A stretch of DNA of 64,000 nucleotides from positions 82,560 through 146,559 of the forward strand of contig NW_015167630.1 in NCBI RefSeq assembly GCF_001447785.1. Direction: 5' to 3'. Source of the stretch: Gekko japonicus. Taxonomy: Eukaryota. Both the position numbers and the translations under genes were made by a program. Positions 1 to 64,000 of this stretch are shown here, piece by piece. The first letter of the stretch is position 1. The number at the start of each line of letters is the position of its first letter. The notes beneath the pieces were generated by a model. That model was given only the letters and a program-made list of their open reading frames with translations, had not been told where the DNA came from and ran no database searches.

Positions 1-72
1 GAGAGAGATCTTGGAGTTGTAGTAGATAACTCACTGAAAATGTCGAGACAGTGTGTGACTGCAATAAAAAAA
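1..72 (+). mobile_element. CR1 LINE ORF2 fragment
   Basis: Translates ERDLGVVVDNSLKMSRQCVTAIKK, a typical post-RT CR1 motif. Confidence 0.8.
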
Positions 73-962
73 ATTTTTGAACTGTACAAATATTTTTTTG
101 AAAATTGCATTTCCCCCCCCCCCCCAATTTGCTAATTTTGTGTCTGGTTGTGCATATAGAAAGCCCTGCCTGTATATTGCCTCTATGATTCCAACAAAGC
201 ATTTCTAAAACTTCCTTATTTTTTCCTTTAGCTGTGTTATTTCTTCACAGAATAAAGACTTTTGTTTATTCACTGATGAGATTTATTTTCAAATGTTTGT
301 GTGTGTCTCTCTCTACTATATCTGTTCTGAGATAAATATTTATTAATGCTGATCTATGATCTGCCATGTTTGTTTGGCAGAGACTTTAAGTCTTTTCATC
401 ATTTTATCTATTCCTTCTGAACACAAAACTGTCCTCCAGAGTGTTATCCTTCCCACTGCAGTATATCACCATGTGGTAGCATATTTTTGAATCGGGGGTT
501 TGTCGCAGTTCCCTCTTTTTATCTCTCTCTCCCAAAACCTGAATATACATATTCCTGTTACCATTGAGCAAACATCTTCAGTAGGATCATTTAAATAATA
601 TCCAAGTATGTATAAACAAAGGGAAATAAATGTCCACTTATGTTAGAATCAGAGCAGTGATTTTTTATTGATGTCTGACTTTGAGAGAGTCCCCTCATTG
701 TGTGAAATTTACCTAGAAGATTCTGCCTTTTTTAAATTAAAAAAAACCCCAATGCAATCCTAAATAGAGTAAATGGACTTATAACTGTGTGGCTGCTTAG
801 AATTGCACAGTTCATATGATAAAAATCTGTTAATAACTGCTATGTTAACACAAAAGCTGACTTCAAGTAAATAAAACTATGTTTCTTTCTTTCTGGGAAA
901 AGTTTCATTCTAATTATGAATGTGTTCTCAAAGGGCCGTTTCGTGAACTCTCGAAGAAGAGT

Positions 963-1068
963 ATGAATGTTTCTGAGACCGTGTTGTTCAGTGGTTCCTC
1001 ACTAGCATCTCAGGTTCATGCTGCTGCCGTTAACGGACACAAGAGTGCTCTTCTAAAGCAAATAGCAG
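963..1068 (+). CDS. INVS: Inversin, first coding exon (MNVSETVLFSGSSLASQVHAAAVNG...)
   Basis: Translation matches the inversin N-terminus as I recall it (GSSLASQVHAAAVNG). ATG at 963, donor G|GTAAAA after 1068, candidate acceptor AG at 932-933; 106 coding nt. Confidence 0.96.
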
Positions 1069-1251
1069 GTAAAAAAAATGTTCCTTTTGGGGATGTGTCC
1101 AGTGTTGTCTTTCCTTTGTTGTGTTTGCCCTCCTGTCTCACTGTCATTGATTGACTTTCAAAGCCATATTAGCTGAATACTGACTGACTGCTGTTAGTTG
1201 AATGGCTAAGGTGGATGGATTTTGTAAGCCTTCTATCATTGGTGGTAGTGG

Positions 1252-1448
1252 AAAGTGCCATTAAGTCGCAGCTAATTTGTGGCGACCTCACAGGGTTTTC
1301 AAGGCAAGAGATGAACAGAAGTTGTTGCCATTGCTTGCCTCCGAGTAATGACCCTGGACTTCTTGGAGGTCTCTCGTCCAAATACTCAGCAGGGCCAACC
1401 CTGCTTAGCTTCCAGGATCTGATGAGATTGTGCTGGCCTGAGCCATTC
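1252..1448 (-). mobile_element. 5S rRNA-derived SINE (5S-Sauria-like)
   Basis: Minus strand has a 5S-like head (tctcatcagatcctggaagctaagcagggt...) and the tail (cttgccttgaaaaccc...gtcgcc) shared with other copies in the window. Confidence 0.75.
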
Positions 1449-1926
1449 TTTCTCTTCATAATAAAGTCAACTTGATTTGCCCTATCAGTATGAAATACAG
1501 CGTGCAAAATATACTTGGTAAATGGTACAATCTGACCAAAATTCAGAAATATCTGTCAAAGATTGGCTGAGTTATACAGGATTTTTTTTTAAATGTTGCT
1601 TTAATTTACAGTAGTCTCTGTTTTTTACTGTTTCTGTGCCCACCCAAAGCAATTTGCCCAGGGACCTGTATTTGGACATTGCAGCAAACTGAAGTTTGAT
1701 AAAAAAAGGAAGCTTTTGATCATGTGAATGAATGATCATGAGAGCATGGCAATTGCCACTGTCACAAACAGAGGTTTTTTGTGATGTCTGTTCAGCACTT
1801 TTTAATGCAGCAAAAGACAGTACATACAATTTAAATCAAAATACTTGTATTATGGGGGAGGGACCTAACTGTGGTACCCAACAACTCTGCCAGCTTCCAG
1901 TTGCTAACCACCCTAGTCCCTGAAAG

Positions 1927-2342
1927 CGGGGGTCCCCAGCATGGTGGGTCCCCAGCTGCCCTGAGTCTGCCTTGGCGGGGAGGGCAGGGGATAAATTGAA
2001 CTAATAAATAAATAAAATGGTGCCCATGGGTGCCATGATGCCCACTAACACCATTCCCAGTGGCCGCCAAGTGCTTTTAGGAAGTGAGGGGGACCAGGTA
2101 GGGGTTTTGCCCAGCAGAGCTTCTGACTGGAGATTTGATTGGCTGTGCAGATTATTTAAAGCGTTGCTTTGGCAGCAGCTGTTACCACAGCACAAGGTTC
2201 TTCACTGTGTGACTGAAGTTAAGCTGCGGCAATCATTTTATGGGTGGCTCTGCCTCCTGTCGCAGCCATTTTGTGGCAGCCGTTTGGTCACTGTGTCAGA
2301 ATCCCAAAAGTGCCCGCGGGCCCAAAGAGGTTGGCGACCCTG
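1927..2342. mobile_element. Non-autonomous hAT MITE with an inserted L2-type tail
   Basis: TIR-like ends cgggggtccccagc / gttggcgaccctg; 8-bp flanks cctgaaag / ccctaaag (6/8); (TAAA)n-tailed insert at about 1957-2016. Confidence 0.65.
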
Positions 2343-2551
2343 CCCTAAAGGGTTAGTGTGCACTTCCTTAGTACTTGGCTGAGAGGACCAAGACCTGGGG
2401 TGAGATTAGGTTTAGTCACTGTGCCCACGATGCCATGTCAGAATCCCAAAAGTGCCTGCGGGCTCAAAGAGGTTGGCGACCCTGCCCTAATGGGTTAGTG
2501 TGCACTTTCTTAGTACTTGGTTGAGAGGACCAAGACCTGGGGTGAGATTAG
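2287..2551. repeat. Local tandem duplication (~125 bp x2) spanning the MITE right end and its flank
   Basis: gtcactgtg...tcagaatcccaaaagtgcc...ggtgagattag occurs at 2287-2409 and 2415-2551. Confidence 0.9.
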
Positions 2552-4109
2552 ATTAGAATTTGCCCACATCTAAGCAGTATGTAGAATTCATAGTTCATCT
2601 CTGCTCTTTTGGTAGAACATGAAGCATGGAATCCAGGGAACATAGGTGCTAATAAATTAAAACTGAAGACTCTTAACAAAAGACGTCTGTAGTTATAAGA
2701 AATTTGAATGCAAAATTGACGCTGTGGAAGCACTTGCTTTAAGAAAATGCCTTAGTACGGGTTCTGTTCTGTTACTTACAGCCTTATACTTGAGACATAG
2801 GTACGAGTATAAATTTACAAAGAATTTAACAGGGTATATTTAATGTTTAGCTTTATTCATTGACAAGTTAAATTGATTTTAATTTTATTATATTTTATTT
2901 TTGAGGCAAGCCATCTCAAAATTTGTTTTGAGATCATGTAATATAATTTTAACTAAATAAGTAATATACCTCACTCTCTGGGACATTATCTAATGCAGTG
3001 TCATGTCTCTAATGTATGTGTGAGAGAGAGAAATTGCATATCGAGGATTTGGGAGTGATTCACATTAAGTAATCTCAGTTCCATATTGGTCAAATGTGCA
3101 AATGTTTTCTGCTTGCTTAATTGCTTGGCTATAAAAGCCATATGTGACTTCAAGTTTAGTCTGGCTTTGCTTCCTCCCAGTGATCTGACTCTGCATGTAA
3201 TATGAGATCTCTGCCATGTTCAAATGATTTGCAGTGTCCTGAGCCACACTAAGACATCACAAACAAGCTATATTCTATGTTAACAAGAGCAAGCTGGGAT
3301 ATGCTCCCTGCCCCCAGTGCACTGTATCAGGATTGAGAGATTTAAAGAGAACTATAATTTATTGCAGTTGGCCACTTCAGCAAAACTACAGTTTGCTTCT
3401 TGCCTGTATACCAGGATTCAGAGTTAACAATTTGTTAAGGTGAGTCAGATGCCATGAGAAATAGCACTTAGTTCTAAAAGCAGGAAGTCTTAAATCTCAG
3501 TGCAGCATTTGAAGAAAGGAGACTTCCGAGGCTTGTTCTTGGACCAAAGAAACCATGGTTTGCTTGGCCATCTGGATGCAGCCTCTGCCTCAGTTTTATC
3601 CTTCTGCTCAGAGCTGGATGGAGATATACTATGGTGTGGTTTAGACATCACAGAAGAGTAGCCATGCTGAATCAGACCATCTGGCCCAGCATCCTGTTTC
3701 CAAAAGAGGCTAGGCAGATGCCACAAGGGATGCACCGAGCTGTGTTCATAGGCAACAGTTCTCGCTTGCTGACTGCTCCTTAGCATCTGACAGTCATAGG
3801 CATTCTACCTCTGAACCAGGAAGTCCCATGGGGCTCTCATAGCGAACAGCCAAAGATAAACTTATCCTCCATGCTTCTGTCTCCCTTTTACATCCACCTA
3901 AACTAACGTTGCTAACCTGGAGATCTCCCAGAATTACAGCTGATCTCCAGAGGATGCTGCTGAGGTTGCAGTCCTCCCCAAAGCCTGCCCTCCAAGGCTC
4001 CATCCCAAATCTCCAAAAAATTTCCCAGGCCAGAATTGGGAACCCTAATCTAAATGAGTGGCCATCACATCTTGTGGCAGTGAGTTACACATCAACTACC
4101 TGTTGTGTG

Positions 4110-4505
4110 AACATAAGAGAAGCCAATGTTGGATCAGGCCAGTGGCCCATCTAGTCCAACACTCTGTCACACAGTGGCTACAAAAAACCAAGTGCCATTA
4201 GTTGGTCCAGCAGTGGGGCCAGGACACTAGAAGCCCTTCCACTGTTGCCCCCCCCCCAAGCACCAAGAATACAGAACATCACTTGCCCCAGCCCGAGAGT
4301 TCTTGCCTATACCTTGTGGCTAATAGCCACTGATGGACTTCTGCTCCATATGCCTATCTAATTCCCTCTTGAAGCTGTCCATGCTTGTAGTCGCTGCCAC
4401 CTCCTGTGGCAGTGAATTCTATGTGTTAATGACTCTTTGGGTGAAGAAGTACTTCCTTATATCTGTTCTAACCTGACTGCTCAGCAAATCTCAGTGTACT
4501 TCATT
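4110..4505 (-). mobile_element. CR1 LINE 3' fragment
   Basis: CR1-type tail (aacataaga) and 3' UTR/ORF2 end; highly similar to 10336-10750. Confidence 0.8.
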
Positions 4506-6553
4506 GTGTCTGTCTTGAACATGGAACTATACTTTATTTTAACTGTGGTTGGTTTGTGAAACCAGGATTTAACCCAAACAAATCTTGGCTTGTCCCAACA
4601 AATGTAGGTTTTATTGGCTTCTCCTGCCCTTCCATGAAAAGACCCAGCTGGTATCCCAGTTGGCACTCTGGTGAGGACAGCACCAGGGAACAAGTCAGGA
4701 TTAAACCATGTGTGCACTTCCTTAATACTTGTTCGTATGTCACACAAAACCACAGGTAAGATTAACTGTGGTGATTCAATGAACTTCAAACCATATTTTC
4801 AAATCCTGGTTTGACATATCCTAGCTAACCAAAGTTAGTGGAAGGGCCTGCATTCAGATTACTGCACTGGTCATTAAACCGTGGTTTAGTGTGTCATCCA
4901 AACTAAGATTACACATTTAGTTAAAACTATGAAAATAACCATAATATTGATAATATGACTGTAGGACAGCAAGCCCCAGCTGTCATGCACCTTCCCTTGG
5001 CCTCAGACAGAGAAGAGGGGGCTGCGTACCACCCTATTCTACCTCCTGTCCTCTAGCTCTACTCACTTCTGAGCTGGGAGGCAGAGCTGGTCTGTCCTCC
5101 TTGGCCTCCCCCTCAAGCCTTTTGAAGGCCCTAGCCAGGCTTGGGGCATGCCCAGTGGCCTCCACCCAGGAGCTTTAAGGGGGTGTGGCCAAACTCATGA
5201 GGGACCAATAGTGCCTTCTGAGCAATTTCCGCCCCATTGCTCCCTTATCCAACCCCAGGATGGAGCTTCCCAACAGCTGGCCATCAAAGTTTTGGGTTGC
5301 CTGACTATTAAAGGGCCAGCTGCCATTGATCAGCTGGCTGGCGTGCAGACCTGTATGTGCATCTGTAACAGACCTGTAGCCACGGAGGGCCCTTGGGGTG
5401 ACGCCCCCTCCTGAATGTGCCCTGCCCCTCCCGGCTGCCTCCCCTGCTGGTCCCAGGAGGGAAAGGGAGTCTGGGGCGACCGCACATATCGCTGTGCCAC
5501 ACTCCAAGTTCTTGGACAGAAGCTGGTTGGTCAGGAGGGGGCAGGCCCTCCTCTCCCAATGCCCTTGCAGCTTCGTAGTTGGCTGGCCCTGGATGTGGAG
5601 CTCACTGCCAGCAGTGAGGCTGTGCACAGAAACTGGTTGGCTGGGAGGGGGCAGGCCCTCCTCCCCCACTGCCCTTGCAGCCACCAGCAGCGAGCTCCAC
5701 ATCCGGCGCCAGCCAGCCATGAGGCTACACAAAGAAAGAGAGGAAGGAGGGAGGGAGCCTGGGGTGACTGCACGCTTGCTGGCAGCTGGGCAGTGTATCT
5801 ATTTAAACTTCATGTGGCACGCTGCCCTCCTGGAGAAGTGCAGTGCTCCCTTCCTTTCTGCTCCAGCAGGCAGGTGAATGAGTCCAGCACTCCCCTCCAG
5901 AAGATTTTTGGTAGGGGTGCAATTAAACTCCCTGCTCCCGGTCTTTGCCCCCCACCGGATATTTTCTGGCTATGGGCCTGGTCTGTAACCTCACTGGGCT
6001 AGGTGGATACCAGTCTTGACCACATGGGGTCTGAGAAGGAGGGGAACCTAGTGTTCTTCCCCGAAAATAGCGAAACTAATAAATGTGGTCTACTTTACAA
6101 GCATTGATATAAAGATCACTATTACATGAAAAATGCTTTCATTAGCTTAAAGCACAATATAAATGCAAACAATTACAGAGCTGCAGTGAAAATAAATATC
6201 CCTCCCTAAGTGGTCTCATATAATTCAGCTACTTCCTTTTCAAAAAACATCCCTGTAAGATTAAAAAAACCCTCTAGATTAAAACCTATCGTACTTACGA
6301 ATTTTTCATGTCTTAAATTCTAGTCCATATAAACAGTAAGCAGAGCCTTATATACTGTGCTCAGCCCTCTTCCTTTGACGGTTAGACTTAATGCTGATGC
6401 AGGGTCAGTGGTACATCAATCATTAATAAAATACATGCTTTTAAATTCTAAGCTTCTAATTCTGATATCCAACTTCTTACAAAGTTTGTTTTAAATTGTG
6501 GAGTACAACCTTGGGCATGTTTACCTAGAAGTCAAACTAGCAAAATAAACCTA

Positions 6554-6765
6554 GGGGAGGGGCTGTGGCTCAGTGACAGAGCATCTGTTTTATGTGCAGA
6601 AGGTCCCAGGTTCAATCCCCAGCATCTCCAGTTAAAAGGACTAGCGAGTAGGTAATGTGAAAGACCTCTGCTTGAGACCCTGGAGAGCAACTTGCAGTCT
6701 GCGTAGACAATACTGACTTTGATAGACCAATGGCCTGGTTCAGTATATGGCAGCTTCATGTGTGT
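6554..6765 (+). mobile_element. tRNA-derived SINE (Squam2-like)
   Basis: Box A (tggctcagtg) and box B (ggttcaatccc) head; body and tail (ggcagcttcatgtg) shared with 27146 and 41340. Confidence 0.8.
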
Positions 6766-6794
6766 GTCCTGTGTGTGTATTTATCATGTATGTG

Positions 6795-7082
6795 TAACTC
6801 TTCAGGCCTATCATAACATCAGAGCTAGCCTGTTGCAAAGATCGGTCCTATAGTAGAGAGGGCAGTGGCAACACAGCTTCAGGTTTTCTTGGATGATACT
6901 GAAGTCCTGGATCCCTTCCGGTCCAGCTTTTGCCCTGCCTATGTGATGGAGACGATATTGGTTGCCCTGGTGGATGATCTCCAGAGACATCTGGTTTGAG
7001 GTGGATTGGCGCTGCTGGTACTTCTTGATCTGTCAGCAGCGTTCAATATGATTGACCATGATGTGTTAAACCACCGCCTCGC
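6795..7082 (+). mobile_element. L2 LINE reverse-transcriptase fragment
   Basis: Degenerate translation LDPFRS...ETILVALVDDL...LLVLLDLSAAFNMIDH. Confidence 0.8.
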
Positions 7083-7209
7083 CACAGGGTGTCTGTTGTG
7101 GGGAGAGGAAGGGAAGGAGATTGTAAGCCAGTCTGAGACATTGAGTGAAGGGCGGGGTACAAATCCAGCTCTTCTCCTTCTCCTCCTCCTCCTCCTCCCC
7201 CTCCTCCCC
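7083..7209 (+). mobile_element. 3' half of a Squam3-like SINE with (CTC)n tail
   Basis: cacagggtgtctgttgtgggg...gggcggggtacaaatcc matches the tail of the copy at 37454-37750. Confidence 0.75.
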
Positions 7210-7474
7210 ACAAATGAAAGTATATAGGGAACATTTGGGAATTACAACAAGTAGCCAGTATCCAATGGCGTCATAACAGTCTGAACATAAGAACCAAATT
7301 AAATCTAATGTTAGGAGGTCAATAAATGGATTTCCCTTTTTTCAAAAAGTGTAAATAGTAGCCCAAGGGTTTGATGGGTGTTGTGCCAAGGAATGTTTAC
7401 CCCCCTTTTTCCCTTGCATCTCCCCAATCTTAATTGGCCTCTGAAGCTGCTATTTGTCCCTCCAGCACAGATGT

Positions 7475-7688
7475 GCCAGGTCTGGGTTAGAAAATGCCTG
7501 GAGACTTTGGGGGTGGATCTGGGAGAGGGTGGGGTTTGGGGAGGGGAGGGACCTCAGCATGGTCCAATGCCATAGAGTTCAGCCTTCAAAGCAGCCATTT
7601 TTCTCCAGGTGAGCTGATCTCTGTCAGCTGGAGATCAGTTGTAAAAGCGGGAGATCTCCAGGCCCCACCTGGAGGCTGGCAACCCTAC
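7475..7688. mobile_element. hAT-like MITE (TAGGGTTGCC family)
   Basis: Ends in ggcaacccta; body shared with copies near 3910-4047, 11776, 20632 and 23995. Confidence 0.65.
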
Positions 7689-9993
7689 CCCAGCAGCCTC
7701 TGTCAAGAAAAACAACCCGTTCAGCCATGTCCTACCATAACAGGTGTTTGCCAGGCATCTTTTGAAATCCACCAGCCGGTTGATTAATGTTGTAAAGCTT
7801 TATCATTCATATCCTCCTACAGGAATTCAAGAAGTTACCAGACCAGATAGTAATCGAGGAAAGTAGGATACTTCAAAATGAATTATGTTGAGTAATAAAA
7901 TTAGACAAGTTTAAATTGAAAGCATGTAGTACCAGGTAGTGCTGAGTGGGAGGTAAGCAGAATAACTATAGAAGCCAGGTAAGGAACGTCCTGTACAAGT
8001 AGGAGGAAGGTGCTTTTGGTGGACAAGGTATAAAAGAGGGATGCCTTGGAGTCTGACTATGCAAACGGGAGTCTCTTACTTCTTGGGTGTGGGGGGCATC
8101 CCCTAGTACTCAGATTTGGATTACTTTCTAAAAGTAATAATGTCTGTGGTTGCAAACTTCAGTCAATGTAATTGGTAGATTGATCAAGTGCAGCTTTATT
8201 TAATACATGGGGATCAATTCTAATTAGTGGGAGTTCAGGGCAAGTTTCTTTTTTGTTTCTATTTTCACTCCAAGATGTTGAATGAAAAGAAAATTAATAT
8301 TGGCTTTTCCTTCCACCAATGTGGTAGCTTTTATTTATTAAAAAAGCATCTAAATCGATTCAAAGTTATGGAAATATTTAGATTTATGTAAAACAGTCTT
8401 ACTGGACAGCCCTAGTCATTCCAAATTTCAGTGCTGTACTGTGTGTGGTATGGCTTCTTTTTACAGTTCAGGTATTAGGGAGTTTCCAGATGTGGGTGTG
8501 TAGATACAACTACCTCTTTAAAATTCCCTACAATATAGAACACAAATATTTACTCTCTTGTAATAAAACAAGGTAACAGTAGCCATATCCTAGACTGTGG
8601 GGTGGGGGGTGTTGTATTTTACCTGTTCCTTTACCCTCCGACTTGTGTGTGCTGGTGTCTTTGAATGTTTGATTGATATGTATCAGGAAAAGAACTCTTC
8701 TTTGAATGTTTGGTTGATATGTATCAGGAAGAGAAAACCGGCTACTTGTTCAGGACCCAGGATTATTCAGAGAAAGTTTCTGAGATAGTGTAGAAATATA
8801 TGGAAGGGGTGGGGCTTTGAGCATCTTGAGCTAGCAAGAGAGAGAGTGTGGGTTTACAGGTCAGAGAACTGGGGAGTAGAATGTGTTCCATTGTACATCC
8901 TCCACCTCTTACTTGGGTCTGACAATACACCAGCATGCACAAGTGGAGGGTAAAGGAACAGGTTTACTAGAATATTTTCATTTGGAGATAAATCTCTGTG
9001 GGAGCTCATGCTCTTACGGAAGGACAACATCCAAGCACTGTAGATGATCTTAAACGACATACTACTCTAATTGCAAAGGTGTCTAGATCTGTACTCCAAT
9101 GTACAGCACATGCCTGATGAAGAAGGTAGTGGCCAGAGGAGGCAGACTGGTAATCTCTCCCTAGGTTGTTTGAGCCATCTCAGAACTCTGCTCTGGATTG
9201 TCTGATTGTAAAGATTAGGATGGGAAGCTGTTTCTTCACTTGCTGTGGAAGCATCGTTACCTCCTCCACTGAGAAGGAAAGACTTTGTATGCCTTTCCAG
9301 TTAAACTCATTGAAAGTGCCACTTGCTTGCTTTGAATGGACGGATGTTTCGTACCTTGTCATCACCAAACAGTTTTGCTAGACGGGTAGCTCGATAAAGT
9401 TACATATGGTCTTCTGACTTTTTTCTTATTTCTGATAACTATGTCCACCTGGACTGATATGTACCTAGATAAGAATTTACAAAATAATTTAGGGGGAACA
9501 GTAGGAGAACTTGTGCGAATTTGCATGAACCTTTGTTTTTGTTATTACCAGTGTCAGATCCAGGCCTGCTGTTATGCTCTGCTAACAGTGCATCTAGTGG
9601 TAAAATTGGCTCTGATGTTTAAATATTTAGCACATTCTGTCAGGAATTGTGAAGGAGTCTGCTATGCACTAATTAGGTTAACAATGCTAAACATCTTTCC
9701 CAGACCTCCTATTGAGTAGAGAGCGCAAGGTTCATTACCCCAGCATTACCAAACAGTTTTACTATACAGCTAGCTTAATAAAATTACAGATGGTTTTCTG
9801 ACCCCCCACCCCCATATTTCTGGTAATTATATCCAACCCTACAGGTCAGTAAATACATAATGTTTATAAATATAGATATGAGAATTTGTGTGAACCTTTA
9901 CTTTTCTTAGCTTATTATTAACAGTGTTAAATTAGCTCATAGGCGTGTCAAGAATTTTAACACAAGTTACCTACCCATATGTATTGCAGTTGC

Positions 9994-10191
9994 TTGACCT
10001 GGATGGCCCAGTCTCATCAGATCTCAGAAACTAAGCAGGGTCGGCCCTTTTTAGTACTTGGATGGGAAACCACTGAGGAGGTCCAGGGCCGCTACACGGA
10101 GGCAAACAGTGGTGAACCACCTCTGAGCTTCTCTTGCCTTGAAAACCTTGTGGGGTTGCGTAAGTGACTTGAACGCACTTTCTACCACCAC
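9994..10191 (+). mobile_element. 5S rRNA-derived SINE
   Basis: tctcatcagatctcagaaactaagcagggtcggcc...tagtacttggatggga is 5S-like; followed by the shared tail. Confidence 0.8.
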
Positions 10192-10335
10192 AGGCTGAAA
10201 TTAGCCAGGTCTTGGTTTTGCCATTGGTGGGCCCATTCTTAAAAAACATTAACTTTTTTTTGTCATGGGATGGTCAGCACAAGGTGAGGAGAGTATCTCA
10301 GTGTAAGACATGGTGGTAGAGAGGTGTATCGTCTT

Positions 10336-10750
10336 TCTGTTTGGTCATAAGAACATAAGAGACGCCAATGTTGGATCAGGCCACAAGGCCCATCCAGTCC
10401 AACACTCTGTGTCACACAGTGGCCAGAAATACCAGTGCCATCAGGAGGTCCAGCAGTGGGGCCAGGACATTAGAAGCCCCCCGACTGTTGACCCCCCCCC
10501 AAGCACCAAGAAGACAGAGCATCACTTGCCCCAGAGCCCCTAGCTATACCTTGTGGCTAATAGCCACTGATGGACCTCTGCTCCATATGCTTATCTAATT
10601 CCCTTTTGAAGCCGTCCATGCTTGTAGCACCCACCACTTCCTGTGGCAGTGAATTCCATGTGTTAATCACTCTTTGGGTGAAGAAGTACTTCCTTTTATC
10701 CGTTCTAACCCGACCGCTCTGCAGTTTCATGGAGTGCCCACGAGTTCTGG
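10336..10750 (-). mobile_element. CR1 LINE 3' fragment
   Basis: cataagaacataaga tail repeats and CR1 3' end; paralog of 4110-4505. Confidence 0.85.
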
Positions 10751-11775
10751 TCCTTGTTGGATTGGGGGACAGGTGCCTTGGGCTGCTTATTCTCCCACTC
10801 TGTTCAATCTCCCCAGCTTGTGCTGATGAGTGCCGCGGAGGCTGCCTGCATGTTTGTTTGAAGGGGCTTCACTCTTTTTATTTCCCAAACTCATTCAGTA
10901 GCTGTGCTGCAGCATGCGATTGTCACACCGCTTTTCTTCTCCATATATCCTACGACAGAAAATATAGATGAGTTCCTTGCAGTATGATGCATCGCATGGC
11001 AAGCCTTAATTACCGCCTGCCTGCCTGCCTTTCAGTGTTGTGCTTCTTATTTACTTTTGAAGATTGTAATTATCAAAGTGAAGGTGAGCACTGCTTTAAA
11101 AAAAATTATCTGGAGTTCGTGCCAGTCACATCTGTGTTCTGCAAACCCCCTGCAGCAGGAAGCACTGATATAATGCACAATGTACTTCCTGAGAACCACA
11201 CTATTTGAAACATTCAGAGAAGGTAAAACTAGGCAAGAGCCCTGAAATTGGTAGAGTTGTGATGAACTATATAATAATTAACCATAGACATCGGTTGCTA
11301 CTGTTACATAATTATAAGGCTTTTCCGTTTAAGGCCTGAAATGCCTCAGGGTTGGGATATTTATTTATTATTTATTTATTTATTAAGACATTTATATCTC
11401 ACTTTTCCTCCTGGTTCAAGCCAGCTACTTTAAGACGAGTACTTGAAGGATCCTCCCAGTACTCTTTAGCCTGCCAGTTAGGATCCTGTTCCCAAGCCAT
11501 GCTTACTTAGCTGTCCTTTAGGCACCAGGACAAAACATTTCTTTAATCACAAGCTTTTAACTAAGGAGTTTGATCTATTTCAGTTGTTCTGTGGTCTGCT
11601 TCTAGCCTAACTGTTGAATGAATGCTATCTTAGGCTGCTGAACATTGTTTTATTCAGGTTGTGCCTCTCTGTGTCATTGCAAAGATGGTCCACTTCTGCA
11701 GAGACCTTTTGTCTGGTGCTAAGTGCTTTCCAGCCCATTAAAAGATCCTGGTATTGAAGGAGTGGAAGCTTCTAG

Positions 11776-11932
11776 TAGGATTGCCAGTGTCCAGGTGGGA
11801 CCTGGGGATCCCTTGGAAGTATAGCTCATCTCCAGGCTCCATCCCCAAATCTCCAGGAGTTTCCCAACCTGGATCTGGAACCCTACCCCCCCCCATCCTC
11901 CACCAGTGGCCAAGGGGGACCTGGCAACTCTA
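11776..11932. mobile_element. hAT MITE
   Basis: TIRs taggattgcc / ggcaactcta; 8-bp TSD gcttctag / gcatctag. Confidence 0.8.
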
Positions 11933-12142
11933 GCATCTAGCACCAGAAGAATGTGCTTCACAGTGGAGGTCTACCCAGCCCCCATGAAAAAGGGTGCAAA
12001 CAGAAGGAAGACTGAGGAATACAAATTGTAGAACTTTCTTGTGCACAGTTTGTGTGGTGCTTCCTTAGTTGTCCAGAAAATGTTCACATGTAATTAATGT
12101 ACTATAAACCCAATGTAACTGTTGACTTCCTGACTGTTATAG

Positions 12143-12309
12143 GAAACCCAGATCTGAAAGACAAAGAGGACCAATTTGGGAGAACACCGCTCATGTACTG
12201 TGTGTTGGCCGATAGACTAGACTGTGCCGAGGCTTTACTGAAGACGGGAATAGATGTCAACAAGGCTGATCATAGCCAGAGGACAGCTCTCCACCTTGCT
12301 GCGCAAAAG
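12143..12309 (+). CDS. INVS: Inversin coding exon 2 (NPDLKDKEDQFGRTPLMYCVLADRLDC...HLAAQK), ankyrin repeats
   Basis: tatag|GA acceptor, AAG|gtaagt donor, 167 nt; completes the split Gly codon from the previous exon. Confidence 0.98.
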
Positions 12310-14199
12310 GTAAGTAAAAGATGATCAGAGACACCTTCATCTGCTTCTCTGTATCCAAGGGGTATTCAGGCAGATGTGTTTCTTCAGCAGTATCCCCATT
12401 TGTCCCTTGTCAGGCCACACAGCATGCCAAAATTATTTGAAACTGAAAAGGCTTTAAAGAAACAACAGCAACAACAACATGTCACGAAAATGCTGTTGAC
12501 AAAGTTCAAAAGTCCTTCTGTCCTCAGAAGACACACGTACCCTAGGCAAGTGTCAGTCTGAATATGGCCTGTTTTCCAGTTTGAGCCCATGTCCAGGCAA
12601 CAACATCCTGAGTGTAAGGAAGCTGCCTTCCTTCTGCCCTCTCTCATCCTGTTTGACGATGGTGAGTGTCGAAGGGCATGGTGTTCTGTAGCTGAGTGAC
12701 AGCCACCTCGAATGCCTTTCTTTGTACCCTGGCTGCCCTAGTTTGGCACATGTATTGTAAGCGAAGTATTCTTTGCCATGTTAGAACTCATGATAAAACA
12801 CAAGGGAGGATGCGGTATCTTCAGTGCGCTGAGCACAGTCCATTTATGATCATCCTCTTGAGCTATATCTGGAAGAACACTGAAATGCTTGTGTGATGTG
12901 CCCAGCGATGCATTGCTGTCAGAAGGCAAGGTTGCGCCAGCTCATGTTTCCATGCAGTCATCAAAGGAAATCTCATGAGCAGTGATTTTGGTCCCTTTTG
13001 CCATCTCACGAGTATATAAATGGTGAGAACACCCTTTTGTAGGGGCTTTAATAAAGTAGTTAGATTACACGCACAGCTGTTGACAGCAGTAATATTTTGT
13101 GCTCATGCAGCAGCATTCCACGGGGATGAAACAACCATGAAACTTGTGTATGTGCACGCATTTGTGCATTTTGTGTTGCTACAATAAACTTGGGGAATAA
13201 GAGTTTTATACAGTGAAAATTCAGTTTTTTTATTGTTGCTGGAACATTTCTAATAATCTTTGAAGAACTCATTATTTCTCCCTGTAATCCTATTTGGAGG
13301 TTTAATAATTTTAAATACCGTGAGCTGAAATCTAGTATTCTAAATGAAAACCTGAACACAACTTTTGTGTGTGCTTGCATGCAAATGATGGTTTAAATAT
13401 AGAAATCCTCGTTTTTGTTTGCTTTTGGAAGACTAAGAAGGGGAGTCTAAAAACTAGTGGGCATTTTGTCTTAAATTAAAAGGGCCATCAGAAAATATCA
13501 GGCCTTTGAGAAAGTGGATCAATTAACAACAATAGTTTTCCTAGGACCAGTTAACTCAGATCCATACTAGGGCCCTTTAGCACTCTTATTCCAGTAATAT
13601 TTCATGCATTCTACATTCCCATAAAAATCCAGTAATGCTTGTCACCGTGGGCTAGATCTTATTGTGTTTACTTAGAAGTAAGCCCGGTTTGGTTAAAGTG
13701 TTATTTCTCTCTGCTATTTTCCTTTTCTTCCTTTTTATTTTATAGCATAATGAATCACTTTTTTTTTTATCTTGTTCATGGCATTCCTGAGTCAGTCATT
13801 AACTACCAGTTCTTATAGGAATGGGGTAGCAATTAAGTAATGCTTTTTATTTGGCAGCCAAAAGCATTATAATTTTTAATTTTTATTTTTGTGATTTTGT
13901 GTGTACATAATTGCTCTATTATAATCTTAAACAATTACAAACCAATCATGAATGGTGGCTTTGGGCATGATTTGAAAAGCAGTGGATTCCTACGCTCCTG
14001 CCCAGCCCACACACACAAACAGGAACCTATAAGTAGTTCTGTGAGTGCTTTAGATCGTCATGAGAGAATGGGTATTAATTGGTTAAGTCAGAAGTAGGAG
14101 AAAAGGTTTATGTAAAACATTTGCATGCCATCTTTCTGCCCAGCTTAGGTCCCCCAATGTGGAGAACAATCAAAATGATGTTAAAATATAGATAAATAT

Positions 14200-14889
14200 T
14201 GTGGCCAGAGGGGTCAGCGAAGGCCAAAGGAGGCCCCACTACTGGATGAAAAGCAGCATAGCTGCTCCAGTACAGGGTGGGGCACTACTTGGGAAGGCAG
14301 TAGCAGCCTGCTGGCCCCAGCCAGAGAGGGTGTGCGCCACCTGCAGGAGAGTCTCCCCCCCCCACCAGGCAGTGACTGAGCATCGAAGCAGGGGCACAAT
14401 GGGACAGTGAGGGCCTCTGGCTAGCCATATGCAAACTCAGCTGGGGTTGGGGCCAAGCAAGGAAGGGATTAAGAGAAGAAGGTCTCAGGGACGGAAGGGT
14501 GGTACTGGACTTGGCCAGCATGGGTGGAGCCCCAGGGATAGAACAGGAGATGTCAGGAGAGAAAGGCTTGCTGGCTGGGAGAGGCTGAGAAGGCACAAAG
14601 AAGGGAGGAAGAGGAACCCAAAGGAGGAGCCGGGGGCCTTGGGCAAGTTAAGCTAACCAGACCTGGGGAGTCCTGGTGGAACGGCCCCACAGAAGAGGTG
14701 CAGCTCAGCCCCATGAGGTTTTAAAGGTGCAAAGCAGGTGAGTGAAGGAGAGTGCACTTGTGTGGATATCTGTGTGGACTTTGCTCATTGTAATAAAGAG
14801 AACCTCAAGGAGCCCCACTGAGTCTGGGAGAGTCTCTGCTGCCCATGGAACATACTTATGATGTCCCCCTGCCCCTTGGTGGGACCACA
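14200..14889 (+). mobile_element. Solo LTR (690 bp), apparently inserted in the 3' end of an L2
   Basis: TGTGG...CCACA termini, perfect 5-bp TSD aatat (14195-14199 / 14890-14894), AATAAA near 14792. Confidence 0.85.
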
Positions 14890-14894
14890 AATAT

Positions 14895-15660
14895 ATAAAA
14901 AACATTTAAAACCAATAAAACATAGACACACAAACAGGGAGGAGGGCCAATCAGAGGTAGTGAGGGAATGCCAAACAAAACAAAGAGGTCTTCACCCTCT
15001 GGTGGAAGACAATGGTAGAGAAAGACAGACAAATCTCCTTGGGGAGAGAGTTCTAGAGTTTTGGTGCCATGACCAAGAGGGCCCTTTCTCAAGTTGCCAC
15101 CCATCTAGATACTACCAATGCATGTACCACAGTGGCAAGATTTTTTTCTGCCCAGGAAGGATTGCAGCTGACTCACTATCCGAAGCTGCTGAAAGGCATC
15201 TGTGGACACGGCTGCCACTTGTTTCTCCAGCAGAAGGCCCAAGGTCAGCAGCATCATAAGCAACAAACCTGCTCCTTTAGGAGAAGCACAACACTTTCCA
15301 AAACGAGAGATACCTCAGTTCCTGGGTCAGTATTTCCACCCCCCCAGTAGCACCTCTGTTTGTCAGGATTAAGTTTCAGCTGGGGAGCCCCCATCCTTCC
15401 CAAAATGGCCTCCACAGCCTCCCTGAACAGTTCCCTGAATGACCTCTCCCTGCAGTGTCATATATATGCTAAAATGCATGGGGGATAAGATTGATCCTTG
15501 TGATACCCTGTAGGCAAGGGGCCAAGCAGCATTCCTCAAGCGCCACACTCTGAAACTTACCTTCAAGGTAAGACCAAAACTACTACAGAACATCCCCAAA
15601 CCTGAAAGGCAGTTCAGAAGGCTACCATTATTGATGGTATCAGATGCTACCAAGAGGTTC
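14895..15660 (-). mobile_element. L2 LINE 3' fragment with internal deletions
   Basis: Minus-strand peptide WPLAYRVSQGSILSPMHFSIYM (RT QGS motif) and further L2-like ORF2 remnants. Confidence 0.7.
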
Positions 15661-16549
15661 AAGAGACAGGAAGCCTGAGAGACTATAATAGTTTTGACTG
15701 TCTGTACTGGACAGCCTTGGCATTGCAATTGCTTTTCAAGTTAAAGGGGGGAAGTCACCACTAAACAAGTCTTTTAAAAACCAGGAGAACAGCAAAGAAA
15801 ACACTGAAATGCAATTAATTACCAACATCATTGTCTAAATTCTCCATTTAAACTGAATGAATGATGGCAGTTGTGGACTATAAACCCCTAGTATGAAAGC
15901 AGCCACTGCTCAACTATGACAAGCTCAGTTATAATATAGGTTGCATGTGTTAGAATAGATATTTAAGGCTATGATCATAAGTATGATTTCTATAGCTGGA
16001 GAGGAAAGTAGCACTTTGACTAGGTGACTTTTCTAAAATAAGATATATATCCTGATTAAAGGCTGTCATTACCTTTAATGAAATTGTACTTTAATCCAAA
16101 CGAGATATCAGTCTCTTCCAGACAGTTTCCAGACGCTGATATCTGGTTAAAAATACTCTATCCTGGGGGGAAAACACAAATTGCCATAATACGGTTTATT
16201 TAACAAAGATTAGTGAAATTGTTTAAAAGTAGCATAAATATGGAAATGTTAACTTTTCCCCCAGGGATGATTTTTAAAAAAGACTCAAGAACCGTATATT
16301 TCTATAGAATATCTATTACTCATATTTACTCCAAAGGAAGATGACCCTGAATGTAAGATGACCTCCCCTCCAAGTTATACACAGAAAACATTTATTACTG
16401 GACCTAACTGTAACTTGTATGCAAATGTAAGAGGACCCCTTTTTCTTTCGGATGGTATACCAGGGGTGGGGAGAAACCTAGTCTTACATTTGGGTAGATG
16501 CAGTAGTTTAGAAAATGAATGACACTGCATCACTGCATGTCTAGTTTCA

Positions 16550-16716
16550 GAGAGCAGCCATGGTGGTCTGCTGTAAAACAGTCCAGTAGCTCCTTAGAGA
16601 CCAACAAGATTTTCGGAGTATAAGTTTTCAAGACTCAAAGCTCCCTTGAAAGCTTAGACTCTGAAACTCTTTTTGGTCTCTAAGGTGCTACTGGGCTCAG
16701 ATCTAACTGTTCTACT
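16550..16716. mobile_element. Penelope-like palindromic remnant
   Basis: Inverted arms ccagtagctccttagagaccaa / ttggtctctaaggtgctactgg around gaaagctt; same family as 29545, 56201, 60921 and 63052. Confidence 0.7.
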
Positions 16717-19071
16717 CCATGTTTTGGGAGCACAAACTGGGTCATTTTAAGTTTCTGTTTGCACTTCGGCACTTACTGTTTAACGAGGATGATTTGTGTT
16801 AAAAAGCATTTGCCATCACACTAAACAAGTTGCTCTGAGGCTGATATTTTCCTCTTGTGCCCTTTGCTGTGAGCAAAACTGTTTTGGGTTTTTTCTAGCT
16901 TTCGAAGATGTCTGCTTATTTTCTTGAAGATTAATCTAGCAAATGGGCCACACGTTTGGCAGGATGAGCCCTTTTCAAACAATGTGACAAAGAGGATCCC
17001 CTGTGAGGAGGGCTGTAACTCTTGCCCTTCCTTATCTATTTGTTGATCCCGAAATGATAGGACAAACTCAGCTTCCAAACCAAAATGATAGACGAACAGA
17101 GTGGTGGCACTCATGGAGTGGTGGCACTCATCCTTCCCAAGCCTTTGAGCACACCTGAAGTCACTCTCTGAGTCCTTGCCATTACAGATATGGATAAGAG
17201 GAAGAAACATCCTCATTCAAAGCATTTTAAAAGGCCAATTTTTGAAACAGTTAAACAAAAAGAAGCAACCTTGTAGGAGCTTGGAACAGCCACACTTTCT
17301 TTGGCGGTTATTGTGGCAGATTTCATTTGCGACGTTGCTATAAATGCATAAATCTTTCTCTCCCTGCTTTTTTGGCCCAAGTTTTATTGTGCGGTTACAA
17401 TGTGCCATAAATACTTCTGTTAACATTTCATTTATCCTATCCTTAACCAAAATCTTATTTTAATATGTAAAATAAATTCTGTTCTTTGCTCCCCCCACAT
17501 TCCTCATCTGGGAAGTTAATTTCCTTCGTTCCTCTTGGAGCTGCTTATGAAGGGCATCAGTGCAACCTAGTGGAGAGCTGAGACACCAGCATTTGCATGT
17601 CTCGAATGTTTGTATTGACAAACGGGTAGTCTGTTATTGACATCTGTGTCCCTTGGCAATACTTCTATCCCAGCTTACCCTTGCTGGTCAAATGCCTTAA
17701 TTGTTCTGGCCTTTAATTCAGTCAAAGTTGGAGCAGGATTGGAAGAGAGAAGAGAAGGCACGGGGTCTAACTGAGCATCAAGCCGGAGCTGCAAAACTGC
17801 TGGCAACGATCAGCCTGTCATAATGTTATGATTTGTTCATTTTTATACCATTTATTAGCCTTTCCTTGTTGTGCCATTTGGCCTCCAGGGCAGATAAAGT
17901 TCTGTCTAATTTGGGAGGTTTGCTGCTGTCAGANNNNNNNNNNNNNNNNNNNNNNNNNNNNNNNNNNNNNNNNNNNNNNNNNNNNNNNNNNNNNNNNNNN
18001 NNNNNNNNNNNNNNNNNNNNNNNNNNNNNNNNNNNNNNNNNNNNNNNNNNNNNNNNNNNNNNNNNNNNNNNNNTACAAGCCTGTCAGCTCTGTGAAGCTG
18101 TCAAATGTCAGCCTTATTCATACTGCAAAGGAGGTGGATGGTTGGCTTTCACAGCTTGGGGGCGAAGTCATGCCGCAGCTTTTGAAAATGTAATAGAGGA
18201 GAAAAATAAAATAGGCTAATGCATGCTCTGCCCTCTCTTTTTGTGTGTGTATGTTTAATTATATGTCCATGTAGTTAATGAACCTGCATAACTTTAAATG
18301 TTACTTTTTCCCCCCCTTTGCGGGGAAGTCTGCTGACAACATAATACCCGTTCAGGCTGGTTATTTATGTCCTGAGTTCGAGCAATTTAACTACTCAGAT
18401 GGGGCTTATAAATGTGAAAGATTCCAACTTGCAAGATAGTCAACAGCCATAAAGGAGACAAATGTCCTAGGAAGAAAACAATAACGGAAAGATTTCTTTA
18501 AAGCCGATGGTTGCTGCTGACAGCTAGCAGTGACTGCGCAGACCCTTAACTGGAATTAACTGTGATGTGCTAATGCAAGGCTCACCCAGAATTCACTATT
18601 GCATTGTTTTGGGAAGCGTGAGAAAGTGTGTCCCTGTTCTTTTGGTATTATTTGAAGAAAGATTTATTTTTGTTCTTGTGGAGTCCAATCTGTGCAAAGT
18701 TAATAAAGAAATAATCTGCTGAGGAAAAATGGCTTAATAGGTTTATGATTAGAATGTTTAACTTAATAGCTCACAGGATTAGATTTTTTAATGAGCTCTA
18801 ACTTCTTCAATTTAAAAGGTATTAAGGTGTTTTTCTCAATATCCATCTTTTATTTAGTCTGCACCTGCCATGTCCATTTCAGCCCTAAATTACTGGCCGG
18901 CAGGGAAGTGGCAACTTCTGTGATGTTCTTCCCAGCTCTTCTCTCCCTCATTAGCAGCCTAATACCGGGTAGTACACTTGTGGTATGGTCCTTCCAGTGG
19001 TACAGGACTGTACCATATCCAAATGCAAGTGTAGGGTTGTCTGAATGCTTCTTCATGACTTATGTATGTTG

Positions 19072-19277
19072 CAATGCTCCCTCTAAGCTGTGGAGTCTTC
19101 TGAGCAAAAATTCTACTTTGTGAGCTACTGGCATTAAAGTTGTGAGCGAGCCATTTGACTACTGCATAAATTAGTTTGCTCTGGAGCCATCCTTCCTGAG
19201 CTAAGACAAAAATGTGTGAGGCGGAGGCTAAAAAACTGTGAGCTAGCTCACACTAACTCAGCTTAGAGGGAACACTG
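19072..19277. mobile_element. hAT MITE
   Basis: 19-bp TIRs caatgctccctctaagctg / cagcttagagggaacactg; perfect 8-bp TSD gtatgttg. Confidence 0.9.
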
Positions 19278-20552
19278 GTATGTTGCTGTCTAAGAGTGGA
19301 TCAGTAAAATCTTCCACTGCATTAAGGTTTCAAGATCATGTAGAAATTTTCCTATAATCTGCCATTTTATTAGCGTTTCGGAATTCAAATACCTGTTGTG
19401 TGACAAAGTCCATGCAATTAGTCTGAGTATTTCCATGTAAAGGCATATTTTTGAATTACTTACCTGTAGGTCAGTGCAACCTCCTTTAAAAACATGAGAC
19501 ATATATAAAAATAGTTTAGTACCCTTTAAAAATAGTGACCAGCATTTTTTACTGGACCTGGAACCAAATTGACAGTCACTGTAGTTCTTTCAAAACTGGT
19601 CAGCTACATTCCCTACCACAGTGACCTTTATATTTTTATGGATTTACTTAAAATATATTTTCATCCTTTTCTGTTGCAAAGTGGGCCTCAAAGTGGCTTA
19701 CAAATTTACAAACACAAACAGCAATCCAAACTCTCAGTACAATAACAAGACAAAGGAAAAGTCCCTCTGTTACTACATACAGATTTTCCTGTTACAAATC
19801 AGGAAATTTGTACTGTTTGTAGAATGTCAGAAGCGTGTATGTACAAGTTAACTTGAGTGACAGAAGGGGGAGGAAAAGATGTCTACCAGTGAAGATGGCA
19901 TGCTAGCAAACAAAAGAGTGGGCGTGGGGGAAATCAAAGGTTCTCCTTGTGTAGACACACTTCATATGTTGTATATAGATTTTTTTAAATAGGCATGAGG
20001 GACTAAAATTAGGACTGCTTTAGAAATGTCACTATGAAACCATCAATGGGTGTTGTCTCTTTTTATGCACACATTTAAAGAATGGGATTGCAGTGGATGA
20101 GAAAACTACTTGTGTCGTCTGTGGCCCTAACAGATGCTTTGTGAGCAAGGTTCTAGGAGTGTCTTAGGGCACCACTGGGAGACTTTACACTCAGGACTCC
20201 TGTGGTGCCTTTAGTTTGAGCCTTCGCCTGTAGACAGGATCTGTCCCATTCTCATTCAGTGTAACATCAGCACTTTGAATTGTGCCCTGAAACCGTCTTC
20301 AGGTCAACGTAGCTATTGGACCATTGGCAATGTGAGTCCATTGTTGCATAGCCTGCCCACTCCGTTTTGGAGCAGCTGAGTTTCTGAAGACTTTTCAACG
20401 GCCTCTCACTAGATCCAGTGATCTAGTCTGGACATTGCTGAGACAAGGACATCCTTTTCCAGGCGCGGTTTCACTTAAGGACCACCCAGATTCTTATACG
20501 CTTAAACGAATTTATCGCTTGACAGCTACCAGTACCAGTAACTTTTGTTTAG

Positions 20553-20623
20553 TATCACAGATCTAGTCAAAGTGCCATCAAAAGTTCTATCACAGATCTA
20601 GTCAAAGTGCCATCAAAAGTTCT
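20553..20623. repeat. 35-bp perfect tandem duplication
   Basis: tatcacagatctagtcaaagtgccatcaaaagttc x2. Confidence 0.95.
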
Positions 20624-20989
20624 GATTGTCTTCCAACTTCTGGATTGGGAAATAACTGGAGATTTTGGGGGGTGGAGCCTAGGGAGGGAGAGAGTATAAT
20701 GCTATAGAGGCCATCCTCCGTAGCAGCCGTTTTCTCCAAGGGAACTGATCTTGGTCATCTGGAGATCAGTTTAACAGCGGGAGATCTCCAGGTGCCACCT
20801 ATAGCTTCATGTTGTCTTACCTTAGCATTTATTAGTGGTGTTCCAAAAATGCCTTTACTTTTGTAACAGAGTCAATCTTTTGCTTCTTTTCTTTGTAGTT
20901 GAAGATAATTCCTTCTGGAGTTATCCATCTGTAGGGGGTGGAGTTTTTACACTAAGACAGTGTTCAGTTGAGATCAGAAGATTCGCCAT

Positions 20990-21135
20990 CTTTTAATAGA
21001 AGTTGTATGATTTTATATTGATTGACAGTTTTAATGGAATTTTAATGTATTTTTATATATGTTGTTAGCCGCCCTAAGTCTGCCGAATGGCGGGGAGGGC
21101 GGGATATAAATGTAAATATAAATAAATAAATAAAA
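20990..21135 (+). mobile_element. L2 LINE 3' tail
   Basis: ttgttagccgccct...gagggcgggatataaat followed by (TAAA)n. Confidence 0.7.
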
Positions 21136-21754
21136 ATTAGTGCCTACAGCACCAAGGTCCCCTTGATCAATTATTTTTGTCAGAACCTGAGAGCCTTTTC
21201 CTGTATACGCAACTGAGTTCTTCAGGCTGACAGTCAAGTAAAATGTTGCTGCATTTGTGAAAAAAAATTAAATGTTCTGTCTTTTTATAGTAAGGTGGCC
21301 TATATATTGATGTTTGGGTGACAGGGGAATAGTGAATACCGTTTTGGTTACTTCATTTGAAATAAATTAGTTCTATAGTGTTCCACAAAGTAAATGCTCG
21401 CCCATCCAACGATCATTCTGAAAGAGAAAATCAGCCTGCTGGATTGTTGAGGAGTTTTCTATCATGTGCCTGACACTTCCTTAATCTGATACTCAAGCTG
21501 GTCATTTGAATCAATACTAAGCCAGATAGGATGTCTTCAGCCTGCAGTGCTATGACTATAAAAGGTATTTGAAAATAAATTCTGTTTTTATGGTGCTGCC
21601 ACAAGCTCTGGAGGTGCTAATTTGTCACTTGTCTCTCTGTGTGTCTGTAAAAACGTTGCTGAATGAATGGTCACTTATGAGGCAGACAAGATCTGTGAGT
21701 GAGTTTTGAGGTTTCAAGAAAGCTGGTTTTGTGTGTGAAGACTAGCTGATCTCT

Positions 21755-21960
21755 ATGTCCCAGTGTGGTGTTAAACTAGGACCTGGGAGAGCCAGGTTCA
21801 TATTGATGCTCTGCCATGAAAGCTTGCTGGGCGACCTTGGGCCAGTCACATACTCCCGGCCTAACCTACCTCACAGGGTTGTTGTGTGGATAAATATGGA
21901 AGAGAGGGGAATGAATGTACTATTTGGGGTACCCACTAAAGAGAAAGGTGAGCTAGAAAC
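21755..21960 (+). mobile_element. Old MIR/Squam3-related SINE
   Basis: cagtgtggtg head and core cctaacctacctcacagggttgttgtg. Confidence 0.6.
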
Positions 21961-23009
21961 GAAGGAAGTAGTAATAATACTTTGTAGTTTGGTCTTTTTC
22001 AGCGACTACAGATATTTGGATTGACAAAATGCAATTCTAATATAAAAGTAACCCTTATTGAGGAAGCCATCCCCCTTCCCCTTTGTCTATGATGGAAGAG
22101 ATTTACTGTAGGTAGTTGAAAGTACTTAATAGACCTGTCAGAAGCCCACAGACACCTGAAAACGCTTTTTATTTGATACAATTTATATAACACCTTCCTG
22201 CCACTGCTTTCAAAATGGTTTAAAATACAAAATAACTGGTTACAGGCTAATACATGCAACACAAAAGGAAGAGGAAAACAAGCAAATTCAGATACCAACA
22301 GTCCTGTGTAGAGTTATTCCAGGCTAAGCTCCTTGAGATCAATAGCAACTCTGCGTAGGAGTGCATTGCAAGATAACTTACAGTGCTGTCCAAACAAAGT
22401 TATCATCATATGTCTAATAGCCAGGTGTGTGTCTATCTGTGGATACATAAAGTTTGTGGGACCTTTCAAGATTGTCTGTGATGACAATGGGGAGGGCAGG
22501 AACCACTCTGGGCTTGCTGGTCATTGGCAGTGGGGGGACAGGAAGCCTCAGTGGGCCCAGCAGTAGATGGCAGTAACTGCAGTGGGGTTGCGGGTGGCAG
22601 TGACATGAACAGGGAGCCCCGGGGGGTCCACAGTGCAAGGCTTTGACATCAGCAGCTTCAGATAGGTGGGAGACCCCTCCCCTCGTGAACACAGAAAACA
22701 AAAAATGGAAGGTCTACTTTGACTTTTCTTTTTGTATACCATCCTTAGATCTTATCTGTTCCTGAACGGTGTGTTATTGCTGGATTTGTGAACCCTTTTT
22801 AGGTTTTGTTGAAGTTCCCATCTGGTGTGAAAGACAGGATGCTCCTACAGTAGCTGTTGTCTCTAGAATAAACCTCATTTGTTCCCTGAGTCCAATGATG
22901 TTGCTGCCGAACTCCTGCATTCCAATCCCATCTTTTTAAAGCTCTGTTCTGACTTTGAATACGGTTGCATCATTGGTCTCTCCAGTGTGAACTAACAAAG
23001 CACTGTCCC

Positions 23010-23383
23010 TGTAATGTATCCGCCATGACCACGTGCACGACTGTTGGGCCATGCGGTCAAGCACATGTTCATAGCTTCGTACTTTTGGACAATAGCCCAA
23101 GCGGATCCTAGCCCGCACCAATCAGGGGGCCAGGTCCGCCGCCGAGAGCCTATGGGACTCTCGGCTACTGTATCAACCTATAGGTGAATTAGGGGGTGTG
23201 TTTTGGTGGCGGGTTCTGGGCATATATACCGGCCTGCGTGCCGGTGTGTCTTGTCTTGTTCTGATCTAAATAAAGTACTCTTGGCTGAATCACTCCACGT
23301 TTCCGAGTACTTTTCAGTCCCTTAGTTATGCATTGCTTGCCCTCAATTTTGTTGTTGGGCTGCAGGTACCACAGTTTGCTACA
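23010..23383 (+). mobile_element. Probable solo LTR (~374 bp)
   Basis: TGTAA...CTACA ends, TATA-like catatatacc at 23221, AATAAA near 23268, CpG-rich; flanks gtccc / (tg)gtccc. Confidence 0.6.
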
Positions 23384-23994
23384 TGGTCCCTTTACTGACA
23401 GCATATTTTTGCCTTAATTTGTTTTTGGCAAGTACAATTGCATTAATAACATTAAATAAATAATGCAACTGAACTTCAGTATTTTCCCCCTAATTTTTAA
23501 AATTGTTTTTCTGCTAAAGAGCAATTGCTTTAGTAATACAGTAATTTTAATAAAATGTTAAAGGAACCAATGGTGGGATTGCTATGACTGCAAAGATGAA
23601 ATGAGTAATTAATAGTCTTGATTGGCCAGGTGGGAACAGGAAAATTAATTAAAGGGATATATTTTTTCAATAGTTCAAGAAGTGGGAACCACTTTATATA
23701 ATAAAATAATTTGTAGTTATTTGTAGGCTGCAGTCTTAAGCACAGTTTCCAGAAACAAATGGAGCCTGTGTCTGATTCAACATTTTTAGGATTGTTTGTG
23801 GGGATGGGCACTGAGGGATTATTATGGTGAATATAGCACTATGTGAAGCATGGTTTTTATTCTGCTTTCAACTGATTGTAGAAAAGGAAGAACTTCAGTT
23901 GCTTCATAATTTAATTAGGATAATTTTTTAAAGGTGTGATTTACCTCACTCTAGCGATTGAGTTAAATACCAGAGTTTTAAAATCAAACAGGAC

Positions 23995-24190
23995 TACTCT
24001 GGGTTGGGAAATTCTGGGAGATCTGGGAAGGACAGGGTTTGGGGAGGGGAGGGTCCTCAGCGGGGTATAATGGCATAGATTCCACCCTGTAAAGCAGCCA
24101 TTTTCTCCTTGGGAAATGATCTCCATAGTCTGGAAACCAGTAGTAATTCCAGGAGATCACCAGGTCCCGCCTGGAGGTTGGCAGTCCTAA
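23995..24190. mobile_element. hAT-like MITE (TAGGGTTGCC family)
   Basis: Same body as 7475-7688; ends ggttggcagtccta. Confidence 0.6.
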
Positions 24191-27145
24191 TTATGGCATA
24201 AAGGTGTGATAGAAATGATCTCATGATACTTTATTTCCTGTAATGCGTCAGTGAGTGCTAGTTGCCTGAACAAAAACAATGACTTGCTTCTTCAGGTGAA
24301 GTTGCTGCTCCATTCTGGCTTCCTTTTGTGCTGTGAGCCCATGTCTCAAACCAATCAAACAGCATGCTGTAGTTGGTGCTGAAAAGCGGTTTACTACAGC
24401 AGGGATCCACGGTTGGGAAACAGAGTGTGTGAACATCTCTCCCATATATGCCACTGTAGCTTCTCTGCATGGTTCTAGGGACAGCTGGCATGAGTATGTT
24501 TGAACCAGCCAGACTTTGGGCTTCCTTTATGCCTTGGCTTGCTTTATATTTACATTTTGATGTGGCGGTGCAATAACGCAACTGTAGATTAGCTGTCCTG
24601 AATTACAGTGATGGGTCTTGTCAGTACATTTGTTGAGTCTGCTGATCACTACCTCGTGGGAATCCTCCAGTGTGCAAGTTGAGCCTAGTAGCATCAAGTC
24701 AGGTTGGATATGTGTGATGGATCTGCCTTGTCAGACTCATGTTCAGTAATGACAAAGCTTTTGTAGCATTCCTGTTCTTTCAGTGCTATATTATGATTTG
24801 GATTCCATATGAAATCAAAGACCCAGTCTGCATTATACTTACTGTTCCGCATTAGAATAAAATGTTGCATAGAGCACTATAACTGCTATGTTAGTATCAG
24901 AGTATTCCAACCAATCAGTCAATGAAATTATGCAAATGCATTGCATGTCTATAAGGTATTTGAATTGAAATAACGTCATGTAAGCACATGACAATATCTT
25001 TACAGCTCTTTTGTCTCAGCTGCCACATAAGTGATTATTTTGAATGTGGAAGGGGAATACAGCTTCTGTGGCCGTGCTCTGGAAGTCCTTGTGCCTGCAG
25101 AAATGGTAGTCTGTGTTTCACCTCTGTTGGAAAGCAAGTCGCTGAGGAGAAGTACAGTACATTTCAGTGAAACACCTCCAACAGGGAACAGGGACAGGGA
25201 ACACATGCGAAAGCATTGTAGGGTATGGAATGCCAGCAGTCCTAATGCTACTTTACACATGTGGAATTCGCTACCAGAGGATGTCGTGATGGTTCTTCTT
25301 ATGTTCAATCTGGGAAGCAATAAAATTTCTTCCTTTCCACTGTTCACAGTAGGAAATCCAGCTGAATGTAGAGGTTTATCCTGGCTGGCTGGTGGCCTCT
25401 AGTTAGATCCAGGCAGGGGTCATTTCCTGCAGGAGCGCACAGGAGCGGAGCTCTGGCAGTAAAGAGCCCAGGGGGCAGGCACATGCAACAAGCCCCACCC
25501 CCTGCTCCCAGCAGCCCTCAGTCAGAGCAAGAAGCAGCCAGGTAAGTTGCAGAGCTCCCCCCCTGCCCAAAACAGTCCAGTGGCACCTCTAAGACCAAGT
25601 TTTATTCAGGTACAAGCTCTCCCTCCTCTGCTCCCCCCNNNNNNNNNNNNNNNNNNNNNNNNNNNNNNNNNNNNNNNNNNNNNNNNNNNNNNNNNNNNNN
25701 NNNNNNNNNNNNNNNNNNNNNNNNNNNNNNNNNNNNNNNNNNNNNNNNNNNNNNNNNNNNNNNNNNNNNNNNNNNNNNNNNNNNNNNNNNNNNNNNNNNN
25801 NNNNNNNNNNNNNNNNNNNNNNNNNNTCTTCCAGACTGTGTTTTGTCCCAGGGTAATTTTAATATTGGAAAGTTTTATTTTAAGCATCAGGGGGTAACTC
25901 TCCCAAATATCCTTTGAAATAAACATTCATTTGAATTCAGTAAGTGCTCACGTGTGTGTGTGTATATATATAGGAGTTATATAGAGTTATACCTTCTGCT
26001 TTAGATACGTGGAAGATTAATTGTTCTGAGAAGCTTCTGCCTGAAGTGCTCTAAAAGCAGTGGAGAAAAATGAGCTGGTAACAGAGGCAAAGATTACATG
26101 GAAGCCAAAACATTTACTGCAGTTCCCAAGTAGCAGACTGAAATGGAAGCAGCCAGTTTTTGAGACAAGTTGGGCAGAGGCTCTTAAGCAGAAAGCAGGG
26201 CAAAGAAAAGAAAGCTCACACCAGTTGTGATCAGTGAGCTCAGAAGTCAGAGGTCCATTTTCCTTTTGAAAACTACACTGAGAAATGGCCTCTCTTCCCT
26301 CATGTTGGTACTTGTACCCTTTCACTCTACTCCGTTTGATAGCTTAGTTTATTCCTATGGATACCAAGCGAACAAAGCCAAGGTTGCCGTGGGCACTTGG
26401 AGGAGAAATATTGCAACAACTCAACCATGGAGCCACTAAAGAGGCTGCCTTGCTTTCAATGGAACCACAGTTGATCACCAGAACAGGTTTCAAGTCGCAG
26501 AGGATGTTCTTGGCTGACTCTACCTAAGATGTTTTGCCAGATAGATGGGCATTTCAGACTTGGAAACTGGCAAATAAAGTTGCTATTCAGCTGAGTTCTC
26601 TTTTGTGCGCTGAGAGGTTTCTTTGGAATCTAGGATGGTAAAAGTGATGTTGCCAAATGGATACTTTTGTTAAGATTTAGGTCCAGTGTAAAGATTGATG
26701 GCACTGCTGAAAGGGATTATCAGTACTGGAATATTTGCATTTCCTAAGCAGTGTACTTCAGAGGAATTGCATTATCTTCATCAAGCGTCGAAGGAAAGGT
26801 GGCAAGAAACAGGAGCCTTTTTAGGGCAGTTCTGCTGTTCTGCTAGTTATCTAAATGCAGTTATATTTGCTATTTAAAATGGCACATGATAGTGATTTTG
26901 TTCAAAGATTCTTTATCCTTGTCAGCCTTACTAGCTTTACTGTTTGTGCCCAAGTTGTCAGCCTCACAAGTTTCCATACAAACTCATAATGGTAGAGATT
27001 ATCCTTATTCTAGACAGCGTTGCCAACTCAACCCTAAACACAGTTTATATAGAAACAAAGGTGGACTTGAACATTAACATACTATGCATAGCCCTGTTTT
27101 TTAGTGGTGGAAAAGAAGTGGCAAGCAAAGGGAGGAGAAGATAGG

Positions 27146-27345
27146 AACACATGAAGTTGCCTTATACGTAATCAGGCTACTGGACCATCAAGGTTAATAT
27201 TGTCCACTCAGACTGACAGCGGCTCTCTGGTGATCTCAGACAGGTCTCTCACATCACCTGCTACCGCTACCTGATTCTTAACTGGAGATTGAACCTGGGA
27301 CCTTCTGCAGGCCAAGCAAACACTCTACCGCTGAGCCATAGGCCC
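27146..27345 (-). mobile_element. tRNA-derived SINE (Squam2-like)
   Basis: Reverse complement of the 6554 copy. Confidence 0.75.
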
Positions 27346-27381
27346 TAAAGGGATAATACCCAGCAAGAGACAATGGTGTCC

Positions 27382-27501
27382 TGTCTACCTGATTGGCAGG
27401 TTTAGCTGCCCTTCCAGAGCAGGACTTGTCTTAATAAAAGTATGAATAAATTAACTTGTCTACCTGACTGGCAGGTTTAGCTGCCCTTCCGGAGCAGGAC
27501 T
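27382..27501. repeat. 45-bp duplication enclosing a 30-bp insert copied from 27858-27887
   Basis: Direct sequence identity; see findings. Confidence 0.9.
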
Positions 27502-28989
27502 GGAGCAACTACACTGATCCACACTCAGCTAGGAAGCCTGGTTTGCCCATGTGGGAAAGTGGTTTCTGTGCCAACTCCCATGGGTGCTGTGTTTGGGGGT
27601 AATTATTTTGGGATCTAATTTTAGGTGCTGTTTTAAATCCTTCCTGTCTGCAGAAATTTTTGAAATTCAAGCATCATACAGAGTAGATGCTTTATGCACA
27701 ATATATGTTAGGAATATCTATTGAATGATTATACTTTTATCATTTCATATAATAATCTGTGTTTGAGTTTGCATCTGTTTATCTACTGTGTTTTTAAAAT
27801 GTGACCATGTTGCCATTAATTTGTAGTGATCACCTTTTAGTTTTCCTGATGTACTGTTGTCTTAATAAAAGTATGAATAAATTAACTTTCCACACATTTT
27901 TCAGATTGCTGTGATAATTATTACTTTTCACATTGTTGTTTATTAGAGGACCTATGAGGAATCACAGTGGAGGGGAAATCCTATTTTTCTCCTCTTCCTC
28001 CCTGCTGGCTTTGGCTCTCTTCTCCCCCCCCCCTTGCCCCTTCTTCATCTCCTCCCTCTCCTGCTAACTATTGTTTCTTCCTCTGTCCTTGAGTTTTCAT
28101 GCATCCCCAAAGGTGTTTTATTATCTTGGGGTGGTTACCCCCAAATCAGTGTTTTTAAAGATTTTTCTGCAAACTCGTGGTTTCCCCAGGGTTCCACAAT
28201 CTTGCAGAATAGTCATGATTTGCTTGATAGCTCAGATTTGGCTATGGGCACAGGGGCCAGCTCTTTGTTATGAAATGTAGTGATTATTATTTACGGGAAG
28301 TCCTAGGAGAGCAGTCGTCGGGGAAGGGAAATTCCATTTCCTCCTACCCTCTTCCTTGCTTGTTAATATTAATTGAGTTTTGAAATGTTTACCCTTTTCT
28401 ACATAGTTTGTGATATCTAAAGTGTTTATTAATCTTCAAGCTTCCAAACTATTGGCTGTATGGAGTGGAAGAAGATGAACGTCACTTGAGTTTTTTATTT
28501 TTATTTATTTATTTATTCTATTTATACCCCACCCTCCTTGCATATTTTATTTATTTTATACCCTGCCCTCCCTGCCGAATCAGGCTCAGGGCNNNNNNNN
28601 NNNNNNNNNNNNNNNNNNNNNNNNNNNNNNNNNNNNNNNNNNNNNNNNNNNNNNNNNNNNNNNNNNNNNNNNNNNNNNNNNNNNNNNNNNNNNNNNNNNN
28701 NNNNNNNNNNNNNNNNNNNNNNNNNNNNNNNNNNNNNNNNNNNNNNNNNNNNNNNNNATCTTGAAATCTACGGTTAAGTAATTCTGGAGCACCGACATTT
28801 TTTAGTGTATTATGCATATTGTATTTTATATTGTTTTATATTGTTCATTGTTTTAACCAGGCATTTATGCCCCTTGTGAGCCGCCCTGAGCCTTCGGGGA
28901 GGGCGGGATATAAATGTAAAGATAAATAAATAATAAATAAAGATGTATTACTGGGCACTGGTTCCTTGGTCGATGTGCTGATTAGATGC

Positions 28990-29470
28990 TGTACCTCAGT
29001 CAAATGCTTGGTGGAAGACCTCTGTCTTGCAGGCCCTGTGGAATTGTAATAAATCCTGCAGGGGCCTGATGTCCTCTGGGAGCTTGTTCCACCAAAGCAG
29101 GGCCACTACCGAGAAAGCTCTTGCCCTGGTTGAGGACAGCCTAACATCTTTTGGGCCGGGGGGGACAAGGAGATTTTGTGACCTAGACTGTAGTACTCTT
29201 TGGGGAATATATGGGGAAAGGTGGTCTCTTAGGTATGCAGGATCTGGCCATATAGGGCTTTATAGGTAAGAACAAGCACCTTGAAGTGAATCCGGTATGC
29301 TATTCTCAGCTATAGGTAGCCAATGCAATGCCTTCAGTGCAGGCTGAATGTGCTCCCTCAAGGAAGGCCCAATAGCAGTTTTCTGCATGAGCTGTAGCTT
29401 CCAGATTTGGGACAAGGGTAGCCCCATGTAGAGAGTTATACAGTAGTCATAGTTTTGATTGCCAGCTGAA
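28990..29470 (-). mobile_element. L2 LINE 3' ORF2 fragment
   Basis: DYCITLYMGLPLSQIWKLQLMQKTA...EHIQPALKALHWLP is the characteristic L2 C-terminal region. Confidence 0.85.
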
Positions 29471-31428
29471 GGTGTTGAATCCAAACTTTGCAAAAATGCA
29501 CACTAAAGATGTCAGACATCTCAGTTTTTTGTCAGGTATCTAACAATGAAAGCTTATACCCTGGAACTTTCGTTGGCCTGTAAGGTGCTGTTGGACTCAA
29601 ACTCAGCTTTTCAGAAGAGGGGTGTGATCAAAATGATGGCCAGAATCCAAAAGAAGTGCTTTGGACTTGGCCATGGACTTCAGTGCCCTGTATATTTAAA
29701 CTATTAAGGAAAGTAGACCATCATGTCTGCTCATCACAATGCTTTTAGAAGTCTCTCATATTCAAACTTGGAGCTCCGGCACAGCAGAGGCAACAGAAAC
29801 TTGGGGGCTGTTGTAACCTACACCCTTCTATCCATTAATTGTATATTTTTGTAGTATTTTAATAGCCTAGATCCTATTTTAAGGACTCGGCAGTAGAAGC
29901 AGAAAAGCCCGCAGTTAATAGTGTTGCTCCTCACAGGTAACATTATGGTAGGAAGCCTCAGTACGAGGATATTATTACCAACAAAGCAAGAATCAAAGAT
30001 GATAAAAATATTTGCAAAATAAATGTTGCTTCCTGGGAGAGTGCCCTAACCTTGAAGGAAAACTATTTGAATTGGGGCACATTAACCAGAAATACTGTAC
30101 CACATGTTAAAATACAAGGGACCATCTGGGGGAAATTAGCTTATAGAAGGATGGTCTGTTAATCTTATATTGAGTCTCCTGAACAATTTCTCTTGAACAG
30201 CATATTAGCTGACTTTGAAATCAAACCTACTTACCGGAATTTGAATAAATTGAATAATATTCCCAGAATGAAGCAATTTTCTGAATTAAAGATGAAATGA
30301 TAAATTCTGTCATTAATTAAAAATACTTCTTTAAAAAGCAAAAAACTCCTCTCTGATGTCACAACTAAACCCAAGCCAAACACAAAACATTAACTTGGTA
30401 GATGCAAATTTATTATCATGTAGTCAGAAGTCAATTAAAAGATATTCTTGGCCTCCTGGTATTATTTATTGAAAACAAAAATTTCAAAGCATTTGCATCT
30501 CATTTGTACAAAGGGTTTCCATACTTTGAAATAAGATTTTTTTCTGCTGTTGAGGACAAAGTATGACAAGTAAGAAGATAATATAAATGTAGAGAAATAG
30601 TGGGCTAAACTGGGAGGGGGGGACGACAACAATAACCTACTTGGAGTGGGTTTTTCAATACTCCCTTTGGGGAGAATGATGCACTAGAGAGATGTAATGG
30701 GATATTTTCCTAAGAGAGCAACTGGAAGATTCTTATTGCTCAAGCCGAAATGCACTTTCTGGGAAAAGGCTTTCGGCTGGAGAGTTGTCAGCGTTGCTCT
30801 TTGGAAAGGAACGTGTGCTTCTCTCCGAAGGTACATATGAACCTCCGTCTTCTAATCGTGTTTTGGAAGAATTCCCATTGAGTTCAACTGATCTTTCAAA
30901 CAACCGTGCTAAGTGTCGTAGGATTAATTTACTGATCATTAAATGTTATTTGGTATAAATAATTAAAATAACTATTACAATACATTTTTAAAAGTGGAAA
31001 TACAATTTAAAAGTGAATGTTTAAATTTTTTTACTTCGTGTGATTCTAAGCAATATCATCAACATCATTTACTTGGACAGGAAAACAAGCTTTGAGAGAT
31101 GGGTGTTTTTGTGGTAAATCTTCAATTGATAATGATACCACAATGATAAAATGTACCACATTTTTTCACTGAAAGGACATTGTGTTGTTTTTGTAAGCCA
31201 TAAGGACCAGAAATAGTAACTGGAGTTTGGCTTCCTAAGATCAGCATCAGTGGTAAAACATGGCCCCATCTGCGGGTATTTAAATCTGTAGGTCAGGGCC
31301 ATGAAGAGCGAAAGAACATTTCCCTATGTACTTTGGGCAATCCCTCCGTTTTGCAGAAAAACATAAAACATTTTTTAAAATGTAGGAGAAGGGGTTAAAT
31401 CCACCCCATATGAAGGAGCATCACAGAA

Positions 31429-32960
31429 AATGCATTCATTTGTCTGTGCCATTTCCGCATGGAAACTCTGAGAGCAGTAGCGGATTCCTTATCTCCCAAC
31501 AAGTACCTGACGTCCATAGATCTTACGGAAGCATATCTCCATATGCCGATCCACACAAGAGGTATCTCTGTTTTTACATCTGTGGTCAGCACTTCCAGTA
31601 CAGAGCTCTCCCCTTTGGTCTTTCCACAGCGCCCAGGCTGTTCACCAAACTGATCATCAATCCTGTGAGTCATCTCAGAAGCCAGGGGACTCATGTGCAT
31701 CCGTACTTAGATGATTTGTTGGTCCAGGCCAGCACACGGCTAGAATCCATACAAAACACAGAAAAGACCCTACAGTGTCTGCGCAGTCATGGATTTCTAA
31801 TCAATCTCGAGAAGAGCTCTTTAATTCCATGTCAGCACCTGGGTCAGACACCTGGGTGCGGTGATCGACACCACGCATGCTGCCCTGTTTCTACCAAGGT
31901 CCAAGGCACAGAAGATCAAGACCATCGCTACACAGGTCTACCACTGCAGATCTTCAGCCTTGATGGAGTTGGCCAGTCTTCTGGGTCTCATGATTGCCAG
32001 CATCGACATGATCCAAGGGGGCCATATGCATGCCAGACCATTGCAAATGTTTCTTCGCCCTCATCAGCTAAACATCATACAAAGGAAGACGATCAACCTG
32101 CAGGTTCCCCTCAAGGTCAAGGAAAGCCTGCGTTGGTGGACGGACATGAAGAACCTTACCACTGGGAAGAACTACTATGTTTGTCACACCATGGAGCTGT
32201 TCACTGACGCCAGTCTCCAGGGCTGGGGGGCGACGCTAGAGGGTGTTTCGGTCCAAGGGATCTGGTCACCAGCCGAGAGGTCTCTTCCGAACAATCTTCT
32301 GGAAATAAGGGTGATTCGTTTAGCTCTGATCCACTTCACCTTCCGGCTGCAGGGACAACACGTGTTGGTGAGAATGGACAACATTTCTGCCAAAGCTTAT
32401 CTAAACAAGCAGGGAGGTTCCCGATCCTGCCAACTGCACAAGGAGGCAATGAAGATGCTCATCTGGGCAGAGAGAAGTATTGCTTCCTTGAGGGCGTAAC
32501 ACATAAGAGGGATCAAGAACGTCCAGGCAGACTGGCTCAGCAGGGAAACGTTGCAGGAGGGAGAATGGGCTCTCCATCCAAACTTTTTCATCAGGTTAGT
32601 GAAACATTTCGGACAACCTATACTGGGCTTGTTTGCTTCACCAAAGAACCACAAGCTGTTGAGATTTTATAGCAGATACTTCCATCAGGACGCAGGGGCA
32701 ATGGATGCCCTCACGACGAGATGGCCTCAGGGATTGCTGTACGTGTTTCCGCCATTTATCCTGATATCCAGGACTCTCCGCAGAATCAGGGAACTCAAGG
32801 CGGAGGTCATCTTGGTGGGCGACATGTCCATGGTTTTCGGAACTGCAGAAGATGTCGATCCTTCCACCGTTGGTCTTACCGGTGTCTCCAGACATGATCT
32901 CCCAGGGACCAGTGTGGCACCCGGATCCGGCCTGGTTATGTCTGACCGCGTGGAGATTGA
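31429..32960 (+). pseudogene. DIRS pol-like ORF (RT-RNaseH-MT), frameshifted, with a stop at 32497-32499
   Basis: Pieces in ORFs 31459-31653, 31410-32207, 31861-32499 and 32551-33378; LRA*HIRGIKNVQADWLSR reads through the stop. Confidence 0.9.
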
Positions 32961-33930
32961 GCGGCACAGCTTAGCAGAGTTGGGATTCTCTACCCAGGTC
33001 ATGGACACTATCATGGCTTCCAGACGGAAATCCACGACTCATATATACAACACTACCTGGAAGGCCTTCGTCAGATGGTGTAGGCGCAAGAAGGTAACTG
33101 CGCTATCTCCATCTGTAGCTTCGCTTCTGTCATTCTTGCAGGGTGGATTGGATGCAGGTCTCCAAGCCTCCACTCTACGTAGACAGCTGGCGATGTTATC
33201 AACGGTCCTACCTTCTTTGGAGGGTTTCAAGATTACCAAGCACCCCCATATTTGTTTATTTTTGCAGGGGGCTGTGGCCAAATCTCCTCCACAAATGCAT
33301 CACTTTCCTACGTGGAGATTGAACATTGTGCTTGATGCTCTCATGAAAGCGCCATTTGAACCTCTCAGGGAGGTCTGAAATGGCTGAGAATGAAGACCTT
33401 GTTTCTCGTTGCCATCACGTCGGCAAGGAAAGTTTCTGAACTTGGTGCATTGTCAGTAAAGTCATCCTGCTGCATGTTCCACAAGGACAAGGTGGTGCTT
33501 CTGACGGATCCTACGTTCCGGCCCAAGGTGTATTCCAGATTTCACTGGTCACAAGAAATATGTCTACCCATCTTCTGTCCTCACCCCAAACACCCTAAGG
33601 AACATCTCTGGCACACCTTAGATGTTAAAAGAGCCCTCAAGATTTACATTGCAAGGACGGAGTCTTGGAGGAAGACTGAATCTTTGTTCATAGGTATTTC
33701 CCCACCACGCAAAGGGGAAAAGATGTCGAGATCAACTATCAGTTCAGTTTTGAAGTCCTGCATTGTGGAAACTTACCGGGCTTCTGGACGTGATCCTCCC
33801 AGTGGCATCACGGCACATTCACCAATGCAGCGTTGTTTAACAGGGCATCAGTGGAGGAAGTCTGTAGAGCTGCAACGTGGTCCTCCATCTCTACCTTTAC
33901 AAGACATTACAAGATCCACACTGTAGCATC
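32950..33930 (+). pseudogene. DIRS tyrosine recombinase, disrupted
   Basis: RRKSTTHIYNTTWKAF N-terminal domain, MKTLFLVAITSARKVSEL, ITAHS followed by a frameshift, then TWSSISTFTRHY in another frame. Confidence 0.9.
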
Positions 33931-36900
33931 TTCAGATGCAGCTTTCGGGAGTTCTTCAGCACGCCGTGACATTGGAGGAAGATGACGACCCACCCGAATG
34001 AGGGACACTGCTCAGGGAGGTCCCATGGAGATGTCCTCCACCTCAGAGGGAGAACGACCATTGGACACTTACTGTGAAGGGTCCTTCTCCTCTGAGGACA
34101 GGAGGACATCTCGGCCCTCCCACTGTCATCTTTCTCTGTTTTTATTTCTCTGTGCTGATTTCTTCTCTCGCTCTGTATTACTCTTACTCTGGGGTTTCTC
34201 TACCCTGCAGAATTGGGTTGTTACATGTTGAAGTTAATGTTCACAGTTATATTTTATAGGGCAAGGCCAGTTATTTCAGGCTACAGGCACTGCTTTCGGA
34301 GTCCCAGAACTGGAGATGGGCTATTCCGGATGCACCAACAGGATGGGGAAAAAACTATTTCCTGCCTCCCTAAAGGCACAGTGGGAATAACCCATGGAGA
34401 TGTCCTCCTGTCCTCAGAGGAGAATGACCCTTCACGGTAAGTGTCCAATGGTCATTCCCTCTCTTAGGTCCCCACTTTTTTACGTCTAATTGCCATGCAT
34501 TCAAAAGCTTTTGAGGAAACTAATAAGTGTTACTGGTTGCCCACATGCTGATGCAGCCAACTGAAGCTGAGGAGTAAACTCGTGGGGAAACTAGAGGATG
34601 TCTGCCACAAATTTTGCTTTCTCAGTACGTCTTATACAAACTATATGCCAGAACCTGACTCTTTCAGCAATGTGCATTGCTGAAAGCAGTGCATAAATGT
34701 TCTGTGGGTGAGAAGGCCATTGAGATAACTGTCCTATCAAGGCAGCATCTGCATTTCTGACCAGGGTTTAAAACACCGAAGAGAGGTGGAGATTCTTCCT
34801 ATGCATGGAAAACACACAGGAGAGGTCTCTTACTTCTGAGGACTGTTACTATGATACTTTAGGCTACTGCAAAGTGTCCTTTACACATACAGTGAATCTC
34901 TTCTGCCTCAGACTGTGGTCAAGACAAACTGATATGTGTTTACTAATGATTGTTACCTTTATGTTGTAAACTGCCATGGAAGTCACTACAGAAATGATGA
35001 ATTTTGGTAGATTTTATGCATATGAAAAGTTTTATTGAGGAGTGCATCCCTTATGATTGTGTGTTTCTCTTGATGGAAATAGGGTGTTAGGAGGACATCT
35101 CCTTGTTCTTCCCCATTTTCAAACTGCACACCTAAGAACTTTGCTTCCAAGGAGTAGGAGCTACCATGTATGTTATTTTTTGAAGTTTATGTCTGCAAAT
35201 AGCTGCTCACGTGATGGGCTACTCTGTCTGAGCTGTATAACATCCGAAAATCTAAGGTAGAGCCTCATGGATTTCAAGATAATCGAATAGAGATTCAGAA
35301 GATGGCGCCATTTCTCTACCATAATATTTTGGCATCTTCATGTATGCCCAAATACAGGTCAAAGGTTTTGTTTTGTTTTTAATTATGAGATCCCATTCAG
35401 TGCATTCAGATAATGTTCCAGACTCGGTGCTTAATTTCTTGTTTCTTTTCATTTGCTTAGAAATAGCAGTCTGGCATGTGTACACCATTCACTATGAGAA
35501 TGCCGTTCTTTGGGATCAAGACCCATATGGACACCTGCTGCTTTTCTAGAGACTTAGAGAGTTGGTGATCCAGATGTCAGTTCTGGGAGGTTGTCTCATC
35601 CAAACTTAATTCCTCCTTATGGCAGCTTAATAAACGTTACAAAGTTTCAGCAAACTTTCTTCTGAACTGCTGTACTGAATTTCTTTGCAACAAATGCATG
35701 ATCANNNNNNNNNNNNNNNNGAGCATCTGTGGATCCAAGTCCTCGAATCGCTTAACATGGTCATTTCTATGAATCATGGGTGCGTGCTGTAGCGATGTAC
35801 ACCTTTTCTGCTTAGATGTTCAGATTGTGACTATTGTCTTCAAAAGGGCGCTGTATATTGTTTTATTTATTTGTTTGTTTGTATTATTTATTGTCCACCT
35901 TTCTCACAGGGACTCAGGATGGACAACTCATGGTGAGCCAGTACAATCAACAAAATGGGACATTCATTAGCCAGTGCATTAGGATTTTAGAAGTCGAACT
36001 ACCAGAAAGAACTGAAGCAGAGCAGAAGTATTCACATAATGCATTAAGCAGTACAGAGATTACATAAATAGGATCCTACTTACAATAAGCTATACACAAC
36101 ATTATATAGACCACAGCCCCTCCTCATTGAGCCAAGCAAGTTTGTGAAGCCATTTTGTGCAGTGCAACCCTATTACCTGTTGAGAACTGATGCTGCTCCT
36201 TCCACTCTAGGGATGCTTCCCTTATTTGCTGTGAATCCCTCTTGCGTGTTTTTAGGTGTCCCTGCCTATCAGAACACATTTGTGTAAGCGCTGCTTTCAC
36301 GGAACATGTGGCTGCTGGATCCATTTGGGGTGCTACTTTAATCCCAAGAAATCACACAGCCTTGCTTGTACTCTTTCTTCTTATGTGGCCCCTGTATGCT
36401 CAAAGCCATTCTTCTTGTTTTATGATACTGAAGGTTCAGAAGTAGTCTGAATTTAAATAAATAAATGCCATTTTCAGCCAAAGCATACAGTTATGTAAAC
36501 ACAATGGCACCCAGTTTCTCCTGTCCACCCTATTTCTACTCTACATTCTCAAGCAAAATCAAGCAGCAGCCATTCACTTCTATGTGAGCGTGTACAGTAC
36601 TGCACTTGAGAACCATGCTGAGGCAGGAGCCAAATTCTTCTTCCTCTTTGGGAGAAAATTGTTGGATAGTATAACTCTGCATGCAAGAGGATCTGGGGCA
36701 GAAAGTTTAAGAGTATTCTCTCGCTCGCTCGCTCTCTCACACACACAAACACACAGATGGCAGTTTGTTTATTTATACTTTCAATTTCTATACTGCTCAA
36801 TCCCGGAGGCTCTGAGCAGTTTACAAGCATATTACATTTCCTAACTAGGGCCACATACAATGTATATATATATAGGGAGGTGGGTGCCTACTAGGCACCC

Positions 36901-37453
36901 CGCCGGTATGTGTGTTCTTTTTCCTTATGGTGGAATCTTGTCTCGGCGGGCTCTGCAGCGGCTCCTTCTGGGGAAGCTCCCATAGTCTGCGACTGTGCGA
37001 CAAGTTCCTGCGCTGGTCTCTGTCCAGTTGGCTCCGGCCATGCAGCGTCGCCGCGTTGTCGCGTCTCAGGGCCAATCCCTGCCTGGAACGATTGCTGCTT
37101 GGTGTTAAATCGCCGCCATGTTCTTTCATTGGATCGCTCCGCCGCTGTCGTTGCTGGCGGTAACTCCACTCCTCCTCGCCGCCACAACGCCAGAAGGCCC
37201 AGTTGGCCCCACTCGCTCATCAGTTAGATGTTGAGCCACTTTGGCCGTTGATTGTCTTCTGTTTTATCTTATATAGGCCTCTCTTCATCTTTCTCTTACC
37301 TGGTCTTGGAGCTATAACAAGTTAAACTTTTTTAAGTTAATCCATTCACAATAAATTAACTGTACCTACATGAATATGTCACATATTATGTGCTTTTATT
37401 TTTGTACATAAAATTTCTTTCTCATGTTACTAGTGGAGTCAGATAATCTTTTG

Positions 37454-37750
37454 AGTTTGGTGTCGTGGTTAAGTGCGCGGACTCTAATCTGGGAGAACCG
37501 GGTTTGATTCCCCACTCCTCCACTTGCACCTGCTGGATGACCTTGGGCAAGCCATAGTTCTGGCAAGCTGTTCTTGAAAAAGAGCAGTTTCTGTTGGAAC
37601 TCTCTCAGCCCCACCTACCTCACAGGGTGTCTGTTGTGGGGAGGGTAAGCTGCTCTGAGACTCCTTTGGGTAGTGAAGGGCGGGGTATAAATCTAATCTC
37701 CTTCTCCTCCTCCTCCTCCTCCTCCTCCTCTTCTTCTTCTTCTTCTTCAT
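37454..37750 (+). mobile_element. Squam3-like tRNA-derived SINE, full length
   Basis: Head gtttggtgtcgtggttaag...ggtttgattccc, L2-like 3' end, (CTC)n(CTT)n tail. Confidence 0.85.
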
Positions 37751-38041
37751 CAGGTTTAACAGCATTTTTCTCTTAACCAGGAAATATGGAGAATCAGAGA
37801 TACTGAGTAAAGCTCCCGTGCTTCCAAGTCAAATGATTTTTTTTACAGTTAACCCAAGAAAAATAACAGTTTGTTCTTATGTATTTACAGTCAATCTTTC
37901 TGGCGGAGACACAAGGAAAACTGAAAAATTTAGAACAGTGTAATAGGAACAGTATGATGTATCACAAAATGTAATAAGATTCGATCGCAAAGTCAGAAAA
38001 CAATGCAATAAATACAGTATAAGGCGTATGACATATAAGAT

Positions 38042-38730
38042 TGTTGGGTCGAGGGTAGCTCCCCGGCCCCTAACACTAAGTGGCCCAAGTACCATTAATG
38101 GACCTCCCCCAGAAAAGACCCAACGTTAGGAAGTTCGGGAAGGAGGCCTGAGACATACTCTTGAAAGCCACGATAAGTCCGTACCAAACACCTGAAACTT
38201 ACTATATCTCACCTTTATTGATTAATTGTTTGTAAATGTGATTACACTTTAATTTGTGGTGAATTATTTGTTTACCCAGGGCTTTTTGAGCCAAGGTCTG
38301 GCTGTGTAAAGCCAGGGAATCACAGGATTCCGCCCTGCTTTCTAGGTCAGCCAATCAGAGAAGATTCCATTGCCATGGAAACTCTGTTGGCAGTTACAGA
38401 GACGCTGTGTTTTGTTCCCTTGTCTGAGACTGGACTGGAGGGGCCCTGGGTGGTTCCGGCTTCCCATCTCTTGGGGGGGGGGGAGAGAAAGGCAGAAAAG
38501 AGTAGCAGCCTAGGTGGCGCAGCTAGATTAGGGAAGTGTTAGATAGGAGCATTAGGGTTACCTGATGCCCTGACTGTGCCCTTGTAACTGAGTGATCTGG
38601 GGACTGAAAAAGCTGATTGCAAATAACTGTACGAAACTTATTTTTGTGGCTCCTGGTATGAGCAGAATGGATGCAAATGTGGTGCAGGGATCGATTTCAT
38701 TTCAAATTACAGAGGCAGATCCAAACAGAC
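38042..38730 (-). mobile_element. Possible LTR-like element
   Basis: TGTTGGG terminus at 38042 and minus-strand AATAAA near 38215; other end and TSD not established. Confidence 0.35.
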
Positions 38731-38880
38731 ACGGGAAGCCTTCCACTTCCCCCTGAGGAAGTACGCCCCCCCACCAAAATATAGCTAATGCTTGTAATGA
38801 CTGTTGTGAAACTAATAACTAATAATAGCTATGCAGTATAAATTAACCTGCACCTTTTGTCCCTCTGTTAAATCACCCAG

Positions 38881-39054
38881 GGAAACTATCGCTTTATGAA
38901 ACTTCTACTCGCTCGTAGAGCAAACTGGATGAAGAAGGATTTGGAAGAAATCACACCTTTGCACTTAACTACCCGGCACAGGAGTCCAAAGTGTTTAGCT
39001 TTGTTTCTAAAATATATGGCCCCAGGAGAGATTGATACACAGGACAAAAATAAG
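38881..39054 (+). CDS. INVS: Inversin coding exon 3 (GNYRFMKLLLARRANW...DTQDKNK)
   Basis: cccag| acceptor, AAG|gtacag donor, 174 nt, phase 0/0; ankyrin TPLH motif. Confidence 0.98.
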
Positions 39055-39930
39055 GTACAGACATTTTTTTTTTGCTGTTTTTATTATCCTGGTCAATTTC
39101 CAGTTGTCAAAACAGATATTTTTTTTTCTTCTGTAGTTAAAAACATTTAAAAATATGAATTGCCTAGGTACTGCACTGCCTACTTCTTCTTGTACAAGCT
39201 CCATATTGTGATTTTAGACTGAATAGCATGAGCTAAAGAGGGTTTTTCATTCTCCCTGCAATAACTGTGCAATGCCTTTACAGCGGAGGTTTGCCAAGTC
39301 TTGGCTTCGCCATTTCCTCCCTGGGATCAGTGTGAGCAACTTCTGTGTGTTGGTATCAACCAACCTATCTGAAGAAGATGTAAAGGCTGTTGATTTAGGA
39401 TTGGCCTTTTGGTACAGCATCTCTTTCCCAAAAAAATCTTTCCCTGGCAAGCATGCCATGCATAGTACTTCAGCAACCACTTTCTTAGGTGACTGCAATG
39501 AATTCTGATTGGATTTTGTGCACAGCATACTAGGAATTGTAGGTTGGAACTTGCCGATCTGTTCCACTAGCAGAGGATCTGTCCTCCAGCCCAAGGAGTT
39601 TCCCCTCTTCCGAATATTATGTGGCTGGCGAAGACTTTTTCCACTTCTGCTAGTGACATGGATCCACAGGATTCAACCCCAAGGTCACATCCAGAGATTG
39701 AACAGAAACAAGTCAGGAATCATAGTCTTTTCCTCACTTTGCACTATCCTCAGCTTTTGAAATTTACAGAAGTTTAGTGTAATGTGGTACATGTTTTATG
39801 ATCTAGTTTAAAAGGCGCTAAGAAATACGTTGCAGTGTCTAAGATACTTTAAAAATCACAAACAGCCCGTGAGGCTTGTTTCATTTGAATACATTTTTTT
39901 TACGAATCTGTATATCTTCCTTTCCCCCAG

Positions 39931-40098
39931 CAAACTGCTCTTCACTGGAGTGCTTATTACAATAATCCAGAACACGTGAAACTTTTAATCAAACACGATT
40001 CTAATATTGGGATCCCAGATGTTGAAGGCAAAATCCCCCTTCACTGGGCAGCTAACCACAAGGACCCAAGTGCTGTTCACACCGTCAGGTGCATTTTG
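39931..40098 (+). CDS. INVS: Inversin coding exon 4 (QTALHWSAYYNNPEHVKLL...HTVRCIL)
   Basis: Polypyrimidine tract plus cag| acceptor, TTG|gtgagg donor, 168 nt. Read manually; absent from the ORF track. Confidence 0.98.
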
Positions 40099-40647
40099 GT
40101 GAGGCTTTGTGTTAAAATAATTATTGTTTAACTTTTTCCTTTAGTGCCAATAGTGTCCTCCATACCGTTAGGATCAGGTTGTGCTCCAGCAGTATCTTGA
40201 GTTTGAACTGAACCAACCAGGACATCTAAGTCAAAGCAGATGAGAGTGATTTCATCAGCAAAATGCTTCACAAAAAAAGTGATAGCTTACATGTACATTT
40301 TACGGGTCTACATCCACTGGGGCCTGATAACAACAACAAAAATCCCTCACAAACTAGTAAAGCTATGCTGGAAAGCAATTATGTAAATGCAGTGTTGTCA
40401 CAGAAGTGAGCTTGCTTTGCTGCCATTACCTCCATCACTGCCACAGCTGGCAAGATAATGCCTTCTCACCCATGCTGGGTCACATTCACATTGAATTTTC
40501 TTCCACTTGCACTTCTGTTTCATTGTCCCAAGCTCCTAGGTAAATGCAGAGGCATTACAGTCTCAGTGGCAGGGGCGAGGGTGCTCCAGAGCAATGGTAT
40601 TCACCACCTGAATTGACCACTAGGCTTCAATGTGAGGGGGGTCTAAC

Positions 40648-40949
40648 CAGGCCCGTAGCTACAGTGGGGCATTTTGGGGCCTGGCCCCCTAAATTCGATC
40701 CAGCCCCCAGGCCCTCCGGCTCCCTGGGCTGCCCGGAGGATTCCCAGCGCTCTGGGCTGCCTGAAGGACTCCCCACCGCCGCCCATTCCCCAAGCGTGGC
40801 TTGCTTCCCTGTGTCGGCAAGCAGAGTACGAATGCCACAAACGTGAGTTTTTAAAATTTTATTTTTATTTTATTTTTTATTTTGTGATGTCAGCACCCCC
40901 CAACTTATTTAAAGGCCCCCTGAATTACAAAATCCTGGCTACAGGCCTG
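40648..40949. mobile_element. hAT MITE
   Basis: TIRs caggcccgtagc / gctacaggcctg; perfect 8-bp TSD ggtctaac. Confidence 0.9.
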
Positions 40950-41339
40950 GGTCTAACCACCCAGCACACTTACTGTGCCTGCTCAGCTTTGTGTCTATGT
41001 GTGGAGGAAGCTGTTCGTCCAACTCTGAACGACAGCAGTACAGTGCAGGAGATGGGCATTCTACTTTGCCATGTTGTGTGGAGAGAGTTTGTGGGTGGTG
41101 GTAAATTGGGACTGGGGAATTCACCAAGCACACACACGCACACACACACAAACCATTCCAGGATCCTCAGTTCTCTTAATTAGGAATGGCTTTTCCCTCT
41201 GATTTTCATTTAGTCTTCTGCAAGGACACTCTTGCTTCAAGTGGATAAAGGTTTTAAAAGGCTGTAGGCTTGCAAGGTGTTGGGGCATATACTGCCAGGA
41301 TACTCCAGTATAAGCAATCGGGAACTTGAGCAGCCCTCA

Positions 41340-41558
41340 CACATGAACACATGAAGATAGGTGCTTTAGACTGAATCAACCCCTTGATCCGTCACGTTCA
41401 GTGTTGTCTACTCAGACTGGCAGCATCTCTTAGCAGGGTCCCAGGCAGAGGTCTTTCACATCACCTACTGCCTGGTCCTTTTAACTAGAGATGCCAGGGG
41501 TTGAATCTGGGACCTTCTGCATGCAAGGCAGATGCTCTACCACTAAGCCACAGCCCCT
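41340..41558 (-). mobile_element. tRNA-derived SINE (Squam2-like)
   Basis: Reverse complement of the 6554 copy. Confidence 0.8.
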
Positions 41559-42641
41559 CATTCCTCTCCTCCCTCCCCTTTTAATTTTAATGCAACCTCT
41601 CTCAATGTTCTGTGGCTAGTAGAAGGTGGTAAGCATGTTTAGTGTGCACCAGACTTTTTAGTAGCTTTTCCCCACTTTTCTTTATAAATTTGTCAAGTAA
41701 CATTTTCCAGCATGCTATTCTGTTTTATTTTGCTACACCAAACTGATCCAGTTACCCCTTTGCAGTCATCCTGTTGACTGCATGGGCTTGGCACTGCGTT
41801 ATCTGCCTTGGGTCTCAGTGAGAAAGGCAGACTATAAATAACATGAATAAATAAAACAGATTCAGGAGTGGCTGCTTTGTCCGTTGGTGGTCCCATTTCA
41901 ATGTCTACTGTTGCCTTAAGGAGGAACCCATGGGGACTCTGTTGGAGTGAGCAACTCAGCATGCCTGGACATTGGGGCGGGGCGCGCTACCTCACTCTAA
42001 GTGTGTATAGGTATTATCTCCTTGAATGAAATGCCTCTCTTTGTCTTAATCTGGGAGCTGCCCCCTGACCTCTTGTTTCTGTCTCGCTTTGTCCTCTCCG
42101 TCTCTGCACATGGCCTTCCACGGAGAGACATGTCTCTGCAGGTCTCTCCTGTAGATACTATGCCCTCACACTCACATACACGTGATGCTGGATTAGTTGG
42201 CCATTTGTGAATGGAAGCTAAGATCTTGATAAGTGTTCTTGCAATATCTCAGCCAACAAGGGCTCCTATGGGTTCCCTTTTTCAGTCTCTGCATATGCAG
42301 ACATCACATGACCCCTTTTGGTTTGGTTTTTAAACCATTTGCTAATTTTTGGTTTCCGGATTTCTCTGGCAGGTTCCTTTGGGTTTACAAAACTTCACCT
42401 GGATTGGGCCCCCCCCCCCCAATTTGTTGTTCTGTGTTGTGTGTCACCCATCATTATTAGATACATATGATGAATAGATGCAGCAGTACTGTAGCTGTTT
42501 AGCACTTAAAAGTTCTTATCCCTATTGTTGTCCTGCAATTGCATTGTTGAAACAATGCTTAACATCAATGTTTTTATATAGCCCCTGGAATTTTTAAAAA
42601 AGATCATTGTAACTTAATTGCCTGGGATTTTTGTATAATAG

Positions 42642-42822
42642 GATGCTGCTCCCACTGAGTCTCTGTTGAACTGGCAAGACTATGAAGGACGAACACCTCT
42701 CCATTTTGCAGTTGCTGATGGGAACGTGGCTGTCGTTGATTTGTTGACGTCTTATGAAGGCTGCAACGTGACTTCTTATGACAACTTATTTCGAACGCCA
42801 CTTCATTGGGCAGCTTTGCTGG
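42642..42822 (+). CDS. INVS: Inversin coding exon 5 (DAAPTESLLNWQDYEGRTPLHFAVADG...HWAALL)
   Basis: aatag| acceptor, G|gtacat donor, 181 nt, in frame. Confidence 0.98.
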
Positions 42823-42910
42823 GTACATTCTAAATGGCAAACTTTTTAATTCTATTTAGACATGGGTATTCTATTTAGACACTTGTGGAACATTGGTTTT
42901 CTAAATTGGG

Positions 42911-43016
42911 AGCTTACTTTCTTCAAAAAGAATGTACAAATTTGACTAGGAAAAATGTCTTTAAGCTTACTTTCTTCAAAAAGAATGTACAAATTTGACT
43001 AGGAAAAATGTCTTTA
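42911..43016. repeat. 53-bp perfect tandem duplication
   Basis: agcttactttcttcaaaaag...aaaaatgtcttta x2. Confidence 0.95.
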
Positions 43017-43203
43017 AGGACAAATGAGTGTCAAAAGGACTCTAAGACAGCAGAGCTAGAAGCAAGGCGGCGAGACATGAGAACTAGGAAAGAACATTTA
43101 GAGAGAGAGAGACCGAAGATAATATGAGTGAGAAGGAATGCAGAAGAGTAGGCAAGGAGGGCAGTCTGGTTGTTTTATCATTTTGGTGTAATAGTAATGT
43201 TAA

Positions 43204-43417
43204 GCCCTGACCTGGATAGTCCAGGCTAGCCGCTAGCCTGATCTCATCAGATCTTGGAAGCTAAGCAGGGCTTGCCAGTATTTGGATGGGAGCCCACCAA
43301 GGAATACCAGGGTCGTGGCGCAGAGGCAGGCAAAGGCAAACAGACTCTGAATGTATTTTGCCTTGAAAACCCCCACCGGGTTGCCATAAGTCAGCTGTGA
43401 CTTGGTGGCAAAAAAAG
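43204..43417 (+). mobile_element. 5S rRNA-derived SINE
   Basis: gcctgatctcatcagatcttggaagctaagcaggg 5S-like head, shared tail and A-rich end. Confidence 0.8.
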
Positions 43418-43581
43418 GTAGTGTTAAAAGTTCATTAGCCTGTTTTGTCACACTGTTTTTGATGTTATATGTAAATACTGAAATTATAAAATTATCAGCC
43501 ACACCGTCTATTTAAAATCTCTGTATAAAGCCTGAATCTTGACACAGGCAATCCTTCTTTCCTTTGGATATTCTCCTCTTT

Positions 43582-43646
<65 letters not shown>

Positions 43647-43647
43647 T
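43582..43647. repeat. (ATC)n microsatellite
   Basis: About 21 perfect ATC units. Confidence 0.98.
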
Positions 43648-44075
43648 ATTATGGTCCTCACTGTACCCAGTGCTTTACTGAGTGCTTTAAGCAAAATAAA
43701 AATAAAAATGCAGGTTCCTGCACTGAGGAGCGTACACTCTAAACCTCCAAAGCAAGGAAGAAGCAAAGGGAGGAATGGCAAGAGGCAAAGAAGAAAATGA
43801 GGATGAGTGTGAGCAAATGTGGTTTCAAATGGAGACTGGGGCCACTGGGGTAGAGCAGTATGCTTCATGGAGAAACCCAGCTTTGAGGAGGGTTTTGAAG
43901 GACAACCGCAGTCTGCTGCATCACTAAACGCTGTTCTGCAGTCAGGGTCAGCAGGAGTTTTTAAAAATCACGACTCAGCCATTTGTACAGGTCTTCAACA
44001 AGCACAAGTGGCTTGAGTTTAGAAGCCAACGAAAACAATAACCTGAATTCGGTTGACCTGTTTGCTAGACCAGAA

Positions 44076-45200
44076 TGTGAATCCACATTATGAGAAACAG
44101 GAAACCCAGAGGAAGCCCCTGAAGGCCTTTTGGTCCCCCTTATCTGGCAGTTGCTGTGGTTCTGAACTGCCTCCCAGGACCAGGAGGTCCCAACCATTCT
44201 GTTAGCCAAACTGCCTGGTTTGTTAATAAAGATGGGGGGTTTGAATGTATTAAATGACAATTGGCAAACAGGGAGCAATAACCTTTGTATACAGGAGTCC
44301 CACTTATTCCAGTGGTCCCAGAGATAGACACAGAGACCAGATCTTAGTGAAATGGTTTCTTTACGAAAGGATTTGCACACATACAAATAAACACAATCAC
44401 ACACTCAGCGATACAGAGCTAGGAAAATTAGACTGAAAAGGTACAGAGACATTCGCATTAGCAGGAAGGAGTTTGTTGGTTGGGCAATACTGACCTTCCC
44501 GACGTGATGAAGCGATCCTTACAGCGGAAAAATAGGGGAGACTATAGGGGAAAATGGTGTCTTATTCTGAACGGGCAGAACAAGCGGAGAGACTCTGGGT
44601 AGCACTACACCGAGATTCGGCAAGGTAGGATGGGGTTAGGTATAGAGGAAGAGAGAGAGCATGGCGAATCCTGCTCTTTTTATACATTATTTGGACTTGG
44701 GGGTGGGCTTCACTGGCCACTTCCCTTGTCACATCCCCAGGAAGTTAATTAGGCAAAAACTAGTTGCAGGAGGATGGTGAGGCTTAATGGTTGGGCAATA
44801 TTGATTCCATTACTACTAACAGTGGCATCTTTAGAAGACAATAGCAGAAGCAGCCAGGGTCATTAGTTTTGATGGCTCGATGATCGCTTTGGCTGATGGG
44901 CTTGGCAGGTCGTGTCAGTCAGCTAATCCCTTTATGCAAGCAGTTCTTTTGTTATACTGGGCAGCATACGTGCAGTATCTGGTGAAAGTTGGGGGGAGAG
45001 GTGCCTGCATGTTGTCCGAGGTTTCTGTTCATGGAGTCTCTGTGGCGATGTTCATGTTTCCTTGCATTACATGGAATTCCTCTACAGCATGCTTTTACTG
45101 GCTTCTGTGTGCTGTTCGCGGCTGGGGTGCTTGGCTCATCTCTGCTGCGTGGCAGGTGAGAGGTGGCAGGTAACCCATGGACCCATCCTTGGTCCATACA
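44076..45200 (-). mobile_element. Possible solo LTR (~1.1 kb)
   Basis: TG...CA ends with near-TSD cagaa / aagaa; minus-strand TATAAAA near 44680. Confidence 0.4.
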
Positions 45201-45525
45201 AAGAATGCTTGTGATGTGTGCAAACTGCAGTTGACCTCATAGACCAAAAACAAAAGGCTGGCTTCAGCATCTGCACCAGCTGCTACATTGATGCAGCAAC
45301 TGAGGCTGGTCCCAAGATGACCTTTTTTTTTGCTTTCCCATCATTTTAATTTCACTGACTGTACAGAGCTAAATCAAATTTCTTCTTCTTAAAACTTTCA
45401 TGGCTGGAAAATCTTTCAGCGTGTGTTTGTTATCTTCTCTGATAAGATGGGAGAAGAAACCCAGAGTACACAATTTGGCATAACAAACATGTGTCCTAGT
45501 TTCTGCCGTTTTGCTCTCTCCTTAG

Positions 45526-45635
45526 GTCACGCACAGATTGTTCACCTTCTTTTAGAGCGGAACAAGTCGGGAAGCATCCCATCTGACAGCCAAGGGGCAA
45601 CCCCTTTACATTATGCAGCGCAGAGCAACTTTGCA
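45526..45635 (+). CDS. INVS: Inversin coding exon 6 (HAQIVHLLLERNKSG...YAAQSNFA)
   Basis: ccttag| acceptor, GCA|gtaagt donor, 110 nt. Confidence 0.98.
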
Positions 45636-45914
45636 GTAAGTAGAGCAAACAAATATACTGATTGGAATAAGCCAGAGTCATGTGGTGTCTCTCCTTGGAT
45701 TCATTGGCCTGGTTGTTGGCCATGGTACTAACAACTGCTGTCCCTCGTATCAACTGTTGTAGGCTAGAGGCAGAGAATAGTGGGGGGGAGGGTGGTGTGG
45801 TGGTGTTAAGATGTTGGAAGAGGTTACTTTCCTCACTTCTTTTGTTCTGCTGTCACTGCTCAAAATATGGTTTGCAGATTTTTGAAACAATACAAAAACC
45901 TTTTTATGTACGTG

Positions 45915-46290
45915 CATGCTGTCAAATCGCAACTGACTTATGGTGACCCCAGCAAGGGGCTTTGAAGGCACATGAGAATTAAAGGTGGCGTTCCCCTGCA
46001 GTGTCTTCCTTGGTGGTCTCCTGTTCAAGTATTGACCCTTCTTAACTTCCAAGATCTGACAAGATTGGCCTACGCCATGCCACCTCCCCTCCCTCTACAG
46101 AGGCTTTTTTTTTTTTGCTAAATTATGGCACCCCATGGGATTTTCAAGGCAAGAGATGAACACAGGTGGCTTGCATAACAGCTCCACGCTTCCTTGGTGG
46201 TCTCCCATCCAAGTACCAGCCAAAGCTGACCTCGCTTAGCTTCTGTGATCTGATGAGGTAGGGCTAGCCTGGACCAACCAGGGCGGGAAA
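45915..46290 (-). mobile_element. Two adjacent 5S-derived SINE copies
   Basis: Both carry the reverse complement of the 5S-like head and the shared tail. Confidence 0.7.
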
Positions 46291-46527
46291 GGGACAATGG
46301 ATATTCAGTTCTCCAGGTCCAAGAAGCCAGGGAGTCCTCTTTCCTGATTCTATTCTTATGTAATGACACGGGAACAGCAGGCGAGCTGCCTGTCATCTTG
46401 GGACTTCAGGGGGGGCGGAGCCTGGCGTTCTTGCATGGCGGCAGCATAGAGACTTCTCTCCTCCAGCCTTCCCATTCCTCGCCTAAAAACGACCTCTTCG
46501 ACTAACGAAACCACTTCCAAAAAGAAC

Positions 46528-47502
46528 ATGGGGAAAACCGGAATAACATGGTCCAACAAAAAATATATGAACTCTCAACAATTAACCAGATATCTGGTTA
46601 AAGAAACCGAAAAATCTCCGAGCCAGCGGGCCGCAGAACGCCAAGAGAAAATGGCGGAGACTTTATCAGATGACGACGACGGAGCTATGCTATCCCGGCG
46701 CGAATTCCATAAAACTATACACCACTTGGAAAGCACGATAGTGGAACAAATTCAACTTGCTTTAAAACCATTTTCAAAAGAACTCAAACAAATCACACAA
46801 ACGCTTGCCGAGGTGTCCCAAGCAGCGGAGACTGCCCTGGAGACCGCCATCGAATCACAAGAAGACATACGCAACCTCCAAAAAGCCGAAATGTGGGCCA
46901 AAACAAAGATCATGCTCCTAGAAAACAGACAGCGAGAAAGTAATTTAAAACTCCGAAATCTGCCCGAAAAAGCGGAAGGTGAGCAAGATTTAAGAATATT
47001 TATTGCGACGTGGCTTGCACAAGAGTTAAAACTTGAGGACGGAATAGCCCCCCTCATAGACAAGGTTTACCGCTTAGGCCCCATAACGAAAAAAACAGAA
47101 AAATTTCCCAGAGATGTTCTCGCCACATTTCCCGATAGTCGAACCAGGGACGCCATTTTACGAAAATCAAGGGAAGAAAAAGGGCTAACTTACCACAATA
47201 CCAAAGTGTTAGTCCTTCTTGACTTGTCACAAGAAACTCTCCAGCATAGGAAGAATATCAGCTTCATTACAGAAAAATTAACGGCTAATAACATCCGCTA
47301 CCGTTGGATCTCCCCTACGGAGCTACAAGTTCTCCACGATGGCCAAAGATACCATGCAGACGACCTAGACAGCGGGTACCAACTGCTAACAACACTCGGC
47401 ATCCCATACGAGCCTCTACCTGCTCCACCACCCGACGATCAACCACCACTTAAGCCTTCAGAAGAGTCATCCTCCTTACGCTGGCAGTCAGTCCACCGCT
47501 GA
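46528..47502 (+). CDS. L1 ORF1p (coiled coil, RRM, CTD), uninterrupted 324 aa
   Basis: LENRQRESNLKLRNLPE, DKVYRLGP, PRDVL and LDLSQETLQHRK motifs typical of L1 ORF1p. Confidence 0.92.
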   Translation: MGKTGITWSNKKYMNSQQLTRYLVKETEKSPSQRAAERQEKMAETLSDDDDGAMLSRREFHKTIHHLESTIVEQIQLALKPFSKELKQITQTLAEVSQAAETALETAIESQEDIRNLQKAEMWAKTKIMLLENRQRESNLKLRNLPEKAEGEQDLRIFIATWLAQELKLEDGIAPLIDKVYRLGPITKKTEKFPRDVLATFPDSRTRDAILRKSREEKGLTYHNTKVLVLLDLSQETLQHRKNISFITEKLTANNIRYRWISPTELQVLHDGQRYHADDLDSGYQLLTTLGIPYEPLPAPPPDDQPPLKPSEESSSLRWQSVHR

Positions 47503-47959
47503 CCTTTTGAAAACCCGACCAGTCAAGACTTGAAATGTTGAAACACCGCTCACGGTTTCCTTCATTACCACCTCTAACTGCGGACGGCAAGACTGTGGTC
47601 TTTAGATAAGTGCCACAGATTTATTTCTGCTTTATTTTAGATAGATGATCTTTTTTTTACCTTGGATATTGAAATAGTTAACCTTCCTGAATTGAGAAGG
47701 CTAGCTTAAATTGTATTGAAATCTTCACCAGTCCATCGTTGCTTCCAAGACAAAACGGCCAGTCACGGCTTGAAGGTTTGACTTACTTTTCAAGATCTAG
47801 ACGCTCTAATGCCCTTTATAATTATCGTCTTGGCCGCCGCCGCAGAACAAGTGCCTCAGATTTGTTTCATGACACAACCTGTATTTATATTCTTTATTTG
47901 AACAATGGGTGCAGTTAACCTCTTTAAGGTGAAAATCTTAAAATCTAATTTTAATTTTA

Positions 47960-48245
47960 ATTAATTTTTTCCTTTCATTATATTTTAAGTGTTAAGGTGA
48001 AGTCAACCTATATTTCTTTTCTTTTTTATAGTAAAATTTCCTTATATTTGAATAAGCTGGTGCAGATAACCTCATTAAGTTGGCAAAGTTTAAATCTTTA
48101 TTAATTAATTTTTTTCCTTTCATGATATTTTAAGTGTTAAGGTGAAGTCAACCTATATTTCTTTTCTTTTTTATAGTAAAATTTCCTTATATTTGAATAG
48201 CTGGTGCAGATAACCTCATTAAGTTGGCAAAGTTTAAATCTTTAT
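47960..48245. repeat. ~145-bp tandem duplication in the L1 inter-ORF region
   Basis: ttttaagtgttaaggtgaagtcaacc...ggtgcagataacctcattaagttggcaaagtttaaatctttatta x2. Confidence 0.92.
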
Positions 48246-50466
48246 TACCTGTTGTTGTTGTTTTTCTTTACAAGATACCTTATTCATTGAAAGTGATGTC
48301 AACCCATATTTCTTTTATAGTGCAAACTCTTTAAAGGCTTTACAATAATTTTCTTAGAAAACAGTTGTTCAGAGCTTATTAACCAAGCTTTATCCTTTTG
48401 GTGAAGTTAACCAACTTATATTACTAATTTATAGAATCCAAGCCTTTGTATATGTCTTTTTTACCCAGTCAGGCTGATATCCTTTGTTTGCAGTCTTGGA
48501 AACCTATTGTTTATTTTTTTTACTCAGGGGTACTATAAAAGCATTTAAGCTCACTAAGGAAGGTAATTTACTTATTCTATGAAACTCAAAATTAACAATT
48601 GTTACCTTATCATGCTTTATATAGAAGAGGTTATATCACATTAGAATTTGAATCATTACATTGTTCATCATAGAGAAACTGTTTATTTCAACTAACAAGG
48701 GATGGGAGGGTGGGAGGAGGGTTTTTCCCTATTGCCCCCCTACATTATCTCAATTTTTCATTCTGTTTGTGTAATAATACATTTTTATAAGCTTTACCCT
48801 ATTAAATATAGGGTAAGCTACAATTAGATACCCTCTTAGGAGGAAGATATCCCCCCTTCTTACAATTTGGAAGAAGAGGGCATATACAGTTGATGCCATG
48901 CAACCAATAGGGTTGTCACGGCTTAGTTTTTGTTATTGTAGTTTATGTACTAGTTTTGATCCCTTGCTTATCTTGTTGTCCATATACGTCTTCTCCTGCC
49001 ATGAACGTTCATCCAAGATACAGTACACACTTGTGTTTTTCTTGATACCAAATGGATAATACCCTAAAAATAATCTCTTTAAATTGTAGGGGCTTAAATA
49101 GCAAATGCAAGTCTAGAAAAATTTCTAATGCCTTGGTGAAAATACGGCCTGATATTCTTCTCTTACAAGAGACTCACTTAAGACGTTCATCTCAACCTAT
49201 TTTTAAAAACAAATGGTTCGCTTACCAATACCAAGCGCATGGCTCCTCCTCATCTCGAGGAGTAGCCATTTTATTTTCTAAAAACACGTTCAATTTGATT
49301 GCCATGACCAACTTATAGATGTTAAGGGACGTTTTTTATTTTTAAAAGGTCTGCTGAATAACACCTTGATGACAATTGGATCTATATATGCTCCCAATGT
49401 AGGACAAGAAATTTGTTTACGTGAAACCTTTGTATCTCTTGGAAATTTCCAAGCACGACACATTATGTTGGGTGATTTTAACACAATCCCAAATTATTTT
49501 TTGGGACAGATCCTATAACCCCTCACTCCCGAAAAAATATAACGCGAATTCCAAATTTACATCGCCTTTTCAGTTAATTTTAGACCAACAGGGGCTATGT
49601 GATGTGTGGAGAATCCACCATCCCGGTATGAAAGATTACACCTATTTTTCCCCCCGACATCAGGTATATACGAGAATAGACGCTATTTTAGTTTCCTCGG
49701 CATTAATTAACCAAATACAATCCTCTGAAATTGGACTGCGCACCCTATCCGATCACGCCTGGACGGAATGTTCCCTCGACCTACAACCAAACGAACCACA
49801 CACCAGATCTTGGTCCTTAAATAAAAATATTTTATTCAGTCAAAGTGCTTGCGAGAACATAGAAAAATCTTTAGAAGAATTTTTCAAATTTAACAAATCC
49901 GATGAAGTCCCATTGCCAGTGATTTGGGACGCTAAAAAAGCCTTTATAAGGGGGAAATTCATCGCAGTCACAGCAGCTTACAATAAACAAAGAAATAAAA
50001 TAAGACAAACAATCTTAAACAACATCAAACTTTATGAAGATAAACATAAAAAACGGGTTCAAAACGCATTTATAAGCTCCTCCTTTTAGAACGTAAAAAA
50101 TTAGAATCACTTGAAACTTCGCAGGTGCAAAAACAATTATTATACTTGAAACATAAGTATTGGTTTAAACACCCTCGTTCCCTAAAACTTTTAGCTTCGA
50201 AAATTAAACAGCAACAATTACTTCGAAACACAAACTCATTAAGGGACTCCCAAGGGAAAATAATTACTTCCACTAAGGATATCCTTAATACCTTTCAACG
50301 TTACTTCCAACAATTATATAGCACCGATAACCCTTCTCCCACTCTTATTACCAAATTTTTAGAAACCAAAGACGTTATTAAAAAATTATCTCTTTACCAT
50401 AGTAAAAAGATGGAAGCCCCATTCACTCAACAGGAGTTATTATCTGCCATTAAACGCACAAAATCC

Positions 50467-51856
50467 GGAGTTTCCGGTGGCTGTGAGATTGCGCAGTCAG
50501 ACCGAGAGAGCCTCCGCGTCCTAGCTCCAAAGAATGCAAAATAAAGACTAATTGAGGACCATAAAGATAAAAACAACTTGCTGATAAGAATGGGGAAGCA
50601 AAGAGGAGGAAAAGGAGGGAAAGCAGCCAAGAAAAATAACGAGGGAGCTCAACAAACTGAGCAAACTATGCAACCATCGGATGATGACGCCCCCCCCCCA
50701 TTTGAACTCAACTCCGAAGAAGAGGCACCTAGCCGGCAGAGTAAAAGGAAACGTGAGGATTCAATTACCAAAAAAGATATACAGACTATGCTGGTAGAAA
50801 TGAAAAAAGAAATTAAAGACAGCATCACCCCTATCTATCAGAAACTGGACGCTATGAATCTCAGCCTAACAGATCTGCGGCAAAGAACTGATCAGGCACT
50901 GACGCAAACAGCTAAAAATAAGCAGGATATACAAAGCCTGAAGACCTTTGAGANNNNNNNNNNNNNNNNNNNNNNNNNNNNNNNNNNNNNNNNNNNNNNN
51001 NNNNNNNNNNNNNNNNNNNNNNNNNNNNNNNNNNNNNNNNNNNNNNNNNNNNNNNNNNNNNNNNNNNNNNNNNNNNNNNNNNNNNNNNNNNNNNNNNNNN
51101 NNNNNNNNNNNNNNNNNNNNNNNNNNNNNNNNNNNNNNNNNNNNNNNNNNNNNNNNNNNNNNNNNNNNNNNNNNNNNNNNNNNNNNNNNNNNNNNNNNNN
51201 NNNNNNNNNNNNNNNNNNNNNNNNNNNNNNNNNNNNNNNNNNNNNNNNNNNNNNNNNNNNNNNNNNNNNNNNNNNNNNNNNNNNNNNNNNNNNNNNNNNN
51301 NNNNNNNNNNNNNNNNNNNNNNNNNNNNNNNNNNNNNNNNNNNNNNNNNNNNNNNNNNNNNNNNNNNNNNNNNNNNNNNNNNNNNNNNNNNNNNNNNNNN
51401 NNNNNNNNNNNNNNNNNNNNNNNNNNNNNNNNNNNNNNNNNNNNNNNNNNNNNNNNNNNNNNNNNNNNNNNNNNNNNNNNNNNNNNNNNNNNNNNNNNNN
51501 NNNNNNNNNNNNNNNNNNNNNNNNNNNNNNNNNNNNNNNNNNNNNNNNNNNNNNNNNNNNNNNNNNNNNNNNNNNNNNNNNNNNNNNNNNNNNNNNNNNN
51601 NNNNNNNNNNNNNNNNNNNNNNNNNNNNNNNNNNNNNNNNNNNNNNNNNNNNNNNNNNNNNNNNNNNNNNNNNNNNNNNNNNNNNNNNNNNNNNNNNNNN
51701 NNNNNNNNNNNNNNNNNNNNNNNNNNNNNNNNNNNNNNNNNNNNNNNNNNNNNNNNNNNNNNNNNNNNNNNNNNNNNNNNNNNNNNNNNNNNNNNNNNNN
51801 NNNNNNNNNNNNNNNNNNNNNNNNNNNNNNNNNNNNNNNNNNNNNNATATAAACAT
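50467..51856 (+). mobile_element. Second L1-like element nested in host ORF2 (5' UTR and ORF1 start; remainder in an assembly gap)
   Basis: AAAATCC duplicated at 50460-50466 and 51857-51863; ORF MGKQRGGKGGK...DIQTMLVEMKKEIKDSI with coiled-coil character; host ORF2 rejoins as TKS|NKAPGRDG. Confidence 0.8.
50954..51846. other. Assembly gap (other gaps: 17934-18073, 25639-25826, 28593-28757, 35705-35720)
   Basis: Runs of N. Confidence 1.
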
Positions 51857-53781
51857 AAAATCCAATAAAGCACCAGGAAGGGACGGCCTCCCAATTGAAT
51901 ATTATAAAAAATTCACCTTATCACTTGCAACCCCTCTGTTAGAAATTTGTAATCATGTCCAACAAACTGGCAATATACCAGATTCCTGGACAGAAGCAAA
52001 GATCGTAGTTATTCCCAAAAAAGGGAAAGATGCCGAGATCCCTCAATCTTACCGACCTATTTCACTCCTTAATAGTGATTATAAAATTTTCACTTCTATG
52101 TTAACATCCCGTCTTAATAATTTTATCAGTCACTATATACATACGAATCAATCTGGCTTTATTCCCCAAAGAGAGCTTACTGACAACATCAGAAAAACAC
52201 TTGGTCTAATTTTTTATGCAAAACGATACTTATCAGACGTTTGTTTCTTAGCTTTGGATATAGAAAAAGCGTTTGATAAGGTAGAACCCTTATTCCTATC
52301 TAAAGTGATTAGTGCAATGGGCTTTGGCCCCAATTTTCAAAAAATTATCCACGCTTTATACAAACAGCCCAAAGCACACGTAGTTATTAACAATTCTTTT
52401 TCAGAAAATTTTTTCTTAACCCGAGGCACCCGCCAGGGGTGCCCACTTTCACCCTTTTTATTTGCCATTGCTATAGAGCCTTTGGCTAATATAATAAGAA
52501 ATTCTGATAATATACCAGGTATTAATATATCCCATCACTCTCATAAAATAAGTTTATTTGCCGACGATTTTGTTTTATATGTTAGTCAACCTCACATTGC
52601 TTTACCAATGATAGAAACCCACTTACTTAATTTTGCAACCCTCTCCGGACTTCATGTTAATCAAGCCAAAACCATTTTATACCCAGTAAATTTATCCCAC
52701 CCTATGAAGAACTTTATTCAAGAAAACTTTCACTACCAATGGGTTTCACAATATTGGCTATATCTTGGAGTCAAAATTCCCTTAAACTTAGATACGTTAT
52801 ATAAAATTAACTATACTGAATTATCTAACAATACCAATAACATTTTATCTCAATGGCAAGAAAAGAACCTTTCCTGGATGGAAAAAATCTTAATACTTAA
52901 AACATTTATATTTACCAAATTTCTTTACCTCTTTAGAGCCCTTCCTCTCCTGATACCACCATCGCAATTCACCCTTTGGCAAACACAATGGACAAAATAC
53001 ATTTGGAATCACCGACACCCCCGGGTTAAATACACCACTCTATGCCGCTTTTCATCTTTAGGTGGGTTAGCCTTACCTAATTTAAAATCATACTACGAAG
53101 CAACGATCCTCAAAATGGTGCTAAAAATTTTAAAAGCAGACCCCCAACCCGAATGGATAGGAATTGAAGAATTCTTTTTGCAACAATCCTCGTATATAAT
53201 GACCCTTTGGCAAAAAACCACAGAGAAAACTTATAATATTCAACAACACCCCTTTATGCTTTCTCTTTTTAAAATCTGGAACATAAAGCGGTGCATCCTT
53301 CTACCTGAATTATCGCTCATGTCTTCATTTTACGGTCAAACCTGGTTTCCTCTGGCATTCCCTCAAAATACCTTTTTAAAATGGAAAAAAGCAAAATTAA
53401 CTACACTCCATGATCTTACACGTAGGCAACACCTCTTAGAAAAAACCAAACTAGACACTAAAGCCCAGACGTCTTTACCATGGTTGGAATATCTCCAAAT
53501 CCGACACCTTTTCGCTACACCAAAATTACAAAAGGCATGCGTGACCCCGTATACAAATTTTGAGAAGCTCTTGGTTGCTACCGATGGTTCCTCCAAAAGT
53601 CTAATCTCTTCTATTTATAAAATTCTGTTGGACCCAAAACCCCATAAGCTTCCTACATACACAAATTCATGGTCAAAGGATCTTAGCACAAAGTTCGACG
53701 AACCCTTTTGGGAATCTGTATGGTCCTCATATGCCTTTAAGACCAAATCAATTAATGTGTTCCAACAGAATTATAAGATTA

Positions 53782-54694
53782 CTAGGGAGCAAGGCCCGTT
53801 GCGAAGGGCTATACAACGGGCGGCTAGCCCCCCCTCCTCGCGCCCTGCCCCTCTCGGCCGTGACCGAGGTGGCAGCCGCTGTTAGCCTTCGCACGGCGCT
53901 GCCCCCCCGCAAAATTAGTTATACTGTTACTGTTTCCAGTTAACTTCACTGACAAGCACAAGAGGACATCATAAATGGATTATAGGTAAACTAGGGAGCA
54001 AGGCCCGTTGCGAAGGGCTATACAACGGGCGGCTAGCCCCCCCTCCTCGCGCCCTGCCCCTCTCGGCTGTGACTGAGGTGGCAGCCAGTGTTAGCCTTCG
54101 CCCAGCGCTGCCCCCCCCCTGTCCTGACCCAGTTGGCTGCCGGGCTTAGGCTGCTGTCCGCCGTGCCGAGCCACTCGCGGCTCTCCTCCGCTCGGCTGCA
54201 GCCCCCCTCCCTCTCTGCGCACCGACCCAGGCGGCTGGCGGCCTTAGCATGCTGCCCGTCGTCCCCAGCCACTCGGACCTGTCGGGTCTCCTCCGGCCGG
54301 CTCTCGGCCCCTTCCCCTGTCTGGCCCGACCCTGGCGGCTGCCGGTCGACTCGCGCCTCCCCTCCGCCCGGCTCTCGCCCCCTTCCCCTCTCGGGCTCGA
54401 TCCAGGCGGCTGCGGTTCGACTCGCACCTCTCCTCTGCTCAGCTCTCGCCCCCTCTCCTCACCGACCCAGGCGGCTGCAGGTGTGAGCCTGCGGCTCGTC
54501 GTCCCCAGGCACTGGCGCGTCTCGGCTCTCCTCCGAATCCTCCGCAGGCCACGGGAAGCTGCGTGCACGGCGGGACTCAAACGACGTGGCCAATGGGATG
54601 TGGCCAAGCTGTTGACAGGCAGGCGAGCCGCCCAAACACTGTAGGGGCGCATTGCGTGCAGTTTGCGTCTTACTGCTTTATAATATAGGGAGGA
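53782..54694 (-). mobile_element. Non-autonomous Helitron with duplicated 3' terminus
   Basis: Minus strand 5'-TCCTCCCTATATTATAAA...CTAG-3'; inserted between A and T with no TSD; subterminal hairpin gcccgttg / caacgggc; removal restores ORF2 NYKIITRWYLTP. Confidence 0.93.
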
Positions 54695-56200
54695 TTACGA
54701 GGTGGTACCTTACCCCTTTAAAACTGCACAAAATTAACTCCTTCCCCCCTTTGTTGGAGAGGTTGCGGAAATGTTGGATCTTACATCCACTGTTGGTGGG
54801 AATGTCCGGTGGTAAAATCCTTTTGGCAAAGGGTACTATTGGAAATTGAGAATCTTACAGGATACAAAGTCCCTATGAAACCCGAGATTTTAATCCTAAA
54901 TAATTGGAAAGAGTTAAATATTCCCCAATATGGTAAGGAATTACTTACGATGTTATCGTCAGCGGCTAAAACTACAATTGCCCAACAATGGAAAGACACT
55001 CATACATTAAGTTTAAGTTCTTGGTTTTCTAACATTTGGAACCATTTATTGATGGATAGAATTTCAGACAAACTATCTTGTTTTGAATCCTCTAAACAAA
55101 TAGATACCTTCTACGGTAGATGGCATTCAATTTTGGATCACTTGGAATATATATTAGGACAACTTCCAAACTCGCAACAATCACAATATTTTTCTTTTAT
55201 TCGTAAACATTGGATACTGTAAAGGTACCTATCTATTGCCACTTTAACTTTGGATTTATAGAAGTGTTACTTACCTTGTTTTTAGAAAGAAAGTACAACT
55301 TCGGGATCAACATTAATTATTGTTTTGTTTGTTAGTGTTACTGCGTGTATTGTCACTGTTAATATGTTATTATAATGTTGATTGTGTTTACTTTTGAAAA
55401 TAATAAAATATTTTATTTTAAAAAAAATCTTGGGACTTCAGCAACAGCTCGGGGTCTCTAGGAATCTATAATCAGTCATTAAACATGTTTTGCTACAGCT
55501 GAAATCACATCAAGTGATGTCCTGTCCCTTTACTAAAGGGGAAATAGCCCTAACTTGTTCCTCATCCTCTGATGTGGCAGACCCAACTGCCGCCCAGAGA
55601 GTCCTCCTCTCCCCAGTACAATGCTGAGTCCCAAGACAACGGGCAGCATCTAGCCCAGCATCTACCTGCACCACAATGTGTGTTTCCTGTATGCGCAGAG
55701 ATAAGGGTGCCAGCTGTCTGGTTACTGGTTCTAGGATCCATGCCTACTTGGCCTCAGAGTCTTTGGGCCTTTCCTCTGATAGAAAGGGATCCAGGTCCAT
55801 GATAGCCAGGAACAGATATGCTTCCTCAAAGACAAACTGAAGAAGCAGAGGTGAAGAGCAATGGCCAGAATGTCCGACTGACAGGAAAACATTTAAGTTG
55901 ATGGGTGGTATGCATCAAAGCCCAACAATCCTTTCACTTACAAGTGGAAGTATGAGCAGCATTTCTTTTTTTTTAATTAAGATTTTTATTGTTGTCACAC
56001 AAAGAAGTCGACATAGCAAACAAGCCCCGTATATCCCATCCCCTCCCTCTTTCCTAATGTGTCCTTTTAGCAGAGAAGGAAAGAGAGAGCGAAAAAGAAA
56101 GTAAGGCAGGAGAGCCAGGTTAACAAAGCAAGGTGCAACATTATGGATTCAATTAAACAGGGAATAAAGGTGAGGAGATATCATTGCTCAAATAGGTACA

Positions 56201-56305
56201 GTATAGGTATCTGAAGAAGTGAGCCGTGACTCACGAAAGCTCCTAACCTGCCACAGATTTTGTTAGTCTTTAAGGTGCTGCTGGGCTCTTGCTCTTTTCT
56301 ACAAC
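56201..56305 (+). mobile_element. Penelope-like fragment with a minimal hammerhead-ribozyme core
   Basis: CTGAAGA-a-GTGAG ccgtga CTCAC-GAAA; 8-bp flanking repeat taggtaca. Confidence 0.75.
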
Positions 56306-56802
56306 TAGGTACAAGAATTTGTGCCAAATGGAGGTGAAGGTTCCGGGAGCTCCTGTCTGTTATATGCAATTCTCTCTTGTGTACAAAGGTCATTGACCCA
56401 GAGATCTATAGAGGGAGATACTTGAGAGTGAGGAGCATGTCTTCAGGAGATAGTTGATTCTGATATGGGCCCAGAAGCTAGTTGCATGAGGGGCATTTCT
56501 TAGCTATTCCTGGATTTAGAAAGTCATTATCCAGCTTTTCTTGGATGATTCAAGCTATTGGTTTAATTTATTTAGTTTATTAAACTGATTTATTTATCTG
56601 CTTCATTTGTACCCCACCTTTCTCCCCGAGGGGGACCTAACCTGGCTTCTGCCATTCTCCTTGCCTCTATTTTACCCTCACAACAGCAACCCTGAGTGGT
56701 AGGTGAGGTCAAGAATGTGTGACTGGCGCAAGGTCACCCAGCGAGCTTCCATGGCAGAAGGGGGGTTCGAACCTGGGTCTCCCACATCCTGTTCTAGTAG
56801 TT

Positions 56803-57387
56803 CAAGTTAGCCTTTATTGGCATAAATTGTCGATAAAGATTATACAATTTAAGAGCAGATTAAAAACACACCTATGAAAATACCATGTCTCTGGGATCCT
56901 TTGGCGCAGTTTTAAACCAGAGCAAAGAAACTTGGCCACTTTCTCATTAATGTCAGAAGTCATTTAAAAGTCGGTGTGCCTTAAGTGCATCAGGGCAATC
57001 CATCATGCTACTTAAAGTAGAATGTAAATATATATACCTTAGATCCACATACACGTGACAATGCAGAAGGACATGAGCAATTGTCTCAGCACATTTTTTT
57101 TTTGCAGGGGCAGTATCTGGCTGAGTGAGACATCTTGTTAAATCTGCCATATAAAATGGCGGAAGGCATAGCATTGCATGTAAACGCTCTGCGTTGCTGT
57201 GGGACTTGCAGGGAAGATAAATATGAGGCCATCTTCCCTGTGGTAAGGGGGGATCTCAAAACTCAAGGGGGAGCAGGCTTTTATTAGCTAAACTGTATAA
57301 TTTCTGGCACTCAGTATCTAACATCCTGTTTTTAATCTGTTGGAATGCAGCAACAGAGGGCAGCATAGACAGTGATTCTATAGAAAG
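56803..57387 (-). mobile_element. 5'-truncated LINE 3' end (RTE-X-like), inserted into a MIR/Squam3-like SINE
   Basis: ETIAHVLLHC..Y..LR zinc-knuckle-like motif; 15-bp TSD cctgttctagtagtt (56788-56802 / 57388-57402); host SINE halves at about 56590-56800 and 57403-57421. Confidence 0.7.
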
Positions 57388-59103
57388 CCTGTTCTAGTAG
57401 TTTCACTGCTACACCATACTGATGGAATGGTGTTTGCTGCATGCCCTTGCATGCAGAACCCTAGTTTTGCACAATCATTTCAGATCTGAACAGCATAATC
57501 ATTTCAGATCTGAAGATATGCAACTGTTTCAGTCAGTTGTTGCTAAGCCATTGTTGTTGCTGGTCTGTAGCAGTCCAACAGGAAGAGTGGAAACTGAGCC
57601 TCGTAGCAGGTTGGGTTTCAAGTACAACATGGCAGCTATAATTTAAATTATAAGTGGACTCACCTTGACTCTCAAAGGCCTGGCATGGTGGCCCATTCTC
57701 TCCTTCCAGAGGCTTCTTAGTCACCTGGCCTCTATGGAGGGAGTTCTGTTGCCTTTTTTAAAATCCACCTGTCTGGCAGAGGCCAGTGCTCTTTGGTTTG
57801 AGCTGTTTTTTAACATGGAAATTAATGTTTCTGTATTCATTTGAAAACCCTAAAGGGCCAAATGAGAACAGGGTCCACCATTTGAAGTCACTTGTGCCTG
57901 AGGCGGGGGGGGGGGAACTCCCTCATGAAGTAGGATAGCCCGTTTGTGATTAAAAGTGTGGGAAGCCTGATACTTTGGCTCTACTTTAAAAAGAAAAACC
58001 TTTTTTTTGCTGTTCTTATCTTGGGTTTGCGCAACCCAAGAACTTGTCCTATTGTACTGGTAGGGCAGGAGGGGGGAGGCTGTACTATTGTGAGCACATG
58101 AATGAAAAGCCAAACAGTTTGCATGTGCGTCCACGCCTGCGGTACCAGGGAGGTACATATCTAGGACAGGCCCTGTTCATTGAAAGGGGGAGAGGAGAGA
58201 GAAGGGCAGGAGGGGAGGGAGAGGGTGCTTTCAAGGTGTCTTCTTGCGTCAGAGCACAGCTGAATAGGAACACAGCCGGCCTGTCTTTCTGTGACACCTG
58301 ATACAATGATTTCATTGCATATTAACGGAGTTTTAATTGCCTGCTGTGCAGTCTCTCCGGCCATTTCACACAGTGTTTTCTTTGTATACATGAGCACTCT
58401 CAGGTGTGCATTCTTTGGACAGGCGTGACGTGTGAATCTGGTCATTCATGAATGCAGCTGGGAGCTGTTCTGGTCATATGGTTCATATGACATGGTGCTG
58501 CAGGCAGATTTGATATAGGTGGGGGATGACTGGGACGGCTCATGTGTCCCGAACAGTATCATACAAACCACAAGGTGCTTTCAGAATAATGTTATAGATA
58601 TAAGCGGCAATATTAAATTAGTCGCAGGAGAAAGTATAAATATGATTGTGGTCTGATTGGTTGCTGTCGAGGACTGAAGTATATGCGTGCCTGAGTACCA
58701 ATGAAGTGGTGTTACAGAAGCATAAAACAATGAATTTAAAAGCTTAAAAAAACCTCTGAAACCTATACGTTTTTTAAAAGTTTTTTTTTTTTTTAAGATT
58801 TATTTACAGTGAAGTCTACAAACCACTTTTCAGCTGCTTGGAACTGAACCCATAACTTTTTTTTAAAGTACAAAGCCTAATAGGCTTATATTAATCACAG
58901 AGAATCCTCCCAATGCTTTTTAAACAACAGTATTCCAAGGCTTAATTTAATTTTTCTTTAAATGAAGAAATGAAGTTTTCTTTCTTTAGTTAAAAAAAAA
59001 AGAATTGCCACATCATCATGACACTAATTCACTCTCTGAATCCTGGAGACCTATTTTATCTTCATTTCATACCATTCCTACTCACTGAATATTTGTGTTC
59101 TAG

Positions 59104-59275
59104 GAAACTGTGGAAGCCTTCTTAAAACATCCTTCTGTGAAAGATGACTCAGATCTCGAGGGACGAACATCTTTTATGTGGGCTGCTGGGAAAGGCAGCA
59201 ATGACGTCATCAGGACAATGCTGGATTTAAAACTGGACATTGATATCAACGTGGCAGACAAATATGGCGGCACGG
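59104..59275 (+). CDS. INVS: Inversin coding exon 7 (ETVEAFLKHPSVKDDSDLEGRTSFMWAAGKG...DKYGGT)
   Basis: tctag| acceptor, G|gtaaga donor, 172 nt. Confidence 0.98.
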
Positions 59276-59534
59276 GTAAGACATGAGGAGGGGCTTTCAA
59301 GAAGTTATTGGGAATACCGGCATTGTAAACACAGGCATGCTCCCGAATCTTTCAGAATCCACTAGATGGGACATTTAAAAATACATACGTTGATTGCCAA
59401 TGAGAAAAAGGAAGATATGTGTTGGGATGAATTGGACAGGCTGAGTGCAGAACTGCTTGGCTTCCTGCAGCTTCTCTTCCCAAGTGCTTGTCTCGGAGAG
59501 GAGCATGGGAGAGGTCAGCTACAAATGGGGAGGG

Positions 59535-60060
59535 GGGCTATATGACACCAAAGAAAATTGCAAATATGAACCAAAATATGTCAAATAAGTGTTGGAAATG
59601 TAAGAAACATGAGGGCTCATTTTATCATATGTGGTGGACGTTTGAAAAAGCGATAGATTTCTGATCAAAAGTTCATAGTGAAATGCAAAAAATATTTAAA
59701 TGTACATTTAAAAAAGAACCAGAGACTTTATTGCTAGGTCTGAAGTTGGAAGAGTTAAATGTAAAGAAAAAAACTATGTTTTGGTACCTGATAACGACTG
59801 TGAGAATGGTTTATGCACAATGCTGAAAGCAAGACAAAACACCTGAGATCGCAGAATGGTTACAAAAAGTCTTATTTATGGCAGAAGTGGACAAAATAAC
59901 CAGAAAGTTGAATAATAAAGAAGATCATGAGTTTTTTGATGAATGGAAGGATTTTAAGGACTATTTAGAGAGTAACTGGGATGTGAAGCAAAACTTATTG
60001 TATTTAGAACAATATTGATAGAAATGTTATCTTGTAATTGAAATTAGAAATATGAAACCA
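59535..60060 (+). mobile_element. Old L1 3' fragment
   Basis: CWKCKKHEGSFYHMWW Cys-rich motif with stop codons nearby. Confidence 0.75.
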
Positions 60061-60619
60061 AGATATAGACTCATTTCGTCCCAATCTTCCTCAGGAGTAA
60101 TCCTATAGTAATTAAGGTGTCAGCCTCTTGCTACCCAGTGTTTAATTTCTTCTTTACATTTTTCAAATAATCTTCTGGTTCCATGTTCAAGTGTTTATAA
60201 AGGAGCAAGCCAGTCTTGTCTTCTTTTATATAGGTGCAAAAGCCTCCTGCATTATGCTGGCTTAAGAGCTTTCCATGGACACTGTATATATTTGTGGTAG
60301 TAGCTCCCCAGCTAGAAGCCTTCAATTTTAAATTGGCTGGCAAAATTCTCTCCGTGGTATCCTGTCTCACTCCGTGGCTAGCCGGTTTCTCTGGAGGTCC
60401 GACAACAGGACACAGAGGCCAAGGCCTTCCTGTGAAGTTGCCTCCTGGCTTTGGGACTCAGAAGTTCAGTCACCATGCCTAGTAGCCACTGATAGACCTC
60501 TCCCCATGAATCTATCCAACCCCCTTGTAAAGATGTTTATTCCTGGCAGCAGATTCCACATTTTAATCGCCTTCTGGACTTTAAATGACATTCTAGCTGT
60601 GTCTCTAGCTGTATCCGAA

Positions 60620-60922
60620 GGAGGAGGAGGAGGAGGAGGAGGAGATTGGATTTATACCCCACCCTTCACTACCCAAAGGTGTCTCAGAGCAGCTTACAAA
60701 CTCCTTTCCCTTCCCCTCCCCACAACAGACAGCCTGTGAGGTAGGTGGGGCTGAGAGAGCTCTTGACAGAAACCACTCTTTCTGTTTAGAAGAAGTTCTG
60801 CTCTTATCAGAACTACGGCTTGCCCAAGGTCATCCAGCCAGGTGCAAGTGGAGGAGTGGGGAATCAAACCCGGTTCTCCCAGATTAGAGTCTGCGCACTT
60901 AACCACTACACCAAACTGGCTC
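60620..60922 (-). mobile_element. Squam3-like SINE, full length
   Basis: Reverse complement of the 37454 copy with a (GGA)n tail. Confidence 0.85.
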
Positions 60923-61818
60923 TGAAGTGAGCAGCCACCCACGAAAGCTTATACCCTGCCCCAAAATTTGTTAGTCCCTGCGGCTGCCTCTCTCTGCGTA
61001 CCAGGGGGGCAGCTTCATGCTTAACACAGAGAACTGCTTCCTTCCTGCCTAGTCAGACCCATGTACTCTGTAGAAAGCAGGGTTAAATTACATAACGTAC
61101 CAGGACACACGTCCCCCAAAAGAACTGGGATACGGTTGCTATGGAATGTGCTAGGCTGAACCGGGCTCTGCCCTTGAATTAGCGTCGTTTCTCGCATTTG
61201 CTTACCAAGGCATAATCTCCATTCAACTCGAGTTTTAATAGAACCCCAAGACACTTGTTATTGTGTAGGGACGTGACACCAAGGAAAAAGAATTCCGCTC
61301 TGCTCAGAGGTGGGTGTCGTAGGAGCAGCACAGGGGCAGCTTTATAGCTTTGCTGTCACTGACCACGTACAATGGAGAGGGATCTAACTGCCGGCGGAAC
61401 AAAGGGCTCCATTGTGACCAGCTGGCTGAAGAAGCTCTTCAGTCACTGTGACTCTCTTCGAGAAACTTTGGCTTACGAGAAAATATCGAGCAGAGACTTG
61501 GACGCGAAAACGCCTGCGTCAGAATGAATGATGGAGGGGGAAGAGCCGGGACGTGCTGACAGAGCAGCTCCTTTATTCAGTTGTATTGTTGCAAACACCT
61601 CCTGTGTTGGCCGCTTGAGTAGTTTACTGCCTTGTGCTTCAGAAGGAGTGTGATGCAGAAAAATAGGATCGAGAGCGTACTGGAGGGTCAGCCCTCGGAG
61701 CCAAGCTCCATCCAGTGGGCGGCAGCGGTCTCGGTGGACTTCACTTCTAGACAATCCCCACCCCATAGATTTCTTTTCACTGACATTACTTGTGTTGTTA
61801 GTGCAGCTTACCTAGGAT

Positions 61819-61982
61819 CAGGGCTTTTGGGGGGGCGGGGGGGTGCCCGAACTTTCAATGGGGAAATGAAGTTTTCTATAAGTATACTGAAAACTCATGA
61901 ACTTTTAAACATTTTTAAAATAATTTTGTCAAAGAGGTTCCAGAACTCTGTACTGGCGCATTCCCCCAGGAAAAAAGCCCTG
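61819..61982. mobile_element. hAT MITE
   Basis: TIRs cagggctttt / aaaagccctg; perfect 8-bp TSD cctaggat. Confidence 0.88.
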
Positions 61983-62059
61983 CCTAGGATAGTACTAACA
62001 GTTCATATGCATCTTTGGAATGGTTTGGAAATACATGTTGTGGGTGGGGAGGGGAGGTG

Positions 62060-62445
62060 GCATGGTATAGACTGATCTTGTCAGACCTAGGAAGCTCAGC
62101 AGAATCGGTACTTTCCTTTTTCACTTTCCTTTTATGATACGGTTCCTTGGCCTAATCCCACAAGGGGGGGGGGATCTCATTCCAGTCACAGTTTTTAAAT
62201 TTTACGCTGGGTTGCAAAAAGGTAGGATGCCAGTGACCTGGCAATAAATTGGTCCTTATCTTGTAGAATAATGGCTCTGATTGATATCTGTGAGCTCATT
62301 TTTCTCAAGGGGGTCAGTACTTGGAAGGGAGACCTCTAAGGAAGACTCTGAGGAAGGCTGAGGCAAACCACCTCTGCTCACTTGCCTTGAAAGCCCCTTG
62401 CTTGGGTTGTCAGACGTCAGCTGTGACTTGACGGCTCTTTACACA
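62060..62445 (+). mobile_element. 5S-derived SINE split by a ~200-bp insertion
   Basis: Head at 62060-62113 and remainder from about 62313; junction repeat tcggtactt / tcagtactt. Confidence 0.6.
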
Positions 62446-63051
62446 CGTATGTGCCTGGGGGTGGTGGTGGATTACTATCACTACAGTATGTATTTTGAAT
62501 AATGAGTAAGGTAAAGCCAATGAATATATGTATTTATTTATTTATTTATACATTCAGTTTATATACTGCTCTAACCCCGAAGGGTCTCTTGACAGATTTA
62601 CATACAGATTCCAAATTCCAATTTCCTATCTAAGGCCACATATTACACAAAGGAACGGGGCTGCCTATATGAAAGTTCTGCTCTCTGTAAAGGGATGTTC
62701 TATGTTTGCCCAGTGGATTAGGGTAGATAAGGCCAGACCAATTTGGGAATGAAGAATCTCTTCTGGTTGTCACTGTTGGAACTGCAGAGGGGCTGAGCAG
62801 TCAAGGGTACAACTTGCTTAGAAAATCGCAAGTTTGAAGTAAACACTTGAATCAGCTGGGGTGTTATTTATGTGTATTTATCATTTATAATGGTGATCGT
62901 TCATCTCTCTGCCAAAGTCAATCCAAGGCAAAGTCCAACATTAAAAAATCTACAGTATGCAAAGTAACATAATGATGTCTCTTAAGAGTGAATTACTTGG
63001 ATTATTCTGAATGGTTTGCAATTATCAGTTCCTCCTCTTGGTCAGTTTCAA

Positions 63052-63243
63052 AGGTAGCCATGTAGGTCTACAATAGAATAGTTAGATTCAGGGCCAGTAT
63101 ACCTTAGAGACCAACAAGACTTTACGTGTATAAGCTTTCAAGAGTCAATGTATCTGACAAAAGGATCTTTGATTCACAAAAGCTTGTACTCATAAAATCT
63201 TGTTGGTCTCTAAGCTGCTACCAGACTCAAATCTAGCTATTCC
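63052..63243. mobile_element. Penelope-like palindromic remnant
   Basis: Inverted arms cttagagaccaacaaga / tcttgttggtctctaag with a degenerate central ctgac...aaagctt core. Confidence 0.72.
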
Positions 63244-63329
63244 TGTTGGTGAGTGATTTAAGATTTGCTGTGCTCCTAATTCCGATGGCCCTCTTTTAAC
63301 TTCCACATTCACTTTTCACTGTCTTTCAG

Positions 63330-63485
63330 CATTACATGCAGCTGCCCTTTCTGGCCATGTCAGCACCGTGCAATTGCTGCTACAACACAGCGCTCAGGTA
63401 GATGCGACTGACGTCATGAAACACACTCCTCTTTTCCGTGCCTGCGAGATGGGGCATAAAGAAGTGATACAGACTCTCATTGAAG
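63330..63485 (+). CDS. INVS: Inversin coding exon 8 (ALHAAALSGHVSTVQLLLQHSAQVDATDVMKHTPLFRACEMGHKEVIQTLIE); gene continues beyond window
   Basis: tttcag| acceptor, G|gtcagc donor, 156 nt; cumulative CDS 1234 nt with no stops. Confidence 0.97.
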
Positions 63486-64000
63486 GTCAGCTGTGGCTAA
63501 TTCATAAGCTCCTTCACAGAAACATTGCTGTCTTCATCTGTGAAATGAACAGTAATGACAGACAAAAAGGGGGGGGGCAATCCTAGATCAGCACAGGGAG
63601 AGTGGTGGATTTGTCATGTATCCATATAGACCGCAAATAAGCAGGCAATGAAAGTTCTCACGAAAATTTTGACTAAAGCAAAACATGAAGGGAACTTTTG
63701 AGAGGTCTGGAATACTTCCCTAAGACTTTATAAACATTTTAAGCAAAGGTAAATTAATTGCAGAACACTTGTGATTTTCTGTATTTCTTACACACTTGCA
63801 GTAGAAAATTAGAGGCATTTTTGTTTTGCACTGGGGAACATTTCCCAAAAATGTATTTTATTTCTGTAAAGCGTTTGAAAGCATTCTTTCCACTCAACTT
63901 TGGGTCCCCCAAAATAGGAAACAACGAAAACAGTAAAATAAGATTAAAAACACACGAGTAAAAACAATTAAAACCAAAGTGCGGTGTAGTTGTTATAGTG

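What the first reader, a model, noticed from the sequence alone, without database searches (positions are those of the whole stretch)
53782..54694. Non-autonomous Helitron inserted into L1 ORF2; removal restores the reading frame exactly
Seen: on the minus strand the 913-bp insert starts TCCTCCCTATATTATAAA and ends CCCTAG, lies between host A (53781) and T (54695), has no TSD, and carries an 8-bp GC-rich hairpin (53794-53801 / 53814-53821) close to the CTAG. Joining the flanks gives TAT AAG ATT ATT ACG AGG TGG = YKIITRW, continuing L1 ORF2. Established: TC...CTRR ends, an A|T target and a 3' hairpin define canonical Helitrons. Inference: the high CpG content suggests a recently active rolling-circle family in this reptile.
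Basis: partly seen in the sequence, partly recalled or inferred. Interest (0 to 1): 0.8.

Follow-up and report, generated by a model that had tools for sequence, protein, structure and literature searches.

The report
Non-autonomous Helitron inside a lizard L1
A 913-base non-coding rolling-circle transposon (Helitron) carrying two copies of its own 3' end sits inside the reverse-transcriptase gene of a dead L1 retrotransposon in a lizard genome; it is a clean textbook example, not a new kind of element.

Summary
On the minus strand, 53782-54694 begins TCCTCCCTATATTATAAA and ends GCTCCCTAG. It lies between host A and T. An 8-bp stem (GCCCGTTG/CAACGGGC) sits 12 nt before its end, and it has no terminal inverted repeats.

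- Both ends belong to a family of about 50-60 copies (at least 85% alike). Their reads leave this locus exactly at 53781/53782 and at 54692-54695, running into unrelated AT-rich flanks.
- Two contigs from paralogous L1 copies lack exactly 913 bases, so no target duplication was made. This excludes a 3-bp TTA duplication.

The host is a true L1 ORF2 (human ORF2p, E 2.6e-62).

The element has a second, internal 3' end (53991-54117). It is followed by an 82-bp single-copy spacer, which most likely records a bypass of the first end.

"Recently active" is only partly supported. CpG observed/expected is 0.80, but no near-identical copy was seen. No RepHel partner could be searched for.

Closest described relatives are Heli1Xen1 of lacertid and cordylid lizards (near-identical hairpin motif) and Helibat/Helraiser (similar 5' end).

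The scan already holds 77 Helitron notes for this genome, including this doubled end (s1-824299). The finding is ordinary.

The parts
53782..54694 (-). Whole inserted unit: a non-autonomous Helitron of 913 bp, 5' TC ... CTAG 3', between host A and T
   Evidence: Sequence. Two empty-site L1 contigs lack exactly 913 bases. No Pfam domain and no homologue for its longest ORF.
54572..54694 (-). 5' terminal segment (left terminal sequence), TCCTCCCTATATTATAAAGC...; the most repeated part of the element
   Evidence: Summed depth is 45-62 per run in bin 54597-54653, against 1-8 in the L1 flanks. Loose ends behind 54692 and 54695 run into unlike flanks. Loose ends before 54572 agree 0.85-0.9, so most relatives share only this segment and then continue into a different common body.
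54118..54571 (-). GC-rich (73%), CpG-rich non-coding body with a 71-bp tandem repeat (54290-54454, 2.3 units) and looser 87-bp and 50-bp repeats
   Evidence: Depth about 6-25 per run, meaning roughly 10-25 copies share it. No Rfam match.
53991..54117 (-). First (internal) 3' end: hairpin 54003-54030, CTAG at 53991-53994, followed by T at 53990
   Evidence: 95% identical to the terminal 3' end, and the last 78 nt are identical. Reads of other copies leave the locus at 53989.
53909..53990 (-). 82-bp AT-rich spacer (33% GC, no CpG) between the two 3' ends; probably host DNA carried along
   Evidence: Depth 0-1 per run, i.e. single copy, while both sides are at 10-33. No match elsewhere in the window.
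53782..53908 (-). Second (terminal) 3' end: hairpin arms 53794-53801 and 53814-53821, CTAG at 53782-53785
   Evidence: Loose ends before 53780/53781 in all three raw-read runs run into unlike AT-rich flanks.
51847..53781 (+). Host L1 ORF2, part upstream of the insertion (reverse transcriptase and following domains); open from the N run up to the insert
   Evidence: RVT_1 E 3e-27. Human L1 ORF2p residues 547-1082, E 2.6e-62. Open frame.
54695..55222 (+). Host L1 ORF2, part downstream of the insertion: (I)TRWYLTPLKLHKINSFPP, a frameshift near 54750, then ...CWRGCGNVGSYIHCWWECP... to the stop at 55220-55222
55223..55427 (+). L1 3' untranslated region, AATAAA signal and A-run
50578..50953 (+). ORF1-like N-terminus of an L1, running into the N stretch 50954-51846 (which I did not fill)
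   Evidence: No Pfam match. Its assignment to the same L1 copy is inferred from position only.

Best explanation
This is a non-autonomous canonical Helitron (the group with TC...CTAG ends and an A|T target) that inserted, in antisense orientation, into the C-terminal part of ORF2 of an L1 retrotransposon.

It encodes nothing. Copies of its family must have been moved in trans by a RepHel transposase from an autonomous element with matching ends. In the mechanism established for Helraiser, the transposase nicks at the 5' TC and unwinds 5' to 3'. It pauses at the 3' hairpin and cuts after CTAG. The single-stranded circle is then pasted between A and T of an AT-rich target without duplicating it.

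The inserted unit is a composite of three pieces: a 704-bp element ending at a first CTAG (53991), 82 bp of single-copy AT-rich DNA starting with T, and a 127-bp second 3' end. The most likely history is that a 704-bp element lay 82 bp upstream of a 5'-truncated relative at a previous locus. The transposase read through the first end and terminated at the second. The whole 913-bp unit then landed here.

Shown: the ends, the target, the absence of a duplication, the multi-copy family, the single-copy spacer, and insertion of the 913 bp as one unit. Inferred: the RepHel-driven mechanism, the end-bypass history, and the non-coding body as a remnant of, or cargo on, an autonomous element.
For: Structure
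- 5' TC, 3' CTAG, neighbours A and T.
- No inverted repeat links the two ends.
- An 8-bp stem lies 12 nt before the end. In Helraiser the palindrome lies 11 nt before the end (PMC4778049).

Family evidence from raw reads of three animals at about 0.9x each
- Depth is 45-62 at the 5' end and 26-33 (plus 11-19 on the internal copy) at the 3' end, against 1-8 in the L1 flanks.
- Loose ends with low agreement (about 0.5, meaning many different flanks) lie before 53780/53781 and behind 54692/54695. The matching part always keeps the A at 53781, and for the 54695 class the T at 54695.
- The 54692 class fits a variant 5' end, TCTCCC..., followed by host T on the plus strand.

Empty sites
- Two Logan contigs of paralogous L1 copies bridge 53779 -> 54695 (2 letters between) and 53779 -> 54699 (6 letters between). 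Each lacks exactly 913 bases.

Host and unit
- The host is L1 ORF2 and the frame arithmetic fits.
- The spacer is single copy. The L1 is continuous only if all 913 bases are removed, so the composite inserted as one unit.

Published parallels
- Read-through and use of a pre-existing 5'-truncated Helitron as a new end are documented for Helraiser and Helibat.
- Terminal motifs match published vertebrate Helitrons. Heli1Xen1 of Lacertidae and Cordylidae has TC/CTAG ends, a TA-rich 5' motif and a 3' hairpin CCCGTTA...TAACGGG (PMC12001565). Here the hairpin is CCCGTTG...CAACGGG.
Against: - No RepHel gene with these ends was found. There is none in the window, and the genome could not be searched.
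- The hairpin's folding energy is no better than shuffled sequence (z -1.0).
- The empty-site evidence rests on one contig each, from L1 paralogues that are about 10% diverged. It does not come from an orthologous empty allele.
- Loose-end consensus letters are averages over different flanks, so the A|T rule across the family is read from where the matches stop, not from aligned individual copies.
- The end-bypass history cannot be told apart from recombination between two related elements.
Confidence: 0.9

Rival explanations
1. A cut-and-paste MITE of the PIF/Harbinger type that duplicated a 3-bp TTA target. TTA stands on both sides of the insert.
For: The plus-strand flanks read ...GATTA | insert | TTACG.... 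PIF/Harbinger elements make TWA duplications (established knowledge).
Against: No terminal inverted repeats. Both paralogous L1 contigs keep the full length of the joined flanks and lack 913 bases, not 916. The ends are TC and CTAG with a subterminal hairpin at one end only.
Confidence: 0.02
2. The segment is not an insertion but a lineage-specific part of this L1 subfamily, or filler DNA put in during repair of a break.
For: Nothing beyond the fact that L1 copies can carry internal rearrangements.
Against: Depth jumps from 1-8 to 26-62 exactly at the boundaries, and reads of other copies leave into unrelated flanks. Paralogous L1 contigs lack the segment. GC is 67% against 35%. Removing it leaves the frame intact.
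Confidence: 0.02
3. It is a Helitron, but the doubled 3' end arose at this locus after insertion and not by end bypass before it. Possible routes are unequal recombination or gene conversion with another family copy, or a nested second insertion followed by a deletion.
For: The two 3' ends differ at 6 of 127 positions, several of them CpG sites, and their last 78 nt are identical. That pattern would also fit a late conversion. 7 of the 11 bases after the obligatory T behind the two CTAGs agree, including a shared TATAAT.
Against: The spacer starts with T right after CTAG, as a host flank of an earlier insertion would. It is single copy and unlike the L1 beyond 12 nt. A tandem duplication would have copied the L1 flank, which is not seen. 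The similarity behind the two CTAGs has a chance probability of about 0.015 (my estimate), and the family's AT-rich, TATA-like target preference visible in the loose-end consensus explains it.
Confidence: 0.12

Closest known systems
Heli1Xen1 Helitron family (Xenopus; horizontally transferred to Lacertidae and Cordylidae lizards, toads, bichirs). Li & Pollet 2025, PMC12001565
   Same: TC start and CTAG end. A TA-rich motif near the 5' end: TATATAAA in the paper, TATATTATAAA here. The 3' hairpin motif is almost the same: CCCGTTA...TAACGGG in the paper, CCCGTTG...CAACGGG here, i.e. one stem pair changed on both sides. It is present in lizards as hundreds to thousands of short non-autonomous copies.
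   Different: The family's sequences are not held by any tool here, so identity over the last 30 bp and over the body could not be measured. The family here is small (about 50-60 copies at 85% or more), and its copies are 5-15% diverged. Heli1Xen1 is described as invading 0.6-11 million years ago.
Helibat1 / Helraiser (bat Helitron). Grabundzija et al. 2016, PMC4778049
   Same: TC/CTAG ends, an A|T target without duplication, and a palindrome 11 nt (here 12 nt) before the 3' end. There are documented cases of read-through of the 3' end and of a pre-existing 5'-truncated Helitron serving as the new end. By eye, the first 35 nt of the Helraiser left end printed in the paper's supplement match this element's 5' end at about 72-74% after one 4-nt gap. 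The first 7 nt here are TCCTCCC where Helraiser has TCC; both then run into TATAT.
   Different: The 3' end is different: another hairpin sequence and another last 12 nt. The body is unrelated, GC-rich, non-coding DNA. The host is a lizard, not a bat.
Non-autonomous Helitron families of Anolis carolinensis (Helitron-1N1_AC, Helitron-2N1..5_AC). Novick et al. 2010, PMC3014272
   Same: Short (0.5-2 kb) non-coding derivatives in a lizard genome. They far outnumber their autonomous partners, sit at TA/AT targets, lack inverted repeats, and some carry foreign DNA.
   Different: Neither the species nor the family relationship could be tested. The Anolis families reach 66 to more than 1,000 copies at 1-3% divergence for most of them, so they are larger and younger than what is seen here.

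Membership tests
Canonical Helitron (Helitron1 type) | 5' end TC and 3' end CTRR | tested here: met
   TCCTCCC... and ...CCCTAG. Family reads stop matching at these very positions.
Canonical Helitron (Helitron1 type) | Insertion between host A and T without target-site duplication | tested here: met
   Neighbours are A and T. Two paralogous L1 contigs lack exactly 913 bases.
Canonical Helitron (Helitron1 type) | No terminal inverted repeats | tested here: met
   The repeat finder with seed 7 reports no inverted pair joining the two ends.
Canonical Helitron (Helitron1 type) | Short palindrome or hairpin about 10-12 nt upstream of the 3' end | tested here: met
   GCCCGTTG/CAACGGGC, with 12 nt to the end. 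Its energy is not exceptional (z -1.0). Covariation among copies could not be tested.
Canonical Helitron (Helitron1 type) | Dispersed multi-copy family sharing the ends, at unrelated loci | tested here: met
   Depth 26-62 at the ends against 1-8 in the flanks. Loose ends agree only about 0.5 with one another.
Canonical Helitron (Helitron1 type) | An autonomous partner encoding RepHel (HUH nuclease plus Pif1-like helicase) with the same ends | not testable with these tools
   None in the window. No tool searches this genome. Earlier scan notes mention RepHel remnants elsewhere in the genome; I did not check them.
Heli1Xen1 | 3' hairpin CCCGTTA...TAACGGG, a TA-rich 5' motif and TC/CTAG ends | tested here: inconclusive
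   Six of the 7 stem pairs are the same and the 7th is changed on both sides. The 5' motif is similar and TC/CTAG is met. A motif match is not a family assignment.
Heli1Xen1 | At least 80% identity over the terminal 30 bp of the 3' end. This is the family criterion of Thomas et al. 2010 (PMC2997563). | not testable with these tools
   The consensus sequences are in supplementary data that are not held.
PIF/Harbinger MITE | Terminal inverted repeats and a 3-bp TWA duplication | tested here: not met
   No inverted repeats. The empty sites are not 3 bases shorter.
Helentron / Helitron2 | Asymmetric terminal inverted repeats and insertion between T and T | tested here: not met
   No inverted repeats at the ends and the target is A|T. 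The defining features are taken from general knowledge of the group.

The most novel reading that the evidence does not exclude
The element belongs to a lizard branch of the horizontally transferred Heli1Xen1 lineage. On this reading, the copy is a one-off product that records an end-bypass event: a 704-bp element plus 82 bp of its former flank, terminated at a neighbouring truncated relative. The donor locus may still exist in the genome, which would give a natural before-and-after pair for Helitron 3' transduction in a reptile.
Probability: 0.3. Interest if true: 0.35.

Novelty: new member of a known kind. Interest (0 to 1): 0.2.

Why it matters
As an annotation it is solid. It marks an L1 copy as disrupted and supplies exact ends for a small Helitron family in this lizard. 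It also gives a clean natural example of a Helitron with two 3' ends enclosing single-copy DNA, the structure expected when the transposase runs past its stop signal. That is the route by which Helitrons pick up host sequence. None of this is new in principle: Helitrons in lizards, their non-autonomous derivatives and end bypass are all published. It would gain some value if the family proves to be part of the Heli1Xen1 horizontal-transfer network, or if the donor locus of the 82-bp spacer is found.

Tried and rejected
- **Other copies in the window.** blastn of the insert and pattern searches of both ends with up to 3 mismatches found only the insert itself and its internal 3' end.
- **Copies through predicted proteins.** The 168-aa ORF of the insert has no Pfam domain and no relative in the word search. 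That route to other genomic copies failed.
- **Protein-level check of the junction.** A word search with the last 182 residues of the upstream L1 part, limited to E 1e-10, returned nothing. My threshold was too strict for distant L1s, and close L1s of this species are evidently not in the collection.
- **Downstream flank against solved structures.** The 37 residues matched nothing.
- **Viral and metagenome contigs.** Scans with the 20-nt 3' end and the 18-nt 5' end found nothing for the 3' end. The 5' 18-mer gave 8 metagenome hits that do not extend past 18-21 nt, so they are chance matches.
- **Rfam on the insert and flanks.** Nothing.
- **RepHel in the window.** The 10 ORFs of 150 aa or more outside the L1 and its insert (the ORF1-like one as its unmasked N-terminal 125 aa) gave only reverse-transcriptase and RNase H hits.
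- **Earlier scan notes by sequence.** Blank.
- **Readings rejected.** A TTA duplication (Harbinger), an L1-internal segment, and a tandem duplication as the origin of the second 3' end. Reasons are given under the rival explanations.

Full report
**1. The observation**

Read on the minus strand, the sequence is ...GGTACCACCTCGTAA | TCCTCCCTATATTATAAAGCAG ... CAACGGGCCTTGCTCCCTAG | TAATCTTATAATTC... The insert is 53782-54694, 913 bases. It is 67% GC with 79 CpG (observed/expected 0.80) and sits in flanks of 34-36% GC.

The DNA fold gives 8 Watson-Crick pairs plus one G-T pair, and 12 nt follow the stem to the end. The energy (-13.6 kcal/mol) is not better than shuffles of the same GC-rich 60-mer (z = -1.0). 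The hairpin is therefore real, but by itself it is not statistically remarkable. No inverted repeat connects the two ends.

**2. The host and the reading frame**

- *Upstream flank.* It is open from the N stretch up to the insert. It carries RVT_1 (E 3e-27) and aligns to residues 547-1082 of human L1 ORF2p (E 2.6e-62). The host is a true L1.
- *Frame.* Codons upstream start at positions divisible by three, so a codon starts at 53781. Downstream, the frame that reads (I)TRWYLTPLKLHKINSFPP has a codon at 54694-54696. Since 913 = 1 mod 3, base 53781 and bases 54695-54696 form one codon, and the frame runs on as ...NYKI-I-TRWY... I worked this out from the two flanks translated separately and left the joined step out.
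- *Other damage.* The L1 is broken in any case. About 55 nt after the insertion the frame shifts, and the zinc-knuckle-like CWRGCGNVGSYIHCWWECP is read in another frame. The stop is at 55220-55222 and an A-run follows near 55420.

**3. Evidence from outside the window**

One reads search found runs of the same species (coded organism A). I laid three raw-read whole-genome runs (about 1.68 Gb read from each, roughly 0.9x if the genome is near 1.8-2 Gb) and one set of Logan contigs on 53400-55100, at 85% likeness or more. Four results matter.

(a) *Depth.*

| Region | Summed depth per run |
|---|---|
| L1 flanks | 1-8 |
| Terminal 3' end (53799-53855) | 26-33 |
| Internal 3' end | 11-19 |
| GC-rich body | 6-25 |
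| 5' end (54597-54653) | 45-62 |
| Bin 53913-53969 (spacer) | 0-1 |

The two ends therefore belong to a family of roughly 50-60 copies, the body to perhaps 10-25, and the spacer is single copy.

(b) *Loose ends.* Reads from other copies stop matching before 53780/53781 and behind 54692/54695. Their continuations agree only about 0.5 with one another, which means many different AT-rich flanks.
- The matching part always includes A 53781, and in the 54695 class also T 54695. These are the host T after CTAG and the host A before TC on the element strand.
- The 54692 class continues with A-T-A-A. That fits a sister 5' end, TCTCCCTATAT..., again next to a host A.
- A further class leaves at 54572 with 0.85-0.9 agreement. 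Most relatives share only the first 123 nt and then continue into another, common body. Shared ends with different bodies are typical of Helitrons.

(c) *Empty sites.* One contig joins 53779 to 54695 with CC in place of TA. Another joins 53779 to 54699 with six other letters in place of six. Both are paralogous L1 copies that lack exactly 913 bases. It also removes the one structural ambiguity: TTA stands on both sides of the insert, and a 3-bp duplication would require empty sites three bases shorter.

(d) *Age.* Reads at 99% identity or more number 14-15 per run, which is what this single locus yields at this coverage. Most reads are 85-95% alike. Of the 14 best-supported positions where the family majority differs from this copy, 7 are CpG in the family and TpG or CpA here. 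The element is younger than the surrounding sequence (CpG o/e 0.20-0.41). So is its L1 host (0.59-0.66). Nothing shows current activity.

**4. The doubled 3' end**

The last 127 nt (53782-53908) recur at 53991-54117 at 95% identity, and the final 78 nt, including the hairpin and CTAG, are identical. Between them lie 82 nt of AT-rich, CpG-free, single-copy DNA that begins with T directly after the first CTAG.

The L1 is continuous only if all 913 bases are taken out, so the composite arrived as one unit. The simplest history has three steps:
1. A 704-bp element lay 82 bp upstream of a 5'-truncated relative.
2. The transposase ran past the first stop and ended at the second.
3. The resulting unit was pasted here.

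Both read-through and the use of a neighbouring truncated Helitron as a new end are documented experimentally and in bat genomes (PMC4778049).

After the obligatory T, the next 11 bases behind the two CTAGs agree at 7 positions, sharing TATAAT. I estimate the chance probability at about 0.015. I attribute the match to the family's preference for TATA-like AT-rich targets, which also shows in the loose-end consensus. A tandem duplication is excluded because the similarity stops there. Another first-stage note (s1-824299) proposed the same end-bypass reading; my tests agree with it.

**5. Mechanism**

The element has no coding capacity. Its longest ORF is 168 aa of low complexity, with no Pfam hit and no relatives. 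It must have been mobilised in trans by a RepHel protein. The steps are taken from the Helraiser work and are not shown here:
1. The protein nicks at TC.
2. It unwinds 5' to 3'.
3. It pauses at the hairpin.
4. It cuts after CTAG.
5. A single-stranded circle forms.
6. The circle integrates between A and T.

**6. Comparison with known families**

- *Canonical Helitron.* All testable defining features are met. The one that is not testable is the autonomous partner.
- *Helraiser.* The 5' end resembles the Helraiser left end printed in that paper's supplement. By eye it is about 72-74% alike over 35 nt after a 4-nt gap. The 3' end does not resemble Helraiser's.
- *Heli1Xen1.* The 3' hairpin motif is one compensated base pair away from the motif given for Heli1Xen1. 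That family is reported in Lacertidae and Cordylidae, with TC/CTAG ends and a TA-rich 5' motif. I could not obtain its sequences, so family membership stays open.
- *Anolis.* Anolis carolinensis has eight described Helitron families, six of them non-autonomous.
- *Horizontal transfer.* Transfer of Helitrons into lizards is published.

**7. Verdict**

The thing itself is ordinary: a new or not-yet-matched member of a well-known kind. This scan already holds 77 Helitron notes for the genome, one of them followed up with a similar verdict.

Noticed in passing
window 53783-53789 and 54686-54692: The 7-mer CTCCCTA (element strand) stands at both ends of the Helitron: TC-CTCCCTA-TAT at the 5' end and TTG-CTCCCTA-G at the 3' end. 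The circle junction would therefore read CTCCCTAG|TCCTCCCTAT. This could reflect one nuclease recognising similar sequence at both cleavage sites, or it could be chance.
   Followed up: no
window 54572: Most family members share only the first 123 nt of the 5' end. They then continue into a different, mutually consistent body (loose-end agreement 0.85-0.9 in all runs). That body may belong to the main non-autonomous family or to the autonomous element.
   Followed up: partly
window 54583-54607: Two copies of GA(C/T)GTGGCCAA lie 14 nt apart. On the element strand they read TTGGCCAC(G/A)TC, with ATTGG upstream of the first copy only, and a 73% GC, CpG-rich stretch follows. This looks like a promoter or CpG island carried by the element. 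Expression could not be tested because the run search was already used for DNA.
   Followed up: no
window 54740-54760: The host L1 ORF2 has its own frameshift about 55 nt downstream of the Helitron. One paralogous contig carries extra letters at 54740-54742. The L1 copy is therefore dead independently of the insertion.
   Followed up: partly
window 31410-33926: A run of ORFs with reverse-transcriptase (RVT_1, E 6e-12) and RNase H-like (weak) matches. This is probably an LTR-type retroelement remnant, unrelated to the finding.
   Followed up: no
window 50578-51852: The ORF1-like start of an L1 runs into an 893-base N stretch (50954-51846). The distance from ORF1 to the reverse-transcriptase region looks about 1 kb too short for a full L1. 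Either the copy is internally deleted or the N run does not reflect true length.
   Followed up: no
window 46528-47502 and 49421-50089: Two long ORFs (324 and 222 aa) just upstream of the L1 have no Pfam match. I did not examine them further.
   Followed up: no

What the first reader, a model, noticed from the sequence alone, without database searches (positions are those of the whole stretch)
53782..54119. Helitron has two 3' termini separated by ~80 bp of unrelated DNA: probable end-bypass capture
Seen: the ~128-bp terminal unit (CTAG plus hairpin) occurs at 53782-53910 and 53991-54119 and differs at about 6 positions. The AT-rich spacer 53911-53990 matches neither the Helitron body nor the host ORF2 frame, and the inner CTAG is followed by T on the minus strand like a former insertion site. 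Inference: rolling-circle replication read through the inner terminator, picked up donor-locus flank, and stopped at a second family member's terminus. This would be a compact record of Helitron 3' transduction in a squamate.
Basis: partly seen in the sequence, partly recalled or inferred. Interest (0 to 1): 0.78.

Follow-up and report, generated by a model that had tools for sequence, protein, structure and literature searches.

The report
Lizard Helitron with two 3' ends
A small non-coding rolling-circle transposon (Helitron) sitting inside an old L1 element carries its 3' end twice with 80 bases of unique DNA in between, most likely a one-off record of the already well-known way Helitrons overrun their stop signal and pick up neighbouring DNA.

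Summary
On the minus strand a 913-nt non-autonomous Helitron (53782-54694; 5'-TC, 3'-CTAG, subterminal hairpin, A|T target) interrupts an L1 ORF2. Its terminal ~127 nt occur twice (53782-53908 and 53991-54117, 6 mismatches), separated by an AT-rich 80-nt spacer found nowhere else in the window.

Raw reads of three other individuals (about 1x each) put the spacer at about single-copy depth (0-2 reads per run). The termini get 29-47. So the spacer is not part of the family consensus, and the double-ended form has not amplified. Reads from other copies break off at both CTAGs, and 7 reads join the terminal unit straight to the body, so the family norm is single-ended.

The six differences are clustered. 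At five of them the family majority carries the outer unit's letter, which points to two source copies rather than a self-duplication.

End bypass with termination at a second family terminus is the best reading (about 0.55). It is not proven: I could not search for the donor locus, and an in-situ adjacent insertion or a repair duplication remains possible. No read confirms the inner unit's private letters.

The phenomenon is well documented in maize, bats, fungi and the Helraiser experiments. The scan had already noted this Helitron (s1-824290), but no double-ended copy elsewhere. Interest is low.

The parts
53782..54694 (-). Whole composite non-autonomous Helitron (913 nt): 5'-TC ... CTAG-3', inserted between host A (54695 on the minus strand) and host T (53781 on the minus strand)
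   Evidence: Sequence read. No Pfam family in its three ORFs. Many reads at 85-99% likeness cover its termini and body.
54675..54694 (-). 5' terminus (minus strand starts TCCTCCCTATATTATAAAGC), preceded by host A
54120..54674 (-). GC-rich body (69% GC, CpG o/e 0.83) made largely of degenerate GC-rich repeats
   Evidence: Read depth 13-35 per run.
54290..54454 (.). 71-nt tandem array, 2.3 copies, 85% matches, inside the body
   Evidence: family D3.
53991..54119 (-). Inner 3' terminal unit, contiguous with the body; ends in CTAG (53991-53994); carries 5 letters not seen in any laid read
54003..54030 (-). Inner subterminal hairpin (9-bp stem including one G-T pair, 10-nt loop), 12 nt from the 3' end
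   Evidence: -10 kcal/mol for the 49-nt end; z -1.66.
53911..53990 (-). 80-nt AT-rich spacer (31% GC, no CpG), unique in the window and about single copy in reads; begins with T after the inner CTAG
53782..53910 (-). Outer 3' terminal unit, a 5'-truncated copy of the family end; ends in CTAG (53782-53785) next to host T; matches the family majority at 5 of the 6 sites where the units differ
53794..53821 (-). Outer subterminal hairpin, identical to the inner one
52098..53781 (+). Host L1 ORF2 (reverse transcriptase and downstream part), left of the insertion
   Evidence: Human L1 ORF2p structure 8sxt, E 2.6e-62; Pfam RVT_1, E 3e-27.
54695..55222 (+). Host L1 ORF2 C-terminal part, right of the insertion. 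The frame is restored at the junction (..NYKI | I | TRWYLTP..) and then shifts by one in a C-run about 50 nt further on
   Evidence: 8sxt residues 1130-1264, E 4e-14.

Best explanation
A standard single-ended member of a lizard non-autonomous Helitron family (body plus the inner terminus) once lay at another locus. About 80 nt downstream of it, in the same orientation, lay the last ~129 nt of a second family member. That second piece was either a 5'-truncated copy or the tail of a Helitron into which the first had inserted. In one round of rolling-circle transposition the transposase started at the 5'-TC and failed to terminate at the first hairpin-CTAG. It ran on through the 80 nt of flank and terminated at the second hairpin-CTAG. 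The composite then integrated as one piece at an A|T site in an L1 ORF2.

Shown: the anatomy, the single clean target site, the single-copy status of the spacer, the single-ended family norm, and the non-random pattern of differences between the two units.

Inferred: the read-through itself, the donor arrangement and the order of events.
For: (1) Canonical Helitron features at the outer borders: 5'-TC after host A, CTAG before host T, and a hairpin 12 nt from the end.

(2) One insertion event. The left L1 piece aligns to human ORF2p up to residue 1082 and has 26 more residues. The right piece aligns from residue 1130 and has 19 residues before that, plus the split codon. That gives 46 lizard against 47 human residues between the anchors, so no L1 sequence is missing and none lies inside the block.

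(3) The inner CTAG is followed by T and a TA-rich stretch. This stretch resembles the outer flank (9 of 14) and the AT-rich, heterogeneous flanks of other copies (loose-end consensuses, agreement 0.50-0.64), as a former insertion junction would.

(4) Spacer depth is 0-2 reads per run (X9 about 0.6, X10 0, X12 2), against 29-47 on the terminal 27-nt bin. So the spacer is unique DNA, not family sequence.

(5) 7 reads in 3 of 3 raw-read runs join 53903 to 54111, which shows that the usual family copy has the unit directly after the body.

(6) The six differences lie within 37 of 127 positions (P about 0.007 if scattered). At 54068, 54074, 54087, 54102 and 54104 every laid read carries the outer unit's letter (for example 11 of 11 reads at 54102). 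This fits two different source copies better than one copy duplicated and then decaying.

(7) The mechanism is established. Passages read in PMC4778049 report read-through of an intact terminator in at least 11.7% of Helraiser events. Passages read in PMC4224331 give the model in which a second Helitron terminates the read-through (Tempel et al. 2007, as cited there) and the natural case HelibatN539. Passages read in PMC3288121 propose a nested origin for multi-terminus Helitrons.
Against: The donor locus was not found and could not be sought. The spacer is absent from the rest of the 64-kb window, and no tool here searches a lizard genome.

The model needs a truncated or nested second terminus only 80 nt downstream in the same orientation.

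No second copy of the composite is evident, since spacer depth fits one locus. With about 3 reads in all, one and two copies cannot be told apart.

The inner terminator looks fully intact, whereas in maize 99 of 100 bypassed inner ends had lost CTAG (PMC3288121).

No laid read or X1 contig carries the inner unit's private letters (0 of 11 reads at 54102). About 3 were expected, so the six differences rest on the assembly alone.
Confidence: 0.55

Rival explanations
1. Two insertions at this very site. A 209-nt 5'-truncated Helitron fragment (spacer plus outer unit) landed in the L1 first. A standard family member later inserted exactly at its 5' border, between host A and the fragment's first T. 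Nothing was transduced.
For: The inner junction obeys the A|T rule just as well: host A at 54695, T at 53990 on the minus strand. [quoted passage not shown]
Against: It needs a second hit at exactly the same dinucleotide. The spacer would then be the internal sequence of some Helitron subfamily, yet it is at about single-copy depth in three individuals. The supposedly younger inner unit is the one further from the family majority.
Confidence: 0.15
2. A single-ended Helitron inserted here. During integration or later, a break at its 3' end was repaired by re-copying the last ~129 nt, with 80 nt of filler DNA in between (a template switch at the G-run).
For: The outer unit's 5' border lies in a homopolymer G-run, a plausible switch point. 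Filler-DNA capture is an accepted Helitron model (passages read in PMC6544945).
Against: The inner copy is complete to its very last base and is followed by T and a typical TA-rich flank, which a random break would rarely give. After a self-duplication, differences should fall on both copies and be scattered. Here 5 of 6 are private to the inner copy and all lie within 37 nt.
Confidence: 0.12
3. Assembly artefact: the duplication, or at least the diverged stretch of the inner unit, is not present in the animal.
For: No laid read or X1 contig shows the inner unit's private letters (0 of 11 reads at 54102; the only X1 contig over 54068-54087 is a diverged paralogue). Seven reads join 53903 directly to 54111, and they could in principle be a single-ended allele of this locus.
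Against: An artefactual duplication would not create 80 nt of unique sequence. The spacer is read in 2 of 3 independent raw-read runs at the depth expected for single-copy DNA, and at least one X1 contig covers it. The joint reads are expected anyway from the dozens of paralogous copies. Missing about 3 expected reads has a chance of roughly 5%.
Confidence: 0.06
4. The double end is the normal structure of a subfamily, so the event is old and this is just one of many copies.
For: Multi-terminus forms can amplify: 28.7% of maize helA elements have several termini (PMC3288121).
Against: Spacer depth is 0-2 reads per run against 29-47 on the termini, and the dominant read structure is single-ended. 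Nothing else in the window matches the spacer.
Confidence: 0.04

Closest known systems
End-bypass (read-through) chimeric Helitrons terminated by a second Helitron: Feschotte & Wessler 2001 and Tempel et al. 2007, as cited in PMC4224331; natural example HelibatN539 in bats
   Same: One 5' end, an internal family 3' end, intervening non-family DNA and a second family 3' end, all moved as one unit to a new A|T site.
   Different: For HelibatN539 the parental locus with flanking Helitrons was identified, and the captured DNA is a gene fragment (KCNQ5). Here the capture is 80 nt of anonymous AT-rich DNA, the donor is unknown, the second terminus is only a 129-nt piece, and the composite shows no sign of amplification. 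Supplementary fig. S2 of that paper could not be seen.
Helraiser 3' transduction experiments (PMC4778049, passages read)
   Same: A hairpin-plus-CTAG terminator that can be overrun; flanking DNA is carried to the new site. An intact element reads through in at least 11.7% of events, so an intact inner terminator is no obstacle.
   Different: In the experiments the alternative ends were cryptic sequences without a palindrome. Here the alternative end is a bona fide family terminus. [quoted passage not shown] Its Supplementary Fig. 4 could not be seen.
Maize helA Helitrons with multiple 3' termini (PMC3288121, passages read)
   Same: Several family 3' ends in one element, explained by transposition from the 5' end of a nested Helitron through to the outer 3' end.
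   Different: In maize 99 of 100 inner ('pseudo') termini had lost the CTAG. Here the inner CTAG and hairpin are intact and identical to the outer ones. The maize forms are common and amplified; this one is single copy.
Fusarium FoHeli elements with multiple termini (PMC5148889, passages read)
   Same: Duplicated terminal segments attributed to self-insertion followed by composite transposition.
   Different: There it is mainly the 5' terminus that is repeated, and those elements are non-canonical.

Membership tests
Canonical Helitron (non-autonomous) | 5'-TC terminus | tested here: met
   The minus strand reads host A | TCCTCCCTATATT... at 54694.
Canonical Helitron (non-autonomous) | 3'-CTRR terminus (here CTAG) | tested here: met
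   CTAG at 53782-53785 and again at 53991-53994 on the minus strand.
Canonical Helitron (non-autonomous) | 16-20-nt palindrome 10-15 nt from the 3' end (definition as worded in PMC4588551) | tested here: met
   9-bp stem with a 10-nt loop, 12 nt before the end, in both units. The energy z-score of the 49-nt end is only -1.66, so the fold alone is weak evidence.
Canonical Helitron (non-autonomous) | Insertion between A and T without target-site duplication | tested here: met
   Host ...GATTA | element | TTACGAGG...; the L1 frame is restored and stays collinear with human ORF2p (46 vs 47 residues between anchors).
Canonical Helitron (non-autonomous) | Repeated family whose copies share termini but have different flanks | tested here: met
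   Depth of 29-47 per roughly 1x run on the terminal bin. Heterogeneous loose ends start at both CTAGs (agreement 0.50-0.64).
Canonical Helitron (non-autonomous) | No RepHel coding capacity (defines non-autonomous) | tested here: met
   913 nt in all; 0 Pfam families in 3 of 3 ORFs of 131-168 aa. The autonomous partner was not sought.
End-bypass / 3'-transduction composite Helitron | Internal family 3' terminus followed by non-family DNA and a further terminator, all inside one insertion | tested here: met
End-bypass / 3'-transduction composite Helitron | Captured DNA has a parental locus lying directly downstream of a related Helitron | not testable with these tools
   No eukaryotic genome search is on hand.
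End-bypass / 3'-transduction composite Helitron | The two termini derive from two different family members (Tempel-type model) | tested here: inconclusive
   The differences are clustered (P about 0.007), and 5 of 6 are private to the inner unit while the outer unit equals the family majority. However, no read confirms the inner letters, and both units share the minority letters at 53802/54011 and 53810/54019.
Maize-type multi-terminus Helitron with 'pseudo' inner terminus | Inner 3' terminus has lost the CTAG (99 of 100 in PMC3288121) | tested here: not met
   The inner CTAG and hairpin are intact and identical to the outer ones over the last 78 nt.

The most novel reading that the evidence does not exclude
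This is a clean natural record that a vertebrate Helitron transposase overran a fully intact hairpin-CTAG terminator and then used the next family terminator 209 nt further on. That would show in a lizard that bypass is a stochastic property of the machinery and does not depend on a damaged terminator. The donor locus may still be recoverable in the genome.
Probability: 0.45. Interest if true: 0.3.

Novelty: new member of a known kind. Interest (0 to 1): 0.2.

Why it matters
If the end-bypass reading is right, this is a tidy single-locus example in a squamate of how Helitrons pick up neighbouring DNA. It is unusual only in that the bypassed terminator is still intact. That agrees with the Helraiser finding that intact ends are overrun in roughly a tenth of events, and it contrasts with maize, where inner ends are nearly always mutated.

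It opens no new question. The captured piece is 80 nt of anonymous DNA, the composite did not spread, and the mechanism is already shown experimentally. Its practical value is for repeat annotation of this genome: termini of this family can occur internally.

Tried and rejected
**Other copies in the window.** blastn found no other copy of the element, the unit or the spacer, apart from a 32-34-nt chance-level hit near 5404.

**A paralogous empty L1 site in the window.** None was found: the left and right flanks match only themselves. I used collinearity with human ORF2p instead.

**Short L1 pieces at the junction.** Searching the 22-aa and 47-aa pieces against solved structures gave 0 hits at E<=10. 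The junction residues themselves are therefore not aligned to any reference, and only the spacing between anchors is.

**Spacer as a high-copy repeat.** Rejected at 85% likeness or more by depth. Older, more diverged repeats are not excluded.

**Spacer as the element's own 5' end (a rolling-circle multimer).** Rejected: the spacer has no match to the element.

**Earlier notes of this scan.** Searches by place, sequence and words turned up no other double-ended Helitron and no transduction note. The blank by sequence means nothing.

**Literature on squamates.** The searches 'Helitron + Anolis + gene capture' (5 papers, listing only, all reviews or Repbase surveys) and 'Helitron/lizard/non-autonomous/squamate' (15 of 68 listed, listing only) showed no paper on Helitron 3' transduction in squamates. 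That is a statement about those two searches only.

**Not seen.** Supplementary figures of PMC4224331 and PMC4778049 that show the comparable bat cases were closed.

Full report
**What is there.**
Read on the minus strand, 54694 down to 53782 is a 913-nt element. It starts TCCTCCCTATATTATAAAG directly after a host A and ends ...CAACGGGCCTTGCTCCCTAG directly before a host T. A 9-bp stem with a 10-nt loop lies 12 nt before the end. Its three ORFs of 131-168 aa hit no Pfam family (0 of 3). The body is 69% GC with CpG o/e 0.83. It consists largely of degenerate GC-rich repeats, including a 71-nt array of 2.3 copies at 54290-54454. These are the defining features of a canonical non-autonomous Helitron.

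**The host.**
The element interrupts an L1 ORF2.
- The 561-aa left piece matches the human L1 ORF2p structure 8sxt at E 2.6e-62 (residues 547-1082) and Pfam RVT_1 at E 3e-27.
- The right piece, from ..CWRGCGNVG.., matches 8sxt residues 1130-1264 at E 4e-14.
- At the junction the left side ends ..QQNYKI plus one base, and the right side supplies two bases and then TRWYLTPLKLHKINSFPP.
- Between the two anchors there are 46 lizard residues against 47 human ones. So the 913 nt are one clean insertion, no L1 sequence is lost, and none of the block is L1.
- About 50 nt further on, the L1 frame shifts by one in a C-run. The L1 is a decayed copy.
- The short junction pieces alone found nothing in the structure database (0 hits).

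**The observation.**
The last 127-129 nt of the element occur twice, at 53782-53910 (outer) and 53991-54119 (inner).
- There are 6 mismatches over 127 nt, E about 1e-54, and the final 78 nt are identical.
- The terminal 20-mer occurs only at these two places in 64 kb.
- Between the units lie 80 nt with 31% GC and no CpG. They match nothing else in the window, neither the element nor the L1.
- The inner CTAG is followed by T.

One refinement: the homology stops in a G-run.

**What the reads add.**
I laid three raw-read WGS runs of the same species label from two studies (X9, X10, X12; each about 1.7-1.9 thousand million letters read) and the contigs of X1 on 53600-54400, at 85% likeness. I take about 1x coverage from a typical lizard genome size, which is an assumption.

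- **Spacer depth.** In the two spacer bins (53924-53977) depth is about 0.6 in X9, 0 in X10 and 2 in X12. On the terminal bin 53789-53815 it is 38.8, 29.1 and 47.0. On the L1 flank it is 1-5. The spacer is therefore about single copy, not family consensus, and the double-ended form has not multiplied. With about 3 reads in all I cannot tell one genomic copy from two.
- **Loose ends.** Heterogeneous AT-rich loose ends (agreement 0.50-0.64) begin just outside both CTAGs. Before 53778-53781 there are 12 reads in X9, 13 in X10 and 25 in X12. Before 53988-53989 there are 10, 9 and 7. In other copies of the family both positions are true element ends.
- **Joints.** Seven reads (2, 2 and 3) join 53903 directly to 54111. 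The ordinary family member has the terminal unit directly after the body, that is, a single end.
- **Sites where the units differ.** At five of the six sites, every read laid on the inner unit carries the outer unit's letter (54068, 54074, 54087, 54102, 54104; for example 11 of 11 at 54102). The outer unit attracts about 18-22 reads per run over the same stretch, against 1-5 for the inner. The sixth site (53879/54088) is split about half and half in the family (29 of 55 reads).
- **Shared minority letters.** Both units share minority letters at 53802/54011 and 53810/54019.

**Reading the differences.**
Four of the six are CpG to TpG/CpA changes in the inner unit, which has 9 CpG against 14 in the outer. 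All six lie within 37 of 127 positions, where random scatter would do so with P about 0.007. After a self-duplication followed by neutral decay one expects changes on both copies and spread out. The pattern fits two source copies that agree in the constrained terminator and differ upstream.

A caveat I must state as fully: no laid read and no X1 contig shows the inner unit's private letters. About three such reads were expected, so the chance of seeing none is about 5%. The six differences therefore rest on the assembly only.

**Mechanism.**
The best account is end bypass. At a donor locus a standard copy was followed, 80 nt downstream and in the same orientation, by a truncated or nested second family terminus. 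Transposition started at the 5'-TC, overran the first terminator, carried the 80 nt along and stopped at the second terminator. The composite then entered the L1.

The start of the spacer resembles the present 3' flank (9 of 14; only 10 of 946 comparable L1 14-mers do as well). It is TA-rich like the flanks of other copies, as expected for a former target site.

I put this reading at 0.55. The rivals are:
- a second insertion exactly beside a pre-existing 209-nt truncated fragment at this site (0.15);
- re-copying of the end with filler DNA during repair (0.12);
- an assembly artefact (0.06);
- a subfamily-wide structure (0.04, largely excluded by depth).

**Comparison with what is known.**
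- Passages read in PMC4224331 state the model: Feschotte & Wessler 2001 proposed a missed terminator, and Tempel et al. 2007 proposed that a nearby Helitron supplies the terminator. The paper gives HelibatN539 as a case with the flanking progenitors identified.
- Passages read in PMC4778049 show that the hairpin is the terminator, and that an intact Helraiser carries flanking DNA along in at least 11.7% of events. [quoted passage not shown]
- Passages read in PMC3288121 report that 28.7% of maize helA elements have several termini, that 99 of 100 inner 3' ends lack an intact CTAG, and that nesting followed by transposition from the inner 5' end explains them.
- PMC5148889 (passages read) reports multiple termini in Fusarium, explained by self-insertion.

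The present case works like these. It differs in having a fully intact inner terminator, a very short anonymous capture, an unknown donor and no amplification. My two literature searches on squamates (listings only) showed no such report for lizards, which says little.

**Verdict.**
The kind is well known. This is a new instance of a known kind, of low interest (0.2).

**Tools and limits.**
- Supplements were closed.
- The one read-laying run listed only part of its rows (117 further letter differences, 65 loose ends and 286 contig pieces were not shown). So I could not inspect individual reads bridging the spacer junctions.

Noticed in passing
window 53778-53781 and 53988-53990 (flanks of other family copies, from reads): The loose-end consensuses of other copies' 3' flanks are TA-rich with recurring TTATA/TATAAT-like strings. 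They resemble the family's own 5' terminus (TCCTCCCTATATTATAAAG), the L1 flank and the start of the spacer. This may reflect a target preference or frequent head-to-tail neighbours. An earlier first-reader note (s1-833139) reported a 3' flank resembling the 5' terminus in other Helitrons of this genome.
   Followed up: partly
window 54120-54694: The Helitron body is like a CpG island (69% GC, CpG o/e 0.83). Near its 5' end it has CCAAT-type motifs in both orientations (around 54590-54615). It could be a captured promoter or 5' exon fragment, or simply a GC-rich minisatellite. The upstream half of the terminal unit is itself a degenerate member of the internal GC-rich repeats (blastn 69-77%).
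   Followed up: no
window 53829-53835 and 54038-54044: Many family reads break off at the C-run (a G-run on the element's strand) about 50 nt from the end (loose ends behind 53834 and 54043). Only the last ~55 nt are shared by the widest set of copies (depth 29-47, against 16-26 further in). Several subfamilies seem to share one terminator.
   Followed up: no
window 49421-51852: Upstream of the interrupted ORF2 lie an L1 endonuclease-like ORF (49421-50089) and then an ORF1-like start (50578 onward) that runs into a masked stretch. More than one L1 copy is juxtaposed here. The window holds five N runs, which I left alone.
   Followed up: no
window 54745-54752: The host L1 ORF2 changes frame by one in a C-run about 50 nt downstream of the Helitron. 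'Removal restores the frame' therefore holds only locally, and the L1 copy is dead independently of the insertion.
   Followed up: partly
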